Assembly (NCBI GenBank): GCA_004764695.1
Contig: SMSO01000005.1
Span: forward strand, 992,001-1,056,000
Origin: Schizochytrium sp. TIO01
Lineage: Eukaryota > Protista > Bigyra: Labyrinthulomycetes
Direction of reading: 5' to 3'
DNA length: 64,000 bases
A program made the translations under genes and the position numbers. Shown one piece after another: positions 1-64,000 of this stretch. The notes below the pieces were generated by a model, which was not told the origin of the DNA, did no database searches, and worked only from the letters and a program-made list of their open reading frames with translations. The number at the start of each line of letters is the position of its first letter. Positions within the stretch are counted from its first letter, which is position 1.

Positions 1-591
1 GAGCACAGTGACATGTTTTACCATCGAAATAGATGAGAGATTTACATGAGCAGTATGCTTCACTGCGCATTCCCCCAAAAAATGCGACCTTCAAAATGTG
101 CACTGGCCTAGGCGCATATCTTGTAGGATTTGCGGGTCCCTGGTGAGATCTGGTAATGGGATTTTGCCACAATCGTTGATGCTGTCTTCTGAAGCTGTGC
201 TGCTCGTACTATTGTACCTCTTGTTCAATACGCGATGGGTAATGCTGCTTAAGGTAAACTGCTTGGCAATGCCCGAAGAACTGTGCTTACGGACTCGCGA
301 GGCAACAAGCTTAACGTCAGGCACTTCTCGTCCTTCGCCCTCTTTGTTTGTTACAAATTGAGCTGTCAGCTTTTTGGTGTTTTTTAAGGTGGAGTAAATC
401 TGATGGAGCATGAAATATAGGGAATAGCGACGTCATCTTGGGCCTTATTCCTTTTATTCTTTAAATAAATGTATTACATCATAAATTCAGAATGATTTTA
501 TCTATAATTTGTGCAACAGACATACGTTAATTATTTTTTGTTTATATGAGACCTCCATCGTTATAACCATCGCAACTAATTAGCGCCCACC

Positions 592-753
592 ATGGAAGAG
601 GTTATTCTTAAAGAAAGGAAGACTAATACGAGTTTCATTCTCCCGACTGATCTGCTGGAAAGACCTCACTCCTTCTTCACTGCTGCTCTATCAGAGGAAT
701 TAAAGGACGGGAAAGAGGGGTTCGAGTCGAAATATGAATCGTCGCTACCATAA
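592..753 (+). pseudogene. Short BTB/POZ-like remnant
   Basis: Manual translation MEEVILKERKTNTSFILPTDLLERPHSFFTAALSEELKDGKEG... resembles the BTB start (F..hxxLL...S.FFxAAL...xE) but stops after 53 aa. Confidence 0.3.
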
Positions 754-1262
754 TCCTATTCCACTGCTCTTATTTCAGTCGAAGATAGCAAAAGACTTCT
801 GGATCTGGAACCTGAGCGTATATAATGAGTATTCGCCTCATCTCACGAGTCAAATTTTCCCGTTTGGTTTTTAAAGTTCATCAAATTCCAAATTTAAAGA
901 TATAGCATAGCATACACAGATTAATTTTTATTCTTCTTCGTCAGTTGTATTGAAAGGAAAGGCCATATGAAAAGAGGTGAAACAAAAACTATCTATGGTT
1001 GAATTTTCTGAAAAAATAATTCCATCAAACGTTATTCGCTGCCTGCAGGTTTTGCCATAGATACTTCGAATTACATAAGCTTAACAAAGCAAAGGACAAC
1101 CTCGCAGCAAAAATAAAAGCTCAGAGACTTTGTTCTGCACTTGTATTAGCAAACAGCGAATCGCCGAAGACTCAATTTTATGCTTGTAAAGAACCAGCAG
1201 CTCAATTTTGAATTTATGTTAGTAGCATATAGTAGGAAATAACGAAATAGCTAAGCAGGAAT

Positions 1263-1318
1263 TTTGTTTGTTTGTTTGTTTGTTTGTTTGTTTGTTTGTT
1301 TGTTTGTTTGTTTGTTTG
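1263..1318. repeat. (TTTG)n microsatellite
   Basis: Direct reading of about 14 units. Confidence 0.97.
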
Positions 1319-1536
1319 GGCTTTATCTAAAAGTGTTACTTATATATATATATTTTTTATAAAAAAGGAAACTAAAATTACGTGGTGTTGTAATTTATTG
1401 CTGAATAATAGCTTTGTAAACGTTTTATTTTTTGAAGACTCAGCAATGAAGCGCTTAGGAGACACACCTAAGATGCGCACAACAGACGTTAAGAAAGTAC
1501 AGGCCAGTCATGCATTATGCTATTTCAGATTTACAA

Positions 1537-2529
1537 TTATACAATAAAAGGAATGAATGCCTTTCGATGGGCAGGGTAATCCTCGAACTTTGCTTTGTAC
1601 CATGAGTGGGAACGCACAGCTGTGAGGCCAAGGTTTAAACCAGTGAACATTACTGCAAGCCATAGCGACACGTTGTGGACATCCATTAGAGCTAAGCCTA
1701 AATAAATCAGGACTTCAGTGAAGTAATGAGGACATGATACATATTCAAAAAGACGCCCTTTCGGCATAAAGTATTGCCTTTTCTGGTGAACCATTGAGGT
1801 CACATCTGAGTTCCGAAGTCCAGCAAGAATTCGATGACACCGGTGTTGTTCATAGGAAGCAACGATAAAAACGATAATGCCCAGTAAGCCTATAACATCG
1901 ATGTTCTCTCCGAGTTCTATGTACATTGGGTTGTTGAATTTATAGAGTGAAGAGTCGAACACTGTGCTCCATCCATAGGCGAGGTAGAACGTAAGACCAA
2001 TAAAATACCCAAAGACATGCATACGAGCTTCTGAGCTGGAAACAAACATGTTGTTCTCTTCATACAAACGTCGTCTTGCTTGCAGAACTAAGAGAAGCAA
2101 TATTGTAGAAGGACGCTGCCAGCCAGTTTCTCGCAAGATCGAGCCTTGTCCTGACTTACACAATACTATACCAAAACAGGATGCTAAAATTCCTTTGTCA
2201 GACACGACTGACTCCATCCACTGAAGAATCACTCCATCCCAGCCCGCGTAAGTTGCAATCATGAGCAACAAAGCCCATCGCCAACACACCTCGTAGAAGT
2301 GAGCAAACCACCGCTTTGGAACTGTCCAATTTCGAATAATATTCCCAATCGATTTGACATCATCTAATTTGGTCTCTTGAGAATTTACAAGACCTCGTAG
2401 CTTCCCATAGCGACTCCAATCTGCAGCTTCCTTCCAAATCACAGCGGCGGCTGTGGATGTTAAGGCAATGGCCCAGTACGCGCGAGCAAGCCTAGCTGCG
2501 AGTTGAGCACACTCAATGAGGATCAGCAT
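1537..2529 (-). CDS. Polyprenol reductase / steroid 5-alpha-reductase family (SRD5A3/DFG10-like)
   Basis: Multi-TM protein with VPKRWFAHFY, RRLYE, QHRCHRILA.LR, P.GRLFEYVSCPHYFTEVLIY and HSWYKAKFEDYP..RKAFIPF. Confidence 0.9.
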   Translation of the reverse strand: MLILIECAQLAARLARAYWAIALTSTAAAVIWKEAADWSRYGKLRGLVNSQETKLDDVKSIGNIIRNWTVPKRWFAHFYEVCWRWALLLMIATYAGWDGVILQWMESVVSDKGILASCFGIVLCKSGQGSILRETGWQRPSTILLLLVLQARRRLYEENNMFVSSSEARMHVFGYFIGLTFYLAYGWSTVFDSSLYKFNNPMYIELGENIDVIGLLGIIVFIVASYEQHRCHRILAGLRNSDVTSMVHQKRQYFMPKGRLFEYVSCPHYFTEVLIYLGLALMDVHNVSLWLAVMFTGLNLGLTAVRSHSWYKAKFEDYPAHRKAFIPFIV

Positions 2530-3208
2530 TTTGTTGATCCAGCTTTACAAAACGAACTTCTAGATTTTTGCTCTAAAATTAACAGGTAAGAAGTTCTGGG
2601 AACCTCGAGTTATTTTGTACGTACTATCTGCTAAACCTCTTTGACCAAAACGAAAGATGTTGGTACTGCACAAAGCAACTAAGCCAATTGACTACTTTCC
2701 ACTGAGCAAGGGCCAACCTGGTTATATCTCCTTTCAATGTTCTAAATCAATCAGAGGGAGGGTTCTTTTCTGTTGCGTTCTCTATGAGATGAGTTTTGAC
2801 AAACCAGGATGAATAGGGAAAGCAATATGTGTGAAACTTATCACCTGAAGACAGCAATCTCCAAGAATCTACACAAGTGGACCAAACCACCACAACCACC
2901 AGCCGACCAAGCACCCTCCCAAGCACACGGCAATCCTCTCAAGGCATTCAAGCGTTGCTGCGGTATGAAAAATAGCTAGGGTAAAGCGCAGCCAAGAGAG
3001 GAACCGCAAACTCTGCTGGTTGGGTGCAACGACCTTTCATGTTTGTTGCCACTTTTGGACTCGTCTGTATTATCAGGTAGTACTTTAAAAAGAAATGAAA
3101 TTGTTTTGGTTTTCAGGAAGTGTCTCCTTGTATTAATATACTTAGCATGAAGTAGCAGTGTTTTTGATAAATGTTTATCCCTCATTACCAACTATTCCGA
3201 GTCTAATT

Positions 3209-3547
<339 letters not shown>

Positions 3548-4805
3548 CAATTGGTTTGCTTTTGTAGTTTAAGGACATTCATGAGTGAGATTCGCACCTG
3601 CTAATTGAAGTTTCACTCCACTAATTAGCAGTGGAAAATTTTACATAAGCTTGGAAAAGACAAGATGGCCCAGGTAAAGATCTAATTTGAGCTACAGGTG
3701 CGAAAACGACGCCTTTACTTTCTTCAAAGGTAATCATATTCTCTATTCGAATGACTGGCTTGCAAAACTTGTTCGCGATAAGATACGGATTAAAGCCTAT
3801 GTCATGGACATACATGAAGAAGCCTATGTATATTCTTCGTCATTGTCAGACTTGTCAGTAGTTTCTTGGTTAGCATTTGACTACGATCGTCAGAATCAGA
3901 ATCTTCATCTCACGTCTTCATTCACTACAATATCAACCTAGCTGTAGCCCAGAAGTTCTGAATCGATTTGAATTTAGTGACCCGGGGTATGAATGTTATC
4001 GTCTACTAAATTTGTGTACAATGTGGTCATAGCTATGGCATGTCATCTTCCTAGAGTATTCAAAAGCTCCCGAACAATTGGAGAAAGTTCAGAAATAGTA
4101 TTATTCTATTTCAATCGTTTTTAATAATTGCCGGGGCTTTCAAAAGGATCAAAAATTAACCTTTATAAATCAAGAGTTACAATATATAGACTGGGCTTTC
4201 ATAATTTGTAAATTAGCGCAGCGATTTTTCAAATCCGAAAATTACTGTTGAAAGACAATAGTAGCAGGGCTACATGTAGAATTGCAGAATGCCATGAAGA
4301 CCCCGAGGTTTATAGCAGAAGCGTTTGATGCAATTCGGTCACCGCCTGCATTTCTTGTATAAAAAAATATATCACATGGGCATGAAACCCGTAAAAAAAA
4401 ATGGTAAATCAATCAAAGGTATGTACATAAATTATTCCAGCATTAAAATAATTTCACAATTTAGCCGAGCAACCCGCCAAGTCTCCAGTAGTAGTACCTA
4501 ATGTAAACTCGATTAAAGTATTTTTTCATACAGAATATAAATTAATGTATGCCTATATGACCTATACAAAGCTGATCAAATAGAAAGGAATGCTACGGTA
4601 GAAATAGGAAGAACAACGATTATAGTATTTAATCAGAGTCTAATCAATAAATCCATACTGCGGAGGCTCCGCCTACGCTTCGGCGTTGGCCAGTGCTTTC
4701 GTTGTGCCCACCACCTCCCTGGGCTCATTGTCGCTTGCACTTTCTCAAAAGCTTTTGAGCGCTGCCATATTGTCTGTGCTTAGTGTCTGCCTTGTACATC
4801 GCACC

Positions 4806-7433
4806 ATGAGCAGCGGTCGCAGCGCCCAGCGGGAGTCTGCGCGCTCCGAGGTAGATTGGGATCCTCTCTCCGGCCTCGGTAGCGAGCCAGGCCTTGACGA
4901 GGGAGAGGAATTTAATCCCTTTAATAGCCCGCCACCCTCAGCCTCCGAGGTTCCTATGCTTCTCGAGAATGACAATATTGTAGATCCTGACAATAATAAC
5001 GCCAATTTGCAGAAATCCTTGCTTTCAAACGGGAGCTCCACGAATCCGACTTTGGGAGCCCCGTCGTATTCTGTGACGGCTCCAATTGGCAGCATACCTG
5101 TGACATCTCTAGCTGCTATGAACCATGCTCAACAGCAGCTTCCACAGCATATCTCACAGCAGCAAAGATTCGCCTCGCGTGAGGCAAGAACTTCAGGAGT
5201 TTCTGGAGATATGCACTTCATGAAGCCGGTACAACGAAGGGTTGCGGAGCCACAGCGTCAAAATCGTAAGGCTACTGAAGGCCGAGGGCGTGGAGCTCAG
5301 GGTCATGATCCGTTGCAAGCTCAGACGATACCGCCGACGGTAAGCAATATTGTTGAACATGGAAGTCAGGGAAATATGATGACGGCGCCAACAATTGCAA
5401 ACGTTGGAGAACTGGGGGCTGCCACAAATGAAAATCTTTCAGTAGAGGAGGAGGCCGAGCTATCACATAAACCAGTTGGGGCAGAAAAGACTTTGGTTAA
5501 TATCGACCGGGTTGCTTTCGTCTCTATGAACCAGGACATTGTGCACGGAAAACTTCACGTTACAAACTATCGCGTGTACTTTAACCCATCTTCACAAAGC
5601 AAAAATGAAAGCCATAATTGGCTCTTTCAGGACGATAGCATGTTCGATGTTCCCCTTGGTTGTATCGATAAGATATCACGAGGTGCAAGTGCACAAAGCG
5701 TTAGTAGTAGAGGAAAGGACGGCCTCATGCTGAACTTGGTTTGTAAAGATTTCCGCAAGCTACAATTTAGATTCGCATCGCATGCTGATGCAAGTAAAGT
5801 ACATGACCTCGTGCGTATGTCTGCTTTTCCTGTTAGCGAAGGACAAGGTCTGCGTTGGTTGTTCGCATTAGAACACGGCCGGTTCGTGCTTGGCAAAGGT
5901 AGCGAGCAGCGCGGATGGCGGTTGTATGATCCTAGAAGGGAATTCATTAGGCAAGGACTCTTCGGGGCGAGTGGAAACGACGAAAATATATGGCGTCTCA
6001 GTGAGGTTAATCAAAGGTACCAACTTTGTGCAAGCTACCCTTCACTGCTTGGAATTCCTTCTTCAATCAGCGACGAAGATTTGCGCGTTGTCGCTCAATT
6101 TCGCAGCAAAGGTAGAATTCCTGCATTATCATGGTATAATGCGGATAACAAAGGCTCTATTTGGAGAAGCAGTCAACCTAAGGTGGGCCTTGGCAATAAC
6201 ACATGTCGAGCAGATGAACAGCTCTGGTCCAGTATCCTTCAACGTGCTAATAGCGTTGCTGCCCGCATTGTAGACTGTAGACCTTACAAGAATGCTCTTG
6301 GCAATAAAGCTAAAGGTATGGGTTATGAGGACGAGCTACGTTACCCGCATACCTCAGTATCATTTCAGAACATTCAGAACATTCACACGATTCGTGGATC
6401 TATGGATAAGCTAATGCATCTTGTGACCAGCACTTCTGCGTCAAGCTCTAGTAGCTCGAGCGTCTCGAGCCCCGGACACAACTGGTTAGCTAATGTAGAG
6501 AACACCGGTTGGCTTAATCACTTACGTGCTGTACTGAATGCTAGTATAACTGTTGCTCGCTATGTAGCTTGCAACGGATTCCCTGTTCTTGTTCATTGTT
6601 CAGATGGCTGGGACAGGACCTCGCAAGTTTGTGCTCTCGCTCAACTCTTGTTAGATCCATATTACCGAACACTAGAGGGCTTCCCGGTTCTGGTGGAAAA
6701 GGAGTGGCTTTCCTTTGGATACCGCTTTATGTCACGCACAGGGCATGGAATGGAGGGTGGGTCCGAGGAGCGCTCGCCGTGTTTCCTACAATTTATTGAC
6801 TGCGTATGGCAACTCCTGAACCAATATGCACCATGCTTTGAGTTTAACGAGGCATATCTTATATGCATTTTGAAACATTTATACTCTTGTAAGTATGGTA
6901 CGTTTTTATGCGATAATGAGTCTGAAAGGATGCGTGAGGCCATTCCTCTGAAGACGGTATCTCTTTGGGATCACCTGGCCGAACGGAAAAACGATTTTGT
7001 GAACATTTTGTATTCACCAATGCCAAATGAGCTAGAGGAAAAGATACCATTGCTTCCTCACCCAGCTGTGGTGGCCAGAAAAGTTGTGCTCTGGGATGAT
7101 TATTATCTCCGTTACGCAAGTTTGCCCTCGCTTCATGATCATGCTTTCCAGTATCTGGCGAGGGCAAAGTTCAGGCGCGAGATCCAAAGTACAGCGCAAA
7201 AACTCGAAGCATCGCTCCGGGAAGCGTACAAGGAAAAGGAAAGATTGCAAAAACAGATTGTAGCCTTACGTACGTCAATTACGGAGTTTTCAGTGGGCGA
7301 CAAAGACGAGATTAAAAAGTCGACGAGCGAGGTTGGTGACCCCCCCAAGTCCTCTGCGGAAGATACTGCCTCTGACGATGGTTCTGCTGTCTCTGTTGAT
7401 GTCGATGACATCCCGAGCGGCGATGAGCTCTGA
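4806..7433 (+). CDS. Myotubularin-family phosphoinositide 3-phosphatase (PH-GRAM, catalytic domain, C-terminal coiled coil)
   Basis: Catalytic VHCSDGWDRT, FRSKGRIPAL, LVEKEWLSFG and GRAM-like GKLHVTNYRVYF. First ATG is at 4806; the track start at 4686 is TTG. Confidence 0.95.
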   Translation: MSSGRSAQRESARSEVDWDPLSGLGSEPGLDEGEEFNPFNSPPPSASEVPMLLENDNIVDPDNNNANLQKSLLSNGSSTNPTLGAPSYSVTAPIGSIPVTSLAAMNHAQQQLPQHISQQQRFASREARTSGVSGDMHFMKPVQRRVAEPQRQNRKATEGRGRGAQGHDPLQAQTIPPTVSNIVEHGSQGNMMTAPTIANVGELGAATNENLSVEEEAELSHKPVGAEKTLVNIDRVAFVSMNQDIVHGKLHVTNYRVYFNPSSQSKNESHNWLFQDDSMFDVPLGCIDKISRGASAQSVSSRGKDGLMLNLVCKDFRKLQFRFASHADASKVHDLVRMSAFPVSEGQGLRWLFALEHGRFVLGKGSEQRGWRLYDPRREFIRQGLFGASGNDENIWRLSEVNQRYQLCASYPSLLGIPSSISDEDLRVVAQFRSKGRIPALSWYNADNKGSIWRSSQPKVGLGNNTCRADEQLWSSILQRANSVAARIVDCRPYKNALGNKAKGMGYEDELRYPHTSVSFQNIQNIHTIRGSMDKLMHLVTSTSASSSSSSSVSSPGHNWLANVENTGWLNHLRAVLNASITVARYVACNGFPVLVHCSDGWDRTSQVCALAQLLLDPYYRTLEGFPVLVEKEWLSFGYRFMSRTGHGMEGGSEERSPCFLQFIDCVWQLLNQYAPCFEFNEAYLICILKHLYSCKYGTFLCDNESERMREAIPLKTVSLWDHLAERKNDFVNILYSPMPNELEEKIPLLPHPAVVARKVVLWDDYYLRYASLPSLHDHAFQYLARAKFRREIQSTAQKLEASLREAYKEKERLQKQIVALRTSITEFSVGDKDEIKKSTSEVGDPPKSSAEDTASDDGSAVSVDVDDIPSGDEL

Positions 7434-9278
7434 AGTTGGCTTCGTTATTAATGTGTCACGACTAGACTCATCAGAGAGAGGTTCAACGCTGAAATGGTTG
7501 TCAAGGGCCTTATTGAACTGTTCTTGAAACCCACTAATACGAACTGTAAGACGAAAGCCTGGCGGGAGAGAGAGGGCCTCTTGGTCGATGCGCAAATGAG
7601 TCTGTTTGTAAAGTGCCAAATCGTGTTCTAAATGGGTTGGTTGATGGTGAATATTACGAGAAATGAACACATCGAGTGAACATGGATCCGAGTCGATGCG
7701 CACGGTCTTTGCATAAATTTGGAATCCAAACCATTGAATCCCGCTCGTTTTAATTGAGCCTGGCTTATATGTGTTGGTTTCGTCATTATCATGGACGCGC
7801 GTTATTTGAAGGGAGCAATCCTCAAGGCCAAATCCTTCATCACATTGACAACGACCAAATGTTTCTGAATTGCAAGTTCCATGTCCAGAGCATTCATGCA
7901 TTGATCCACAGAGATCAGAGGCAACTGAACAACCTTTCCCAGTGCTTTCGTGACATTGAAGACCCCCATGCTTAATATAATCCTCTAACATAGCAAATGA
8001 AGTTTCAAAGTTGTTGTTTGGCACATAGTGTCCGGCCTTTGGTACAACCATAAAGGAAAATGTTTCGCTGGAGCGAAAGTAGCCTCCTACCCTTCCATCA
8101 GGAAACCTGTATATTTTTCGATCTTGAACCCAGAATTGGTCCCGTCCAGGGAATTTCAGGTCACGAAGCCAATTATCCTGACCATACGGCCCATCCTTAG
8201 TATCAAACTCGCCAGCATATACAAGCAGCTTCGCATTTCGACTGAGAAGATCTTCATAAACTTTGCTGTAACTGAGAACATTGTCAAGGCTTAAGGCATG
8301 GTCCACACGGGCAGAGCTGATTTCAAACACTGGTGTCTTAGTACTTTGATCAATGTGAATAGATTTATGCACTTCCGGATTGAGAAGGTACTTGAGGACC
8401 ACGTCTTCAAGCGGTTTGAAGTCATAGTCAAATTGACGGGCATCATACACATGCACATTTGCACTGACAAGCTCGATGTATGCTGTTATGTTTTTACATG
8501 CATCCTCACTCATAACTTGATGATTTCCAATGGCTTCTTCACATCGACGTTCCAGAGAAGCAATTTGGGACAAATGTGCAGAATCTAAGAGGCCTAATGC
8601 ATTTGGCAGCACATGCATACGATTACGCTGGCGCAGAGGAGCAACGAGTGGATTGCCAATGAGTGTAGCTTTCACAGAGATGCCCGCCTTATGAAGGGCT
8701 TGAGTAAAGACAGGAAGGTATTTACCTCCGTACGATTCACCAGTTAGGTACAGAGGGAGACCACGACTCCACTCATGCAACTTATAAAATGCATGCATGA
8801 ATGTAACAAATTCGGAAGCCACCTCTTCCATATTATCCAAAAGCGGTTCGCCAAATGAGAAACCAGTTCCAACAGGTTGATCGAGATAGACGACGTTCGC
8901 AAGGCGGCTCCATGTCTGGTTAGTGCGCTCCACGCCTGTTCCATTCGCTTTCACACGCAGAGGTCCATGAAAGAGGAAGTTCGCTAGTTGAGATGATGCT
9001 CCAGGGCCTCCGTTGAGCCAGAACACTAAAGGCACTTCCTCATCATCATCCTCTCCTTCGTAGCGAGCAAGCCAATAGAAGAGGTTGTGATCTGCTGCAG
9101 TCTCAATCGTACCGGCAAACATACACGGAAAACCATTATCTTGGTCTTCAGCAAAGCCTGGAAGGTCTTGTACATGGTGAGGATGATTAATTGGGGTGCA
9201 TTGCTGAGCAGAACCGAGACCTTCTCGCCAGAAAGATGCAACGAGCAGGAAAAAGGAAATTATCCCTGAGCTAAGCAT
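7290..9278 (-). CDS. Secreted serine carboxypeptidase (S10) with C-terminal EGF-like domain
   Basis: Signal peptide; WLNGGPGASS, LDQPVGTGFS, GESYGG (Ser), AGHYVP (His); CSGHGTC...CQCDEGFGLEDC EGF motif. Confidence 0.92.
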   Translation of the reverse strand: MLSSGIISFFLLVASFWREGLGSAQQCTPINHPHHVQDLPGFAEDQDNGFPCMFAGTIETAADHNLFYWLARYEGEDDDEEVPLVFWLNGGPGASSQLANFLFHGPLRVKANGTGVERTNQTWSRLANVVYLDQPVGTGFSFGEPLLDNMEEVASEFVTFMHAFYKLHEWSRGLPLYLTGESYGGKYLPVFTQALHKAGISVKATLIGNPLVAPLRQRNRMHVLPNALGLLDSAHLSQIASLERRCEEAIGNHQVMSEDACKNITAYIELVSANVHVYDARQFDYDFKPLEDVVLKYLLNPEVHKSIHIDQSTKTPVFEISSARVDHALSLDNVLSYSKVYEDLLSRNAKLLVYAGEFDTKDGPYGQDNWLRDLKFPGRDQFWVQDRKIYRFPDGRVGGYFRSSETFSFMVVPKAGHYVPNNNFETSFAMLEDYIKHGGLQCHESTGKGCSVASDLCGSMHECSGHGTCNSETFGRCQCDEGFGLEDCSLQITRVHDNDETNTYKPGSIKTSGIQWFGFQIYAKTVRIDSDPCSLDVFISRNIHHQPTHLEHDLALYKQTHLRIDQEALSLPPGFRLTVRISGFQEQFNKALDNHFSVEPLSDESSRDTLITKPTSELIAARDVIDINRDSRTIVRGSIFRRGLGGVTNLARRLFNLVFVAH

Positions 9279-9691
9279 TTTTCCAATAGGATCCTCTTGG
9301 TTTGTAAGAGCTATAGCTCAGTCTTCAACAAAACTCAGTTCCTGAACGGGACAGTAGTTCTATACAATACGTCTCCCCAAACTCTTTCACCCGTGGTGCG
9401 TGAAAGTAGATACCTAGAAGAACTGGCACTCAAGAGCAGGTAACGATTGTCCTCAATAGTTTCCCTATCTCTGTCTCTGAGCTTGCTAGTCAAAGATAGT
9501 GAAATTGTTGAATAGATCACTACTAAGCTGGCAAGAAACCAATCAAAGTCGCGCTCCTGCTGGAGTGCTCACGAATTGTAATCAGAACTCAAACGAGGAT
9601 CGTAGCCGCCGCGATCTTTTAACTGCTTGAACTCAACAGACTTGTATTAGGATTGTATAGTGAACTCACTATGTGGCAGTACCTGCTAATA

Positions 9692-9831
9692 GGTTATTTG
9701 GGAGATTTGTACTCTTAGATTTTAAACTACAAAATTTGCAAAACTTGCATTTCATAGAAGGAGCTAAGACTCCATCACGAGCTAGTTAGACTAACCCGCG
9801 ACTCAATGAAATGATTTTTTTTTAAAATCAT
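9692..9831 (-). ncRNA. Predicted omegaRNA (scaffold ~9712-9831 plus ~20-nt guide 9711-9692)
   Basis: On the - strand, stem CAUUUCAU/AUGAAAUG encloses an 11-bp G-U-containing hairpin and the hairpin GGAG-UCUUAG-CUCC, whose loop is complementary to CUAAGA at 9718-9713. The position over the 3' end of the nuclease is typical of TnpB/Fanzor. Confidence 0.65.
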
Positions 9832-11691
9832 GTCCTTGGATAGGTAGCGTAAAAGGATGCCTCTGGCGGCATGGACATCACGGTCTGCTACATGGTTGCA
9901 CTTGGGATTAGGGCATTGGAAAACCTTGGATGCGCCGAGTTTATGGTGGAGGGTACCGCACTCATTGCATGTTTTTGAAGTGTAGCTCTCTTGGCAAAGA
10001 ACAAGCTTGCACCACGGGAACATCTCAGCCTTGTGAACGAGAGCCTGACGGAACCCAAAATGGCACCAACGACACATCATTCGAACAGACTTCTTGGATA
10101 TCCGTCGCTCCATCTTCCTACTCATCTTAGAGGTTTCGAATTTAGGCAAGAGAATAACACGATAGTTTTCACAAAGCCAAAGTGCGAGCTTGCGATGAAT
10201 CTCAGTGGTCTTGTTCTTGATCTTGAGTTGGGCGCGATAGAATGCGCGCTTCAAGGGGGTGTTGAAATTGTCTTTATCACTGGATGCAGTTTTCTTATTA
10301 TTTTCTTGAGCTTTATCAATCCTGCTCTGGATCTTATCAACGCGGCGACAGAGATAGAATATGGTTCTAAAATCTTTCCCTGTGCCCCATTCAATGGCGC
10401 GGCCATCAGCGTCATACATCGTCTGAAACGAGCGAACACCTGGATCTAGAGCAATGACACCATGGTGCGCCTTGGGTGCCTGGTCCATTGGACGCTTTTT
10501 TTCTTCTCGTAAGAAGCAGAAGTAGACATGCCCAAGGCGATTCATTTGCACACGCATGGCGTTCGAAATCTGGTCGGGGAGCTTTTCTTTACGTGTTCGG
10601 ATTTTTTTTAGAAAGCCGGAGGTCTTTGATTTCTTCAAATTCCAGGTACGTGCATTCACTTCGAAAATCTGTGATTCATCACGCTTGGTCCGAAACTTAT
10701 AAAAAGATTGCTCATGAACTTTCTTTTGTACAGCGAGTTCTTCGTTTTTGGCTCGTCCCGAGTTAATAGCCTTGAAGAAATCCAGAATCCCGGAATCACG
10801 GATAGCCTGTGGGACCTCGAGAACCCATTCAGGAGCACCATTCCTTTCTTTAGATCGAACGGCTTTCTTTTCTCCATAGAGGGCCCCATGTGTTTTTGGA
10901 TTCCCATCTTCATCTACTAAAACCTGCTTCGTCTTGGAATCCTTTTTGATGCACGCTTCTTGATGCAATTTGATGGCTTCTTCCTCGCCCTTCGCCACGT
11001 CTCGATGAAACGCAACGCCAGTATTGCAGGCTCTTCTAGTGACACCAAACCATTTAAGCAATTGTGTACACTGATCTTTAGTAGGGTATACCCTAACCTT
11101 TCTGGCACGGACAAGGTCATATTCTTTCTTGGTGGTCTTGCGCGCCTTCGTGCGAGTTCGCTTCTTCCTTGCTGCGTCGTCGCCGTCTATTTTGCGCTGC
11201 TCGTTTTCCGTGATGCGATGCCACAAAGACGGTGATAATTCCGAGGAGGTCTTTGGTGAAGGTGTCTGAGTCTCCGGCATGTGCATCTTGGCCGTGTACC
11301 ACGAGTTTGACATTTTTTCTTTCGAAAAGGTGTTCCAGGAGGTCGACTGCGATTCGCGCAAGTCGGTCGCGGTGCATGACCACAACTTGGCCGATTCCTC
11401 CGCGGTCGCAGGCGTCCAGTAGGGAGCACAGGCCTTGGCGTTTGAAATTGACCCCACTACCGATGTCTTTGTAGACGGCGGAAGCATCTGGGTAGGCGCG
11501 CTGGAGATCGCCAATCTGGCGTTCGAGGTCCTCCTTTTGCTTGGCCGAGGACACTCTGGCGTAGATAACGGTACATCCAGAGTTGCGTTGCTCGCGGCCG
11601 GTGGAACCGAGATCAAAGATGCGCTCAACATCGTCGCTGGCGTAGATGCGCTTTCCTCCGGGGAAGCGCGCGCAGCGCACGCATCCGCCAT
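9775..11691 (-). CDS. Fanzor2 / IS607 TnpB-like RNA-guided endonuclease
   Basis: HTH-like KVRVYPTKDQ..L..WFG..R; RuvC-I IALDPG (D 10444-10446); canonical Glu site is Pro (ILLPKF) with alternative Glu in QESYTSKTC (9988-9990); Zn finger CNEC..CPNPKC; RuvC-III DRDVHAARGIL. First ATG 11691 gives 638 aa; the frame is open to GTG 11775. Confidence 0.93.
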   Translation of the reverse strand: MADACAARASPEESASTPATMLSASLISVPPAASNATLDVPLSTPECPRPSKRRTSNARLAISSAPTQMLPPSTKTSVVGSISNAKACAPYWTPATAEESAKLWSCTATDLRESQSTSWNTFSKEKMSNSWYTAKMHMPETQTPSPKTSSELSPSLWHRITENEQRKIDGDDAARKKRTRTKARKTTKKEYDLVRARKVRVYPTKDQCTQLLKWFGVTRRACNTGVAFHRDVAKGEEEAIKLHQEACIKKDSKTKQVLVDEDGNPKTHGALYGEKKAVRSKERNGAPEWVLEVPQAIRDSGILDFFKAINSGRAKNEELAVQKKVHEQSFYKFRTKRDESQIFEVNARTWNLKKSKTSGFLKKIRTRKEKLPDQISNAMRVQMNRLGHVYFCFLREEKKRPMDQAPKAHHGVIALDPGVRSFQTMYDADGRAIEWGTGKDFRTIFYLCRRVDKIQSRIDKAQENNKKTASSDKDNFNTPLKRAFYRAQLKIKNKTTEIHRKLALWLCENYRVILLPKFETSKMSRKMERRISKKSVRMMCRWCHFGFRQALVHKAEMFPWCKLVLCQESYTSKTCNECGTLHHKLGASKVFQCPNPKCNHVADRDVHAARGILLRYLSKDMILKKNHFIESRVSLTSS

Positions 11692-11815
11692 CGGCCCAGC
11701 CCCGAAGGGCGCTTGCTGAGACCCCAAACTTCCGGTGAAAGAACTTTGCTGGTTTGTATTCGAGGTTTGCTCCACTTGCAGTGTTTGGAGCTTGACGGTT
11801 CCTCGGCCTCCCCAT
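11117..11815 (-). CDS. tnpA: IS607-family transposase TnpA (N-terminal HTH + serine recombinase)
   Basis: MerR-like HTH (GVSASALRGWADGG..R.PGGKRIY), then IYARVSSAKQKEDLERQ (catalytic Ser), DIGSGVNFKRQGL, RDRLAR and DLLGIITVF...HGKR. Confidence 0.95.
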   Translation of the reverse strand: MGRPRNRQAPNTASGANLEYKPAKFFHRKFGVSASALRGWADGGCVRCARFPGGKRIYASDDVERIFDLGSTGREQRNSGCTVIYARVSSAKQKEDLERQIGDLQRAYPDASAVYKDIGSGVNFKRQGLCSLLDACDRGGIGQVVVMHRDRLARIAVDLLEHLFERKNVKLVVHGQDAHAGDSDTFTKDLLGIITVFVASHHGKRAAQNRRRRRSKEEANSHEGAQDHQERI

Positions 11816-13946
11816 TTTCTTACCTAACCTCCACTTCTTATCAATAACCTAAATAAACATAATATATGATTAATATGAAATATAAGTTATCGAACTTTTA
11901 ACGGTTTTTGTTTTTGTTTTTTGTTTTTCCCTTATATGATCAATACTGATAGGGTCAGGTAATAATATTTCAATATGTTTAACAAAGGGGTGTTAGTTCA
12001 TTTGACAACTTCATTTTGTTTACAAAGTAAATCCCAACACAGCGCTCACTTAGATTTTGTCGATATGCAAACAATCTCCATACACAAAGGGGACGCCTTT
12101 CCAGTGTTAAACGTATGTAAATATCTGCGCCTAGCATCTGTATAAGTTGTTTCCTCAAAATATCCTGCCTTTTGCATTCTAATAAGCTATTCGCCCTCTT
12201 GAAGTGTATGTGAACATAAGTCTTATACCTAGGTGATCAAAAGGGGATTGTATATGAATCATATAATTTTCTTTATATCATTTTCGCTGTGTTGGGTTAT
12301 ATTCATTGCAAGATGCCTTGTATAAGTTTGAAATAATGTTGATGATCACACTTCCTCATAAAAGAATCCACGCCAGATCAGTGATATTTTCCTGGCTTCG
12401 GAAATATATCAACACGTCGCACAGGCCACGAGCCAATAGCAAGCACTTGAATCAAGCTTACGAAAATTTCCAGGCTCCAATGTTTAATCAAATATCCATC
12501 TGATTTGTGGCTTCAACTTTTGTTTGTAGCTGCAAACCCGCGTTTGAGATTGCTGTGTCCATACTCATACTGACGATGCGTTGCTGCCTTCACCCTCTGC
12601 ATGGAGTATCACTGCAACAAATCTCCATGTTTCGCTAATTGTTGGTGACTGTTTCACTCTATTGCAAAGCCATCAATGAACACAACTTTATACAAACGTC
12701 AAGTAAACAAATCAAAATATCAAGATCTCAGACACAGCTGTTTCGCAGCCATCCTCTAGTTTCCAAAGACTTTAATGTGCAAGCCTGAATTTTTATATCT
12801 CTGGTCAAGGGATTTATAGTCAGCCTTTATTCTGAGTTGGAAATCTATGGATTGAGAAGATCTTATCCACTCGACGAAATTCGCAGTAATTAGTTTTGCC
12901 TCTTTCTTCACTGCCACACAAAAGGCTTCCTGTATTTTTAGCATAGCCGAACATATTCGACAACTATGCTTGCTTGCTCGGACCGTCTGTGCGATTGCCT
13001 AGGTTCACAGAATTCGTGTTTGCCGTATTAGATTTAAGTAATTCTATACCTTTTTTAAAGTTTACACCTTAGTTCGATCCTTGCACCCCCTGATTTATGA
13101 ATCTAAAAGCCTAGAAATGCAATAGAATTCCCAGCGAAATATTCGTTCCACCTGGGTAGCTAGCAACACTGGGATATGAGAGTGCTATCATTGAACGCTG
13201 TAGATCTTGAAACCGAGCCTTTGATAAATAGGCTCAATTAAAGTCCTACTTGTTATAATTCTATAATATTCTCTGTTGCAGTTCAGTGCTGATTTGCTTT
13301 GTTTAGCGGATTCTGGGTATTATTCTCATTTTGAGACAAAAAACTGATAATGATTATAATTCTAAAATTACCCCACCCTTTTCAAATGCAATTAGTACAA
13401 GCAGGTAGTCTTGTAAAAGTCACCCGCATGATGACAAGAGGTTGTTTCCAAAATATTTCGCAAAAGCACAAACAGTGAATAGTTTTGTGCATTAAAAACA
13501 GTGCATTGCATGGACTCAGATTTAACTTATCAAGAACAAATCTTGACAAGAAAAGCTAAGCGCTATTCGACCTTGCGAGAATAGGTCGCCATAAGAATAA
13601 AATATGTGTATACCAGGTATACAACCTCATATCTGGCAAACATGACAAATTAAAACATTTGATGCTGATTATCTCGAATCTAATACCATCAAAACATGAT
13701 ATATTCTTTTAGACTTTTTGAGATTATGCTAAATATTTCCTTCTTCGAGTGAAAAGTTGATTAACCCTCGACCCAAATCACATTTGAACAATCTACGAGT
13801 TCAGAGGTACCATAGCTTATCATTTTCTTTTTCCTGTTAAAAATAAAGGGAATAACACTAGGCCCAGACACTTGCGTCTCAATTATGCATAACTCATGTA
13901 TTAAACTAAACTTCGTTTGAATTAAAAAAAGTATCGTAAGAATCAA

Positions 13947-15286
13947 TTATTGTAATAGCTTTAATTTCTCGGAATCTGAAAGGTCACCGAAACCCTTCAA
14001 ACACGTGTTGAGGTAGGTTTGGGCTAGATTAACCTTCTCGTAAAATATTTTCCGAGCATGATTGTATGTAAAGACATCTTCATTAGTCAACAAATCAATC
14101 TTCTGCAATGTCGCTTCAGAAAGTGCAGAAACATGATGCCGAGGAACGTTATGAGTAATATGTGTAATTGCCGGTTGCCCCACTGATTCTTTTGAAGTCT
14201 TGTAATTACACAGGCACCTGTCCGAAACCGCTCCTGTAATCTGAAATTCAAACAGGCAAATTGAAAGTTCCATGTCTTCAGTGAGACCAATGTACCAAAG
14301 CTCATTAATAATCTTCCTGTGTTCGCTCCTTACTTCGAGGAAATGGCTCATAAGTGGGTCCATGACAAATAGAACCGTGATGATAGTGTTTCTCTTTACC
14401 ATAAAGGTACCGGGTTTGAAAGTTTTTGGGGTGGTAGCATCTAAAATAGTTTCTTGTGGATGGGGCGGCAATGAAATGATCTAACCAAGCATCAAAATCT
14501 GGAGTTACACCCTTGACAAAATCTTCGGTTTTACCTCTAGGGAAACTGGTAAACCTGGTTACATGCTGGCCCCAGAGATCATACTTGCACTCTAAAAACT
14601 GTGACAAAGTTTGCGAATGAGGAGAACGAAAGATGGTCGCGATAGGAAACTCCTCATCCTTTAAATTTAAGAAACAGACCTCATCAGTTCCTGGCGATGA
14701 TTTTTGAAACGAAAAATATTTTGAAAATGTTCTCGTCGGCTTTCTCGCTTCATTATATAAGGAGGTTCCACCAGTCTTTGGAATATGCATTAGATTGACC
14801 ACAAGTTGTTCTTGGCGCGCCAATCGCATGCGTGCATCTGTTGCCATTAAATAGGGCCACTTCTGGCAATCACCAGAAAATGAGCAGTTGACCTGGGAAA
14901 TTTCCGTAACATTTCCTCCATGTTTTCCATTTGACATCAAGGTTGGCGTTGCTGACGGAATATGCACATCTTTTCCCGCGGCATTTTCTCCTTGTGTTCT
15001 CTCTGTCATCAAAATCAGGGTTGTTGACATTGCTGATGGGACATCCACTTCTTCCTTAGATCGGAGGTTTCCCACCGCAACCATCAGGACTTAAGCATTT
15101 TGTGTCATTCTCGTTATCTCGTTGTTTTGCTCTTATCGACCAGTTTGGTGCCAGCAGAGTAAGAGGTGATTCTAGCCAAAAAGAGGAGATACATGCAAGA
15201 AGAAATAAAGCAACTGTAATAGAAGCAATGATGACACAAGAAGGGTACCCCTTACTCTTGTTATTCATACTACCAAAGTTCGTCAA
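13947..15286 (-). pseudogene. Type II membrane sulfotransferase (Sulfotransfer_2-like) split by two frameshifts
   Basis: TM anchor in ORF 15056-15286; HIPKTGGTS and RSPHSQTLSQF PAPS motifs in ORF 14305-15084; IGLTE..ELS..LF and N.D..Y..A...F in ORF 13947-14471. Confidence 0.7.
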
Positions 15287-18200
15287 GCTATCACTTGACT
15301 TTGACTAGTTTATCAGTAGCTTGGCTGAGCCCAAGCAAACTGCCACGGTGCCGTTTACAAACTCTCCTCAAAAAATGGACAGAGGATCAAAAGGGAGTAT
15401 ACGAGCTAAATATAACCAAACGGGGCATCTATTGTTATTCAATCAACTGAGTAGCCGATGGTATACTGGTATACCCTTCCACGCAGAGACTATCGCAAGC
15501 CTTAAACGTGAAGCTTGCGAAGAAAGGCCGCGCCAGTGGGGTGGTGGTAGTGTACTCACGGGTTGGGACTGCCTCGTCCAGCATTCGTGATCTACTCGCT
15601 AGCTTTCTAGAGAGTATCAAGCTACTTCTGATACCCAACTGGTTTGATATATCGAATACGTTTCGCTTAAACCCCTTTTTTGCTGTAACTCTAATTACAG
15701 AATTCGAGGTCTTTTTAGAAGGGTGAATAAACTATAATTTAGTTAAAAACTTTTAACTAATAAAAACAATCATGATGGTAGTAGTTAGTAATTGCAATTC
15801 GTAATTGATATGATATGATTTTGGAAGAAAACATTTTTGAATTTAATAGTTGACATGGTGCTTCCTACTAGGGGTAGTAATACGAGTCATTAGCAAGATT
15901 TAACTTTCTTTCAAATCAAACCTAATCTTTTACGATGGAAAAGTGAGAATCAACTTTTAAAAAAATACTGAAGCACAAGTCAGACGACTACTCGCTGAAT
16001 TGAACACCTATAAGAATAACATGTTTCCTCGGATGAAACGCGGGGGTGGTTGGAATGGCTATGGTAGGAGCTACACCACTGTGGCGTTAGAAGTCGGTTA
16101 AAGTACGACGTTTGGACAAAGGCACACATGCTAAGTATTGCCTAGTAGGTTCGATGAGGGAAAGACCATTTCGGTTTCGTTGCGTTGGACACGAGGGCTG
16201 CCAAAGTCTCTGTTCCAACTGAGCGAAAAACTCGCGCTTAGAACAACAACCTTAAGTTAGTATGGAGTACAGATGGAACGTTCTAACGACGTTCTGTTTT
16301 CAACCAAACAAGATGAAATTTCTGCAAGCAGTTCTTTAATCCTGGCTAGTTTACTCGAACATCCGATGTTCTAACAAGACCATTGAGATCTATCTCAATT
16401 TATTCCACATAGCTGAAGGTTTGCTATGTAGAGCTCACAAGCAAAATTGTAGCACTTCTCAATTTGTGGATTTTTAAGACTTTGCGGTTGATATTCAATC
16501 AGCAAATTCACGAGATACGCCAATACATATAGGCCTCCCAACTCTCATTCTATATATTCCACTTACAGCCAGTCTATCGACTCCGAATCATTCACAAGAA
16601 CGATGCAGACGAGCCTTAGTTCGTGTTATTTTAATGTTTTCTAAATATGATCTTTCATCTTTTCAACTCTTTATGCAAGGATCTATACTGGTGATGCTCC
16701 AGCTACGCGGATAGCAGATAAAGCTCCAAATGAGGCTACGACTGTATCGTGTTCATATCAACTGAATTCAGAAGCTACTGTGAACCACCTGACTATTTAT
16801 AAAGGAATCAGTATTTTGGGGGTGTCCCTTTATCAAAATACTTTTAAGTACCAAAGCAACTAAAGCAAGAACCTCAAATAATCTTTTTAGATCGGTTGAG
16901 TAGATGTTTTGCACTAGTTGTTATCAAATAAGTAAGCTTGAGACGATTTCTCTTACTTCCCAAAAGTTTTGAGAAGATGCTCAAAATTGCTTGCTTTCCT
17001 TGATTGATTATTCATTTTTTAGTAACTAAGTCTTTAAACCAATATCTGAAAACCGGGAAATACTTCTCTATCCAAAACGCCTTTCATTTACTTATCTAAT
17101 ATGAGCCATTTTGATTGTCCAAGCGCAGAAACCTAGGTAGCTTTGCCAAGGTTCGCAATTTGTCGAGAATGGTCTGGTTTAGTATCGGTTCGATTTAAAT
17201 ATTCAAATACAATCGTTGTTAAATGTGCAACTATAAAACACTATTGAATATACCTTGTGAGGAAGACCCAGTAGTAGTAGACTTAATTATTAACAGTGAA
17301 AGTAGAGGAAAGCCATCACTGTGAGTCCTTGCTAAAACCCAGTAACAGAATTCATAAAGAGTTTTAGATTTAGCATATCAGAAAACTCGCCAACACAATG
17401 TTTTAGTGAGGTGATGTATAACTTTCCCCATATTTTTGCCTTTTCTCTCCTATGTTCTCTGCCCCCAACGAGGTTTTTTGGAGCTCACGTCAGCATGGCA
17501 GATGTGCGAAGTCATGCTAAATTAGTACCCCTAGACCCCTAAGATTAATCTGGTAAAATAATAAACAAGATAGTTGTCACCATATTCAGCACTATGCTGA
17601 CTGCGATTACCTCAGTGATCCTGACGCTTCGTTCAATGAATTCGTTTACACAGCAGCAACGGATGGCAAACATCTCAATTGAACATTTCCATTGAGTCTT
17701 GCATATATTGATGGTAAACAGATATATTAATATACTTCGAGGAGAAAATAAGGATTGATGTTTCTCTTGTCTCTGGTATATAAGTTGAGGAGAGAAGTAG
17801 TTTCTCTGCACAGTGGACGTAGTCCGTGAGTTGTAGTAAATGAAGCGATAAGACTGCCCACTTCAGATAAAAAGTTATAGTGATCTGGATTTTCAAGTTG
17901 AACCAAGCGTAAAGTGGGAGAGAACACCAGCATCATAGAGATTTTGATCTTAGGTACGATATAAGTGATACTTTGTTTGCATGGATATCTCTATTCCATG
18001 AACGTCTTAGATTCCATCTATAAATTACAATTATAAATCTGGTTGCTTATACAAACTTGCTTCTCATACTTTAGAAAACAGGGAATAAAAGCAAATTGTT
18101 CTCCAGAACATGTGTTGCTGTAATTGAATGTAGAACACATATGTTTGCCCAAACCTCAGGTATGTCGGGTGGAGTCTGGAGCTGGACAGGTGACACCCAA

Positions 18201-18479
18201 ACTAGGAACTTTCAGAATATAACTCTTCCGTTCTGGCGATTATTAGGTGCTAGAAATATCACTTCAAGCACCTTATCAACTAAGAACCTGTTTGTTAGTA
18301 ATAATGCTAATAGGCACTTAGGGTAAGTAGGTGGTTAGTTCTACAGTTAGACTTTTTGCGGTCGTTAGGTTAGTCGTTTGGATTTTGAATTCATCTTCAG
18401 AGGTACAAGACGAGGCAAAATAGAATCGCGGAATTGGCGGCAGCGGCCAGTCAGTTGCGTGTGATAGAGGAGACATAGA

Positions 18480-21400
18480 ATGAAACGCGTTACGGCGCCT
18501 TCAGCATCGGGTGCAGTGCCTACTTCAGACTCGCCCGAGGCGAAGAGGACAAAGACCGCAGGCGATGCCATGGCAACTAGCAAGAAGCCAAAGCCAACCA
18601 TCACAGAGCCTGTTCCTCAAAGCGGCACAGCGCATGGAGGAGGCTCACAGAAAGAGGTTACCGAGTCTGACTTTGCGTCGCAACTTGCCACGGCAGAGGA
18701 TGCGGATCTGAAAATGAGCCTGGAAAGACCACCCCTCGACGGCACGGAACTTAAAAACGACATTGTGATGCAGTGGATTGACATGGACATGTACTCCGGA
18801 AAACCTCTTGAGTCACACCCGGTCCCTGGAGAACACGTGCCAGGTATGCGAACTGGCGAAGTGCCAATCATTCGCATCTTTGGAGTTACAAACAAAGGTC
18901 AAAGTGTGATGTGCCACATATACGGTGTAACGCCATACTTTTACACGGATATCCCTTCTGAATCCTTTGAAGAAAGCGACCTTAGCAAGTTCCGCGAGGC
19001 TCTCAATGTGCGCGTGAGTTCAGCAGCCCGCATGGAAGGATCCTGTGTTGTGGCTGTTGTAATTCGCGAAAAGATGAACATTATGGGATTCTGCGATAAC
19101 AAAAAGTCAAAGTACCTTCAAGTCATGATGAGCTTGCCTAATCTCGTGCCTAAAGCGCGCAGTATTCTGCAAAACGGATTTCACTGCCCTGGGTTTAGTG
19201 AAAAGAACTACATGACATACGAAAGTAACGTACCATTTGTGCTTCGCTATATGGTGGACAATAACATCGTCGGTAGTAATTGGTTGACAATCCCCAAGGA
19301 CCGATTCCGCTCTCGAGTTGAACAATCCCGGCAATCAAGATGTCAACTCGAAATTGATGCTGTCTATGAAGACATTATATCCCATGATCCAGGTCTTCCC
19401 GAGTGGGCTGGCGTGGCCCCCTTGCGTATCCTCTCATTCGATATTGAGTGCATGGGTCGTCGCGGTGTGTTTCCTGATCCAGAGCAGGATCCAGTTATCC
19501 AAATCGCGTGTTACATCAAGGTTCAGGGCGAAGATCATGCTCGAGGCAAGGTGGTGCTTGTTCTTGATACTTGCCTGCCAATTGTCGGAGCTCAAGTCCA
19601 AAGCTTTCAGGACGAGAAAGAGCTGCTTCTTGAGTTTACTCGCCTTGTACAGCGTGCAGACCCTGACGTTGTCACAGGTTACAACGTTGAGTCCTTCGAT
19701 TTCGAATACCTTCTCGGACGTGCAAAAGCTCTTAAAATTGACTCCCAATTTGCGCAGCTGGGTAAGCTACGTAACAAGGTCGCCAAGATAAACAAGAAGA
19801 CTTTCTCATCCGCTGCCTATGGTACTCGTGAAAACTCTGAAATTGAGATGGAAGGTCGCGTGGTTATGGATATGATCCAATACATGTACCGTAATCACAA
19901 GCTTTCTTCATACTCTTTGAACGCTGTGTCTAGTGAGTTTCTTGGTCAGCAGAAGGAGGATGTGCATCATTCCATCATTAGCGATCTCCAACGTGGTACT
20001 GACGAGGATCGCCGTCGTCTTGCTGTGTACTGTCTCAAGGATGCTTACTTGCCGCTACAACTGCTAGAAAAGCTCATGGTTCTCATCAACTACCTCGAGA
20101 TGGCTCGTGTTACTGGCGTCCCTATCCCATACCTATTCTCTCGCGGACAACAGATCAAGGTTCTCAGCATGCTTTACCGGAAGTGCCTGCAGCATGATCT
20201 CATTGTTCCTGTACTCCCTCGGGCTGGCGGAGAGGGCGGCGGTGACGTGTCATACGAAGGTGCTACTGTGATTGAGCCTATTCGAGGCTTTTATGACGAG
20301 CCAGTTGCTACTTTGGATTTTGCCTCTCTCTACCCATCAATCATGATGGCTCACAACCTTTGCTATACCACTTTGATTCCTCCTGGGGGAGAAGCAAATC
20401 TTAAAGAGGGTGAAGACTATAAGAGGACCCCATCTGGTCATCTCTTTATTACGTCTCAGCGCAACAAGGGTATCCTTCCCACAATTTTGGAGGAGCTTTT
20501 AGCTGCTCGCAAGCGCGCTAAAAAGGACATGAAAAATGCAACTGACCCTCTTGTAAAGGCTGTAATGAACGGTCGCCAGCTTGCTCTCAAGGTATCTGCT
20601 AACTCAGTCTACGGTTTCACTGGTGCCACAATTGGTGCTTTACCCTGTATTCCCATCTCTTCTTCAGTCACTGCCTATGGTCGTGACATGATTAATCTTA
20701 CCAAAGAATCTGTAGAGAAGAAGTACACCATTGCAAATGGCTACACAGCAGATGCTCAAGTTATTTATGGTGATACTGATTCTGTCATGATCCGATTTGG
20801 ACTGCCGACTGTGAAGGAGACTATGAAGCTTGGTCTCAAGGCTGCTGAGGAACTGACCAAAGAACTCTTTATCAAACCCATCGCCCTTGAGTTTGAAAAG
20901 GTTTACTTTCCTTTTTTGCTCCTCGCCAAGAAACGCTATGCCGGTATGTACTATTGCAGCTCTTCAGAGAAGCCTGATAAGATGGATGCCAAAGGTCTTG
21001 AAACTGTGCGTCGTGATACATGTGGACTCGTGCGTACCGTTGTTGGGACTTGTCTGCATAAGATTCTCGTTGACCGTTCTGTACAAGGAGCGACCGAGTA
21101 CGCAAAGGAGACAATTTCTGCGTTGCTTCAGAACAAGGTCGATATTTCATTGCTCATTGTCACCAAGTCCCTCAGTGGAAAGTCTGAAGACTATGCTGTG
21201 AAACAAGCTCATGTCGAGCTAGCACGCCGTATGCAAGAACGAGATGCAGGTTCGGCACCTGTAGTAGGCGACCGTGTGCCATACGTGATTATCAAGGCTG
21301 GAAAGGATGCACCTGCATATATGAAGTCTGAAGATCCTCTTTGGGTTCTGCAGCATAACCTTCCCATTGATTTCGACTACTACTTACAGAACCAGTTATC

Positions 21401-21821
21401 GAAACCGCTACTGCGTATTTTCGCACCGATTCTTCCGAACCCTGAATCTCTTCTCAAGGGTGATCACACTTTGAAACGTTACAAGGCAACTCCATCTTCA
21501 ACTGTCGGTATTGCTCGTTTTGCGGTGAAAAAGCTACAGTGCATTGGTTGCCGTGCCCCTATTGACCAAAAGGGCGGCTTGTGTCGTAACTGTGAGAAGA
21601 ATCGGGAATCAATCTACCTGGATCGTCTAGCTGAGTCTAATGAACTTGAAGACCGTTTTTCGAGACTTTGGACTGAGTGCCAGAGATGCCAGGGCAGTCT
21701 ACATCAGGATGTTTTGTGCACATCGCGTGACTGCCCAATTTTCTACATGCGAAAGAAAGTCCAAAAAGATATTGAGCAAGTACAAGAGAAGATCAATCGC
21801 TTCGCTGAAATCGACTTTTGA
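18480..21821 (+). CDS. POLD1: DNA polymerase delta catalytic subunit
   Basis: SFDIEC exonuclease, LDFASLYPSIM, KVSANSVYGFTG, YGDTDS and C-terminal CysA/CysB (C..C / CQRC..CTSRDCPIFY). Confidence 0.98.
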   Translation: MKRVTAPSASGAVPTSDSPEAKRTKTAGDAMATSKKPKPTITEPVPQSGTAHGGGSQKEVTESDFASQLATAEDADLKMSLERPPLDGTELKNDIVMQWIDMDMYSGKPLESHPVPGEHVPGMRTGEVPIIRIFGVTNKGQSVMCHIYGVTPYFYTDIPSESFEESDLSKFREALNVRVSSAARMEGSCVVAVVIREKMNIMGFCDNKKSKYLQVMMSLPNLVPKARSILQNGFHCPGFSEKNYMTYESNVPFVLRYMVDNNIVGSNWLTIPKDRFRSRVEQSRQSRCQLEIDAVYEDIISHDPGLPEWAGVAPLRILSFDIECMGRRGVFPDPEQDPVIQIACYIKVQGEDHARGKVVLVLDTCLPIVGAQVQSFQDEKELLLEFTRLVQRADPDVVTGYNVESFDFEYLLGRAKALKIDSQFAQLGKLRNKVAKINKKTFSSAAYGTRENSEIEMEGRVVMDMIQYMYRNHKLSSYSLNAVSSEFLGQQKEDVHHSIISDLQRGTDEDRRRLAVYCLKDAYLPLQLLEKLMVLINYLEMARVTGVPIPYLFSRGQQIKVLSMLYRKCLQHDLIVPVLPRAGGEGGGDVSYEGATVIEPIRGFYDEPVATLDFASLYPSIMMAHNLCYTTLIPPGGEANLKEGEDYKRTPSGHLFITSQRNKGILPTILEELLAARKRAKKDMKNATDPLVKAVMNGRQLALKVSANSVYGFTGATIGALPCIPISSSVTAYGRDMINLTKESVEKKYTIANGYTADAQVIYGDTDSVMIRFGLPTVKETMKLGLKAAEELTKELFIKPIALEFEKVYFPFLLLAKKRYAGMYYCSSSEKPDKMDAKGLETVRRDTCGLVRTVVGTCLHKILVDRSVQGATEYAKETISALLQNKVDISLLIVTKSLSGKSEDYAVKQAHVELARRMQERDAGSAPVVGDRVPYVIIKAGKDAPAYMKSEDPLWVLQHNLPIDFDYYLQNQLSKPLLRIFAPILPNPESLLKGDHTLKRYKATPSSTVGIARFAVKKLQCIGCRAPIDQKGGLCRNCEKNRESIYLDRLAESNELEDRFSRLWTECQRCQGSLHQDVLCTSRDCPIFYMRKKVQKDIEQVQEKINRFAEIDF

Positions 21822-22358
21822 TTATCAACCTCAAGAAATGCTTCGCTGAGTCGACTGGCTCCTCATTTCTATCGCACAAGTGATCTTGAAGTATATTTCG
21901 CAAAGAGTTGGAAGTTCGTTTGTTCGGTGTTCTTTGCGTGAGTTTTTTTTGTTTGGTGTCCTATCGTAATTGTCATGTCCTTTGTTCGGTTTTACCCTGC
22001 TCATTCATACCTACCACTTTACCCTTTTTTTGATTTTGTTTTTCTTCCCTGCTTTAGTAAGAAGGTGCAGGGGGGAATAAATCTAAATACTTCTTTTATA
22101 AGTAGCATAGTAGTTACCTATTTTTCAAGTATCAGAGGTGCTCCCTCCTTTCCTGAAATTACTTCTCCCTCATTAGAGATATAGTTATCAAGTAGTATGA
22201 TTATATCAGTGCATTTGATAATGTCAGTGAAGTAGTTGTGATACCGCAAATCCATCTGAGTTTGATCAATCAGAAACATAAATTATAAAAAAATAAACAC
22301 TTATTCATGTCTTTATAAAAATACATATCTGATTGTGGTTCTTTTCAGTATTACACAT

Positions 22359-22976
22359 TTAGAAAGCGATATCTGCAACTTCAGGTTCAATAGCATTAAT
22401 AAGATTAGCTGCAACTTCTCTGATGCGGCCATCCTGATAATAGACAGTCATTGCTTTAGAGTCAGGCCTCTTTGCTTCCGTACATGCAGCGCAACCTGAG
22501 CAGCACTCGTTGCAACCTGGTCCCACTTGCGATAATGGCACAATGAGAACCTCCACAGCTTCGCTATGAATATCTCTCCGAGCATGTTTTCGAACAAACT
22601 GAACAAGGTTTGTCTCCCCTTCAATACTTAAAGGCACGAGCTTGGGCACTGGTTTGCCTTCTTTGTCCATGTATGCCAGTCGATAAGAGGATCTGCGAAC
22701 GCGGTTTGTCCAGAGATGCGGGTTCTTTGAGTGCTCGCACTCAAACAAAATTTCTCGAAAGAGAGTCGACCGTCTTCCGCCTGATGTGCCCGCATGCGCG
22801 CTACCAGCGTCGAGTTCTACGAGTCCACGAAATCTCTCAAAGCTACAAGTCGTGTCGTCCACGTGCACAAGACCAAGAACATCAGACACTCCGCCTGGAG
22901 AGCTACCGACGAGGTACGCATGCTCTTCTTGAATACTTGCAGGTGTTGTATAAAGGCGAACCTGCACAACAACCAT
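22359..22976 (-). CDS. Hypothetical protein with Cys cluster (CNECCSGCAAC)
   Basis: About 205-aa ORF from ATG 22976 with coding-like composition; no family recognised. Confidence 0.6.
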   Translation of the reverse strand: MVVVQVRLYTTPASIQEEHAYLVGSSPGGVSDVLGLVHVDDTTCSFERFRGLVELDAGSAHAGTSGGRRSTLFREILFECEHSKNPHLWTNRVRRSSYRLAYMDKEGKPVPKLVPLSIEGETNLVQFVRKHARRDIHSEAVEVLIVPLSQVGPGCNECCSGCAACTEAKRPDSKAMTVYYQDGRIREVAANLINAIEPEVADIAF

Positions 22977-23383
22977 TTTGGACAAAGTGGCCGTGATCTG
23001 TTTGCCTTATTTCTCGTTTGACGTTTTGGCCGTCGCTGAAGCGTATTGATCTATCAAGCGAATTGTTCACAACCACAGCAACGAAATTAAAATTAAAAAA
23101 AAAAAAAGGTGGAAAAGTGCCGTTAAGGTTCCATCTCTTAGCCTAGCAATTTTGGAACATAACATATTTCGTCAAATGCCGGAAAAAGTCGAGAACATTT
23201 TTTTCTTCAATTTCAATTTCAGTTAATTAAGAAAAAAAAAAAAGATTTACAAAGAGCGAATTTTCATGAATAGTAATATTTAGGAAGACGAAGACAGAAA
23301 GAGGAAAAAGAAGCCCTCAATTGAGTATAAACTTTCAAGCCATCATAATGACCAAAGACTGCTCACATGATCTTAATATCATT

Positions 23384-25216
23384 TTAGGAGGCATGCAAGC
23401 GCCGAAAGCGATTTTTCACGCGTAACAGAGGTTGATGGATGGTGTTGAAAGTTGCCGTAGCTTTGGGGTCTGCATCCGTCTGTTGCATATGAAGTTGTTT
23501 AGATTTCAAAGGAGCTGGTGCCATGAGGAGATCAACTTCTTGACGTGACATTACGCGTAGGAGCTGTTCTTCATCATTTCCAACGAGCTCTCGTACTAGA
23601 CTTAGGTCGTGAAGGACACAGAAACCGTGAATAAGCTGCATGTCCAAAATAATCAAGGCAGCTTCTTTCTTGAGAATTGGGGTCACATAACTCTCAAGAA
23701 CAATGCGACGAAGAAATGCCCCAACAACATGGAGATCCTGACTCGACATTGCTCCATGGACAACAAGAGCAAGGATCCACTCCAGGCCAAAGTTGAGGAT
23801 ACTTTCTTCGCGCATATATTCCCTTTCTAAGAATTTGATCATATCACGTGTGGGTGATAGCTCTCGAGAATGAAGAGGAACACATCGTGAGAGTGCTTCA
23901 AAGGAAAGCCTGCTAATTCGCAGGAAATCTTCATCGTGTGTATCGAGACAAAGCATTTCGCGGAAAATCCGCTCTCCAACTGCTGCCACAGGTGGGTCGA
24001 GAGAGTATTGAAGGCTTGATTCACATAAGATGGTATTGCACAGCGCTAGAGCATCTGGTTTGATTTGATCCAGACGGCAGTCCACCAAAGAAGATGATGT
24101 AGTCCAAATCCTTTTTAATGTCTCCTTGCGTATGTCTAGACTTTCATCTGCAAGAAATCTCTGGAGGGCAGTCGCAAGACGACCAAACGCAAGCTTTAAG
24201 GATGCTTTGTCTTGAGAAACATATTCAAATAACTCCACCATGGAGCTCAAGAGCGAGTTACTCATTTGTGTTGAAATGATCTTCTGAGATGATAACAAAA
24301 GGCACATCTCAGCAGCATCAACAATACGTACTGACGAGTCGTGGCTTTGAAGCACCTTGGTGACGAACTCAGTGGCAATATTACGAACAGTATCCCTCAA
24401 TATCGAAATGTCTTTCCGTGCAGAGCTACCAATATCGGAACAAAAAAACATATCAAGGCTTTTGTAAACTTGCAATGGCGGAAGCTTGGCTTTAACTAGA
24501 GTGAGCCACTCAACAGCTAGTTCAATCCACTTTATCATCATGCTAAGCACCTCGCCTTCTTCATTCATATCATCATCAGAATCTGTGCTATTTTCCGAAA
24601 CATCATCCATTTGCATGCAACTAGTAACATTGATAATTGAAGTAAAGACATTAAGGCCGTGGTACAGTTCTGGAAACCTCTGGCTCACTTGAAGAATTCC
24701 TTGAAGTAACGTTACCATATGACCTTGCACCAAATCCTCAGGCGCAAGTCTGTCTACAACTTGTGCCGTCGCAAACGAAACAGCAAAACCTGCTTTGTGC
24801 GGCGGCGAGTCGGCAATGTAGGCGAGTAGCTCTGTCACAGGCTCAGGGTCCCTAAGCACTACAACAATTGCCAGTAGCGTCGCTGCGCTTCGGTGAAGTC
24901 GCCAATTTTGTTGATGCACAGCAACCTTTGCAAATTTCAAGGCATGCAGTTCTAAGTCGAGCTCAAGCTGAGGATGGTCACGTAGCGCAAAGAGAACATC
25001 TTCGCTGGCCTCGAGAGTTTCCACTTCATTGGCTTCTGTGAGGATGTGAGTAAGTGCCTCGAGTAGCTCAGCAACATGGTCAGACCTTACCTTGCCAACT
25101 TCGAACGCATCGCTTCGCAGGGTATCTGAAAGTCGCCCAAGGTTGTCGCGTAGTTCCTCAATATCTACCTCTTCATACGCACGGAGCAGAGCGGCTTCGG
25201 CGCCTAAGGTACTCAT
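23384..25216 (-). CDS. Hypothetical alpha-solenoid (ARM/HEAT-like) protein
   Basis: 610-aa Leu-rich helical ORF. The fold is inferred from composition only. Confidence 0.7.
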   Translation of the reverse strand: MSTLGAEAALLRAYEEVDIEELRDNLGRLSDTLRSDAFEVGKVRSDHVAELLEALTHILTEANEVETLEASEDVLFALRDHPQLELDLELHALKFAKVAVHQQNWRLHRSAATLLAIVVVLRDPEPVTELLAYIADSPPHKAGFAVSFATAQVVDRLAPEDLVQGHMVTLLQGILQVSQRFPELYHGLNVFTSIINVTSCMQMDDVSENSTDSDDDMNEEGEVLSMMIKWIELAVEWLTLVKAKLPPLQVYKSLDMFFCSDIGSSARKDISILRDTVRNIATEFVTKVLQSHDSSVRIVDAAEMCLLLSSQKIISTQMSNSLLSSMVELFEYVSQDKASLKLAFGRLATALQRFLADESLDIRKETLKRIWTTSSSLVDCRLDQIKPDALALCNTILCESSLQYSLDPPVAAVGERIFREMLCLDTHDEDFLRISRLSFEALSRCVPLHSRELSPTRDMIKFLEREYMREESILNFGLEWILALVVHGAMSSQDLHVVGAFLRRIVLESYVTPILKKEAALIILDMQLIHGFCVLHDLSLVRELVGNDEEQLLRVMSRQEVDLLMAPAPLKSKQLHMQQTDADPKATATFNTIHQPLLRVKNRFRRLHAS

Positions 25217-26006
25217 GGCACACTACAGCTCCAGTCCCACGTGAGGAGAGGCCCAGACTTTAAGCAGACCAGATGGCGAGTGCCGCCAAGGTTGACAAGG
25301 GACTGCCCCTCGGCCACTTCGAGCTTCGTGAAAGCCTTTGTCAAGGCGTGCGCCTATTTCTTGAAAGGTCCCATCGATTCTTGCAGATAGCACGGGGCCT
25401 CAAAGGGTTTCTTGCACTGTAGGTGCGTCGCTTCACGACATCTACCAAGCTTGAAGAGAGGGTTAAGAAAAAAAAGAGGATAAGTAAAATTTTCATTTTT
25501 AGCTTTGAAAGTTATTTTCATGGAGCGCAAGTGTGGGAGGGCACACCTTTGATAGATGGCAAGAGCTAAGAATGCAACACCCCAGAGCCCTGAAACTGGA
25601 GAATATATTGCTGCTGTGCTCGTAGCTTGAAGATGCCCTGTATCTAGAGAGGTCTCTACTTCGTAGCCTGGCCTTGCTCCTCGAAGTCAAAAACTGGCTT
25701 CGTGATTGTCGTCTCGCTTGCTTGATTACTGCACACGTGTAGGTGTGTCGAAGCTGTATGTCGATGTACTTAGTGACATCAGCGCTCTCACAGCCATCCT
25801 GACAGGCTCAGCAGCTAGTGACTCCAGCCGTACTAGCTTGACCACCCCGCTTAAGGATGCCCTCGAATGCCACAAACAGTTGATCGCAACAGATGTAGAC
25901 CGTGGCTTCTTGGTTGACTTGGGTCCAATAGCAACGACGCGCGGAATTGGGAGTACCAGCATCACGATGATCACTTGTCTTTCAGCTTGAAAAATAAAAC
26001 TTTTCA

Positions 26007-26008
<2 letters not shown>

Positions 26009-26041
<33 letters not shown>
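26009..26041. repeat. (AAT)n microsatellite
   Basis: Direct reading. Confidence 0.9.
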
Positions 26042-27013
26042 GTAGGGTATACTATATATTAAACATCGTTTGATTAAAAAAGTATTTTTTATTTTTTTGA
26101 TTAAAATAATAATAATAAACACAGCAACCCATTTATATAAAAAGTGGGTTGTGCTGTTGCACTTCTAGAACATGAAACCGCCGTAGGAAAGCATTACGAG
26201 TTATGCAGGCCAGGCCATAATAAAAAGCGTTGGATAAAATCAGATAAAAGTTAATTATGATATATTTTGGTTGAGATTTTCAAATGAAATATACGCCTGC
26301 GCCTCCAAACTAGCGGAGAGCAGAGCTTGCAAACAGCCATCCTCTGTTTGGTCGCGCTCTCGAGGCGGCCCGCGCAGCAGAGCGGCATTGCCTGCAGTTG
26401 CGGAAGAACGCGGGAGAGAACGTCGAGTGTCTCTCACGTCTCGAGAGCGGTCCTTCGGCGCCAGCCGGGTTTGTGGTTGCTGGCATCAGCCTCATCGGCC
26501 GATTGGCCATCCATTAAGTCATCGCCGTATCCACTACGGTCGAGCCTGGCCTGGGCGTTGGTACTTCTCACAATTTACAGGAACCTAGTCAGACACCTAT
26601 TGTAGTCAAGGATTGTAGTGCAGGGCTCGCGAATAGCCTTAGTCAAACCGCGTATCCGCAGTCGATCCCTGAGCTGTCAATCAGCCATATATTTGATAGT
26701 GCAGATTTTTATTAAGGTTCAATAAGGGGCTCCGAGAGTCTCTTCCGCAAAAACGTAAAAGATTGGTCGAAGCTGTACGGGGGCCTGATCTTTGAGAATA
26801 TTCACTTTGGTGAGGGTACTTGTAAACCTGGGGGGGGACAAGCAACAAAGCAGAAAGCTGTGAGCACAGTGTCTCTGGGTTTGATATTGGTTGATTTGTT
26901 CAATAATTAGTTGTAAGAGCAACCAGTTTTGGACAAGGGGTCACTAGCGATACAGTTCAAGGTTTCAGTGAAGCCACTTCGTAGGCAATTTGAAAGGCAA
27001 GCGTAAGGCGAAG

Positions 27014-30000
27014 ATGGTAGCCAAAACTCCAGCCAAGATCAAGGCATCGACGCCAGCAGGAGAAGCGACGCCAGCGGCGATCCGCAGAACACCGAAGCCA
27101 AGTGTGACACCTCAACGCGTGCTTGAGAGCAGGCAGCAGTACAATGATCAGCGAATTGCGGAAATGACTGTGAAGGCTCTTCAAGACGCTCTACGAACTC
27201 TTGGCGCAGCAGTATCTGGCCGTAAAGCTGATTTGCAAGAGCGCCTACTGGACACCCTCGAGAGTCGCCCAGGGAGCCTTGCAGAAGGCAATACTTATCC
27301 AATGTCCATGAGCACACCTGGGGCTAGCCATAGTCTCAGTGCAGCTGTGCATAATGCTACGCCGATGCCGCTCTCCGGAATGCCCCCAGTACATACAGCA
27401 ACGCCTGTGGCAATGTCCAACCACGTGGCGACACCCCGGAGAGTACCGTCCAGCAGATCTTCCGTATCGTCGCGGTCTTCAACAGGATCAAGAGCAAGCA
27501 AGGTGATCCTACCTCCGCCCATTGCTGGTGCTGTTGACACAGTGTTTCGTGAGGAGGATGGTAGCTTTAGTTGGCGTGGTGTTGACATCAGAAAGTTCAA
27601 GGTTATTGAGCTCAAAGAAGCTCTTCGCGCATTGGGTCTAGATCACGGCGGCCTCCGTCTTAAAGCAGATCTTGTTGAAAAGCTTGAAGAAAGCGCTGTT
27701 CCACGTATGCTTAATCTTGGACCTCAAGCAATCCCTGCTACCCCGACACCTTCAGAGATGGAAGATGAGGCCGGCGCGGATATCCACAGCGACGAAGAGG
27801 ACGGTGAGCCCGAGGCGCAAAGCGACAACAAACGTTTGGGCGAAAGGGGCCAAGACGGACCTGTCAATGAACCTAGATTACAGGTTAACGAGAAAGCGCC
27901 CACCCCATTCAAACCACCAGCTCCGCGTCGAACAGGTCCCGGTTCGAGGGTAAAATCTGCAAACAAGGTGAAGCCTCAAGAAGCTGGACTTGATGAAAGT
28001 GTTCCCTCGGCAGCAACCTCATCTGAAACTGCTATTGATGGGCCCGTTCCAGTTTCTAGTGTAGTTACTCCTGGAACGCGCAAAACAGGACCACGGAGGC
28101 GATCACTAAACAATGAGGATTCTACTGAATCTTCACTTAAAGCTGCAGAAACAGGCAGTGTGTCAGACGACGAAGTCGAGAGCGAAGAAGAACAAGAAGA
28201 AGTAGAGGACTCAGGAGAAGAAGAAAGTGTCCACGAGAATAGTGACAAAGAAATTGACAATTCAGAGGAGGATGAGGTTCAACTAAAAGTAGCTGCTGAA
28301 TCTGATGAACAGTCAAAATCACCAATGTCGTCACGACCTGAATCGCCACTTGCGGCAGGATCTCCATCGCAAGAGGAGTATACCAGCTCGCCTGCACTTC
28401 CTGAGGCCAAAGAAATTAAGAACAATGAGGATGACCTTGAAGTGTCACCCCATATTGTCAATGACGTCACACCTCGAGCACTTCAACGGAAAGATTCCGA
28501 GAGTGTGGTGCGTAAGACAGGGCGTCGTACCGGCCCACGTTCCGCCAAGAAGTTTCAAGCTGGTATGAACTCACCTGAATCACTTGAAGAGTTGAGTAGC
28601 TCAGAGTCGTCTTCCGAAAGCGAGAATTCCTCCGAAGAGCATGAAGAGCTCTTGGCTGCGTCTGATGTTGATGATGTTGATGTCCATGATGTTAATGCTG
28701 ATAATATTGTAGAAGTCAACGAAACAGAGGAACAAGAAAAAGACGATGGAGAAGAGCAAGAAGTGGAGGAAGATGCAGGTCAAAAGCAGAAGGAAAAGGA
28801 GGACGTAGACCAAGGGCAAGTTGTAGAAGAAGACGAGGGAGAGGAAGTAGAAGAAGACGAGGAGGAACGAAAGGAAGAACATGTCGAGGAAGAAGAGGAG
28901 GAACATGAAGAAGAAGAAGAAGAAGAAGAAGAAGAAGAAGAAGAAGAGGAAGAACATGTCGAGGAAGAGAAGCCCCAACCTGCTGTGGCTATTCCTGCTA
29001 ACCTCTTCTCTGCTCTTGAACTTCAGCATGTACCGGAACTTTTTGCTTCTGCCAAAAGTCTTGATCTTGACGTAAAATCTCATGATCACAAGCACACGCT
29101 TATAGAGATGCTTGCAACGCATCTCGTGCAGGAGATTGGTAAGATGACTGTTGCTGACATGAAAGTATACCTCCATCTCATCGGAGCGAAGATTTCTGGA
29201 CGCAAGAATGAACTTTCTGAACGCCTTACCACTTTTCTGAGTGGTGATATTCGAGGAACTACCCTGGGAGCTCACAGAAAGCAACATCACGAGCAAGCTA
29301 TTGCATCGCCACGAAAACAACGCTCACAATCTTCATCCTCATCTTCACCCTCTGCAAAAAAACATGAGCACGTTTCTGGTCCAGAGGATATGGACGTTGA
29401 TTCGGATCATGACGAAGAAGATGTCGGCAACGATGAGGATGAGAACAAGAATAATGATAATAAGGACAAAACCAACGGACAGATGGAAGGTGATGATGAC
29501 CATGTCAACGTTGATGAATCTAACATGATTCATGATAATAATGATGAGGTCTTGAGTGGGGATGAGGCGGACCAGGCTCATGCCGCTGATGAGCAAAGTG
29601 ATCCTAGTGTACACGAGGAAAAAGAAATTGAGCAAAGTGTTTCAGAAAGTGAAAATGCAGATGAATTAGATGATGATGCTGCCCAAAATGTGATACGGGA
29701 CGAAGAAAATGTTATCATCGAAACTCTTTCCGTACAAGTAGACACTACTACACAGGAGTTACCGGAAAGCTCTTTGCCCAGCTCGCAGTGGACGCAAGCT
29801 GGCGTAAATGAGTCGGTATCCGAAGAGCGTGCACCTGTCGCAGTTGCCATTGCAGTTGATGAATCTAATGTGAATGATCAGCTACCGTCAACAATCTCCG
29901 GTGGTGTTCCCGCCGGAGAAGAGTCTCCAAGCCTCGTAGAGTCTGCGGCTTCTGCTATTCCGGCCCATCTACGCCCGCCGGGTTCAAAAACTGACAAAGC

Positions 30001-31594
30001 TCTCGAATCAGCATCTACCCCACCTCGTCAACACAACAAAAACGAAGCAGAGAACTCAGTAGAAACATTCTTTACTCCTGAAGAGGGTGAACATGGTGTG
30101 GGGTCAAACAGTGGTGAAGAGCTTCTTAGCGAGAAACCTCCAGCTGAGATTATCCCCCCCACTCCAGCACCGACAGGGCATGCCCTTTCGGGTAATTGGA
30201 GTGATGCTGCCGTGCCTGGATCTCCAGAAAACTCTGCTGAAATTCGGGCTGCTGCTGTGGACCCTGAGAAGGATAAAGAAGTTATTGTCCCAGAGACTCC
30301 GGCTCGTCCTAAGTCATCCGACCCTGGTAAGGAGATCGAAAGGTTGATGGACGAATTACAAGAAGATGGAATTACTGCAGACGACTTCAAGAAGTTTCGC
30401 GGTCTATTATCCAAGCTTGTTGGCGGTGAATCAAAGTCGAGCGGTAAAAAACGCAAGTCCAAGAGTGGGAAAAAGTCGAGCAAGAAGAAGAAGAAGCTAT
30501 CTGCTTCTTCTAAAAAGCGAGGCAAGCGGACACCGAAGGAAGCTAGACTAGATGACGATGATGAGGAGGCAGAAGAGGAAGAAGAGCCCATTCTCGGCAA
30601 CGAGGATGCTGCTGGCGCTCGCAAATCCAAAAAGAAGGAAAAGTCCAAAAAGAAGGAGAAGTCTGCAAAGAAATCGAGCAAGAAGAAAAAACGGAAGAAG
30701 GATATCTTCGCAATTGATTCCGGTGATGACGCTGTGATTGGTATTGGATCTCAAAGTGCAACGGCTCGAAAGCTGGGTCGGTCTCATGTGAAAGATTCTG
30801 TGCGACTAGTTGACGACTCCTTGAACTCTTTGACATCCCCTGCTATTAGGGCCACTCCCTATGCATCAATGCGCGGTTACGTAGACAAGAATGACTCGAT
30901 CTTTCCGGATAAGCCTAAATGGCGGGAGTCTCTTCTTTCGAACCAGAGCTTTGAGCAACAGTCGCTGCACGATTCTAATGGCTTTATTAATGCTTCACCA
31001 TTCACAAGCACGCCTAGAACCCAGTTCGGTGGTCCTCGTACTGTAGTTGGACAAACCGGTTATTCCACGTCCTCTCGCTCGCGTGCTACGCCACTCTTTC
31101 CCCGTTTCGAAAACGCTACATCGATTACAAGTCCAGCTGCGAGCAGTTCGTATCGGCAGCGAGGGGGCTTCTATGAGTCTGCAAAGCACGATCCCAGTGT
31201 TGTGGCACAAAGAGTTTTGAAGTCTATTAACCAAGAGTCGAAGGCGCTGTCGCGTGATGCTCTTAGCCACCACAGTCAGTTTGCCGCACCCAAGGCCCCC
31301 ATTCCGACAGTTGCAGTAAATGCAACTTCGTCACAACCTCTTTCCAAGCCGATTTCATCAAGCAAAACAGTTCAATCAAGCTCACGTCTTCCATCTTCAG
31401 ACTCCAATTTTGCAATACCTGACACCCCACCTGTGAAGCATCTGACAGTCAAAAGGGTAGGATCTGCTGTAAAGCCTACATTTCAATTTTCCCCTGCACG
31501 CTCGGACCGCTCACCAGATGAATCCAACCTTAGCATCGATCCCGTCCGTGATGAGGCGCTCGAAAATAGCTTTCAATTCCCAAGCCTTGAGTAA
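27014..31594 (+). CDS. Large disordered nuclear protein with 3-4 SAP domains, poly-Glu and Lys-rich tracts
   Basis: SAP motifs MTVKALQDALRTLGAAVSGRKADLQERL, FKVIELKEALRALGL...KADLVEKL and MTVADMKVYLHLIGAKISGRKNELSERL; many S/T-P sites; basic NLS-like runs. First ATG 27014. Confidence 0.85.
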   Translation: MVAKTPAKIKASTPAGEATPAAIRRTPKPSVTPQRVLESRQQYNDQRIAEMTVKALQDALRTLGAAVSGRKADLQERLLDTLESRPGSLAEGNTYPMSMSTPGASHSLSAAVHNATPMPLSGMPPVHTATPVAMSNHVATPRRVPSSRSSVSSRSSTGSRASKVILPPPIAGAVDTVFREEDGSFSWRGVDIRKFKVIELKEALRALGLDHGGLRLKADLVEKLEESAVPRMLNLGPQAIPATPTPSEMEDEAGADIHSDEEDGEPEAQSDNKRLGERGQDGPVNEPRLQVNEKAPTPFKPPAPRRTGPGSRVKSANKVKPQEAGLDESVPSAATSSETAIDGPVPVSSVVTPGTRKTGPRRRSLNNEDSTESSLKAAETGSVSDDEVESEEEQEEVEDSGEEESVHENSDKEIDNSEEDEVQLKVAAESDEQSKSPMSSRPESPLAAGSPSQEEYTSSPALPEAKEIKNNEDDLEVSPHIVNDVTPRALQRKDSESVVRKTGRRTGPRSAKKFQAGMNSPESLEELSSSESSSESENSSEEHEELLAASDVDDVDVHDVNADNIVEVNETEEQEKDDGEEQEVEEDAGQKQKEKEDVDQGQVVEEDEGEEVEEDEEERKEEHVEEEEEEHEEEEEEEEEEEEEEEEHVEEEKPQPAVAIPANLFSALELQHVPELFASAKSLDLDVKSHDHKHTLIEMLATHLVQEIGKMTVADMKVYLHLIGAKISGRKNELSERLTTFLSGDIRGTTLGAHRKQHHEQAIASPRKQRSQSSSSSSPSAKKHEHVSGPEDMDVDSDHDEEDVGNDEDENKNNDNKDKTNGQMEGDDDHVNVDESNMIHDNNDEVLSGDEADQAHAADEQSDPSVHEEKEIEQSVSESENADELDDDAAQNVIRDEENVIIETLSVQVDTTTQELPESSLPSSQWTQAGVNESVSEERAPVAVAIAVDESNVNDQLPSTISGGVPAGEESPSLVESAASAIPAHLRPPGSKTDKALESASTPPRQHNKNEAENSVETFFTPEEGEHGVGSNSGEELLSEKPPAEIIPPTPAPTGHALSGNWSDAAVPGSPENSAEIRAAAVDPEKDKEVIVPETPARPKSSDPGKEIERLMDELQEDGITADDFKKFRGLLSKLVGGESKSSGKKRKSKSGKKSSKKKKKLSASSKKRGKRTPKEARLDDDDEEAEEEEEPILGNEDAAGARKSKKKEKSKKKEKSAKKSSKKKKRKKDIFAIDSGDDAVIGIGSQSATARKLGRSHVKDSVRLVDDSLNSLTSPAIRATPYASMRGYVDKNDSIFPDKPKWRESLLSNQSFEQQSLHDSNGFINASPFTSTPRTQFGGPRTVVGQTGYSTSSRSRATPLFPRFENATSITSPAASSSYRQRGGFYESAKHDPSVVAQRVLKSINQESKALSRDALSHHSQFAAPKAPIPTVAVNATSSQPLSKPISSSKTVQSSSRLPSSDSNFAIPDTPPVKHLTVKRVGSAVKPTFQFSPARSDRSPDESNLSIDPVRDEALENSFQFPSLE

Positions 31595-32045
31595 TGGAAT
31601 GACAATTTATTAGTTAGTATTCGTATTTTGATGTTTCGCCGAATGTGCAAATTCTGCACTCTCCGATTTTCATTTCAAGAATTTTCTTACTCTATCTCTA
31701 GAGTTAAGGAACATAGAGAAAGTGATGTGGTTTTTGACATCCGAGTGATGAATCTTAATTTTTATTTTGTTATTTTCCCTCTTCTTTCTTTAATAAATCG
31801 CATTTTTGTGAACTTCTTCATTTTTATATTCGTAATAAGATGGGAAAAAAGAACAAAAATTCTATTTAGGGTGTCACTAGCTAGGTATCCTTCGAAAAAT
31901 TACAAATTGGTTTCTTAAATGAAACATTTTGATGTTGTGCGCTTAAAAACCTGGATCTGTTTTTATAAAGGCATAGTAGTTTGGGAAGAGAAAGGGGCAA
32001 ACGTGAAGCTTTGAATTTTAGATTAGATTTGATATCTGGAGAATT

Positions 32046-33665
32046 TTAGGCAGATACACATACCTTTGAGACGGTATCGTACGTGTATCGGTTTTTGCAG
32101 AGTTTAGCGCCAACCTGATTGAGACAAGGAGGTTGGTTTCTGCCACCACATGAAGTGCATGTGCCATCACTTTTCGGAGTGAGGCCAGAACGACAGAATT
32201 CTTCGGAGAAGTTTACCTCTGCATAACTCGGCGGAATGGTTCCAGGGGAAACACCAACAACTCCATCCTTCGAACGACCCCAGCGGCCATAGATGTAAAA
32301 GTCTCCCTGGGGTGTGATGACTAGCTGGTTTTGTGCAACATTATTGGAGACAAGGTCGTTTGTGTTGCTTTCGTCAATAGAGTTGACGTATACAATGTTG
32401 AGGAAGGGATTAGACTCGCTCTTGCTTTTGCGGATACGCATCGTGCTATGGTCGCTTGGATCCGTCCAATGGTCAAACATAAAGCTGATGCGTGGAGCAG
32501 AATAGTGTAATTCCAGATCAATTACAGTACTCTTGTCGACTGCCTTGCAACTATCAGGCACTTCTGTAGTTCCATCTTCAACCATAACAATGTGACCCTG
32601 AGTGCTTACGCAAACCTTTGTATATACCTTGTCGTAAAAGGGGAACTCAAAGCCCAACTCAACAATTTTACTTTCGAGAAGTGTATCCCAGTTGGTTTCC
32701 CCTAGGTCAACCCACTCGGTGCTTGAATACTTTGTGACACGGTAATTTTCGTCATTGACCTTGGTAAAATGCATCACGTTCAAGAACAAATCATACGTTT
32801 CCACACTACTCTCCCCATCATCAGTCCACATCTCCGCAATGTATGTTCCAACTATGCCACATTGAGGCGTATTGGAGTATCCACAGGTAAGACAAGTGTG
32901 ATCTTCAGAAGGAGTGTAGCCAGGGTTGCAAAAATCTTCTCCAAGGTTTGTGCACCAGGGCTGGTTGCTGTATCCACATCTCGTGCATTTGCCATCGTCT
33001 CCCTCAACAAGTCCACTTTTGCAAGGTTCACACGTATTCGCGCAAGACACCTTTCCGCTGTAGCCACAGTAAACACAGGCTTCTTCATCGCTGTCATAAG
33101 CAAGGCCAATATAGCACTCAGCCTCATTCACATTTGTGCACCTTGGCTTTCCATTTGTACCACAACGGGTGCATGTCTTGCCTTCATTCGTTGGATCAGG
33201 GGTGTATCCAGGCTGACACTGTCTTTCCATATCTTCACAAATATTGCGTCCTTCGTAGCCACAAAGCAAGCAAATATTGTCACTCTGGTAATACCCAAGG
33301 TCGCAGGGGTTTTCATTAGAGTAAACACAGATGGGTTTATTATTCGTGCCGCAGCTGGTACATTTTTCCACGCTGTCTTCGGTCCACAAGGCTAGGCCAT
33401 TGTAGCACGGATGAGTTGTTGTTCCATCAGGGTCGGTGAAGTATGCCTCCTCAGGGCAAGGTAGCTGGCCCCAAAAGCCGCACTTTACACAAAGAGGTTC
33501 AGCGCTTGTCAGGCTAGGGACATACTTCGGCTCGCTACAGAAGGCAACACCGTCTGCATTGTAACATGGAGTTCCCTTATACGCTCCGCACTCAGTAGTG
33601 TCTTCACCATGGCAAAGAGCAAACGTTACTCCAAGAAACGCAAGGATATTTTTATAATGTATCAT
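32046..33665 (-). CDS. Secreted cysteine-rich repeat protein with inserted NIDO/PLXDC-like domain
   Basis: Signal peptide; repeated C..CG....P.C units; ELGFEFPFYDKVYTKVCVSTQGHI matches the L.F.FPFYG..Y....VS.NG motif. ATG 33665. Confidence 0.8.
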   Translation of the reverse strand: MIHYKNILAFLGVTFALCHGEDTTECGAYKGTPCYNADGVAFCSEPKYVPSLTSAEPLCVKCGFWGQLPCPEEAYFTDPDGTTTHPCYNGLALWTEDSVEKCTSCGTNNKPICVYSNENPCDLGYYQSDNICLLCGYEGRNICEDMERQCQPGYTPDPTNEGKTCTRCGTNGKPRCTNVNEAECYIGLAYDSDEEACVYCGYSGKVSCANTCEPCKSGLVEGDDGKCTRCGYSNQPWCTNLGEDFCNPGYTPSEDHTCLTCGYSNTPQCGIVGTYIAEMWTDDGESSVETYDLFLNVMHFTKVNDENYRVTKYSSTEWVDLGETNWDTLLESKIVELGFEFPFYDKVYTKVCVSTQGHIVMVEDGTTEVPDSCKAVDKSTVIDLELHYSAPRISFMFDHWTDPSDHSTMRIRKSKSESNPFLNIVYVNSIDESNTNDLVSNNVAQNQLVITPQGDFYIYGRWGRSKDGVVGVSPGTIPPSYAEVNFSEEFCRSGLTPKSDGTCTSCGGRNQPPCLNQVGAKLCKNRYTYDTVSKVCVSA

Positions 33666-33720
33666 CGTGTTTCTTGTCAACGCTATTGCTCGGGAGTTTG
33701 GCAGGTCTTAATCTTTCTTG

Positions 33721-33767
33721 TTTTGGTTTTGGTTTTGGTTTTGGTTTTGGTTTTGGTTTTGGTTTTG
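33721..33767. repeat. (TTTTGG)n hexanucleotide repeat
   Basis: Direct reading; lies just upstream of the Cys-rich gene. Confidence 0.93.
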
Positions 33768-35454
33768 CGCTCTCCTAGACTTGTAAGCCTTCATGTATTT
33801 TATGTTAATTCTGGTTGTATTGTTTCCTTACAATTCATACTAAGGGGCATTAGGTCGTACATAAGAAACATTAGCCTTGGGCAAAGGGTGGTTGTGAAGA
33901 TGAGCCTTGGAAAATGTACAGCTTAAGGTACTATAAAATTTTAAAATACAATAGCAATCTTGTGGGATGGGCGGATACGGTGAAATCTTGCGAATAGCAC
34001 GCCGAGCAATTTTTTCATCAAAATTGCTCATTCAGTTCATAGCTTGAATCTGTACCATGTGCTTAACCAAACAATAGAATCTTCATTCATCATTATTTTC
34101 TTGCTAGATGGTAATTAGATACTAGCTCAACATTCGAGATCGCTTAATCAATGGTATTTACGGCTACTAATCACTGCTCAAGTTTCAATTAAATTGCAAA
34201 CAATAACTCATAGGAATCGATCTAAGATCTTCGATTTAGTTGTGCGACGTCCAATTCACACACATGCAAACACTTGGCAGAGCAACTTCACTCATTTATT
34301 CTTCTTTTTTCAGCCAGCAGATGCATAACAATCTATAGAAGTGTCTAAGGTCAGGACATATGTCGAAATGAACAGAGATTCCGCTTTTGTCCTAAATTAA
34401 CACACTTTTGTAACACACTCGTAGAACTTTTCAGCCCACTAATTTTTGTCTAGGGACTTAGGGACTCCACCAGCAAACGTAATGTCCTCGGAGACAACTC
34501 CATTATGGGCTTGTGTTGGGCAGGGACCCTACTTTGTCCTTAGTTCATATACACATGCGAGAATTTGTCTGTCCCATGCTCGGTTGTAGGTACCGGGAAC
34601 AAAGCTCCTAAATTCTAATGCTCATGCATGTGCACGATGAGCTAACCTTGGGCACCTGATATACTTTACTTCCGACATCCGCAGTCAGTGTTCATGAGAA
34701 AAAAACTCGTTTGTTCACCCCGAGGTGCCACCATGATATTTGCCTTTGGTTGTCATTTTATTCCTACGCGGGCCTTAGTTTATTTTTGTAAATACCTGGC
34801 GGATTAACTAAAAATCTTTTCTTGAAAAATAACAAAATGTACTACTTCAATACTGAACTTTACGGACTTATGTACCTTGTAATCAGTGGCGGGTCATAAG
34901 AGTCATGTGGAGTTATACCATTCTTATAAAAAACACATGGAAGTACTTTCTATCCATGCAGATGGTGTCTGATATATATTTGATAAAGGCCCAATACCTG
35001 CGTAGACTTGATCACAATTATAGTACTATGCCAATTTTTATTTTTTTTTAATTAAAAAAAGAACTGAAAATGAAATTAAAATAACTCTAGGGTACATACT
35101 ATAATCAAGCTTTCAACCCGAGTACTAAGCTCGCACTACTAGTGAGAGTGCAATTCTAGATGCAAAGTCCCAGACGATGCCATTCGTGACTCCAACCATG
35201 AAATATCAATCGCCCTTCTTGTCGAAATCAATCTTGAATGATCTTGGGGACGTAAATCAAACACTTATAGGATTCCAGCAAGGTTTGCAGGGAGAATCCT
35301 ACAAATTTTAACCTGCCTCCACATGATGTCAAATTGCATGCTATCACCTTTCAGTTGAACCAAATTTCTTAGGCGGACGTGAGTTCATATGGTGTTTCTT
35401 CTCTCTTCTTTCTTCTTGCGCACGCGCCTCTGTACGATAGCCGAAGCTAAGTAA

Positions 35455-35455
<1 letters not shown>

Positions 35456-35533
<78 letters not shown>
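35456..35533. repeat. (AAGC)n microsatellite
   Basis: Direct reading. Confidence 0.95.
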
Positions 35534-35921
35534 GGAAACCCGGAATGGCGACGTTAATAAAAAGAAATACACAAACAATGCCAAGCAGTAAAATTGATGA
35601 ACTTGCCTGCTGAAGGAAACACTAAAACTTGTATTTGCCTCCGCGTCGTTCTTGAGGATTCCTAGGAACCAGATAAAAGACTGTTAAGCGAAGCAATACG
35701 CCTTGCGTTCTTGCTGCTTCAAGAACAAGCTACTAGATTTCCAGGTACTCTGTTGTAGTGAGGGTTTCTAACGAGGGCGTAGAACTAGTACCACGATGTC
35801 TTGAAATGCGAAGCGCGTACCCCTAGACACTTTGCTTCACGCCCGGGACTTTCTGGAGTGACGAAGTGTTGTCCTTGTAGCTATGCTATACTTTGTTTCA
35901 CATACGCGGCTCTCTAGGAAG

Positions 35922-37407
35922 CAAAATGGATGGAGGGTACTGATGGTGTTCATTTATACTTTGTTGGATCTACACAGGACCTTGAAGGAAGGAATACTTT
36001 CTTTTGAGCTGATTGCGGCGAAGCGCGTACCCGGGACGACTGCTTTGTCGACTCTTACGGATAGCACTATGTGGAATACACCTCTTCCTGGCAAAGAATA
36101 GCCGGAAGAGTCGACTGATCTGACCAAGAGAGTTTGAGACCAGGAAAAGACCTTGTCCTAATTCGCTCCTTGGTAGCTTTGATACGTCCCTCATTATCTT
36201 ATGCATCGTGAATATTATGTCAAGTTTGTATGCTGAACACATTTATTTGTTTAACATCATAGAAGAGATTTAACCAATTCCTAGAGAGGACATATTCTAT
36301 TTTACGTATCGAAAGCTTTCAAGGATATTTGCCATCGTATGGCGCCTCCGGAATTCTCAATTAGAACGCGGACCTCAACTTTGGCTGTAGTGCCCCCTTA
36401 TTCCTACATGTCGAATTCTGTCCCAAGAAAAGCATCACTTTGTACAATATTTAGAAGTTTTCCTCACTTAAAAACTTGTTTCAAGATGCTTCATACACTG
36501 GTAATTGTTCAAATTTAGATTCAAATTTAGTCGAACCAGGTATGGTCTATATCTCAGAATGTGCCAGTAGCTGTCTAAATATTTGCTCTACTATGCACAC
36601 TTAATCTAGTGCAATTCTATATATTGCAAGTTCGCATAAAATGAAAGTCATGTATGCTAAATCAAATGTATCAAAATGGATAGAGGGTACTGATGGTGCT
36701 CATTTATACTTTGTTGGATCTACACAGGACCTTGAAGGAAGGAATACTTTCTTTTGAGCTGATTGCATACCCGGACGACTGCTTTGTCGACTCTTACGGA
36801 TAGCACTATGTGAAACACACCCTTCCCTGGCAAAGAATAGCCGGAAGAGTCGACTAATCTGACCAAGAGAGTTTGAGACCAGGAAAAGACCTTGTCCTAA
36901 TTCGCTCCTCGGTAGCTTTGATACGTCCCTCATTATCTTATGCATCGTGAATATTATGTCAAGTTTGTATGCTGAACACATTTATTTGTTTAACATCATA
37001 GAAGAGATTTAACCAATTCCTAGAGAGGACATATTCTATTTTACGTATCGAAAGCTTTCAAGGATATTTGCCATCGTATGGCGCCTCCGGAATTCTCAAT
37101 TAGAACGCGGACCTCAACTTTGGCTGTAGTGCCCCCTTATTCCTACATGTCGAATTCTGTCCCAAGAAAAGCATCACTTTGTACAATATTTAGAAGTTTT
37201 CCTCACTTAAAAACTTGTTTCAAGATGCTTCATACACTGGTAATTGTTCAAATTTAGATTCAAATTTAGTCGAACCAGGTCTATATCTCAGAATGTGCCA
37301 GTTGCTGTCTAAATATTTGCTCTACTATGCACACTTAACCTAGTGCAATTCTATATACTGCAAGTTCGCATAAAATGAAAGTCATGTATGCTAAATCAAA
37401 TGTATCA
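35922..37407. repeat. Near-identical head-to-tail duplication (~750 bp + ~736 bp)
   Basis: CAAAATGGAT.GAGGGTACTGATGGTG starts at ~35922 and ~36672; both copies end ATCAAATGTATCA. They differ by two indel sites and scattered substitutions. Confidence 0.95.
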
Positions 37408-38157
37408 GTACGAAGTCTAGGGAATAACAACAACAACGCTCAACCTCACACAAATACTAATTGTTGCATTATCCAAAGTGGATGATTTATGAGCTAGGAG
37501 TCGAAGAGGTTGAAGCAAATACTTATTATTGAACGATGATATACAGAAAAAGTTGAATAAAGCTCTAGGCTCTTATCCTGACCTCATTCAGGACACGAAG
37601 AAATATATGACAAACAAATGTAGCTTAACTAGATGAAAATAACTCAACTCTCCACAAAACTAGAGGTTCTCACGCAATAGTTGTATTTAACTATTATATC
37701 TCTTGGCTGGATAAATTGATGGCATAATCCACATCTTCGCCCACCTTAGCAGTACTACCTAATGCCACTCATTGAGCTAGAAAGGGACGTTCACGAGTTC
37801 TTCTTTGTACTATCGCCACGACTTTAGAAAGATTTCTCAAGCTCCATCTGTTCCTAAGTTATGATATTGAGCGTGAGAAAGTAATAGATTGCTCAACGAA
37901 CGATAGTCAAATGTTCCATTGATAGACGTATCGCTACCTACCTAGGTATTGCACCTAGATACTGCCCGGTGTGACGTTAAATTGCGAATTGTTCATGCGC
38001 TGTTTTTGATATACAGCACAGTAAGATGAATAGGTCTAGAAGGTTACTATGCAGAAAAGGTAATACTGCATACTACCCTTTTTACTAATATCTAGTTAGC
38101 TATCAGTATATTATTTTCACTCATATTAAACAAGAGACTCGGAGAAGAAGAAGGATA

Positions 38158-40278
38158 ATGGGAGGATATCTTGTAGCAGACAAAGCTGATTTCGAGGAGA
38201 AGACCGATTGTGCGCGACGCAAAATGTCGGGAGATGGGGAGGATATGGCTCCCGTGCGGCGCATTGCTCGCACGGAGCATTTGAATGCGTTTCTAACATC
38301 ATCTTCGTACGACCGTCTGGTGAACTTTCTGCTGGAGATGAATCATGCGGCCCTCGGTGGCAAACCCTCGAGTCCGAGCAATTTTGAAGGTGCCAGCGAA
38401 GCGGTTCTCGCAATGATCGAGATTCTCGAGAAAGCTGAACAGCTTTTGGAGGAATTCCCCCCAATGCAACAGAACGCACGTTTCGGAAATGCTTCATTTC
38501 GAGATTATATGGAGGCTATTCGGGAACGCAGCGAAGAAGATATGGCCTCGCTCAGTCAAGAACACGCCAAAGAGCTCGCAGGATATTGGTGTGCGAGCTT
38601 CGGCAATAGCCGCCGCCTAGACTTTGGTACAGGCCACGAGGCAAGCTTCCTCGTATGGATGTTCGCATGTCGTGAGCTTGAAATTACCGATGACCTGGAA
38701 GGTCTGGTGCTCCACGTGTTCCCTAGATATCTCGAACTGGTGTACTCTGTACAATCTCTCTACAGGCTGGAGCCGGCTGGGTCACACGGGGTCTGGTCTC
38801 TTGATGATTATCACATCCTTCCATTCGTTTTTGGATCTGCTCAACTTTGTTCTGCAGAAGACGGATCTCAAGGAAGTTTACTAGGCACTCGGCCCAAAAC
38901 TGTACGCGATCGAATGATGGTTGACGATCTGTCTCCGGTTAGTATGTACATGAGAGCGATCAAACGCATCAACGAGCTCAAGTCCGGCCCTTTCGAGGAG
39001 CATTCGCCGCTCTTGAACGATCTTGCGAATATTCCCTCCTGGAAAAAGGTCAACAGTGGTTTATTGGAAATGTTTAAAGGGGAGGTTCTTGGCAAATTTC
39101 CAGTCGCACAGCATTTTCTTTTCGGACCTACTTTCCCATGCACATGGGAAGTTAGCTCAGGCGACATCTCTATTCTAGAGAGCGATCAATCTGTAAGTAG
39201 CTCTCATGCAGGGAGCAGTAGTGGAGCTGGGGCGCCTTCTTCAGGTTCTGGCATCCCGAGCCCATTCGATGTGGCTCGACTTCGAACTCCAGCTGACGGA
39301 GATGCTCTGACGAAATATTTTGGAATTTCTCGACGGCCTACACACGGTGCTATTCGACCAGGCGGTTCTGGTGCATCCATGCCGCAGGGCGAAACCTGCA
39401 TGATGCCGAAGGATCTGAAAATTGCCGAGGAAACTGCAGCAGTGCCGCATACTTTACTTGACGGCGATCGCGGGGTTGAGGTGAAGGGGTTTCGCATCGA
39501 AACAAACAAGGGTCGTATATCTGGCGAAGCAGAGCTGGAAAATGTGAGAGACCAGCATACGTTTGAGGGTCACTGCTTGGATTTCCCTCTCCCTGAGATG
39601 CTTTTTGGGTTTAATAAAGTACAATTTACGCATCTTGACAGCGGAATAACACTTGATTTCAATGCTTCTGATGCTTTGTGCGGCTGTAAGATCGTACGCA
39701 ATGAGGAAGGTGAACCCGATCGCACGGTGTTCAAGCTGCCGAACTCTGCCCATTGGGAGAACAGGCAGACCTTGAACGGTGAAACCATTAAGTCGTGGCG
39801 AGATGATTTTGACTGGACTTTCTCTACACGCTATAGGGGTTCTTTGTCTCGTGATGGAGAGCCGATTCCAATGCCCACTGAGGTTTGTGATGAAAAAATC
39901 GACTACCAGCTTCTGCGCAAGCGCGAGCCATTTCTGTATTTTGACACTGTTCCTCTTTATGAAGATGATCTTTTCGACAATGGCGAAAGCAAGCTTACCG
40001 TACGCTTGCGTGTAATGACGTCATGCTTCTTTGCACTCTCTCGCCTTTGGCTTCGTGTTGATAACACCTTTGTGCGCTGCTTTGATACGCGTGTTTTCCA
40101 CAAATTTGACACCGACTATATTTTGGTGGAGCACACTCGTAAAGAAATGAGTGCCAAGGAGCTCCAGGATAAGGGCTTTGGTGATATGCGCATCATGATG
40201 AACGAGGAGCGGGTTGAAAAACTCTTGAAGGAAATTTCTTGCGAAACGGTGAAGATCCCTCTTACGTCTTCATCTTAG
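38158..40278 (+). CDS. PTPA (PP2A phosphatase activator, Rrd1/2) fused to TIP41/TIPRL domain
   Basis: PTPA: RFGNASFR, FGNSRRLDFGTGHE, LEPAGSHGVWSLDDY, GPFEEHSPLL, EVLGKFPVAQHFLFG. TIP41: LPEMLFG.N, FNASDAL, FDWTFST.Y.G, LYEDDLFDNG, RVM..CFF.L.R..LRVD. Single uninterrupted ORF. Confidence 0.93.
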   Translation: MGGYLVADKADFEEKTDCARRKMSGDGEDMAPVRRIARTEHLNAFLTSSSYDRLVNFLLEMNHAALGGKPSSPSNFEGASEAVLAMIEILEKAEQLLEEFPPMQQNARFGNASFRDYMEAIRERSEEDMASLSQEHAKELAGYWCASFGNSRRLDFGTGHEASFLVWMFACRELEITDDLEGLVLHVFPRYLELVYSVQSLYRLEPAGSHGVWSLDDYHILPFVFGSAQLCSAEDGSQGSLLGTRPKTVRDRMMVDDLSPVSMYMRAIKRINELKSGPFEEHSPLLNDLANIPSWKKVNSGLLEMFKGEVLGKFPVAQHFLFGPTFPCTWEVSSGDISILESDQSVSSSHAGSSSGAGAPSSGSGIPSPFDVARLRTPADGDALTKYFGISRRPTHGAIRPGGSGASMPQGETCMMPKDLKIAEETAAVPHTLLDGDRGVEVKGFRIETNKGRISGEAELENVRDQHTFEGHCLDFPLPEMLFGFNKVQFTHLDSGITLDFNASDALCGCKIVRNEEGEPDRTVFKLPNSAHWENRQTLNGETIKSWRDDFDWTFSTRYRGSLSRDGEPIPMPTEVCDEKIDYQLLRKREPFLYFDTVPLYEDDLFDNGESKLTVRLRVMTSCFFALSRLWLRVDNTFVRCFDTRVFHKFDTDYILVEHTRKEMSAKELQDKGFGDMRIMMNEERVEKLLKEISCETVKIPLTSSS

Positions 40279-40805
40279 GCTAGAATGACACCCATTCTTT
40301 ATGCCTTTTTGCTTTTCTTAATTTCATTGCCCCCCCTTTTTTCTTTCAGTTTTTTTTCTTACGACATATACGCAAAATGCATTCCTTTGTTTTGTTCTTA
40401 TTGAAAATGCCTTACCCACCTTTGCGCTGTTGAAATGGTTTCCTCATGAGCGCTTCCTGAGAATAGTAGAACCTTTGTTATGAAACAGAAATTAAACACA
40501 ATATTTGTGATGCATATGGAGATGTTTGCTCCTTGGTATATAGCTACTGCGATTCTAAAATCTACGCTATATGTATTTCTCTGAGATCCAAGTACTTCTG
40601 AAGCAGAATCAAATCAACTATATCTCAATATACAAAAAAGAGATGCTACCTGCTTATGTAAAGCGGGAGCCACAGTAAGTCAGATGATCAATTGCTTCCA
40701 TTTAAAAACAAGAAACAAAACAAATAAATCTTTAAAGAAGAAATTTGTTGGTCGGCGTACTTAAATGAATATGAACTAAGCGCATTATTGAAACCGATGA
40801 TTCAT

Positions 40806-41943
40806 TTACAAACGGGAGCTCACCAAAGCGTTGTTCATGCGGTAGCGAATTGTAGACTCGGCTTCGGCCATGAACTTATCCATAAGCTGCTTAACAGTAG
40901 GGATGTCGTCAATCAGACCAATAACCTGTCCAGCAGTCCAGATTCCGCCATCAGCGTCGCCGTCTTTCTCAGCCTGACGACCACGGGCACCAGCGACAAG
41001 GTGAGCAATATCACTGAAGTCAAGGTTCAAGCCCTTCTCCTTCTGGATCTCATCAACTTCGGAGGCAATCTTGTTTTTAAAGACACGTGCAGTGTTGTGA
41101 AGGGCACGAAACATAAGCACGGTGTCGGTCTCCTTGGCTTCCAGCATTCGTTGCTTGTAGGACTCAGGCCACATACATTCTTTGGTGGCACAGAAGCGAG
41201 TTCCCATGTTAACCCCTTCCGCTCCCAATGCAATGACAGCAGCGAGCTGCTTACCATCTCCAATACCTCCACTTGCGAGGTAAGGAACGCGGAGCTTTTT
41301 TGCAGCCTTGGCCAGGAGAACAATTGCACCAATGTCATCTTCACCAGGGCTATTTAGCGTTAGAATCAGTAACATATTTGTTAGTCCACATCCACAGGAA
41401 TTGATTAATCATCCTTCGCCTAAGTACTTGACATGGGCAGTGATATTACCCCAAGTGCACCTGGTGTAACAAAAATAGAAAAACTTACTGTCCAGCGCAC
41501 TCAAAGGAATCCATAGATACGATGTCAACGCCGATTTTCTCGGCGCTTAGAGCGTGACGAATTGTGACACACTTGTGAATGCAGATGAGACCAGCAGATT
41601 TAAATTTGCCGACCCACTTCTTTGGATTGTTTCCAGCGGTCTCCACGATCTTAACACCACTTTCAATGATGGCGTCAGCATAGGCCTCGTAGTCAGGAGG
41701 GTTAATTGCTGGGAGAATCGTAAGGTTGACGGCGAAGGGTTTCTTTGTCATCGCGCGAATGCGTTCTATATCGCGCTTGACATTTTCCGGAGATCCACAA
41801 GTCAGTGCTGTGAGCATGCCAAGACCACCAGCCTCAGAAACAGCTGCACAGAGCTCAACAGTGCCAACTCCAGTCATACCACCGCAAACAACAGGGTGCT
41901 CGATGCCGAGCAGTTCGGTCACACGAGTGCGGAAGGCCCCCAT
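40806..41943 (-). CDS. Nitronate monooxygenase / FabK-like flavoprotein, two exons (41943-41489, 41349-40806), C-terminal PTS1 (SRL)
   Basis: The 139-nt intron 41488-41350 (GTAAGT...CTAAC...TAG) restores the conserved ECAGHPGEDD. Other motifs: ASGGIGDG, GVNMGTRF, GQVIGLI. Confidence 0.92.
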
Positions 41944-43355
41944 ATTGTCGCTCGTAAACTCTTCTTCTAAGTCAACACGTTCCGGCTTTGAAACACTGCA
42001 GCGCAAAAATTATATTTTATCAGTGAAAGGGTTTTGCAAGAATGAATCGCGTCGGTCCTCCCCCAAAATTTCGTTAGTTGTCATTGTAATAGGAAAGTTG
42101 ATCTTTCGCCCATCTTAGTACGAGCAAGAACAATTACACGAGTACTGTTGTTGATATCGAGAAAAATAATAGAGATCGGTCAAGAACTGCACAAGCGCAC
42201 ATGTTTCCCTGTTCCCAACTTTTGTCTAGTCGTGCAGATCTCAACTCTAATCTGAGGTGCTGCTCTGGTACTCGCACGATAGAATAGACAAGTACGAGTC
42301 CATCGGCTCGGTCCGCCGCCTCAGCGCGAGGCCTCTCAAGCTTCGCAAAATATTCAAAACCGGGGAAGGGTTTCATAAGTCCAGAAGGGGGTACGAAAGT
42401 GAACGTACAATGTAAGCGTGGTCTGTCTTCAAACCTTGGGCAGGAATGAAATTGGAGAACTGTTTTCTCTCTTCTTTTCTTGATTGGGAAACCAGGTTTT
42501 CTTGCCCTGTACCAGTATGTAGATACTATTATAAAAATAGGAAGAGGAAGTACGTGACAGTCGAGTGCGCTTTATACAGTCGCTCACAAGCACCTTGTGA
42601 AGGCGTTTTAATTCTTTTAATGAGTGTTTAAGGGGAAAGCTCTTTATGCTTATTTTTTTTAATTGATATGATACTTTCAAAGCCTAGAGATGACATTTTT
42701 ATTTTTTCGATTTCGGCTTCTACAATGCGCCACAATGAAGATCTAGGAACAGGCAACGTGATAGTTTTTTCTTATTTGCTTGTACTATCACCTGGCTCTA
42801 CTAGCGGCAACCCCCAGCACAGAGCTCATGTCCAATCGTCATGCTTTTCAATACCCGTATTACATGGCAGTTCCTTTGTACACGCACTCTCTTTAAGAAG
42901 AAATGGTGCATAATCTTTTCTATATCAATCTACTTTCAGTTGTTTATTTACCATGCTAGACTTAATGTCGGCTTTCCTTTACTGCTACATATACTCAACT
43001 GTTTTGTCGTAGTGATTGTTTGCTGCTGCTATGCGCCGCATGCACTTTAAAAAAAGAAAAGAATCAATCTATTTAAAAAAGCAATCCTACTCTTGCAAAC
43101 ACGAGTTCAATTTTCAAGTTTACAGATCTGCCAATGCCTTTGGTATCCTCCTTGATTCACGTTTCGAAAGATCTTTGGATGTACGTTATCTCGAGTTGCA
43201 GCTGTAAAGCCGTGGGGACAGTTTTCCAAGTTATTCCTGACACCGCGTGACCCTTTTTATTTTCCCAGTGATAGTATGTATGATGTATCTTTTTGTAGAA
43301 GCCGTTCTTCGGCAGGTAGAATTCAAATTCAGTTTCCACGACTAAGTCAGCTGTC

Positions 43356-44339
43356 ATGGCTGCCGTGGCCTCACCCGATGTCCCTCCTGTTGTACGAGCC
43401 AGTTGGCGTGGTGGCCTACCTGTGCTCCTCGAGTGTTCTCCCTGTGACTTCGCTACCTCATCAGCTTCACCTTCTTCATCTTCTTCGTCTCCGAATCAAC
43501 AATCTCTAGCTCCGGGGTCCTCGGAAGCTGCTCCGCTTCCATCGCTGGTATTCTGCAGCCGCCAGTCCTTTCTACCCTTCGCGTTGGCGGCTCCTCTGGC
43601 CCACCTTCGTGGTGTGTCCATCGTCCCAGAGCCTATGCAAAGCGCTTGGATGGAAGCAAAACACGTGCCACTCAAATGGCAGTATCCTATCGGCGCCATC
43701 TTTGACACAATCTGCGGCGACCAGCGACCTCCCCTAAGGGTGAGGCTCCACCTATGTGGCGCAGGCCTTGATGGCTTGACAATGTCTTCAGGCTCGACGT
43801 CGGGATCTAGTTCCCAGAATATTGGCAACTCCTCGAATTCGAGAGCAATGGTAACCCCGATTCCTGGGCCAGGAAGAGCTCGTCAGGAGTTCTTCCATCT
43901 GTTCAAACAGGGTATGTTCTTAAGATTTGGATCAAGGCTGCCGTTCACGGAACTGGGTGATGACGAGGATGATGCACTATGGAGGAGCGTTGTGCATGGT
44001 CATGTGGATGAGTTCTGCGCAGTTATTGCTCGATTTCGGGATTTTAAACCGAAAGCCGCACCGGTCAGAATCTTGACAGTCATCCAAAAGGGTGACGCCA
44101 AGACGATTGCATGCACTCAAGTTTCGTTGCCCCTGAATAGTGAACTTACAGTGACCAGACTGTTGCAGGAGAATTTACCTGGCATGGATTCAAGAGCAGT
44201 TGCAAGGTGCCAGGGCATCGAGGTACCGATGGACGCAAAGGTAGTGGAGCTTTATGAGGCCTTGGCACATGGAGATATGTTTTTGTATATATGTCTGCAT
44301 GTGGATGGCGAAGACAGTGATGCTGAAAACCGTAGATAG
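43356..44339 (+). CDS. ATG5: Autophagy protein 5
   Basis: R.SFLP, PLKWQYPIGAIFD, FKQG.FLRFG conjugation-Lys helix, LW.SV, P.R, QGIEVP.DA and D.FLYI. Confidence 0.85.
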   Translation: MAAVASPDVPPVVRASWRGGLPVLLECSPCDFATSSASPSSSSSSPNQQSLAPGSSEAAPLPSLVFCSRQSFLPFALAAPLAHLRGVSIVPEPMQSAWMEAKHVPLKWQYPIGAIFDTICGDQRPPLRVRLHLCGAGLDGLTMSSGSTSGSSSQNIGNSSNSRAMVTPIPGPGRARQEFFHLFKQGMFLRFGSRLPFTELGDDEDDALWRSVVHGHVDEFCAVIARFRDFKPKAAPVRILTVIQKGDAKTIACTQVSLPLNSELTVTRLLQENLPGMDSRAVARCQGIEVPMDAKVVELYEALAHGDMFLYICLHVDGEDSDAENRR

Positions 44340-45033
44340 ATCGGTGTTGCTGGCGATAAAATGGATGTAGTCGTAAATGAGCTCAAAATTGATGCGTGAA
44401 AAGGACAAAGGACTTAGTTACCCCTGCAAGCTTGTTAGAAGATGATGGTCTCGTTTATTGTGCCAAATTTGTAAAATTACATTTAATTATTAGAAACTTG
44501 CCTCTCAGTGTTTATCTCGTGTTCCCACATATATACCATAATACTGAATACATTCTGGTGGGGAGGACGTGGGTTATGGACCAGCCACTCTCAGCGATGT
44601 ACCTTGAAACCTAGTAACAGCATATGATGATTATAACGTTCTCCGATTACTAGACCGTATCCAACTTGGGTCTGTTTATTCCTTTTAAAATGTTGTAGCC
44701 TCCTCTGAAGCTCGCGTCTAAGAATTAATAGATGTGCTAGAATATCTTACTTCAGCGTATACGATAACTCAGGGCTTAGAAGGATGATTTAATTCAATTT
44801 CTTTCAACCTTTTTAGTATATGACCAAGTTTCCCTTTTGTTTTGTTTTTTTGTGTGCAAAAATAATGAATACATTCAAGATAATCTTGCTGAAGGTTTCC
44901 TCAAACCTGACACCTTAGTTTGTCTAAAAATGGGAAGATAATTGGGGTGTTAAAGATACGCATAGAGTTTAAACAAGGAATAAGAAACCGCAGATATACA
45001 GCAGGAAGGAATGCGGAAGATCTGACTATATGC

Positions 45034-46155
45034 TTACTTCCTCTTAGGCTTCACAGGGCGGATGAGGCCCTCCTGCAGAGTTGTGCATACCAAATCACCA
45101 GAGACAGCATCAAAGATTTCCCCAGACACGAACCCACGTGCATTGGCGGCCACTGGAGAGGTTTGCTCGAACAAAATCCAATCGTCGAAAGTAAAAGGCT
45201 TGTGAAAATGCATGGAGTGAGTAAGCGAGGCTGCCATGACGGATTTGGACCATACCGTGGCTTTGTGGGGAAGAAGGGAGGTCCCTAAAAACCCGAAATC
45301 CACCATGAATGCCAACATCGACTGCGCAAGCTGAGTGTCGGTAAGCTCATTTCGCAAGCTTGCATCTCCAGGAAGTTCTTCGTTCATCAGATTTGCAGCA
45401 AACGATTTTTTAGCCTCCTCCAGTGACCCATTTGTTTTAAACCAACTGTACTGGTGTGGGTCAATGCCCTCATCAGCATCAAGAATGCTTCGGACTAAAC
45501 CAGGCCGCACATGTACAGGCTGTTCTTCTCCAAACATTACGTACTGAACCTGCGTTGGAATTACCTTATCAAGAGGTTTGTGAAGTTCCTTGGCAAGAGC
45601 TTCATAGCGCGGGCGATTGGGGCCAAGCTTATCTGGATGCACATAGTGCTCATCGGTAAGCTTAGAGCTCGCAGATGGCATCGGATTTGCCTGGTGTTCA
45701 TATCCAGGTTCCTCGACGTGGTAATTCACGAGCATATCAAGGATGTCGCCATGGTCCTGGTAAGCTCTCACACGTCGACTAGCAAAGCTACGCCCATTAC
45801 GAACATGTTCAACAGCAAACCTTGGCAATTCGTCGCATGTACCTTCCCGTACGAACATGCAGCTCATCCAGTGCGCATCCATGGATTCGTCCACAGTCAA
45901 GGATGCCGCAGAGAGAGCCTGAGCCATGGCTTGGCCTCCAAAAAGCCTACCCCAGCCAAAATCCTGGTTACTGCGGCCCTCAAATATATCAACAACGCGG
46001 GAGTGAGAAGTAGTCGCTCTTGGTCCGGGCGAGACGTCCTCATGACGCTCAATTGGCTTCACTGTCAGATGAGCAAGGAAATCCACCAGAGAAAGATCCT
46101 TAAAGCTGCCAGCAATGCTGCTACCGAGCTTGTTCGCGAGCTTCATTTGAGACAT
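45034..46155 (-). CDS. Acyl-CoA thioesterase II (TesB/ACOT8, double hotdog)
   Basis: RLFGGQAMAQAL.AA, RNGRSFASRRV.A.Q, SLTHSMHFH and QEGLIR. First ATG 46155. Confidence 0.92.
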   Translation of the reverse strand: MSQMKLANKLGSSIAGSFKDLSLVDFLAHLTVKPIERHEDVSPGPRATTSHSRVVDIFEGRSNQDFGWGRLFGGQAMAQALSAASLTVDESMDAHWMSCMFVREGTCDELPRFAVEHVRNGRSFASRRVRAYQDHGDILDMLVNYHVEEPGYEHQANPMPSASSKLTDEHYVHPDKLGPNRPRYEALAKELHKPLDKVIPTQVQYVMFGEEQPVHVRPGLVRSILDADEGIDPHQYSWFKTNGSLEEAKKSFAANLMNEELPGDASLRNELTDTQLAQSMLAFMVDFGFLGTSLLPHKATVWSKSVMAASLTHSMHFHKPFTFDDWILFEQTSPVAANARGFVSGEIFDAVSGDLVCTTLQEGLIRPVKPKRK

Positions 46156-47117
46156 GACTCCAGAATATACAGCAAATGTGAAGCGTTGTTGCAGCTCGAA
46201 CACGCGTTCAAGGACTGGTCTCTTTTCGTTTCCTGAGCACTGAGAATCACCGTGATAATTGAATGATTCACTGAATTACTTTTAATTAACACGATCTTTT
46301 CAATATAAGAGCGCATTTTTGCAAAAGACCGGAAGCACACGCTCCTTTCTTCTTCGCGTGTAGTGCATAAAAGGACACAACTGTCGAGACAGGAAGAAGA
46401 ATAAACTCATGAACTTTTAGTCTTCCGAGGGCGCAAGGTATCTTAAAGCGTTTCGAGACAGCTCACATGGCTCTTGAGGATTTTGGTGCTTTCTTGCAAA
46501 CATGAGCGGACTAAATAGTCGTCGTCATCATTATTAGACACTTTCATATTACTAGTTAGGATCATATAATAGTTATTGGTCTAGCTAAATACTAAACATC
46601 CAACAACAGTGCTGATGCCAACAAAGCAGGATCACAGGTGAAATCGAGACTTGAAAACCAGAGATAGAGCGGGACATATGGGGGTTCGACGCAGCTTGCT
46701 TATTTAAGCGGATTAACCTTACCTAAGTTGCAGCTGCCTAGTTTCTCCATTCAACAGCTTGAGGGACCTCTTATTAGATATTGCGACCTTCATGATTTTC
46801 TTCTCGTTTCGGCAGCTCTCCATTTTGCGTCACATCTTTTCCATCTTGAGGAAATAATCAAACTTGACCAATTGTTTTCGGGGAGGGGGGGGGCCTAGGT
46901 AGGTATGCAGTTAGAGAGTATGGAAGCGTGGAAAAAGTACTCATGCTGGGGAATATCTTGGACATCTATTTTGAAATCTTGAGTTAACATTACTGAAAAG
47001 CAATGACATCTGTGCTCTAAAATTTCATAGTTCTTCTTATGATCTAAAATGAATAATTAGCTTTACACCTTCAAACGTCCAAGTTGATCGCTTAGGGTGT
47101 TATCTGAAGTATTGCCG

Positions 47118-48060
47118 AGATCTCCAATCGAAGGAACTAGTGGACAAGACACTGCTAGAGTTCTCGGCATCCCTTTGTAAAGACCCTCAATTATACAGGG
47201 CTCGCAGTCGAGTGGAATTAGGTAACCAGACCTGCACGGTTGAGAAGTTAAGAACCAAAAGTGTGATGACACAATCAAGTATGGTGTAATTTGAATTAAT
47301 AATTGAAGAGTTGAGTTAATATAGACCCGCCTACTCTGTATAACAAGGTTCAAGAATGCAATAGTTTCCTAATTTCTACATGAACCAGTCTGCGTTGAGA
47401 TTCGATTCCCAGGACAGCAGTTCGCTGACTCCTCACACGGACCTTTTTTAATCCTTCATCACACGACTCTTCCCTTATTCTTCATAGTCGACCTCCAGCT
47501 GACCAAATTCATCTCTCGGCAAGTATTTAAATAGTTTTTAAGAAGATGAGGCAAGTTCTTTGCATTTATGTAAAAAAAATAAGGATAATTACGTTATCGC
47601 TTGTTCTGTGCATTTCTATTTTTGATAATTCAAGGCTTTTTAATAGGATTCAGACCTGTTCTGCCCTGTGCAGTGAGCCTTTTCATCGGTGACCTCAGCC
47701 TAGTTCCGGATCGCTGCGATCTCCAATCGAAGGAACTAATGGACAAGACTTTGCCAGAGTCCTAAGCGCTCCATTTTAAGACCTCGAAGTGTTAGTACTT
47801 ACTTAGAACTAAACAACCATACTTTCGTGGTTGCGAGTCCATGATATGAAAGTGTACATAAACACTCGCTAGAATCAAATATGGCGGAATGAAAATTGAT
47901 GGTTGAAGAGACGAGTTAACCTAAACTCGTCAATTATCTATAAACAGTACCCTAATCACAACATAAGTTAGGCCTTGACATTGGATTCCTAGGATAACAG
48001 ATTGCCAACTCTTAAAACCTCCCCAAGTATCTTGCCTTATCTTGATAGTCAACCTTCGAA
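47118..48060 (+). pseudogene. Two diverged tandem copies (~600-bp spacing) of a decayed coding sequence, possibly LRR
   Basis: GATCTCCAATCGAAGGAACTA.TGGACAAGAC at 47118 and 47718, with further colinear matches (TTGAAGAG..GAGTTAA, GATTCC.AGGA, CCTTAT..T..ATAGTC.ACCT). Many stops. Confidence 0.55.
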
Positions 48061-51000
48061 TTCATCTTTTAGCACATATGTTTTTATGAAACGATATTCG
48101 ATTTTATTTCTTAATTGACACAATATTATTTGAAGCTACTGTATTCGGGTTGAGTCGTTGAAGGTATTCAAAATCAGAGCTTGTAATGTACAATATTGAG
48201 CTAAGAGAGTTGCAGGCAAAACTCATTCGTGCCAGTACGAGCTTCAAGGAGGTTAGCAGTTCAAGCATAGAATGCAATTAAATATTGTACTTTAAGATAT
48301 ATTCTCAAAATTCATGTTATTTTATTCGATACGAAGAACTAAAGAATAATATCTGGGTCACTAGCACTGCATATCTTTCAAGTTACTCAATCACACGATA
48401 GTAAGTGTACGTGAACGATCTCTTCTGGCAATGTAAAAACCACACATTTTTGGCCTTGACAAATATCTGGCAAACCCCGTACAGATTATCACAGACGAGC
48501 ATTACTGCGATGATGCATAATTCATACAACCGCCCTTTTCATATTTAAACTTACCATTAGTCGTGAAATATCTTCTGAGCAATTCTAAAATTTCCCTCAT
48601 CATTGGGAAAAAAACCAAAAAACTAACAAAGTTTGAAATAACAAATTGGCATAGCAGGCCTCAGCGTTTCGTCCCCCCTTTTGTTCTCTGATCTCATGAC
48701 AGTATCCTCCACACTACATTGGTAAGCTCATTTCAACGTTGTCTTTCATCAGTTATTCTCTCATCAGCTACACCCGAAGTCCATTTTTGCAAATCTCTGG
48801 TAAATATGAATAACGATGAGGAAAATTTAGTCTAACGAGGTATTTCGAGCTCATAAATATACAAAAAAGTCCCATTTGGGAATTATAACTTGATTGTGGC
48901 TCTCTACACTAGATCTCATTGTATTTTGATAAACCCTAACAAACGTATCCGAATCAACAATCTATAATGACATTATGAGTTGGAAAGCGCAAAAACATAA
49001 ATTTGCAAAGACGCCATGGTTTGCAGATTCAAACAGCATATTGTCTTAGATATCTTGGGGTAAATAGAAAAAAGAAGATCCATTCAGAGTTTTTGCAGAT
49101 TTAAGAGAGCAATTCCCGAAAAGCACCTATTTGGATAAATAACCCAAGTCAAAGCAAACACTGACAGTCAAATTTGAAATCTTCTTCATGGGAGCCGCGG
49201 TGCACTATGGGCACTTCCAAAACGCCTAATCATAGAGTTGGCTCCTGAACACGATCGGGTTACTTAAACTTCAAGTTGGATATTCGAGACCACTTCTTTT
49301 CTTAACATCATCATAGGTCTCTCAACCCATTTGCGTAAGTCTTAGATTTTCAACCTGTTGTTTGAACCAGCGCGATCTGCTGGGTAGAAGGTACCTGGCA
49401 GGTATTAGCATGGAGGTACTCATGGTGATAGTAAGTAGTATCATTCAACAGATTGTGTTTTCCAGCCAAAGAGCCAGGCCAGTATGGTTCTTCTTTCTTA
49501 CCAAAAAAAACACACCCACTAGTGATGTAGCACAACTTATTAGATCGCTTAGGCAGTTTTGCAGTTAAAGTTTGCAGTCGAGCCACACGAAGGAGTAGGT
49601 AGCACTCAGGATGTAGTAGTAGTACTTCTAAGATGATGAAGTGTTGAACCACATTCGATCAATCCTTCCGTCAGATAAACTTGAGTTTAGTACACCTTGT
49701 TGTAACCTTTACTGCTAATAAGCTGGAGTTACTCTTCCTAATAGTGCTATACGGCTAACTGTTACTATATACGGTTGCTAGTGGTTGTCTGGGCACGTGA
49801 ATGCCCAGGTAGGTATTATTTGTAGTTCCAAAGCTCAACAGCCAAGCTGTCGTGGACATCTTGAAGTTCAGAAAAATGTTAATTATGATAGTTGAAGAAG
49901 CCTGTTTTGCACTTTATAATCGAACATGAGCTTAAAATTGAACTACGGAAATGGGCGTGCGCCGGTCAATAGGAGGGCTTGTGGGTGCAAGAGAAATTTT
50001 GTAATTATTCAGTGTCGTCACTCAAGTCCGACTTGTAATGTGTGTACTATGTCATAAGAAAGGGTATTGTCTTAGGATTCTATCATGAATCCAAGTTTGC
50101 TTAAAATTAAAAGAGAGAGAGAGATTACCTCGATCTTGACGAACTATCAGAAATATGATTTTTAACATCTTGAACCCAGACCCTATTCAATGCTTTGTAC
50201 TCCTCGATGTTGCAGACCTGAGTCTTGGAAGCGACTAAGCGCGTAATGGTAAGTAGGCAGACTGAAGAATTCGGATGAAGAAACGACTCAGTGTGTCTTC
50301 TTCCCTTTAGAACCGGATGGAGCTTGCTGAGATCAAATCTTCAAGAAGTTTATTATTACCATTCCATCTGTGTACGTGTCCAGGTATAGTATAAAAGCTG
50401 AGTACTGCTAGTAGTTTATGTATGGATTACATCTTCGTGAAACGTTTATTCTAGAGCAAGAACTCTTATTGTTAACCTTCTCTTCCGCCTACTAGCTGGA
50501 CCATATTGTTTGGAGATCTACTAGGTTCTGATCGATCATTAGCAGCTCCGTCCTGGGTGCAGGGCGCATGAGATGTACCCGTGTGTTTGTTTTCCACTTG
50601 AGTTCTACCATGCTCGAGTCGAGTGAATTAAAGATATATATAGCTTCTGACTGGGGAGGGTGTCAGGCTCAGGGATCTTCAACGAAGATGCTGCAAAATC
50701 CTCAAAACTCTGATTGATCTACAAAGTCTGTCGCCACACTGACCGAGACGGACCACCGGGCGCTTGGAAGGCCCCGCAGAACTCCGCAAGCAAGCTTATG
50801 ATATTTGGCGAAGCCAGCCGTCCTCGCTCGACCACCGCTCGTGAAAACCGCAATTTTCTTAGTCTTGCGCACCTTGGAAATTACACTTTTATGTTTAGTT
50901 TTATACTTATTTAAATTAGTCAAAAAATTAAAAGCAGAAAATAAGAAATTAAAATGTCATCCCTTCCTACAAGATGCATCCATGACATATATAAAACTCC

Positions 51001-51898
51001 CCCAACTTGAAAGTACTTTTAAAAGGTTAATTTCGAATTAAACTATAATACCTGTATAAATGAATGGGGAAACAAAATGCTATCCCGTCTTAAAGTGAAG
51101 TTCAATCTGACTTAAATAGCTAACAGCTCGAACAAGGCGCACACTGTCGGATTCAAGCCATTCTTGCCTTGTGCACACCTCTTACACACACGCGTTGATT
51201 CATTCATTTTAAATCGTCCTTCAAAACATGATGAGTGATAAACATTATTCAGGTGTCTACTGCTATCAATATAGGCAGGCCCTTGTGGTACGTAAACTTC
51301 CGTTTTCTTAGAATTAAAAAAGAAAAGAAAAGATAAATAAAACCAAATAAAACTAGAAATCGTTTGGGAAGGGCCTCTCATGCTAGAGACCCTCATATCA
51401 ACGCTTGCCCGGAGAATTGCTGCTCACAAACCAGTAAGGCGACCTCGCTTTCCCAGCGAGAAGCTGGGAATCTGGAAAGTCGTCTTATACTCTGCTCTTG
51501 GTGCATGCCTGCCATTGCAAAATGCGCGAAGAAACCACTGAGTGATGGTTCTTGGTTGCTAAAACTTTTATCTATTTCAATCTAACCTGAATTGAATCTA
51601 GCTAGGAAATACTGCGGCAGAGCTAGCTAGCTAGCTACCCCTAGCCCTTACCTAGCCCAACACCTTCACCAGAGGAACCTCAGAATCAAAATGTTTTGAA
51701 ACTACAAAAAGAAAAAGAAAAAGAAAAAGTGCGGCCTCTCATTCATTCAATGACGCCAGTCACCATCACAACGAAAACGAAAACGTACCAGATCCCTAGT
51801 GCCCATATAGCAGCCCCACTAGGACTCGCGCCAAGCCCCGTCACGTGCTGACCCCGCAAGTAGATAGATAGGTAGATGGATACATACATTGTACATTT

Positions 51899-52037
51899 AT
51901 AGATTTATAGATTTATAGATTTATAGATTTATAGATTTATAGATTTATAGATGGATAGATTTATACATTTGTACATTTATAGATTTATAGATTTATAGAT
52001 TTATAGATTTATAGATTTATAGATGGATAGATTTATA
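51899..52037. repeat. (ATAGATTT)n octamer array in two blocks
   Basis: Direct reading; each block is preceded by TGTACATTT. Confidence 0.93.
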
Positions 52038-53036
52038 GTTAGGTAGATAGAGAAGAGGTGCCGCTTTGCGTACTATGGTTAGTCTGCGTTTTTCCCTTTG
52101 CCCAAAGCCGACTTTCTCCACGTTCACGTCGAAGGAGTTGAGGTCATGGAGGCGGTCCATTGCCAAGGCTCAGCGGCGGCGCGGCGGCGCTGGAGCCGCA
52201 CCGACTCGACTCAATTCAATTCAATTCAATCTAAGTCAAGTCCAGTCCAGCCCAGTCGAAGCGGCGCAACCAACCGCCGCCTGCTGAAGAGGCGGAGCCC
52301 GAAGAGCGCCAATAAGCTGCTGCAGCAGCTCTGCGTCTCCCTCCCTCCCGAGGGGACCCGAACTGGCGCCGCAGAGGCCCATCTCGGCGCGACGAGGGAA
52401 GGGGCCCAGTGGATGCGGAGCCGCGCTCGCGGCGGAGGACCGCGCGAGCGGGATCGACCAATCCTCCTCCTCCGTCACGGGTTTCTCGCAGCGGACTTGG
52501 CGGACCTTGGAGCGCTAACTTCGATGGTTCTCGCAAATTGCACATTGCACATTGCACATTGCAAACTGCTCAACATCGCAAATTGCAAGTTGCCGCAGAT
52601 GGTGGACTTCGAGCGAGGCTGGCTTGCTTGCCAATTCACGCACGCCGCAGAAAGGAAGGGCGTCGATGATGGCAATGGCAAACGGAGTGGGCTGAGTTCA
52701 GGCAGATGGTCTAATCGAGCGGTTCTGGGATCCAGGATCCGGCTTAGTCAGGGCTTAGGCCTCCCTACTGCGACAAGAAAGAGGCCAAAGGGCCATCCAT
52801 CTTCAAGAACTGCAGTCCGAAGCTTGTGCGCGGTCAGCTGACCGAGGCCGGAGCAAGGCTATTGCCTTCGAGGCAGGTATGGTCTCGCCGAGGGAGGGGT
52901 GGGTATACACGCCTCGCAGACCTCTCTGCGGCGCTGTGTCTCAAGATCCCTGGCGATTTCGGTTCTCCAGTTGAGGGAACTGTGAGGTACTAGGGAGGGA
53001 GTAGGTAGTAGTAGAGGTAGTGGTGGTCGAAGTGCT

Positions 53037-53073
53037 CTACTCTACTCTACTCTACTCTACTCTACTCTACTCT
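53037..53073. repeat. (CTACT)n pentamer repeat
   Basis: Direct reading. Confidence 0.9.
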
Positions 53074-55756
53074 GCAGCTCATAGTACATTTTGGCAGGCA
53101 GGCTGCAAACTTCAAGGGAGGCGAACAAAAGGAAATGCTCGAGTCCCAAGCTTGGGCTTGGTCCTGCGTTTGCAGGAGTCGCACTCGTCGCTGGTGTTCT
53201 CCAAGCCCACCTCGCAAGACGCTTTCGACAGGCGGTGATCCCACCCCAGAAGTTGTTCGATTATTTGAGGTGCTCGCGGTTTTATGGTCTGAGCCTGAAG
53301 CCCTGCAATCTTGAACTGCAGACCTAATCATGGCAGGCATGATGAGTTTTATTGGATGTACATCAGTATCAGGATGAACTTGAAGGTTCGAGTCGTTCTT
53401 TCAGAGTTCTCCATTCTTCTTGCTTTAGCGCTTGATTCTTCTCTCGAGTACCACTACCTCTAGCTAGGTAGTAGGTATTACCTACCTACCTACTTTCGAA
53501 CACACAATCGAGCCGTGAATCCAAATGGTGTGCGCCTCAGTGGGGCACTGGAGACCTCTCAGTGGAGGCAGTCGCAGTGGAGGGGTCTTTCAGCTTAGCA
53601 GTTGTCCTCTCAACCCTCGCTTTATCAATCACCACCGAGCCCATATACTGCACTTGCACGTGCGATGGATGCCTCACAATTCTCCCGCAGTAGGTTTTTT
53701 AATATTTACTTGAAATTATAATTTCATCATAGTTATGAAGTTTGTCGCAGGTTTTCAATCACATAACGAACCGATCATATCACTCAAAAAAAGGATAGTG
53801 GAGGTGAGAGGGGATTTTGGACAGTGGGAAGAACTCTGTGTCTGGACTATTAGACTTTGTCCCGAAGGCCGAGGAGTCCTAGTTTCCTAGTCTTATTTTG
53901 AAAATACTTTGAATGAAAAGAATAGGGGAAAGAAACAGTGAAACAGTGGGTTGCATGTAAATAGAAACAGCCGGGCGGGAGTCCGTCTCGCTCCGCCGCG
54001 ACAGCTCGGCTGGTCTTGGTGCGGCGCAGATCTTACCCACGCCAGCCTCGCGGCACCTCCCCCTGCCCTGTGCCGCCTCCTCACCCGTGCCCTTAACTTT
54101 CTGACGCCCTGAGTGAGATCGGGTTGTGTCCTGTCTTGCTTGACGTCAATTTTCAAAAGTTGTTTCAAACTCATCGAAAGGAAAAAGCCCATCGCGACAT
54201 CCAGCACCCCGGGACCGTGGGAGGCAACCAGGTAATCCTGGGAATCAAAAAAGCGAGCCTACAGCCCAGATTGGCGACTTTACGCCGGCCCCTGGCCTCC
54301 ACGCTCAACGCCGTCTCCGCAGCAGCCTGGTGCGCTTCGGAGAGATCGTTTCCTTTAGGTCCCACTTTAAGGTACTTGGTCCACCACCTGGTCCGGTACG
54401 AGATTACACACCAAGGAGGGAGAGAAGTGCACGCGCGCACACAGGACCTGGTGTATCAGGCGAGGGTCGCTGAGCTCTTTTTGGAGATCACTCAAAGTAT
54501 CTCATTTCATTTCTTTTCTTCTACTACTCTGGTAGGTACCTACCCACCTACCTAGATACATACATACCTAGGCTTGCCGCGATAATTCCCTTTGACTGAG
54601 CTGCTGGGCCCGACTGTCTGATTGATCAATTGATTCTGCTGTTAGACGTCGCGCTCGCTTGCCCATACAGTCTTTTGCGGTCACTTCTCGAACTCACTCC
54701 TTAGTAGGCTTTATTGAAAGTGGGTCTGTCTGTCTCTGATAGGTAGAGAGATAGAGAGATAAGTAAGTGTGTCTGTCTGTCTGTTTGTCTGTCTTTCTTT
54801 CTGGCTGTCTGCGATCTCCGCCGCCGCAGAAGCGAAAAGCCGAGCGAGGGTCCGCAGCTCAGAGCGCCCGCGACCGCGGCGCCGGCTCGCCTGCCGAGAG
54901 CAGCGAGAGCAGCGAGAGCAGCAGCAGGGTACCAGGGCCTCCCGGAGCAGGCACGCCGCGACGCAGAGCTTTGGCACGTGCCGCGACGGCAGCGCTTGCC
55001 TCCTGTCGCTTCCTTTGCCTCGTTGTTTTTTACCTGCTTAGGTTGTGGCCGTTCTTTCATTGCGAAGGACCGTTCCTTTATTTGGGGGTTTCGTACGTTG
55101 ATTGCTTTTTCTAGGCGTTCCATTTTGAGGAAGTCTTCTGTTTTCAGGTGCTTCGTGTGCGCGTGTCGCAGCTACGGGAGGAACGTGGGCAAGCTGGTAT
55201 AATAAGCGGTAGAAAGGAAGGAACGAAGGAAGGGACGAGACGTGGGCGAGGGCTGGAAGCAAGCCGCTTGCTTCTAGCGATAGCTCCCATTGCTGCTGAG
55301 AAATTGTGCAAGAGGCTTTTTGTTTTAGGTCGCACTTTTTTTCTTTTCTTTTCGTTTACTCTTTTTCCTTTTTAGTTTGTGTATCGCGTGTCCTTTTTAC
55401 TCTATTTCTTGGGTTCGTACTTCATTTCCTTTTTCGAACGAGGTGGTTGTGCACGTGCGTGGACGCTGCTCAGCAAGTACGGAGTTCTGACGGGTTGAGT
55501 CGTTTGTGCTTGCGTGAAGGAACAGAAGTAGTCCCCGTACATTATCTCATTTGTCCTTCTGCCTGTCTGCTTCCCTGATTTTTGTTCGGAGCAACAAGGG
55601 TTTCTGCAAGAGAGTTTCTTCGTTTGCATTTGTCTAGCAGAACCAAGCGGAGCTAATTTAATCTCACAACTGCTTTGGGCTTCGCTGTTGTATTAAGTCG
55701 CAGGGAATAAGTCTCGTTGGTGCGAGCAACCCGAAGACAAACTATCACACATAAAG

Positions 55757-58675
55757 ATGGGCTGCAGCTCAAGCTCTCAAAGGAGCGGTGTCTACGATCA
55801 TGCCATTCAAATGGACATGGACGAAGATCTCACGCTCCGCCAAGCACCTAACCGGAGTAGCGACGCCAGCGCCGCTTCATCGGCCTTAGACGGCACCGGA
55901 GGGGAGCTTGTACTTTCCAGTTCCAGTAGGCATGGCGAAGGTACTGGAATCAGTACGTCATACAGTGGCACACAACAAACACAGTCGGTTCGTGTGGTTC
56001 TTGATGACGCAGACCCAGGGCTAGATTTTGACTCAGATGAAATGCGAGAGGATGATGAAGACCTAGACTCGCCACCAAACCCAGTTGAAAACCACCAGCT
56101 TGTATCTCGCCATCATGGCCTTAAAAAGACCCGCAAGGCTGTCTTCCAACGAGGCTTTACAAAAGATAGATCGGGACCATCCAGGTCAAAGACGCCTAAA
56201 ACAGACGAACAAATTGCAACTATTAATCGCGCTCTCTCAAGGTGCTACCTCTTCAGTTACCTCGATGAAAAAGACAGGGACGAACTTATCGCATACATGT
56301 GGAAAGAAAAGGTGAAGGTGGGATCAACAATCGTCTCGGCTGGCAAAAAAAATGATAACTACTATGTCATTGAGGAGGGAACCTTTGAATTCTTGGGAAC
56401 CTCAGGGTCATCATCTTCTTCTAGTTCAACTGCTCCATCTACATCACCATCATCGTCTTCTTCGTCATTAACAGCCTGTGCGCTACGATCGGGTTCTGGG
56501 GAGGAGCCCTTCTTTGGTGAGAACGCTCTGCTCTTCCAGAACCGCGCACCAGAGTCAATTCGCTGTACCTCAACTTTTAATGAAGATGGATCTGGTGGGT
56601 CATCATCAAAGCATGCACGTCTTTGGACAATCGATCGGGCGACATTCAGGCAAGTCATTACCGAGCAACAACTCGCCAACCAGGAGGAGTTCCGTTCAGC
56701 ACTTGATAGTATTCCCTTACTCACAGAATACCTTACTCCAGAACAACGTGACCTCATTGTCGGTTCCATGCAAGTCCTCAATGTTCGTGCTGGCCAACGT
56801 ATTGTTCGGAAAGGCGATTACGGTGATGTCTGTTATTTTATTCGCTCAGGAACTGTTGAGTGTGCTAACATTGGTGGCCAAGGTTTGGGTAAAATTGAAC
56901 TTGGGCCTGGGCAGCACTTTGGAGAGCGTGCTCTTATTACAGATGAACCCCGTGCTGCAGATGTGACGACCTTGACCGATACTGTGCTTCTTGTAGTTGA
57001 CCGCCGTGCATTCAATGAACACCTTGGTCCCTTGCGATCAATCATGGACGAGACGATGAAGGGCCGTGTAGTAGAAGCTGTACCAGTTCTACAACAACTT
57101 CCCAAAGGTTTGCGGTCACGCATCATTTCCAAATTTGAAATATTGCAATTTGCTGACCAAGAAGTTATTGTCCATGAAGGCGATATTGGTGATCGCTTCT
57201 ATGTAGTTCGTTCTGGTACTGTCGAGGTGCTTTCGGCGGAACTTCAGGCCGCTGGATGCGGCGTTGACAGTCCCAGTGGATCAATGGTATCAGATGGCTC
57301 AAGCATCAGTGTATCCTCCCTCGGTATACACATTGCAACCCTGTACGAGGGCGACTGGTTTGGCGAGATGGCTCTTTTGAACAATGAACCTCGTTCAGCT
57401 TCTTGCGTTGCACAGGGCGATGTGGAATGCTTCGCTCTTTCATTCGAAGTATTCAAACTTATGCGCGGAAAATCTGATCTCCTCGTGTCTACATCTCAAC
57501 GCCGTTTTGAAGAGAACATGCGTAAACGGGCTAGTGTACACTCGATTGACACCTCAGGGCTTACGCTTCGGGACTTGCACCGGCGAAAAATTCTGGGTAA
57601 AGGTACATTTGGTACAGTATACCTTGCTGAAGCCTCCTCCCGCGCAACTGTGCAGGGGGTATGGGCTCTCAAAGTTATGAGCAAAGCTCACATTGTTGAC
57701 TGTGACCAAACTCGTAATGTTGCAAACGAGCGCAGTATACTTATGGAAATGAACCATCCGTTTGTGCTGAAGCTCATTACTACTTTCCAAGACCGCAACT
57801 CCTTGTACATGCTTCTCGAGTTTGTCCAAGGTGGAGAGCTCTTTAGCATTATGCAGGAACACTATCGCCTTCCGTTACCCCATGCGCAATTCTACGCGGC
57901 TTGTATTGTCGACGCGTTCCACTACATGCATGACCAGCATGTGATCTACCGTGACCTGAAACCAGAGAACATCCTAATTGATCGCGATGGTTTCGTCAAG
58001 GTTGCTGACTTTGGTTTTGCAAAGCGCCTAATGAGCGGGAAAACCTTTACGCTTTGTGGTACGCCTGAGTATCTTGCACCCGAAATTGTCCTTGGCAAGG
58101 GTCATGACAAGGGTGTTGATTGGTGGGCCGTTGGTGTTCTCATTTACGAGATTTGCTGTGGTATTTCCCCGTTTGCAGATGAGTATTCAGACGATCAGAT
58201 CACAGTGTGTAAGAACATTGTCAATAGTAAGCCCGATTTCAATCGTCTTGAGGCTTGCATCCGAGAGACGGAAATGAATCCTCCTTCAACTTTGACCGAG
58301 GCCCAACTCGAGTACACCTTCCATGTCCCACGACGGGTTACGGAGCGTCGTGGATCATCGCATGTGGCACTTGCTGCTACACCCCACCGCCCTTCGCTCA
58401 ATGTACGTCCTGTTGAGCACCTTGTTCGTAAACTGCTTTCAAAGTCTCCAAGCCAGCGACTGGGCTGCCTGCGCGATGGTGCTCTTGATGTAATGCGCCA
58501 TCCCTTCTTTGCTCTTGACCAGCAGGGCTGGGATGATTTGCGGGCTAAGGGATGTGCTGCTCCCTTTGTTCCTACCATTTCTTCCCCTACCGATACATCA
58601 GCGTTCGACGATTTTGAGCCCGACCCACCTCGCGAAGCCTATACCGGGTCAGATACTTGGTGCGAAGACTTTTGA
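55757..58675 (+). CDS. cGMP-dependent protein kinase-like (3 cNMP-binding domains + AGC kinase, N-terminal MGC acylation motif)
   Basis: Three FGE.AL cassettes; GKGTFG, YRDLKPEN, DFGFAK, TFTLCGTPEYLAPE; AGC C-tail P.VP...DTS.FD...W..DF. Confidence 0.92.
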   Translation: MGCSSSSQRSGVYDHAIQMDMDEDLTLRQAPNRSSDASAASSALDGTGGELVLSSSSRHGEGTGISTSYSGTQQTQSVRVVLDDADPGLDFDSDEMREDDEDLDSPPNPVENHQLVSRHHGLKKTRKAVFQRGFTKDRSGPSRSKTPKTDEQIATINRALSRCYLFSYLDEKDRDELIAYMWKEKVKVGSTIVSAGKKNDNYYVIEEGTFEFLGTSGSSSSSSSTAPSTSPSSSSSSLTACALRSGSGEEPFFGENALLFQNRAPESIRCTSTFNEDGSGGSSSKHARLWTIDRATFRQVITEQQLANQEEFRSALDSIPLLTEYLTPEQRDLIVGSMQVLNVRAGQRIVRKGDYGDVCYFIRSGTVECANIGGQGLGKIELGPGQHFGERALITDEPRAADVTTLTDTVLLVVDRRAFNEHLGPLRSIMDETMKGRVVEAVPVLQQLPKGLRSRIISKFEILQFADQEVIVHEGDIGDRFYVVRSGTVEVLSAELQAAGCGVDSPSGSMVSDGSSISVSSLGIHIATLYEGDWFGEMALLNNEPRSASCVAQGDVECFALSFEVFKLMRGKSDLLVSTSQRRFEENMRKRASVHSIDTSGLTLRDLHRRKILGKGTFGTVYLAEASSRATVQGVWALKVMSKAHIVDCDQTRNVANERSILMEMNHPFVLKLITTFQDRNSLYMLLEFVQGGELFSIMQEHYRLPLPHAQFYAACIVDAFHYMHDQHVIYRDLKPENILIDRDGFVKVADFGFAKRLMSGKTFTLCGTPEYLAPEIVLGKGHDKGVDWWAVGVLIYEICCGISPFADEYSDDQITVCKNIVNSKPDFNRLEACIRETEMNPPSTLTEAQLEYTFHVPRRVTERRGSSHVALAATPHRPSLNVRPVEHLVRKLLSKSPSQRLGCLRDGALDVMRHPFFALDQQGWDDLRAKGCAAPFVPTISSPTDTSAFDDFEPDPPREAYTGSDTWCEDF

Positions 58676-60738
58676 TCACACAAGCTTCATGCTTCAAATT
58701 CATCATTTGTTCTATATATATATGAACGACATAGACAGTTTCACTATCGGAAGCCGTTTCTTCGAACATAGACTTCACCTGGATGATATTCCACTCTTTT
58801 ATTATCTGCCATTGTGAGTTCTTCATTTCAAGAAATATAATTGCGCAGTTGAGCTCGTCTTTATTCTTTTTCATCACTCCAAGGGTAGTCAAGATACTGA
58901 AATGATATCTCATGATGAGTATCTTGGTTTTCACCCTCGCACTCTGCTACGTGCTTGCTATGTACAAGTGCTTGTTTTTTCTTCCTTCCTTTCTTTTCTT
59001 TACCTTTCTTTTATCTTCAATTCTGTCTGTGCTTTCATTGAACAACTGCACAAACTGACTGTCACAACCTGGCGTGTTTTTGCCTTTGAGACCTGTTTTT
59101 AGCAAACCTGCGAGCGACACGCTAACAGCAATGCTCTTCTTTACAATACGAAGACTCTGCTGTTTGCACCAGGTCGCTGGTAGATATTCTTTCCCTCTGT
59201 CTTCTCTTTTTAGAAGGAGTAGTCTGAGATGAGATAAACCATCGTCCTCCGATGTGGACTGATTCTCCTTTTCTTTACCCCTAGCTTCCTTCTCATATTA
59301 ACCTTGTCATCTTCTCTGGCCATTGCGCATAGTGCCTTCGCATGAAAGTGCCGTCGTAATCCTGGGGCAAGCGCCTAAATGTGTAACTGTGTTTTTCATT
59401 CATTCATTATTCAATTGTTTATCTTGGTCCTTTTCCCGATTCAATTTTTGTAAGCTAATCACCTCACCTTGCAAGCACGAGAGTGAATTGATCTTCAAAA
59501 TTAAACCCGATGCATCCCTCTCGTCTACATGCTCTCTAGTACCTAATAATTTGCTCAGGACTTGCTAATTTGATTTTCGCTGGCACATGCTTTCGGTTGA
59601 TCGTCACTCAATCGAGCAATCTTTGCTGGCACTCTCTACATGCTCATGATCTACACAAGAGGTACTTTCAGAAAACGGATAAGCACTTCGTTTAATCTTG
59701 AGCGTCTCTTTCTTTGCCTGGTCCTATCATCGTTTTAAAAGTTTCTTTATCTTCTCAGGTTAACTGATCCTTCCCTAAGATATCTATAAGGATTTTTCCC
59801 TTGTCGATGGTGACTTCTTCTTTGCCGCTACCCCCTAAAATCTCATGCTCTCCCTCTGCCCTCGGCCCTTCCGTCGCCTACCCCCTTCACTCTAACTCCA
59901 CTAACAAATATTTATAAAGTATCATTTATAAAATATTTCCCACAGTCGCAAATTGCTTCCTCCCATGCTTCTCTTCGCCTCTCAATAAATTGAAAATATT
60001 CTAGTGCAATAGATCAATTTAGGATACAACACACTGCTTCACAATACACTATACGTAACTTATGTGCTTTTGTGAGGGAGTTCACTAGAGGTCGATGCCG
60101 CTCGTGGCGGAGGCCAATAAGGCGTCAAATGCAGAAACCACGAGAGGAAAGGGAAAAGGACCGCCGAGGAGAGACCTTGCGCAGTACCGCCAGAACTCCG
60201 CCGCGCACGCTTCGCCTGCACGCGCTTAGGAGCTAGGTGTGTGTGTCTTAGGGAACCACGTCGCCGCTCAGGCGTGGCTCTGTCCCTGCTGGCGGCATCG
60301 CGGCTTTCATTTCGTTTGTTGGCTCGGTTGCTTAGTTTTTCTCTCCTTCTTTGCCAATTTTCAAGTGTCTTTTGTTTTTCTGTTGCTAATACTTACTTTA
60401 CATAACTTCGTTCAAGGCCGTGGATGGCGACGAGAGCGGAGGTAGGGGCGCGTGGACTTAGATTGATTTGGATCTTCGAGTACTTCAACTGGGCTGGGGT
60501 CACAAGAGATTGCATTAAATATAATAGTCTGGTACCATTCGTGAGATTCTTGAGACAAATAGTGTTTCATCACGTTAGCAGAACAGGAGAACTCAGGGCA
60601 GCATTGCGTCGTACTATAAAATATTTCGACAAATAAGCACGTGGCTATCTACTTCATTGAGTAACATAAAGGCTTAGATAAAAGCACCCGGAGGATATTT
60701 CATAAGGTTAGGGTAGGTAATTATTCTGCTTGGTCACC

Positions 60739-62535
60739 ATGGACTTGTCTCGCGATGATATACACATGCATTTAACTCAGGAGGAACTCCAAGCTCAACA
60801 GGCTCAGCAAGCGGACGATCATCTGCATGGGCAAGGGGTTGACGACAGCTCGCACGGTGGTCAAATTAGGGTTGTTCATGACCATGATGATCACCCCTCA
60901 CACGACCCCCATCATGCAATGCATGGACATGTCCCCCTCACGCCACCCCCTATGCAAGACATGTCCAGCAACCCTGATCTTATACGAAAATTTGAGCGTA
61001 AAGAGGTCCACAAGTTTGTCTGCAATGGTAAAGAGTATATTCGTAAAAAGCGTGTGCCACTTTCGCAGGAAATTCGTGAAAAACTTGAGGAAGCCTATAA
61101 ATCAGGCCGCGTAACTCGTGGACGATCTGCTCGCCCCGCGAAGGTTCGTCTTGCGGATGAGCTCAACCTTACATTGACACAAGTCAACAAATGGTTTGAC
61201 AATCGTAGGCTGAAAGAATCTCGTCAGGAAAGCAAAATGTTGGACTACATCGATCATGCTGATGAGGAGCTGAAGTTGAAGAAACGCAAGGTAAGCAAGC
61301 AGCATGAACAAGCTCAACTTCAAGCTCAACTCCAGGCCCAGCAAGATCTTCAGCAGCAACATGACCACCACCAACAGCAGCAAGAACAGATACAACAGCA
61401 GCAGGACCACCAGGAATCGGACCAGCAGCAAGCTCAACGAGCACAGCATCATGGTATGAACCAAATGCCTGGCGAGAACTCTCATGTAGACACACAATCA
61501 ATGGCACCGCAACCTCCACAAGACGATCATCAGGGGAACTCGGATGAGTTGGAGCAAGCTTCTACTCACCCAGAGCATGTGCACCACGCCTCACACTTAG
61601 ATGCAGACGACACTCAGAGTAACCCGAATCGATCACGCAAAGAAACCGAGGCCTTTTCGTCCAAGTTACAGGAAAACAACCTTTCCGAGAACATTAACAA
61701 GGATATTGCTAGATCCTTCCGTGTTATCAAGCACTATTTAAAGGGTGATGGCTCGTTTTTTCAGCACATAAACCCAGAGCTGGACTTGATCGATGGAGAT
61801 GCAATGGGAGATCGCTCTTTTGCCTCGCGGCGTAATCGCAGAAGGACAAAGGTATCACCTACGATGTCGAATGTTTTAGAAAGTTTGCTCGGCAAGGAAT
61901 CTGTTCTTTTTCCTTGTGTGCGTGCAGTTCAGACCGCGGCAAGTCAAGGCGCTATCAAAGCACTCAAAACTTTGGTTTTGAAGAGCGAGCAGAATTTCCG
62001 TACATTTTTACTTTGGCACATTATAGGTAAATACAGTGGAGATCGAGAGGTAGAGACTATTATGAAAAGTGTCATGAATGGCTTTGGTAATTCTTTGCAA
62101 AATCTGAATGTGTCCGAAGCACTCGAACGTTGCTTTCCGGAGCTTATTGAGAGCAAGCCTCGCAGTGCCTATGACGCAGGTAATGCACTAGTCCTGTCAG
62201 GAACATCTGGAGGGCCATCTGCTCATATGCCGAGTGGTCTGCCCCATGGTGACTCTTCTCGTGTAATCTTTAGTGTCGACTCATATCCCAGTTCTACACA
62301 CTGGGCAGAAGGTTTCTTGAGCGAGGCTTTTGTTGGACAGAAAATAATCCATGAGAATATAGACGGTGAGATTACGCAGGTCTTGGGACCACTATCACGA
62401 ACATCCAAGGAACCCCGCTTCCAGGTCTACCTCGCGAGTGGAGAAAATATCACTTTATCCTGGGATAGCGTTAAACCTTACCTTGTCTCTGGCAGCCAGT
62501 GGGGTTCCGTCACATCCCATGCTCAGCATCCTTAG
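60739..62535 (+). CDS. Homeodomain transcription factor with His/Gln-rich regions
   Basis: RKKRVPLSQEIREKLEEAY...LADELNLTLTQVNKWFDNRRLK. First ATG 60739. Confidence 0.88.
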   Translation: MDLSRDDIHMHLTQEELQAQQAQQADDHLHGQGVDDSSHGGQIRVVHDHDDHPSHDPHHAMHGHVPLTPPPMQDMSSNPDLIRKFERKEVHKFVCNGKEYIRKKRVPLSQEIREKLEEAYKSGRVTRGRSARPAKVRLADELNLTLTQVNKWFDNRRLKESRQESKMLDYIDHADEELKLKKRKVSKQHEQAQLQAQLQAQQDLQQQHDHHQQQQEQIQQQQDHQESDQQQAQRAQHHGMNQMPGENSHVDTQSMAPQPPQDDHQGNSDELEQASTHPEHVHHASHLDADDTQSNPNRSRKETEAFSSKLQENNLSENINKDIARSFRVIKHYLKGDGSFFQHINPELDLIDGDAMGDRSFASRRNRRRTKVSPTMSNVLESLLGKESVLFPCVRAVQTAASQGAIKALKTLVLKSEQNFRTFLLWHIIGKYSGDREVETIMKSVMNGFGNSLQNLNVSEALERCFPELIESKPRSAYDAGNALVLSGTSGGPSAHMPSGLPHGDSSRVIFSVDSYPSSTHWAEGFLSEAFVGQKIIHENIDGEITQVLGPLSRTSKEPRFQVYLASGENITLSWDSVKPYLVSGSQWGSVTSHAQHP

Positions 62536-63683
62536 AATCGAGGTATTTAAGGTACTGATTCTACTGTTATAGTACCTTTCACTCTGATTGATTATCCTTA
62601 TCCACATCCCTTTTCTACGTGAACTCCTATAGTAACTGTGTCCTCATTCTCTGCTTTAAATCCTTGTTATAAAATTCTTTTACCTTCTTCGTCTTTCGTT
62701 TCGCATCAATCCTTTAGGTTAAGTTCTGACGTTCACGTGCGCATCACTTAACAGATATAAAGAAAACGTGCAAAAGTCAGAAAGTTGTTTTATTAATTTT
62801 TTTGTTCATTTGGAGTTTCTTGCTCTTTTTATTATTATGAAAGGCACATATGTATTCTCGAACTCTTTCATGCCAGAACAGTGCATAGCTTTTAAAAAGG
62901 TGATGGAAAATAAACTATGAATGCTCAACAATTTCTTGTAGTACTCGATGTTCACGAAAGCAATTCACATGCAACTGAGCGTTTACAATTTCCTTCATGA
63001 GTTAGTTCTCCATGCACGTTTCAAGGTCAGATTTATGCACTGCTAACTAGGCTTTATGCAGATCATAGCAAGTGCTTACTACTTCCGAATGACATTCCTG
63101 AATCGAGACCAAAACCAGCATAGCAGCACAGCTAAAGCACTCGAACCTCTGCTCGTATTTTTTTTTTGCATATTATTCGCCTCGATAGTATTATCTTTCC
63201 TTTAGGGTTGAAGTAAGACAAGGTTTTATAAGAAAACATAAAAGGGAAATACAAATGCACTTCAAAATGAGCGACGCTATTGGTAAACAGAATGCTTCAA
63301 GTCGCCAAATATTTGATTAAATCAACCCACCTCACATCCTTCTGCTTAATCGTGTTCAACCTACGCAGCAGTTGTTCTTAGTTCATTTAGCTGACCGGCC
63401 GCTGAGGTTAGCGATGCGATTGAATGCGACGAATTAACTTAGGCCTAAGACCAATACCTTGCTTGCTCTTGTTGTCTCACTTTTCTTTACTTTTAGTGCT
63501 GCTAGTACTACCACTAATGCTATTACTATTGTTCACCAATCATGACAGCAAAAAAGGATGAGAATGTCTCTTCCTACTATTATGCTTAAATAATAACATA
63601 CTATAGGCATCCTTGCTTCCAGTGCTTGTTTCAACACGAGTCGAATCGCGACAGAGTACGAAGTTGAAGAGATTGTTGCCAGA

Positions 63684-64000
63684 ATGCTTGCGGCGTCTAT
63701 GGCACCTCTTGGCAGACGCGTGCGCGACCTGGCCACAGTCCTGCGTGGCCCCACCTTTGAAAACAGTACTAGTACTGTCCAGAACAATGAGGATATGGGC
63801 ATCTGCGACGGCGAGGGCGTCCACGGCCATAACAACAACAATAACCTCAACCAGAAGAGCACTTCCACCACTGGTAGCAGCAACAACAATACCAACAGCA
63901 ACTTATATAATGTCAATGATTACAACGGCAGTGGCAACAATATCAGCAACAATCAACTCTACAATAATGGTCAAGGCGGGACCAGCGCAGAGAAGGCTGA
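63684..64000 (+). CDS. Partial Asn-rich ORF running off the window end
   Basis: Frame open from ~63596 to 64000 (MLAASMAP...NNNNNLNQK...). Absent from the track because it has no stop in the window. Confidence 0.4.
   Translation, partial: MLAASMAPLGRRVRDLATVLRGPTFENSTSTVQNNEDMGICDGEGVHGHNNNNNLNQKSTSTTGSSNNNTNSNLYNVNDYNGSGNNISNNQLYNNGQGGTSAEKA

Follow-up and report, generated by a model that had tools for sequence, protein, structure and literature searches.

A probable young, multi-copy IS607-type Fanzor2 element in a thraustochytrid genome, with a nuclease N-terminal domain that may be overprinted on tnpA

The minus strand of the window, the 64,000-nt stretch of DNA that was analysed, most probably (about 85% by our estimate) carries at positions 9712 to ~11945 a complete copy, with intact ORFs, of an IS607 element that is eukaryotic, young, and present in multiple copies in the nuclear genome of a thraustochytrid. 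IS607 Fanzor2 systems are known as a kind, of which the thraustochytrid family with ~20 copies is a new member. Fanzor2 proteins are compact eukaryotic RNA-guided nucleases of interest for genome editing, and to our knowledge almost nothing is known about their role in native hosts. The analysis also led to a proposal, to which we give even odds, on the origin of the N-terminal domain (NTD) that is specific to Fanzor2. Rather than a eukaryotic addition, it may be an ancient segment overprinted on almost all of tnpA in the +1 frame and conserved from bacterial "pro-Fanzor" to protist and virus-like elements.

The limits of the element were investigated with 18 copies aligned together with their flanks. 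Position 9712 is the exact right end, and the right terminus reads AAAATCTAAGAG in all aligned copies, one of which has AGGAG. On the left side, homology between copies reaches 11911, followed in the window copy by an A-rich expansion of ~31 nt between 11912 and 11942. For 13 of the 17 other copies, CAG plus 2-6 variable nucleotides precedes ACAAAAACCG. The likely junction in the window is this shared CAG at 11948-11946, which would make 11945 the first element base and place the whole element at 9712-11945 (minus strand). The sequence-only reading had given 9712-11850, with the correct right end and a left end that was too short. Neither target-site duplications nor terminal inverted repeats were found among the 18 copies, as is the case for the IS607 family (PMC6188088). 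The element terminates in GAG and the left flank ends in CAG in 14 of 18 copies. The flanking CAG (11946-11948, minus strand) is a candidate target or crossover site and a candidate TAM, and AG also ends the element. Such a role is suggested by IS607 biology, where the same dinucleotide is present at the ends and the target (GG there, apparently AG here; PMC6188088), and by the mimivirus Fanzor2 ApmFz2, whose TAM matches the start of its element (PMC10530073) and whose flank motif is GGG instead of CAG. The non-coding region at the left end (11816-11945, minus strand) contains repeated TTCGAT motifs; these may be TnpA binding sites and the region a promoter.

At least 20 near-full copies with 90-99% identity and sharp ends are present on at least 10 contigs of the assembly, and for this reason we regard the element as a real, recently amplified transposon. 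Common ends at different sites, by which mobility is recognized in the IS607 family, were thus observed. A sister copy is 98.5% identical to the window element, both ORFs are open in at least nine genomic copies, and the copies of one subfamily are 99-100% identical to each other, a sign of a very recent burst. These numbers bear out the sequence-only reading of a recent, possibly autonomous element. Its placement among ordinary nuclear genes was also confirmed, the neighbours being eukaryotic, intron-poor genes for myotubularin, S10 carboxypeptidase, Pol delta, PTPA-TIP41, and a cGMP-type kinase. Among named organisms, Hondaea is the nearest to the host, and Pol delta is 80% identical to that of Hondaea fermentalgiana. 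Neighbours, copies, and Pol delta thus assign the nuclease to a eukaryotic genome, which together with eukaryotic-virus genomes is where Fanzor2 proteins are expected. We assign a practically negligible probability to contamination with bacterial or viral DNA or a chimeric assembly. Although relatives of the family do occur in bacteria, mostly cyanobacteria, the copies are spread over at least 10 contigs of a 37-contig, 64-Mb assembly, an independent DNA run covers both flanks at single-copy depth, the right junction is bridged by one contig of run X1 (spanning 9300-9738), and the element sequence is present in runs from 12 studies, in addition to the eukaryotic nature of the flanking genes. 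The distribution over contigs and the independent runs exclude both artifacts. The run-based evidence consists of Logan contigs, which are fragmented inside the repeat and do not give strand or transcript ends. Delivery by a giant virus, a suggestion of the same reading, found no specific support: the sole IMG/VR contig found has 30% identity. It shows that the architecture exists in virus-like DNA and identifies no donor.

The recombinase gene tnpA (11117-11815, minus strand; ORF and profile matches) is intact and encodes an IS607-family serine recombinase of 232 aa. It matched the NCBIfam model NF033518, "IS607 family transposase," with 143 bits (cutoff 110) over positions 4-187 of 187, and Pfam Resolvase with 2.5e-20 over residues 83-217. 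The catalytic Ser89 in YARVSS is encoded by 11551-11549 (minus strand). An N-terminal HTH ahead of a C-terminal catalytic domain is the organization of the Helicobacter pylori IS607 recombinase and its family (PMC6188088), and it is found here with a weak match to a MerR-type HTH (residues 28-66, E 0.0016, 19 bits, below the Pfam cutoff of 21.6).

The nuclease frame is open from 11775 to 9775 on the minus strand (666 codons). The long form of the Fanzor2 ORF (9775-11691, minus strand; stop codon 9777-9775) has two candidate ATG start codons, at 11691 (638 codons) and at 11631 (618 codons). MMETSP transcripts show that the element family is transcribed in a related strain, and transcript ORFs of 617 and 601 aa begin at the equivalents of these two ATGs. 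The ORF start lies well upstream of the one implied by a ~500-aa reading. The protein matched Pfam Cas12f1-like_TNB (1e-12) and HTH_OrfB_IS605, and reached 83.5 bits with NCBIfam guided_TnpB, under the cutoff of 100. The RuvC-I aspartate is D396 (10444-10446, minus strand) of the DPG motif in ALDPGVRSF; D396, P397, and G398 are invariant in an alignment of 63 sequences. The canonical RuvC-II position reads LLPKF without glutamate, and the alternative glutamate is E548 (9988-9990, minus strand) in QESYTSKTC (stretch QESYTSKTCNEC), six residues ahead of the first CxxC (CNEC). The C4 zinc ribbon CNEC-x14-CPNPKC-x4-DRD (CNEC...CPNPKC at 9898-9969, minus strand) is accompanied by the TNB domain match. 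Its second knuckle is Cx4C and not CxxC, and the published regular expression would therefore miss it. Downstream follows the RuvC-III aspartate D585 in ADRD (9877-9879, minus strand), read from the sequence. The two undisrupted ORFs, the IS607 TnpA features, the complete RuvC triad with a zinc finger, and the displaced RuvC-II glutamate, all noted in the sequence-only reading, were thus recovered. Both signatures from PMC10711439, DPG and the alternative glutamate, are present, in line with its statement that the rearranged site marks Fanzors and their closest TnpB relatives.

The best match to the nuclease, in sequence and in fold, is ApmFz2 (L79, PDB 9B0L), with an hmmsearch value of 4e-49 compared with 1e-19 for ISDra2 TnpB, and a VIA Z of 21.6 (model residues 68-604, 430 residues aligned) compared with 19.4. 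The match to the Fanzor1 SpuFz (PDB 8GKH) was much weaker (Foldseek E 1.9e-5, TM 0.32); SpuFz, likewise a eukaryotic RNA-guided nuclease with a rearranged glutamate, is larger and has other insertions and other transposon partners. By these measures, Fanzor2 and IS607 TnpB are nearer relatives of the nuclease than Fanzor1 or canonical TnpB. A quick tree, midpoint-rooted and without Fanzor1 or ApmFz2 rows, placed it in a eukaryote- and virus-like clade apart from a clade of 25 bacterial rows. Profile and fold searches together with this tree sustain the assignment as an IS607-type Fanzor2. The window protein shares with ApmFz2 the DPG motif, the alternative glutamate, the zinc ribbon, a compact TnpB-like core with an N-terminal domain ahead of it, an N-terminal basic NLS-like stretch, and an IS607 TnpA partner (PMC10530073). 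The two differ in that they are only ~20% identical, the window protein being known from sequence alone, and in that ApmFz2 is found in a virus with three copies and the window protein in a protist chromosome with about 20. For ISDra2 TnpB (PDB 8H1J and 8EXA), the WED-REC-RuvC-zinc-finger core aligns from model residue ~171; in contrast to the window protein, it has the canonical RuvC-II glutamate, no NTD, and an IS200/IS605 Y1 transposase as partner.

The first ~170-190 codons of Fanzor2 lie over tnpA in the +1 frame. Overlap statistics and alignments define a dual-coding stretch at 11117-11691 (minus strand), in which frame 0 encodes TnpA and frame +1 the Fanzor2 N terminus; 575 of the 699 tnpA nucleotides fall within it. 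The IS607 family is described as having "two orfs which often overlap" (PMC6188088); unlike in IS607 in general, the overlap in the window has this length and encodes a folded domain. The same arrangement was present at 15 loci from metagenomes and on one viral contig of 129 kb; there the Fanzor frame was always TnpA +1 with 0 stops in 620-916 codons. For the loci from a bacterial collection, mostly cyanobacterial, the offset was +1 in 69 of 70, and 8,925 codons contained 17 stops in the TnpA frame, 14 in the +1 frame, and 541 in the +2 frame. When codons were resampled synonymously to keep the TnpA protein, the expected +1 identity was 0.201 ± 0.005 and the expected number of +1 stops 72 ± 6.5, compared with observed values of 0.313 and 4. 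Third positions of TnpA codons were 0.41-0.53 identical inside the overlap versus 0.33 where the sequence is single-coding. These statistics exclude a chance origin of the +1 overlap. As judged from the aligned loci, it is conserved from mostly cyanobacterial relatives to eukaryote-like and virus-like contigs. The sequence-only reading was silent on the nuclease gene overlapping nearly all of tnpA, and the overprinted segment escapes standard annotation. In the literature, no description of a conserved +1 NTD/tnpA overprinting was found, though overlapping IS607 orfs are known.

Pfam and NCBIfam models match the 666-codon frame only from residue ~223, and RefSeq annotates the cyanobacterial homologues in the short form. 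Both would fit a shorter nuclease of ~505 aa with an internal start codon (ATG at 11313 or 11286), the +1 frame upstream being untranslated and a by-product of tnpA constraints. We consider this improbable, however, because the resampling predicts far more stops and lower +1 identity than were seen, the bacterial loci are nearly free of stops in +1 but not in +2, the +1 frame remains open where tnpA is broken, and the region folds onto the solved ApmFz2 NTD. Programmed ribosomal frameshifting that joins the frames into a TnpA-Fanzor fusion is more improbable still. The constant +1 offset in about 85 loci and a genomic copy (L002) fused through a 1-nt deletion would be in line with it, but the transcript ORFs start with their own Met, an in-frame ATG is found close to where the +1 frame begins in most loci, and the first ~65 residues of Fanzor2 form an unconserved head, predicted to be disordered, before the NTD. 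On the preferred reading of separate start codons, TnpA and Fanzor2 would be made from different transcripts or by leaky scanning.

The NTD is encoded by 11122-11430 (minus strand; model residues ~68-170, with invariant W72, S80, L83, S110, and W111). This structured segment ahead of the TnpB core aligns with 9b0l from chain residue 53, whereas TnpB structures align only from model residue ~171, and the structural model indicates that it is equivalent to the ApmFz2 NTD (RuvC-R plus thumb). Its motif is invariant across all groups aligned. A clade without NTD (L046-L050, L052, L058) was considered and rejected; L058 is cut by a contig end, and the others are long branches inside the eukaryote-like clade. 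The IS607 TnpB proteins of cyanobacterial "pro-Fanzor" elements (PMC10711439) share the DPG motif, the alternative glutamate, the TnpA partner, the NTD motif, and the same +1 tnpA overlap. They differ in being prokaryotic, only 27-33% identical, and in a separate clade of the quick tree, and they lack the insert between NTD and core that holds the K/R-rich stretch RKKRTRTKARKTTKK of the window protein (11125-11169, minus strand, from the alignment). This stretch is NLS-like by analogy with ApmFz2 (PMC10530073). The two-frame coding is a rare example of overprinting kept over long evolutionary distances in a mobile element. Its conservation would imply that the Fanzor2 NTD (RuvC-R and thumb) arose in bacteria and predates the transfer to eukaryotes. 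Under the overprinting proposal, tnpA-dead copies would retain tnpA sequence because nuclease and transposase are tied to the same nucleotides. The true protein would also exceed the length implied by annotation and family models by ~120-190 residues, which matters when such enzymes are expressed.

The claim of the sequence-only reading that the system is intact held at the level of open ORFs. The window copy has a private Cys codon (11026-11028, minus strand) that causes Y202C in the RRAYN motif, where Tyr is found in 97% of homologues and all ten other genomic copies examined. It alone also has a 16-codon C-terminal extension (9778-9825, minus strand), the family stop after SKDMI having been lost by an indel in a T/A run. 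Because of these two changes, "intact" is used here for the ORFs only and implies no activity. Between paralogues, pN/pS was ~0.9 (range 0.6-1.4) for the Fanzor core and 0.1-0.5 for parts of tnpA; these values give no sign of recent purifying selection on the nuclease. It is conceivable, though we think it rather unlikely, that the element is genuine but the window copy, perhaps the nuclease of the whole family, is a decaying relic, its ORFs open only through youth and Fanzor2 inactive in the host. The core pN/pS between subfamilies agrees with this, as do Y202C and the stop loss, the shared changes (60 non-synonymous to 21 synonymous, at a neutral site ratio of 3.3:1), several copies with stops in tnpA or with an insert of 293 bp, and the Logan contigs at the locus (fragmented within the repeat), among which neither an empty site nor an excision joint was found. 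However, 12 of 15 full-length copies keep the 661-662-codon frame, the family as a whole retains 73 of 77 deeply conserved positions, the transcripts encode the full long ORF, and the burst that produced the 99-100% identical subfamily appears very recent. One stop-creating variant was counted compared with ~5 estimated under neutrality, a marginal difference that assumes ~4% of substitutions to be stop-making.

For a working element, TnpA would excise the element as a circle, which would be inserted at (C)AG sites, the AG dinucleotide being the place of crossover. The omegaRNA would be transcribed from the 3' ~120 nt, with the flank past 9712 as guide. Fanzor2 might enter the nucleus via its K/R-rich stretch and cut the empty donor site (TAM near CAG), and repair would copy the element back. 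With its twenty or so young, transcribed copies, a culturable thraustochytrid is a natural setting in which homing or retention by a Fanzor could be tested.

Comparison of hairpins between copies yielded a candidate omegaRNA scaffold at 9712-9829 (minus strand), with four conserved hairpins and ending at the right end. In a hand-set four-hairpin structure, 88% of cells were paired in 14 young and old copies, compared with 36-46% when the structure was slid; covariation in the 14 copies was not above shuffles. RNAalifold on the same number of copies gave three short helices only. A Rfam search of the element returned nothing relevant to omegaRNA, and a covariance model of the candidate found copies in its own genome and no distant loci, apart from a weak match (E 0.11) in L041, located at the end of the Fanzor ORF. 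By analogy with TnpB and Fanzor (PMC10530073 and PMC13565253), the flank past the right end (9692-9711, minus strand) would be the guide of the window copy if the omegaRNA reads through. Runs that we guess to be RNA, and that do not establish transcript starts or translation of either frame, reached a very high summed depth within the element and did not cover the intergenic flank. In these runs depth drops upstream of ~11795, which we note as a mere hint.

The nuclease gene shares its strand with tnpA and partly overlaps it. The tnpA gene (11815-11117, minus strand) encodes a 232-aa IS607-family serine recombinase, which matched NCBIfam NF033518 over the entire model with 143 bits (cutoff 110) and Pfam Resolvase at 2.5e-20; the MerR-type HTH was matched only weakly, under the Pfam cutoff. 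The nuclease frame is open from 11775 to 9775 (minus strand) and carries HTH_OrfB_IS605 and a Cas12f1-like TNB zinc ribbon, and it scored 83.5 bits against NCBIfam guided_TnpB, under the model cutoff of 100. Both ORFs proposed in the sequence-only reading were thus open and matched by domain models. The catalytic motifs it had quoted are all present, including the displaced RuvC-II glutamate: direct reading gave ALDPG, CPNPKC and ADRD, and LLPKF occupies the canonical RuvC-II place, with the glutamate of QESYTSKTC-NEC six residues ahead of the first cysteine. DPG and the alternative glutamate are defining marks of Fanzors and "pro-Fanzors" (Yoon et al., PMC10711439). The neighbourhood is that of an ordinary nuclear chromosome, as had been claimed, with surrounding long ORFs that are usual eukaryotic genes containing few or no introns; the Pol delta in the window shares 80% identity with its counterpart in the thraustochytrid Hondaea fermentalgiana. 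The host was confirmed as a thraustochytrid near Hondaea. A single ORF of 706 aa at 38158-40278 (plus strand) combines a complete PTPA domain (6e-95) with a complete TIP41 domain (9e-48), both of them protein phosphatase 2A regulators that are commonly separate proteins.

By profile and predicted structure, the nuclease is assigned to Fanzor2. A profile built from 63 homologues matched the mimivirus "TnpB-like protein L79" (ApmFz2, structure 9B0L) at 4e-49; ISDra2 TnpB came behind with 1e-19. The best structural match of the AlphaFold model (pLDDT 80, pTM 0.76) was likewise 9B0L (Foldseek 3.8e-19, VIA Z 21.6, 430 residues aligned), and Fanzor1 structures were far poorer matches. A quick maximum-likelihood tree was rooted at its midpoint, with the careful search unfinished and neither Fanzor1 nor ApmFz2 among its rows. 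In it, strong support was obtained for a group uniting the window protein with a viral contig, metagenome contigs and eukaryote-like proteins, and 25 bacterial rows, mostly cyanobacterial, fell outside this group. The HMM search and phylogeny suggested as a check came out in favour of the proposal, and together with the structure match and the IS607-family tnpA they bear out a Fanzor2 of an IS607-type system. The original observation is confirmed, and its interpretation is supported save for the guess of giant-virus delivery, the one part left unsupported. The element adds to an already known type of transposon.

Two loci from MAGs labelled Bacteroidetes (L111, a 1,994-bp contig) and Dehalococcoidia (L112) clustered in the eukaryote-like clade and contain its K/R-rich insert. 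Mis-binning of eukaryotic or viral DNA is the probable origin of both. The protein records P0017 and P0130, filed as the dinoflagellate Durusdinium trenchii, are a Fanzor2 and a Pol delta with 45% and 67% identity to the window proteins, the Pol delta lying on a 5.4-kb contig. Contaminating labyrinthulomycete-like DNA in that assembly may account for these records, or the occurrence may be genuine. In five near-identical metagenome loci (L046-L050), a TnpA fragment is separate from a Fanzor match that starts at residue ~193, and the NTD and the overlap were undetectable. On the tree they form a long branch within the eukaryote-like clade, and their state could be one of secondary loss or decay.

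The nuclease gene is longer than is apparent. Homologues of 600-700 aa (37-47% identity) aligned with the +1-frame translation of the window across tnpA and share the motifs CxPFW..T..S..LWSCT.TD, NSWF and ITENEQRK. Two MMETSP transcript ORFs of 601 and 617 aa are 93-94% identical to that of the window, the longer starting at the equivalent of ATG 11691; both transcripts contain a stop-in-tnpA variant. In the nuclease model, residues 1-65 are disordered and residues ~68-170 are predicted to form a small domain, which aligns with ApmFz2 from its residue 53 on. With all TnpB structures, the alignment begins only at model residue ~171. This part of ApmFz2 was described by Schargel et al. (PMC11832414) as an N-terminal domain (NTD) missing from TnpB structures, where "RuvC-R" completes the RuvC fold and contacts the omegaRNA, and the basic "thumb" lies on the target DNA beside the TAM. 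Between the NTD and the core, eukaryote-like sequences have a K/R-rich insert, whereas bacterial relatives do not. In the window protein the insert reads RKKRTRTKARKTTKK; by analogy, RKKRTRTKARKTTKK is likely a nuclear-import signal. N-terminal NLSs in Fanzors were validated by Jiang et al.

The most interesting result is that the Fanzor2 NTD is overprinted on tnpA in the +1 frame and that this arrangement is conserved, as tested on independent DNA. A metagenome scan yielded 80 loci, and in 15 of them TnpA (37-53% identity) and Fanzor (29-39%) overlapped by tblastn, each time with the Fanzor in the +1 frame of TnpA. The same arrangement was found in a 129-kb IMG/VR contig. Over 620-916 codons, the Fanzor frame had no stops in any of the 16 loci (15 plus the window), and tnpA was broken in four. 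Resampling was performed on the 11 loci with intact tnpA by redrawing synonymous codons with the TnpA proteins unchanged. The observed +1 identity between loci was 31.3% compared with 20.1 ± 0.5% expected, and 4 stops were observed in the +1 frame compared with 72 ± 6.5 expected; the +2 frame of the same loci contained 67. Third-codon positions of TnpA were 41-53% identical under the conserved Fanzor NTD and 33-39% in the HTH part; those of the single-coding Fanzor core were 33% identical.

The bacterial scan, with one genome per species, gave 80 loci, mostly from Microcoleus, Oscillatoria, Moorena and other cyanobacteria, which represent the "pro-Fanzor" group. The nuclease lies in the +1 frame in 69 of the 70 loci with a same-strand TnpA. 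Stop counts over 8,925 codons were 17 for the TnpA frame, 14 for +1 and 541 for +2; 65 loci had a stop-free +1 frame and none a stop-free +2 frame. The NTD residues W72, S80, L83, S110 and W111 are invariant in window, metagenome, viral and bacterial sequences. From these sequence comparisons, the +1 overlap is judged to be older than the eukaryotic elements. In two cyanobacterial plasmids, from Trichormus (L191:1501-3282) and Nostoc PCC 7120 (L192:1501-3282), the RefSeq TnpB CDS begins ~190 codons later than the conserved long frame, so that the long nuclease form is hidden in public annotation. For neither plasmid does the PLSDB gene table, which is incomplete, show a tnpA in the stretch ahead of the CDS, and the original record may have one. 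An incomplete literature search found no link of the IS607 orf overlap to the Fanzor2 NTD, and the overlap is mentioned only in passing (PMC6188088).

The element is a member of a transposon family rather than a lone gene pair. The search for further copies, another suggested check, yielded 62 matches in the own assembly (64 Mb, 37 contigs), of which ~21 are near-full copies with 90-99% identity on at least 10 contigs; older decayed families have 66-85% identity. A sister copy (L002) 98.5% identical to the window copy, and another subfamily with 99-100% identity among its copies, agree with the recent element that had been proposed. Both ORFs are open in nine copies, and in five further copies tnpA is broken yet the nuclease frame is open. 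The right-end boundary falls at an identical position in all copies (...AAAATCTAAGAG|, window 9712). On the left, homology between copies reaches window 11911, beyond which 13 of 17 other copies show CAG and then 2-6 variable bases; the window copy has CAG at 11948-11946, then TAT and an A-rich expansion of ~31 nt. No inverted repeats or target duplication were found at the ends of the aligned copies, as expected of a serine-recombinase element. The AG in the flank equals the last two bases of the element, which fits a putative two-base crossover by analogy with the GG crossover dinucleotide of IS607 (PMC6188088). The variable bases between the flank CAG and ACAAAAACCG differ by subfamily (TATG, TCTA, GTATA, TACA, TAAGAT and others in L002-L020) and, like the 31-nt A-rich expansion of the window copy (11912-11945), are odd for a precise serine-recombinase crossover.

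A 293-bp insertion with (CCTAA)5 is common to a subfamily of at least five copies (L015 at ~1504-3994, L016, L019, L021 and L026). Inserted at the equivalent of window 11733/11734, it splits tnpA after codon ~27 with the long Fanzor frame still open, and its junction was also found in the RNA-like sequencing runs X1, X5 and X9. Three of 18 young copies (L002:483-1146, L006:3734-5019, L007:817-1393) sit in the left end of an old diverged copy from the same superfamily or no more than ~350 nt away from it, and the old left end seems to be interrupted by the young copy in L006. Such positions are far commoner than expected by chance, and TnpA may be drawn to element ends.

Conservation over long distances is clear: 77 positions reach at least 90% conservation in a set of 61 distant homologues, and the family keeps 73 of these. 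Among paralogues, pN/pS was ~0.9 for the Fanzor core; within tnpA, the HTH part gave 0.1-0.25 and the overlap 0.2-0.5. One stop-creating change was seen compared with ~5 estimated under neutrality, a marginal difference from our own arithmetic on the counts. In the window copy alone, the tyrosine of the RRAYN motif is replaced by cysteine, and loss of the family stop codon adds 16 residues to its protein. Given these changes and the pN/pS of the Fanzor core, the system called intact in the sequence-only reading is judged intact in the sense of open frames and complete motifs.

The final ~118 nt of the element are predicted to fold into four hairpins, which families both young and old retain; 88% of hairpin cells were paired in 14 copies, compared with 36-46% with partners slid. 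Covariation in these copies did not exceed that of shuffles, an Rfam search found nothing matching, and distant loci were beyond the reach of a covariance model, so the 3' RNA is a plausible candidate omegaRNA. Expression was read from Logan contigs only, where the RNA nature of three runs was guessed. Where the flank contigs of these runs reach (two of the three), depth was nil over the intergenic stretch 11900-12400 and ~40 over the neighbouring gene; summed depth inside the element, a poor measure of transcription, was 10^4-10^5 in two of the three. The DNA run had ~108 on each flank compared with 1,200-6,300 inside. These depths fit strong transcription of the element. Directly upstream of ~11795, a point downstream of the tnpA ATG, RNA-like depth falls 260-900-fold in both of the runs that have some upstream depth, which is at most a hint of Fanzor-only transcripts.

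What the first reader, a model, noticed from the sequence alone, without database searches (positions are those of the whole stretch)
9692..9831. omegaRNA readable from sequence: three-way junction and pseudoknot across the Fanzor stop codon
Seen on the - strand: (i) outer stem CAUUUCAU (9813-9806) with AUGAAAUG (9755-9748); (ii) 11-bp hairpin UCGCGGGUUAG-UCUAA-CUAGCUCGUGA (9801-9775) ending in the UGA stop, with three G-U pairs that form only on this strand; (iii) hairpin GGAG-UCUUAG-CUCC (9773-9760) whose 6-nt loop is exactly complementary to CUAAGA (9718-9713); (iv) an alternative 8-bp hairpin AUGAUUUU/AAAAUCAU (9831-9811). Established: TnpB/Fanzor omegaRNAs overlap the 3' end of the gene and form a pseudoknot just before the guide. 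Inference: the scaffold ends near 9712 and the guide is UACAAAUCUCCCAAAUAACC.
Basis: partly seen in the sequence, partly recalled or inferred. Interest (0 to 1): 0.85.

Follow-up and report, generated by a model that had tools for sequence, protein, structure and literature searches.

The report
Guide-RNA scaffold of a Fanzor2 transposon

Summary
All four pairings are in the sequence at the stated coordinates. The minus strand folds far better than shuffles (z -4.9); the plus strand does not (z -1.1).

The ORF is a Fanzor2-type TnpB, closest solved structure mimivirus ApmFz2. It sits with an IS607 serine recombinase in a 2.2-kb element.

An RNA model finds at least 146 copies of this 3' end in the genome. 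In 26 aligned copies, similarity stops abruptly after ...CUAAGAG (9712). This confirms the predicted scaffold end and a guide starting at 9711.

Hairpins ii and iii keep their pairing through G-U/G-C and A-U/G-C changes. The pseudoknot covaries in metagenomic and giant-virus relatives:
- UCUUAG/CUAAGA here
- ACUUGG/CCAAG
- ACCUAG/CUAGGU
- UCUUAAG/CUUAAGA

Two points do not hold:
- The outer stem that makes a three-way junction is 3.4 kcal/mol worse than four hairpins in series, and relatives do not keep it.
- The UGA inside hairpin ii is copy-specific. The family stop is a UAA about 50 nt upstream, mutated to UUA here.

Contigs that behave like transcriptome data cover the element and cross the 9712 junction. 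No small-RNA data exist.

Pseudoknotted IS607/Fanzor2 guide RNAs are already published, so this is a new member of a known kind. The scan's first readers noted similar omegaRNAs elsewhere in this genome.

The parts
9712..11930 (-). IS607-type Fanzor2 transposon, about 2.2 kb. The right end is exact at 9712. The left end lies between 11911 and about 11930.
   Evidence: Own-genome DNA searches: 3' similarity ends at query position 389 = window 9712. 5' similarity begins at query position ~1090 = window 11911. This copy has an expanded AAAAAC run at 11897-11934.
11117..11815 (-). tnpA: serine recombinase of IS607 type, 232 aa
   Evidence: Pfam Resolvase E 2.5e-20 plus a weak MerR_1 HTH match, below Pfam's cut-off. 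It overlaps the Fanzor N-terminal reading frame in another frame.
9775..11775 (-). Fanzor2-type TnpB ORF, with a copy-specific 17-codon C-terminal run-on. The ancestral stop position is 9825-9823.
   Evidence: Pfam TNB + HTH_OrfB_IS605. Best PDB match is 9b0l ApmFz2, E 1.9e-16. Homologues end ...LSKDMI. Other copies read ATGATTTAA at this point.
9804..9838 (-). It overlaps the last codons and the family's stop codon.
   Evidence: In the MFE fold. The majority subfamily has a different hairpin at the same place, AAGGACA/UGUCUUU, with 84% of cells paired but no covariation.
9774..9802 (-).
   Evidence: 84.8% of cells paired in 93 copies. 9 of 13 pairs show changes on both sides, and G-U/G-C/A-U exchanges keep the pairing.
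9760..9773 (-). The loop 9769-9764 is the 5' strand of the pseudoknot.
   Evidence: 78.4% paired, with A-U replaced by G-C between subfamilies. Relatives have stems GGG/CCC, GUG/CAC, GCU/AGC and GCC/GGC around the same loop.
9727..9757 (-). Stem-loop 4 (CUAUGAAA-UGCAA-GUU-UUGCA-AA-UUUUGUAG).
   Evidence: MFE and alignment consensus. Inner helix 92% paired, outer 67.5%. Kept in L148/L152 as CUGCA/UGUAG and CUGCA/UGCAG.
9712..9726 (-). Single-stranded 3' tail of the scaffold. 9718-9713 (core 9718-9714) is the 3' strand of the pseudoknot. The final AG (9713-9712) is the likely recombination core dinucleotide.
   Evidence: Unpaired in the MFE fold. Covaries with the stem-loop 3 loop. Conserved terminal motif CUAAG-N-G in 93 copies and in relatives.
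9692..9711 (-). Guide (flank-derived). The start at 9711 is shown by copy comparison. The 20-nt length is assumed.
   Evidence: Flanks of 26 copies are unrelated from this base on. This flank is unique in the genome. A contig of run X1 runs 9300-9738 across the junction.

Best explanation
Window 9838-9712 (minus strand) is the omegaRNA (reRNA) scaffold of an IS607-type Fanzor2 element. The element's transcript runs through the nuclease gene, across the right end and into the flank. The last ~125 nt of the element fold into four consecutive stem-loops: SL1 9838-9804, SL2 9802-9774, SL3 9773-9760 and SL4 9757-9727. A single-stranded tail follows. Its CUAAG(A) at 9718-9713 pairs with the apical loop of SL3 at 9769-9764, giving a 5-6-bp pseudoknot immediately 5' of the guide. 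The first flank base, 9711, starts the guide. By analogy with ISXfa1 TnpB and ApmFz2, the nuclease binds the pseudoknot core and uses the guide to cut the transposon-free version of the site next to a TAM. That cut promotes re-copying of the element. The TAM is probably CAG, sharing the AG recombination core with the right end. Shown here: the element boundaries, the conservation and covariation of SL2, SL3 and the pseudoknot, strand specificity, the Fanzor2 and TnpA identities, and coverage of the element and of the 9712 junction by contigs that behave like transcriptome data. Inferred: a discrete processed small RNA, nuclease binding, the guide length, the TAM and the homing role.
For: Boundary: similarity among copies ends at 9712 and the flanks are unrelated. 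Copy number: the covariance model finds 146 matches in the genome. Strand-specific stability: z -4.87 versus -1.09. In 93 copies SL2 is 84.8% paired, SL3 78.4%, the SL4 inner helix 92% and the pseudoknot 70%. The whole structure is 76% paired against 35-52% when partners are slid, and 0/500 shuffles reach the observed covariation. Pseudoknot covariation across lineages: UCUUAG/CUAAGA (window, L143); CCUAAG/CUUAGG (L081); ACUUGG/CCAAG (L141, L146, L149); ACCUAG/CUAGGU (giant-virus contigs L162/L163); UCUUAAG/CUUAAGA (L147, one extra pair). That is 64 of 72 Watson-Crick pairs, and permuting ends among 8 collapsed lineages gives p = 0.002. Protein: TNB + HTH domains. The best solved relative is ApmFz2 9b0l. 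D401, E493 and D588/D590 are invariant in 18 homologues. TnpA resolvase lies in the same element. Literature: ISXfa1 reRNA has three stem-loops plus a pseudoknot between an apical loop and position -3. That pseudoknot is needed for activity and is predicted in Fanzor2s (PMC10711439). The ApmFz2 structure has a pseudoknot at positions -4 to 0 (PMC11832414). Transcription: runs X1 and X4 have zero depth on the upstream intergenic flank, and element depth 100 to 10,000 times that of the downstream flank. An X1 contig crosses 9712.
Against: No small-RNA or RNP data exist, and contigs cannot show RNA ends. X1 and X4 are RNA only by my inference from coverage. Many in-genome copies are decayed and break the pseudoknot, and L158 and L068 each carry an uncompensated mismatch. 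In relatives known from single contigs, the right end is inferred from the shared terminal motif, and the covariance-model E-values there are weak (0.07-0.98). This copy has lost the family stop codon, gaining a 17-aa tail. Its left flank lacks the CAG seen in 17 of 20 other copies, so this particular copy may not be fully functional. No Rfam family matches.
Confidence: 0.8

Rival explanations
1. An 8-bp outer stem (9813-9806 with 9755-9748) closes a three-way junction carrying hairpins ii and iii, with the pseudoknot on top.
For: The 8 bp are perfect in this subfamily. A 4-bp core (UCAU/AUGA here, UCUU/AGGA in the major subfamily) is kept, with one A-U to U-G exchange, in 58-74 of 93 copies. 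Stem i is compatible with hairpins ii and iii and with the pseudoknot.
Against: Forcing stem i gives -34.3 kcal/mol against -37.7 for the four-hairpin fold. Only 59.4% of cells are paired, and 3 of its 8 pairs are broken in about 75 of 93 copies. It excludes SL1 and SL4, which are at least as well conserved (84% and 67-92%). L148/L152 have no sequence between SL1 and SL2 to form it, and L147 has a U-U mismatch in the core.
Confidence: 0.2
2. The conserved right end is only a DNA signal: binding sites for the IS607 serine recombinase. The RNA hairpins are incidental.
For: IS607 ends must carry TnpA recognition sequences, and the terminal AG looks like a recombination core. The paper on IS607 reRNAs notes transposase-recognised bases inside the scaffold (PMC10711439).
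Against: The pairing includes G-U pairs that exist on one strand only, and the stability is strand-specific. Changes preserve pairing rather than sequence in SL2, SL3 and the pseudoknot across lineages. Both roles can coexist.
Confidence: 0.06
3. It is a structured 3' UTR or 3'-end-formation element of the Fanzor mRNA with no guide function.
For: Summed contig depth falls about 5- to 6-fold in the last 100 nt of the element in X1 and X4. An A-run lies at 9823-9815.
Against: The structure ends exactly at the transposon boundary. It has the apical-loop-to-3'-terminus pseudoknot typical of TnpB/Fanzor2 guide RNAs (PMC10711439, PMC11832414). Contig depth is a poor measure of RNA level.
Confidence: 0.05

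Closest known systems
ISXfa1 (IS607) TnpB reRNA, Xylella fastidiosa (PMC10711439)
   Same: Serine-recombinase IS607 element. The guide RNA lies at the right end. Several stem-loops are followed by a pseudoknot between a stem-loop's apical loop and bases about 3 nt before the guide. A fixed recombination-core base is absorbed into the scaffold.
   Different: ISXfa1 is bacterial, with a ~150-nt reRNA, a GG core and a GGG TAM. Here the host is a eukaryote, the scaffold is ~125 nt, the apparent core is AG and the left-flank consensus is CAG. No activity data exist here.
ApmFz2 omegaRNA, mimivirus Fanzor2, PDB 9B0L (PMC11832414)
   Same: It is the closest solved protein. A pseudoknot involving the last bases before the guide forms the core of the scaffold.
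   Different: The ApmFz2 scaffold is 205 nt, with long stems and a pseudotriplex. Its pseudoknot partner lies near the RNA's 5' end (about -192), and its TAM is GGG. Here the partner is the loop of a small hairpin at -58 to -53. Protein identity is low, and only residues 397-599 align well.
ISDra2 TnpB omegaRNA (IS200/605), PDB 8H1J
   Same: The RNA derives from the 3' end of the nuclease gene plus the right end. It has a pseudoknot core next to the guide, and the guide is the flanking sequence.
   Different: ISDra2 uses a Y1 transposase and a TTGAT TAM. Its scaffold ends exactly at the transposon end, with no recombination-core base.
Fanzor1 omegaRNA (SpuFz1, PDB 8GKH)
   Same: A eukaryotic TnpB-derived RNA-guided nuclease whose guide RNA overlaps the gene's 3' end.
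   Different: Fanzor1 RNAs lack the pseudoknot (PMC11832414, PMC10711439). Fanzor1 genes ride in other transposon families with TIRs and TSDs. No Fanzor1 structure was hit by this protein.

Membership tests
IS607/Fanzor2 omegaRNA (reRNA) | Lies on the nuclease's strand, overlaps or abuts the gene's 3' end and runs to the transposon right end | tested here: met
   The scaffold 9838-9712 follows the ORF on the minus strand, and the right end is at 9712.
IS607/Fanzor2 omegaRNA (reRNA) | Conserved scaffold stops at the element boundary, and the guide is copy-specific flank | tested here: met
   26 copies are alike up to ...CUAAGAG and unrelated from the next base. The window's flank is unique in the genome.
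IS607/Fanzor2 omegaRNA (reRNA) | Pseudoknot between an upstream loop and the bases just 5' of the guide | tested here: met
   Exact 6-nt complementarity here. Compensatory changes at three positions plus one paired insertion across relatives; permutation p = 0.002.
IS607/Fanzor2 omegaRNA (reRNA) | Exists as a discrete small RNA bound by the nuclease | not testable with these tools
   Only contigs of public runs were available. They cover the element and cross the junction in X1 but cannot show RNA ends.
Fanzor2 / IS607 element | TnpB-type nuclease with RuvC and zinc-finger (TNB) domains, nearer to Fanzor2 than to Fanzor1 | tested here: met
   Pfam TNB + HTH_OrfB_IS605. Best PDB hit is ApmFz2, with no Fanzor1 hit. 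D401, E493, D588/D590 and the four Cys are invariant. Which residues are catalytic is inferred.
Fanzor2 / IS607 element | Serine recombinase TnpA in the same element; no TIR or TSD | tested here: met
   Resolvase plus a weak MerR match at 11117-11815. No duplication between the 5' and 3' flanks of copies.
Fanzor2 / IS607 element | TAM on the left flank sharing the recombination core with the right end | tested here: inconclusive
   CAG precedes a hypervariable 4-9-nt left tip in 17 of 20 copies, and the right end finishes GAG. The window's own copy shows no CAG (AAG at best). No cleavage assay was possible.
Any Rfam family | Match to a curated covariance model | tested here: not met
   Across 9000-12500 on both strands, the only hit is a chance-level RUF1 match elsewhere.

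The most novel reading that the evidence does not exclude
This is a currently active IS607-Fanzor2 family in a eukaryotic nuclear genome. It would have an unusually compact ~125-nt guide scaffold and an AG-core/CAG TAM instead of GG/GGG. The related organism behind run X19 may carry the empty site, with a 17-nt insertion 16-19 nt from the insertion point. That is the distance at which TnpB-type nucleases cut, so the insertion would be a natural repair scar of Fanzor cleavage in vivo.
Probability: 0.15. Interest if true: 0.75.

Novelty: new member of a known kind. Interest (0 to 1): 0.45.

Why it matters
It shows that a Fanzor2 guide RNA, its exact 3' boundary and its guide can be read from genome sequence alone, then confirmed by copy comparison. 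It gives natural compensatory-mutation evidence for the pseudoknot in eukaryotic and giant-virus Fanzor2 relatives. Previously the evidence was one cryo-EM structure, one bacterial mutagenesis experiment and folding predictions. The family is abundant, covered by transcriptome-like contigs and apparently polymorphic between related organisms. Its scaffold is much shorter than ApmFz2's and its TAM is probably different. That makes it a reasonable candidate for biochemical testing as a compact genome-editing nuclease, and for studying what RNA-guided nucleases do for transposons in eukaryotes.

Tried and rejected
Rfam scan of 9000-12500 on both strands found nothing relevant.

Searching the genome with the 192-nt right flank for an empty allele or paralogous site found only the locus itself.

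Contigs of other strains or species around the neighbouring gene could therefore not be fetched, and the possible empty site in X19 could not be read.

The covariance model R1 gave only weak E-values on metagenome loci (0.07-0.98). I accepted those matches because they lie directly after the homologous ORF and share the terminal motif, not because of the E-values.

MAFFT alignment A4, from stem-loop 3 to the end across lineages, did not keep the terminal motif in register. The pseudoknot table was therefore made by hand and tested by permutation.

The MFE 'outer stem' GAUUUUAAA/UUUAAAAUC was rejected. It is only 56% paired and is mostly gaps in the alignment, and it disappears when 10 more 5' bases are included.

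Read laying served contigs only, so it shows no RNA starts, ends or strand.

Organism identity was not pursued. The exact sequences of the two neighbouring proteins are not in the protein collection. The best Fanzor hit is an unnamed MMETSP transcript.

Full report
**Observation**

- stem i: 9813-9806 with 9755-9748
- hairpin ii: 9801-9775, 11 bp with three G-U pairs, its 3' arm ending in the UGA of ORF 9775..11775
- hairpin iii: 9773-9760, whose loop UCUUAG is the exact complement of CUAAGA at 9718-9713
- hairpin iv: 9831-9811

The 124-nt RNA folds at -36.3 kcal/mol against -21.2 +/- 3.1 for shuffles (z -4.87). The opposite strand gives z -1.09. The structure is therefore real, non-random and strand-specific.

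**What the locus is**

- The 666-aa ORF has the Cas12f1-like TNB and HTH_OrfB_IS605 domains.
- Its best solved relative is mimivirus L79 (ApmFz2, PDB 9b0l, E 1.9e-16). No Fanzor1 structure is hit.
- Its best database relatives are two MMETSP transcripts (93-95% identity). More distant ones include a Durusdinium 'transposase A625R' and a Pandoravirus protein.
- A 232-aa ORF at 11117-11815, in another frame of the same strand, is a serine recombinase (Resolvase E 2.5e-20, plus a weak MerR match).
- The neighbours are ordinary eukaryotic genes, a myotubularin and an S10 carboxypeptidase. The genome is 64 Mb in 37 contigs.

**Boundaries**

- The genome holds at least 41 matches to the 3' 700 bases. 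In the near-identical ones (mostly 85-98% identical), the match ends at query position 389-399, which is window 9712-9702.
- Aligning 26 copies with their flanks shows similarity up to ...TCTAAGAG and unrelated sequence from the next base. The right end is therefore 9712 and the first copy-specific base is 9711.
- On the other side, similarity begins at about 11911. This copy has an expanded AAAAAC run, so its true tip may be near 11930.
- There is no target-site duplication.
- In 17 of 20 copies the left flank reads CAG, followed by a hypervariable 4-9-nt tip. The right end finishes GAG. The shared AG fits the core dinucleotide of serine-recombinase transposition. IS607 elements use GG and a GGG TAM (PMC10711439, PMC11832414). 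A CAG TAM here is an inference.

**Structure**

A covariance model built on hairpins ii, iii and a small GCAA/UUGC hairpin finds 146 matches in the genome. I fetched 80 more of them and aligned them with 13 matches from loci already held, 93 sequences in all.

There are two subfamilies. About 20 copies are like the window's and end CUAAGAG. The larger, older and often decayed one ends CUAAGUG.

Pair counts on the 93 sequences:

| Helix | Cells paired | Note |
|---|---|---|
| Hairpin ii | 84.8% | 9 of 13 pairs changed on both sides |
| Hairpin iii | 78.4% | A-U replaced by G-C between subfamilies |
| UGCAA/UUGCA (inner stem-loop 4) | 92% | |
| CUAUGAAA/UUUUGUAG (outer stem-loop 4) | 67.5% | |
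| Pseudoknot | 70% | |

- For the structure as a whole, 76% of cells are paired against 35-52% when partners are slid.
- The major subfamily has another hairpin, AAGGACA/UGUCUUU, in the place of hairpin iv, 84% paired but without covariation.
- With ten more 5' bases, the minimum-energy fold is four hairpins in series with the last 15 nt single-stranded (-37.7 kcal/mol). Forcing stem i gives -34.3.
- Freeing the pseudoknot bases costs 1.4 kcal/mol, and the 6-bp duplex is worth -4.2.

The best model is therefore four stem-loops plus a pseudoknot between the loop of the third and the 3' tail. The three-way junction is possible but is the weaker reading.

**The pseudoknot**

In-genome copies give limited evidence because many are dead. 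Two sister copies end CUUAGG. One of them (L081) has the matching loop CCUAAG and the other (L068) does not.

The decisive evidence comes from relatives at 35-58% protein identity, fetched from metagenomes and giant-virus contigs. Directly after the ORF they carry a small hairpin whose loop matches the terminal motif:

| Locus | Hairpin | Terminal motif |
|---|---|---|
| L143 | GGG-UCUUAG-CCC | CUAAGA |
| L148, L152 | GUG-ACUUAG-CAC | CUAAG |
| L144 | GCC-ACUUAG-GGC | CUAAG |
| L141, L149 (L146: 5' arm GCC, one C·A mismatch) | GCU-ACUUGG-AGC | CCAAG |
| L162, L163 | GGG-ACCUAG-CCC | CUAGGU |
| L147 | GGG-UCUUAAG-CCC | CUUAAGA |

- Three positions show double compensatory changes, and one lineage has a paired insertion.
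- The hairpin stem itself also covaries.
- Overall 64 of 72 positions are Watson-Crick pairs. Permuting ends among eight collapsed lineages reaches the observed score in 84 of 40,320 permutations.
- In most lineages the first loop base is unpaired, so the core pseudoknot is 5 bp (CUUAG/CUAAG). That is also sterically easier.

**The stop codon**

- Most copies read ATG ATT TAA at window 9831-9823, and the MMETSP proteins end ...LSKDMI.
- The window's copy, and its closest relative L002, read TTA. The frame then runs on 17 codons (LKKNHFIESRVSLTSS) to the TGA inside hairpin ii.
- The family's RNA scaffold therefore overlaps only the last few codons and the UAA, through stem-loop 1.

**Expression**

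Only contigs of public runs could be laid, and only once.

- Runs X19 and X21 have 64 Mb of contigs, equal depth on both flanks, and element depth 10-50 times the flank. They behave as DNA.
- Runs X1 and X4 have 35-39 Mb of contigs and zero depth on the upstream intergenic flank. Their element depth is 100 to 10,000 times that of the downstream flank. Their ~5-kb contigs, if collinear with the window, would end near 4650-4670, at the start of the convergent neighbouring gene. They behave as transcriptomes. This is my inference; the tool only guesses RNA.
- In X1 and X4 depth rises at about 11750 and continues to the right end.
- An X1 contig runs 9300-9738 with one mismatch, crossing the 9712 junction into the flank.
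- This fits a read-through precursor but cannot show a processed omegaRNA.
- In X19 a contig that covers 11935-12300 has 125 further bases on its left. It also seems to supply insertions (17 nt in all) at 9691-9695.

**Comparison with what is known**

- The ISXfa1 IS607 TnpB reRNA has three stem-loops and a pseudoknot between an apical loop and position -3. Breaking the pseudoknot lowers activity more than 10,000-fold, and restoring it rescues activity 100-fold. The same paper predicts the pseudoknot in Fanzor2s and shows that the fixed recombination-core base belongs to the scaffold (PMC10711439).
- The ApmFz2 structure has a pseudoknot at -4 to 0 as the scaffold core, and Fanzor1 lacks it (PMC11832414).
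- The present RNA has every sequence-level defining feature that I could test. It differs in size (about 125 versus 150-205 nt), in the position of the pseudoknot partner and in the probable core/TAM. It is a new member of a known kind.

First readers of this scan noted similar omegaRNAs at five other places in this genome, none followed up.

**Verdict**

It is wrong or unproven on the three-way junction and on the meaning of the stop-codon overlap. The finding is of moderate interest.

Noticed in passing
window 9815-9825 (minus strand): The A-run after ATGATTT varies from 6 to 11 A among copies. This copy and L002 have TTA instead of the family's TAA stop, which adds a 17-aa tail to the nuclease.
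   Followed up: yes
window 11117-11815 and 9775-11775 (minus strand): The recombinase gene lies almost wholly inside the Fanzor N-terminal reading frame, in another frame. The Fanzor N-terminal region is conserved as protein in homologues at 38-47% identity (W-rich motifs), so both frames look coding. Other agents of this scan have already reported this.
   Followed up: partly
window 9691-9695, run X19: A DNA-like run of a related organism shows 17 extra bases 16-19 nt from the insertion point. They come from a contig that also covers the far flank from 11935 on. This may be an empty site with an indel at the distance where TnpB-type nucleases cut. I could not read the contig.
   Followed up: partly
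L023 (G000:C30:8395846-8396029): A 184-nt fragment holds only the omegaRNA region. It is preceded by ACAGTA, the same motif that flanks full-length left ends. It may be a minimal, guide-RNA-only derivative of the element.
   Followed up: no
genome-wide: Matches to the right-end scaffold (at least 146) clearly outnumber matches to the left end (about 49). In the DNA-like runs the last 200 nt are 2-3 times deeper than the middle of the ORF. Many copies must be 5'-truncated or short derivatives.
   Followed up: partly
window 9704-9905, runs X1 and X4: Summed contig depth drops about 5- to 6-fold in the last 100 nt of the element in the transcriptome-like runs, but not in the DNA-like runs. This may reflect mRNA 3' ends near the A-run or removal of the scaffold by processing. 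Contig depth is too crude to decide.
   Followed up: no
L141, L144, L146, L149 (metagenome contigs): More distant relatives share a conserved CC(C/U)AUG-hairpin-CUG block and a UUGUAGA motif. They place the pseudoknot hairpin before, not after, the long GC-rich stem. The order of scaffold modules therefore differs between lineages.
   Followed up: no
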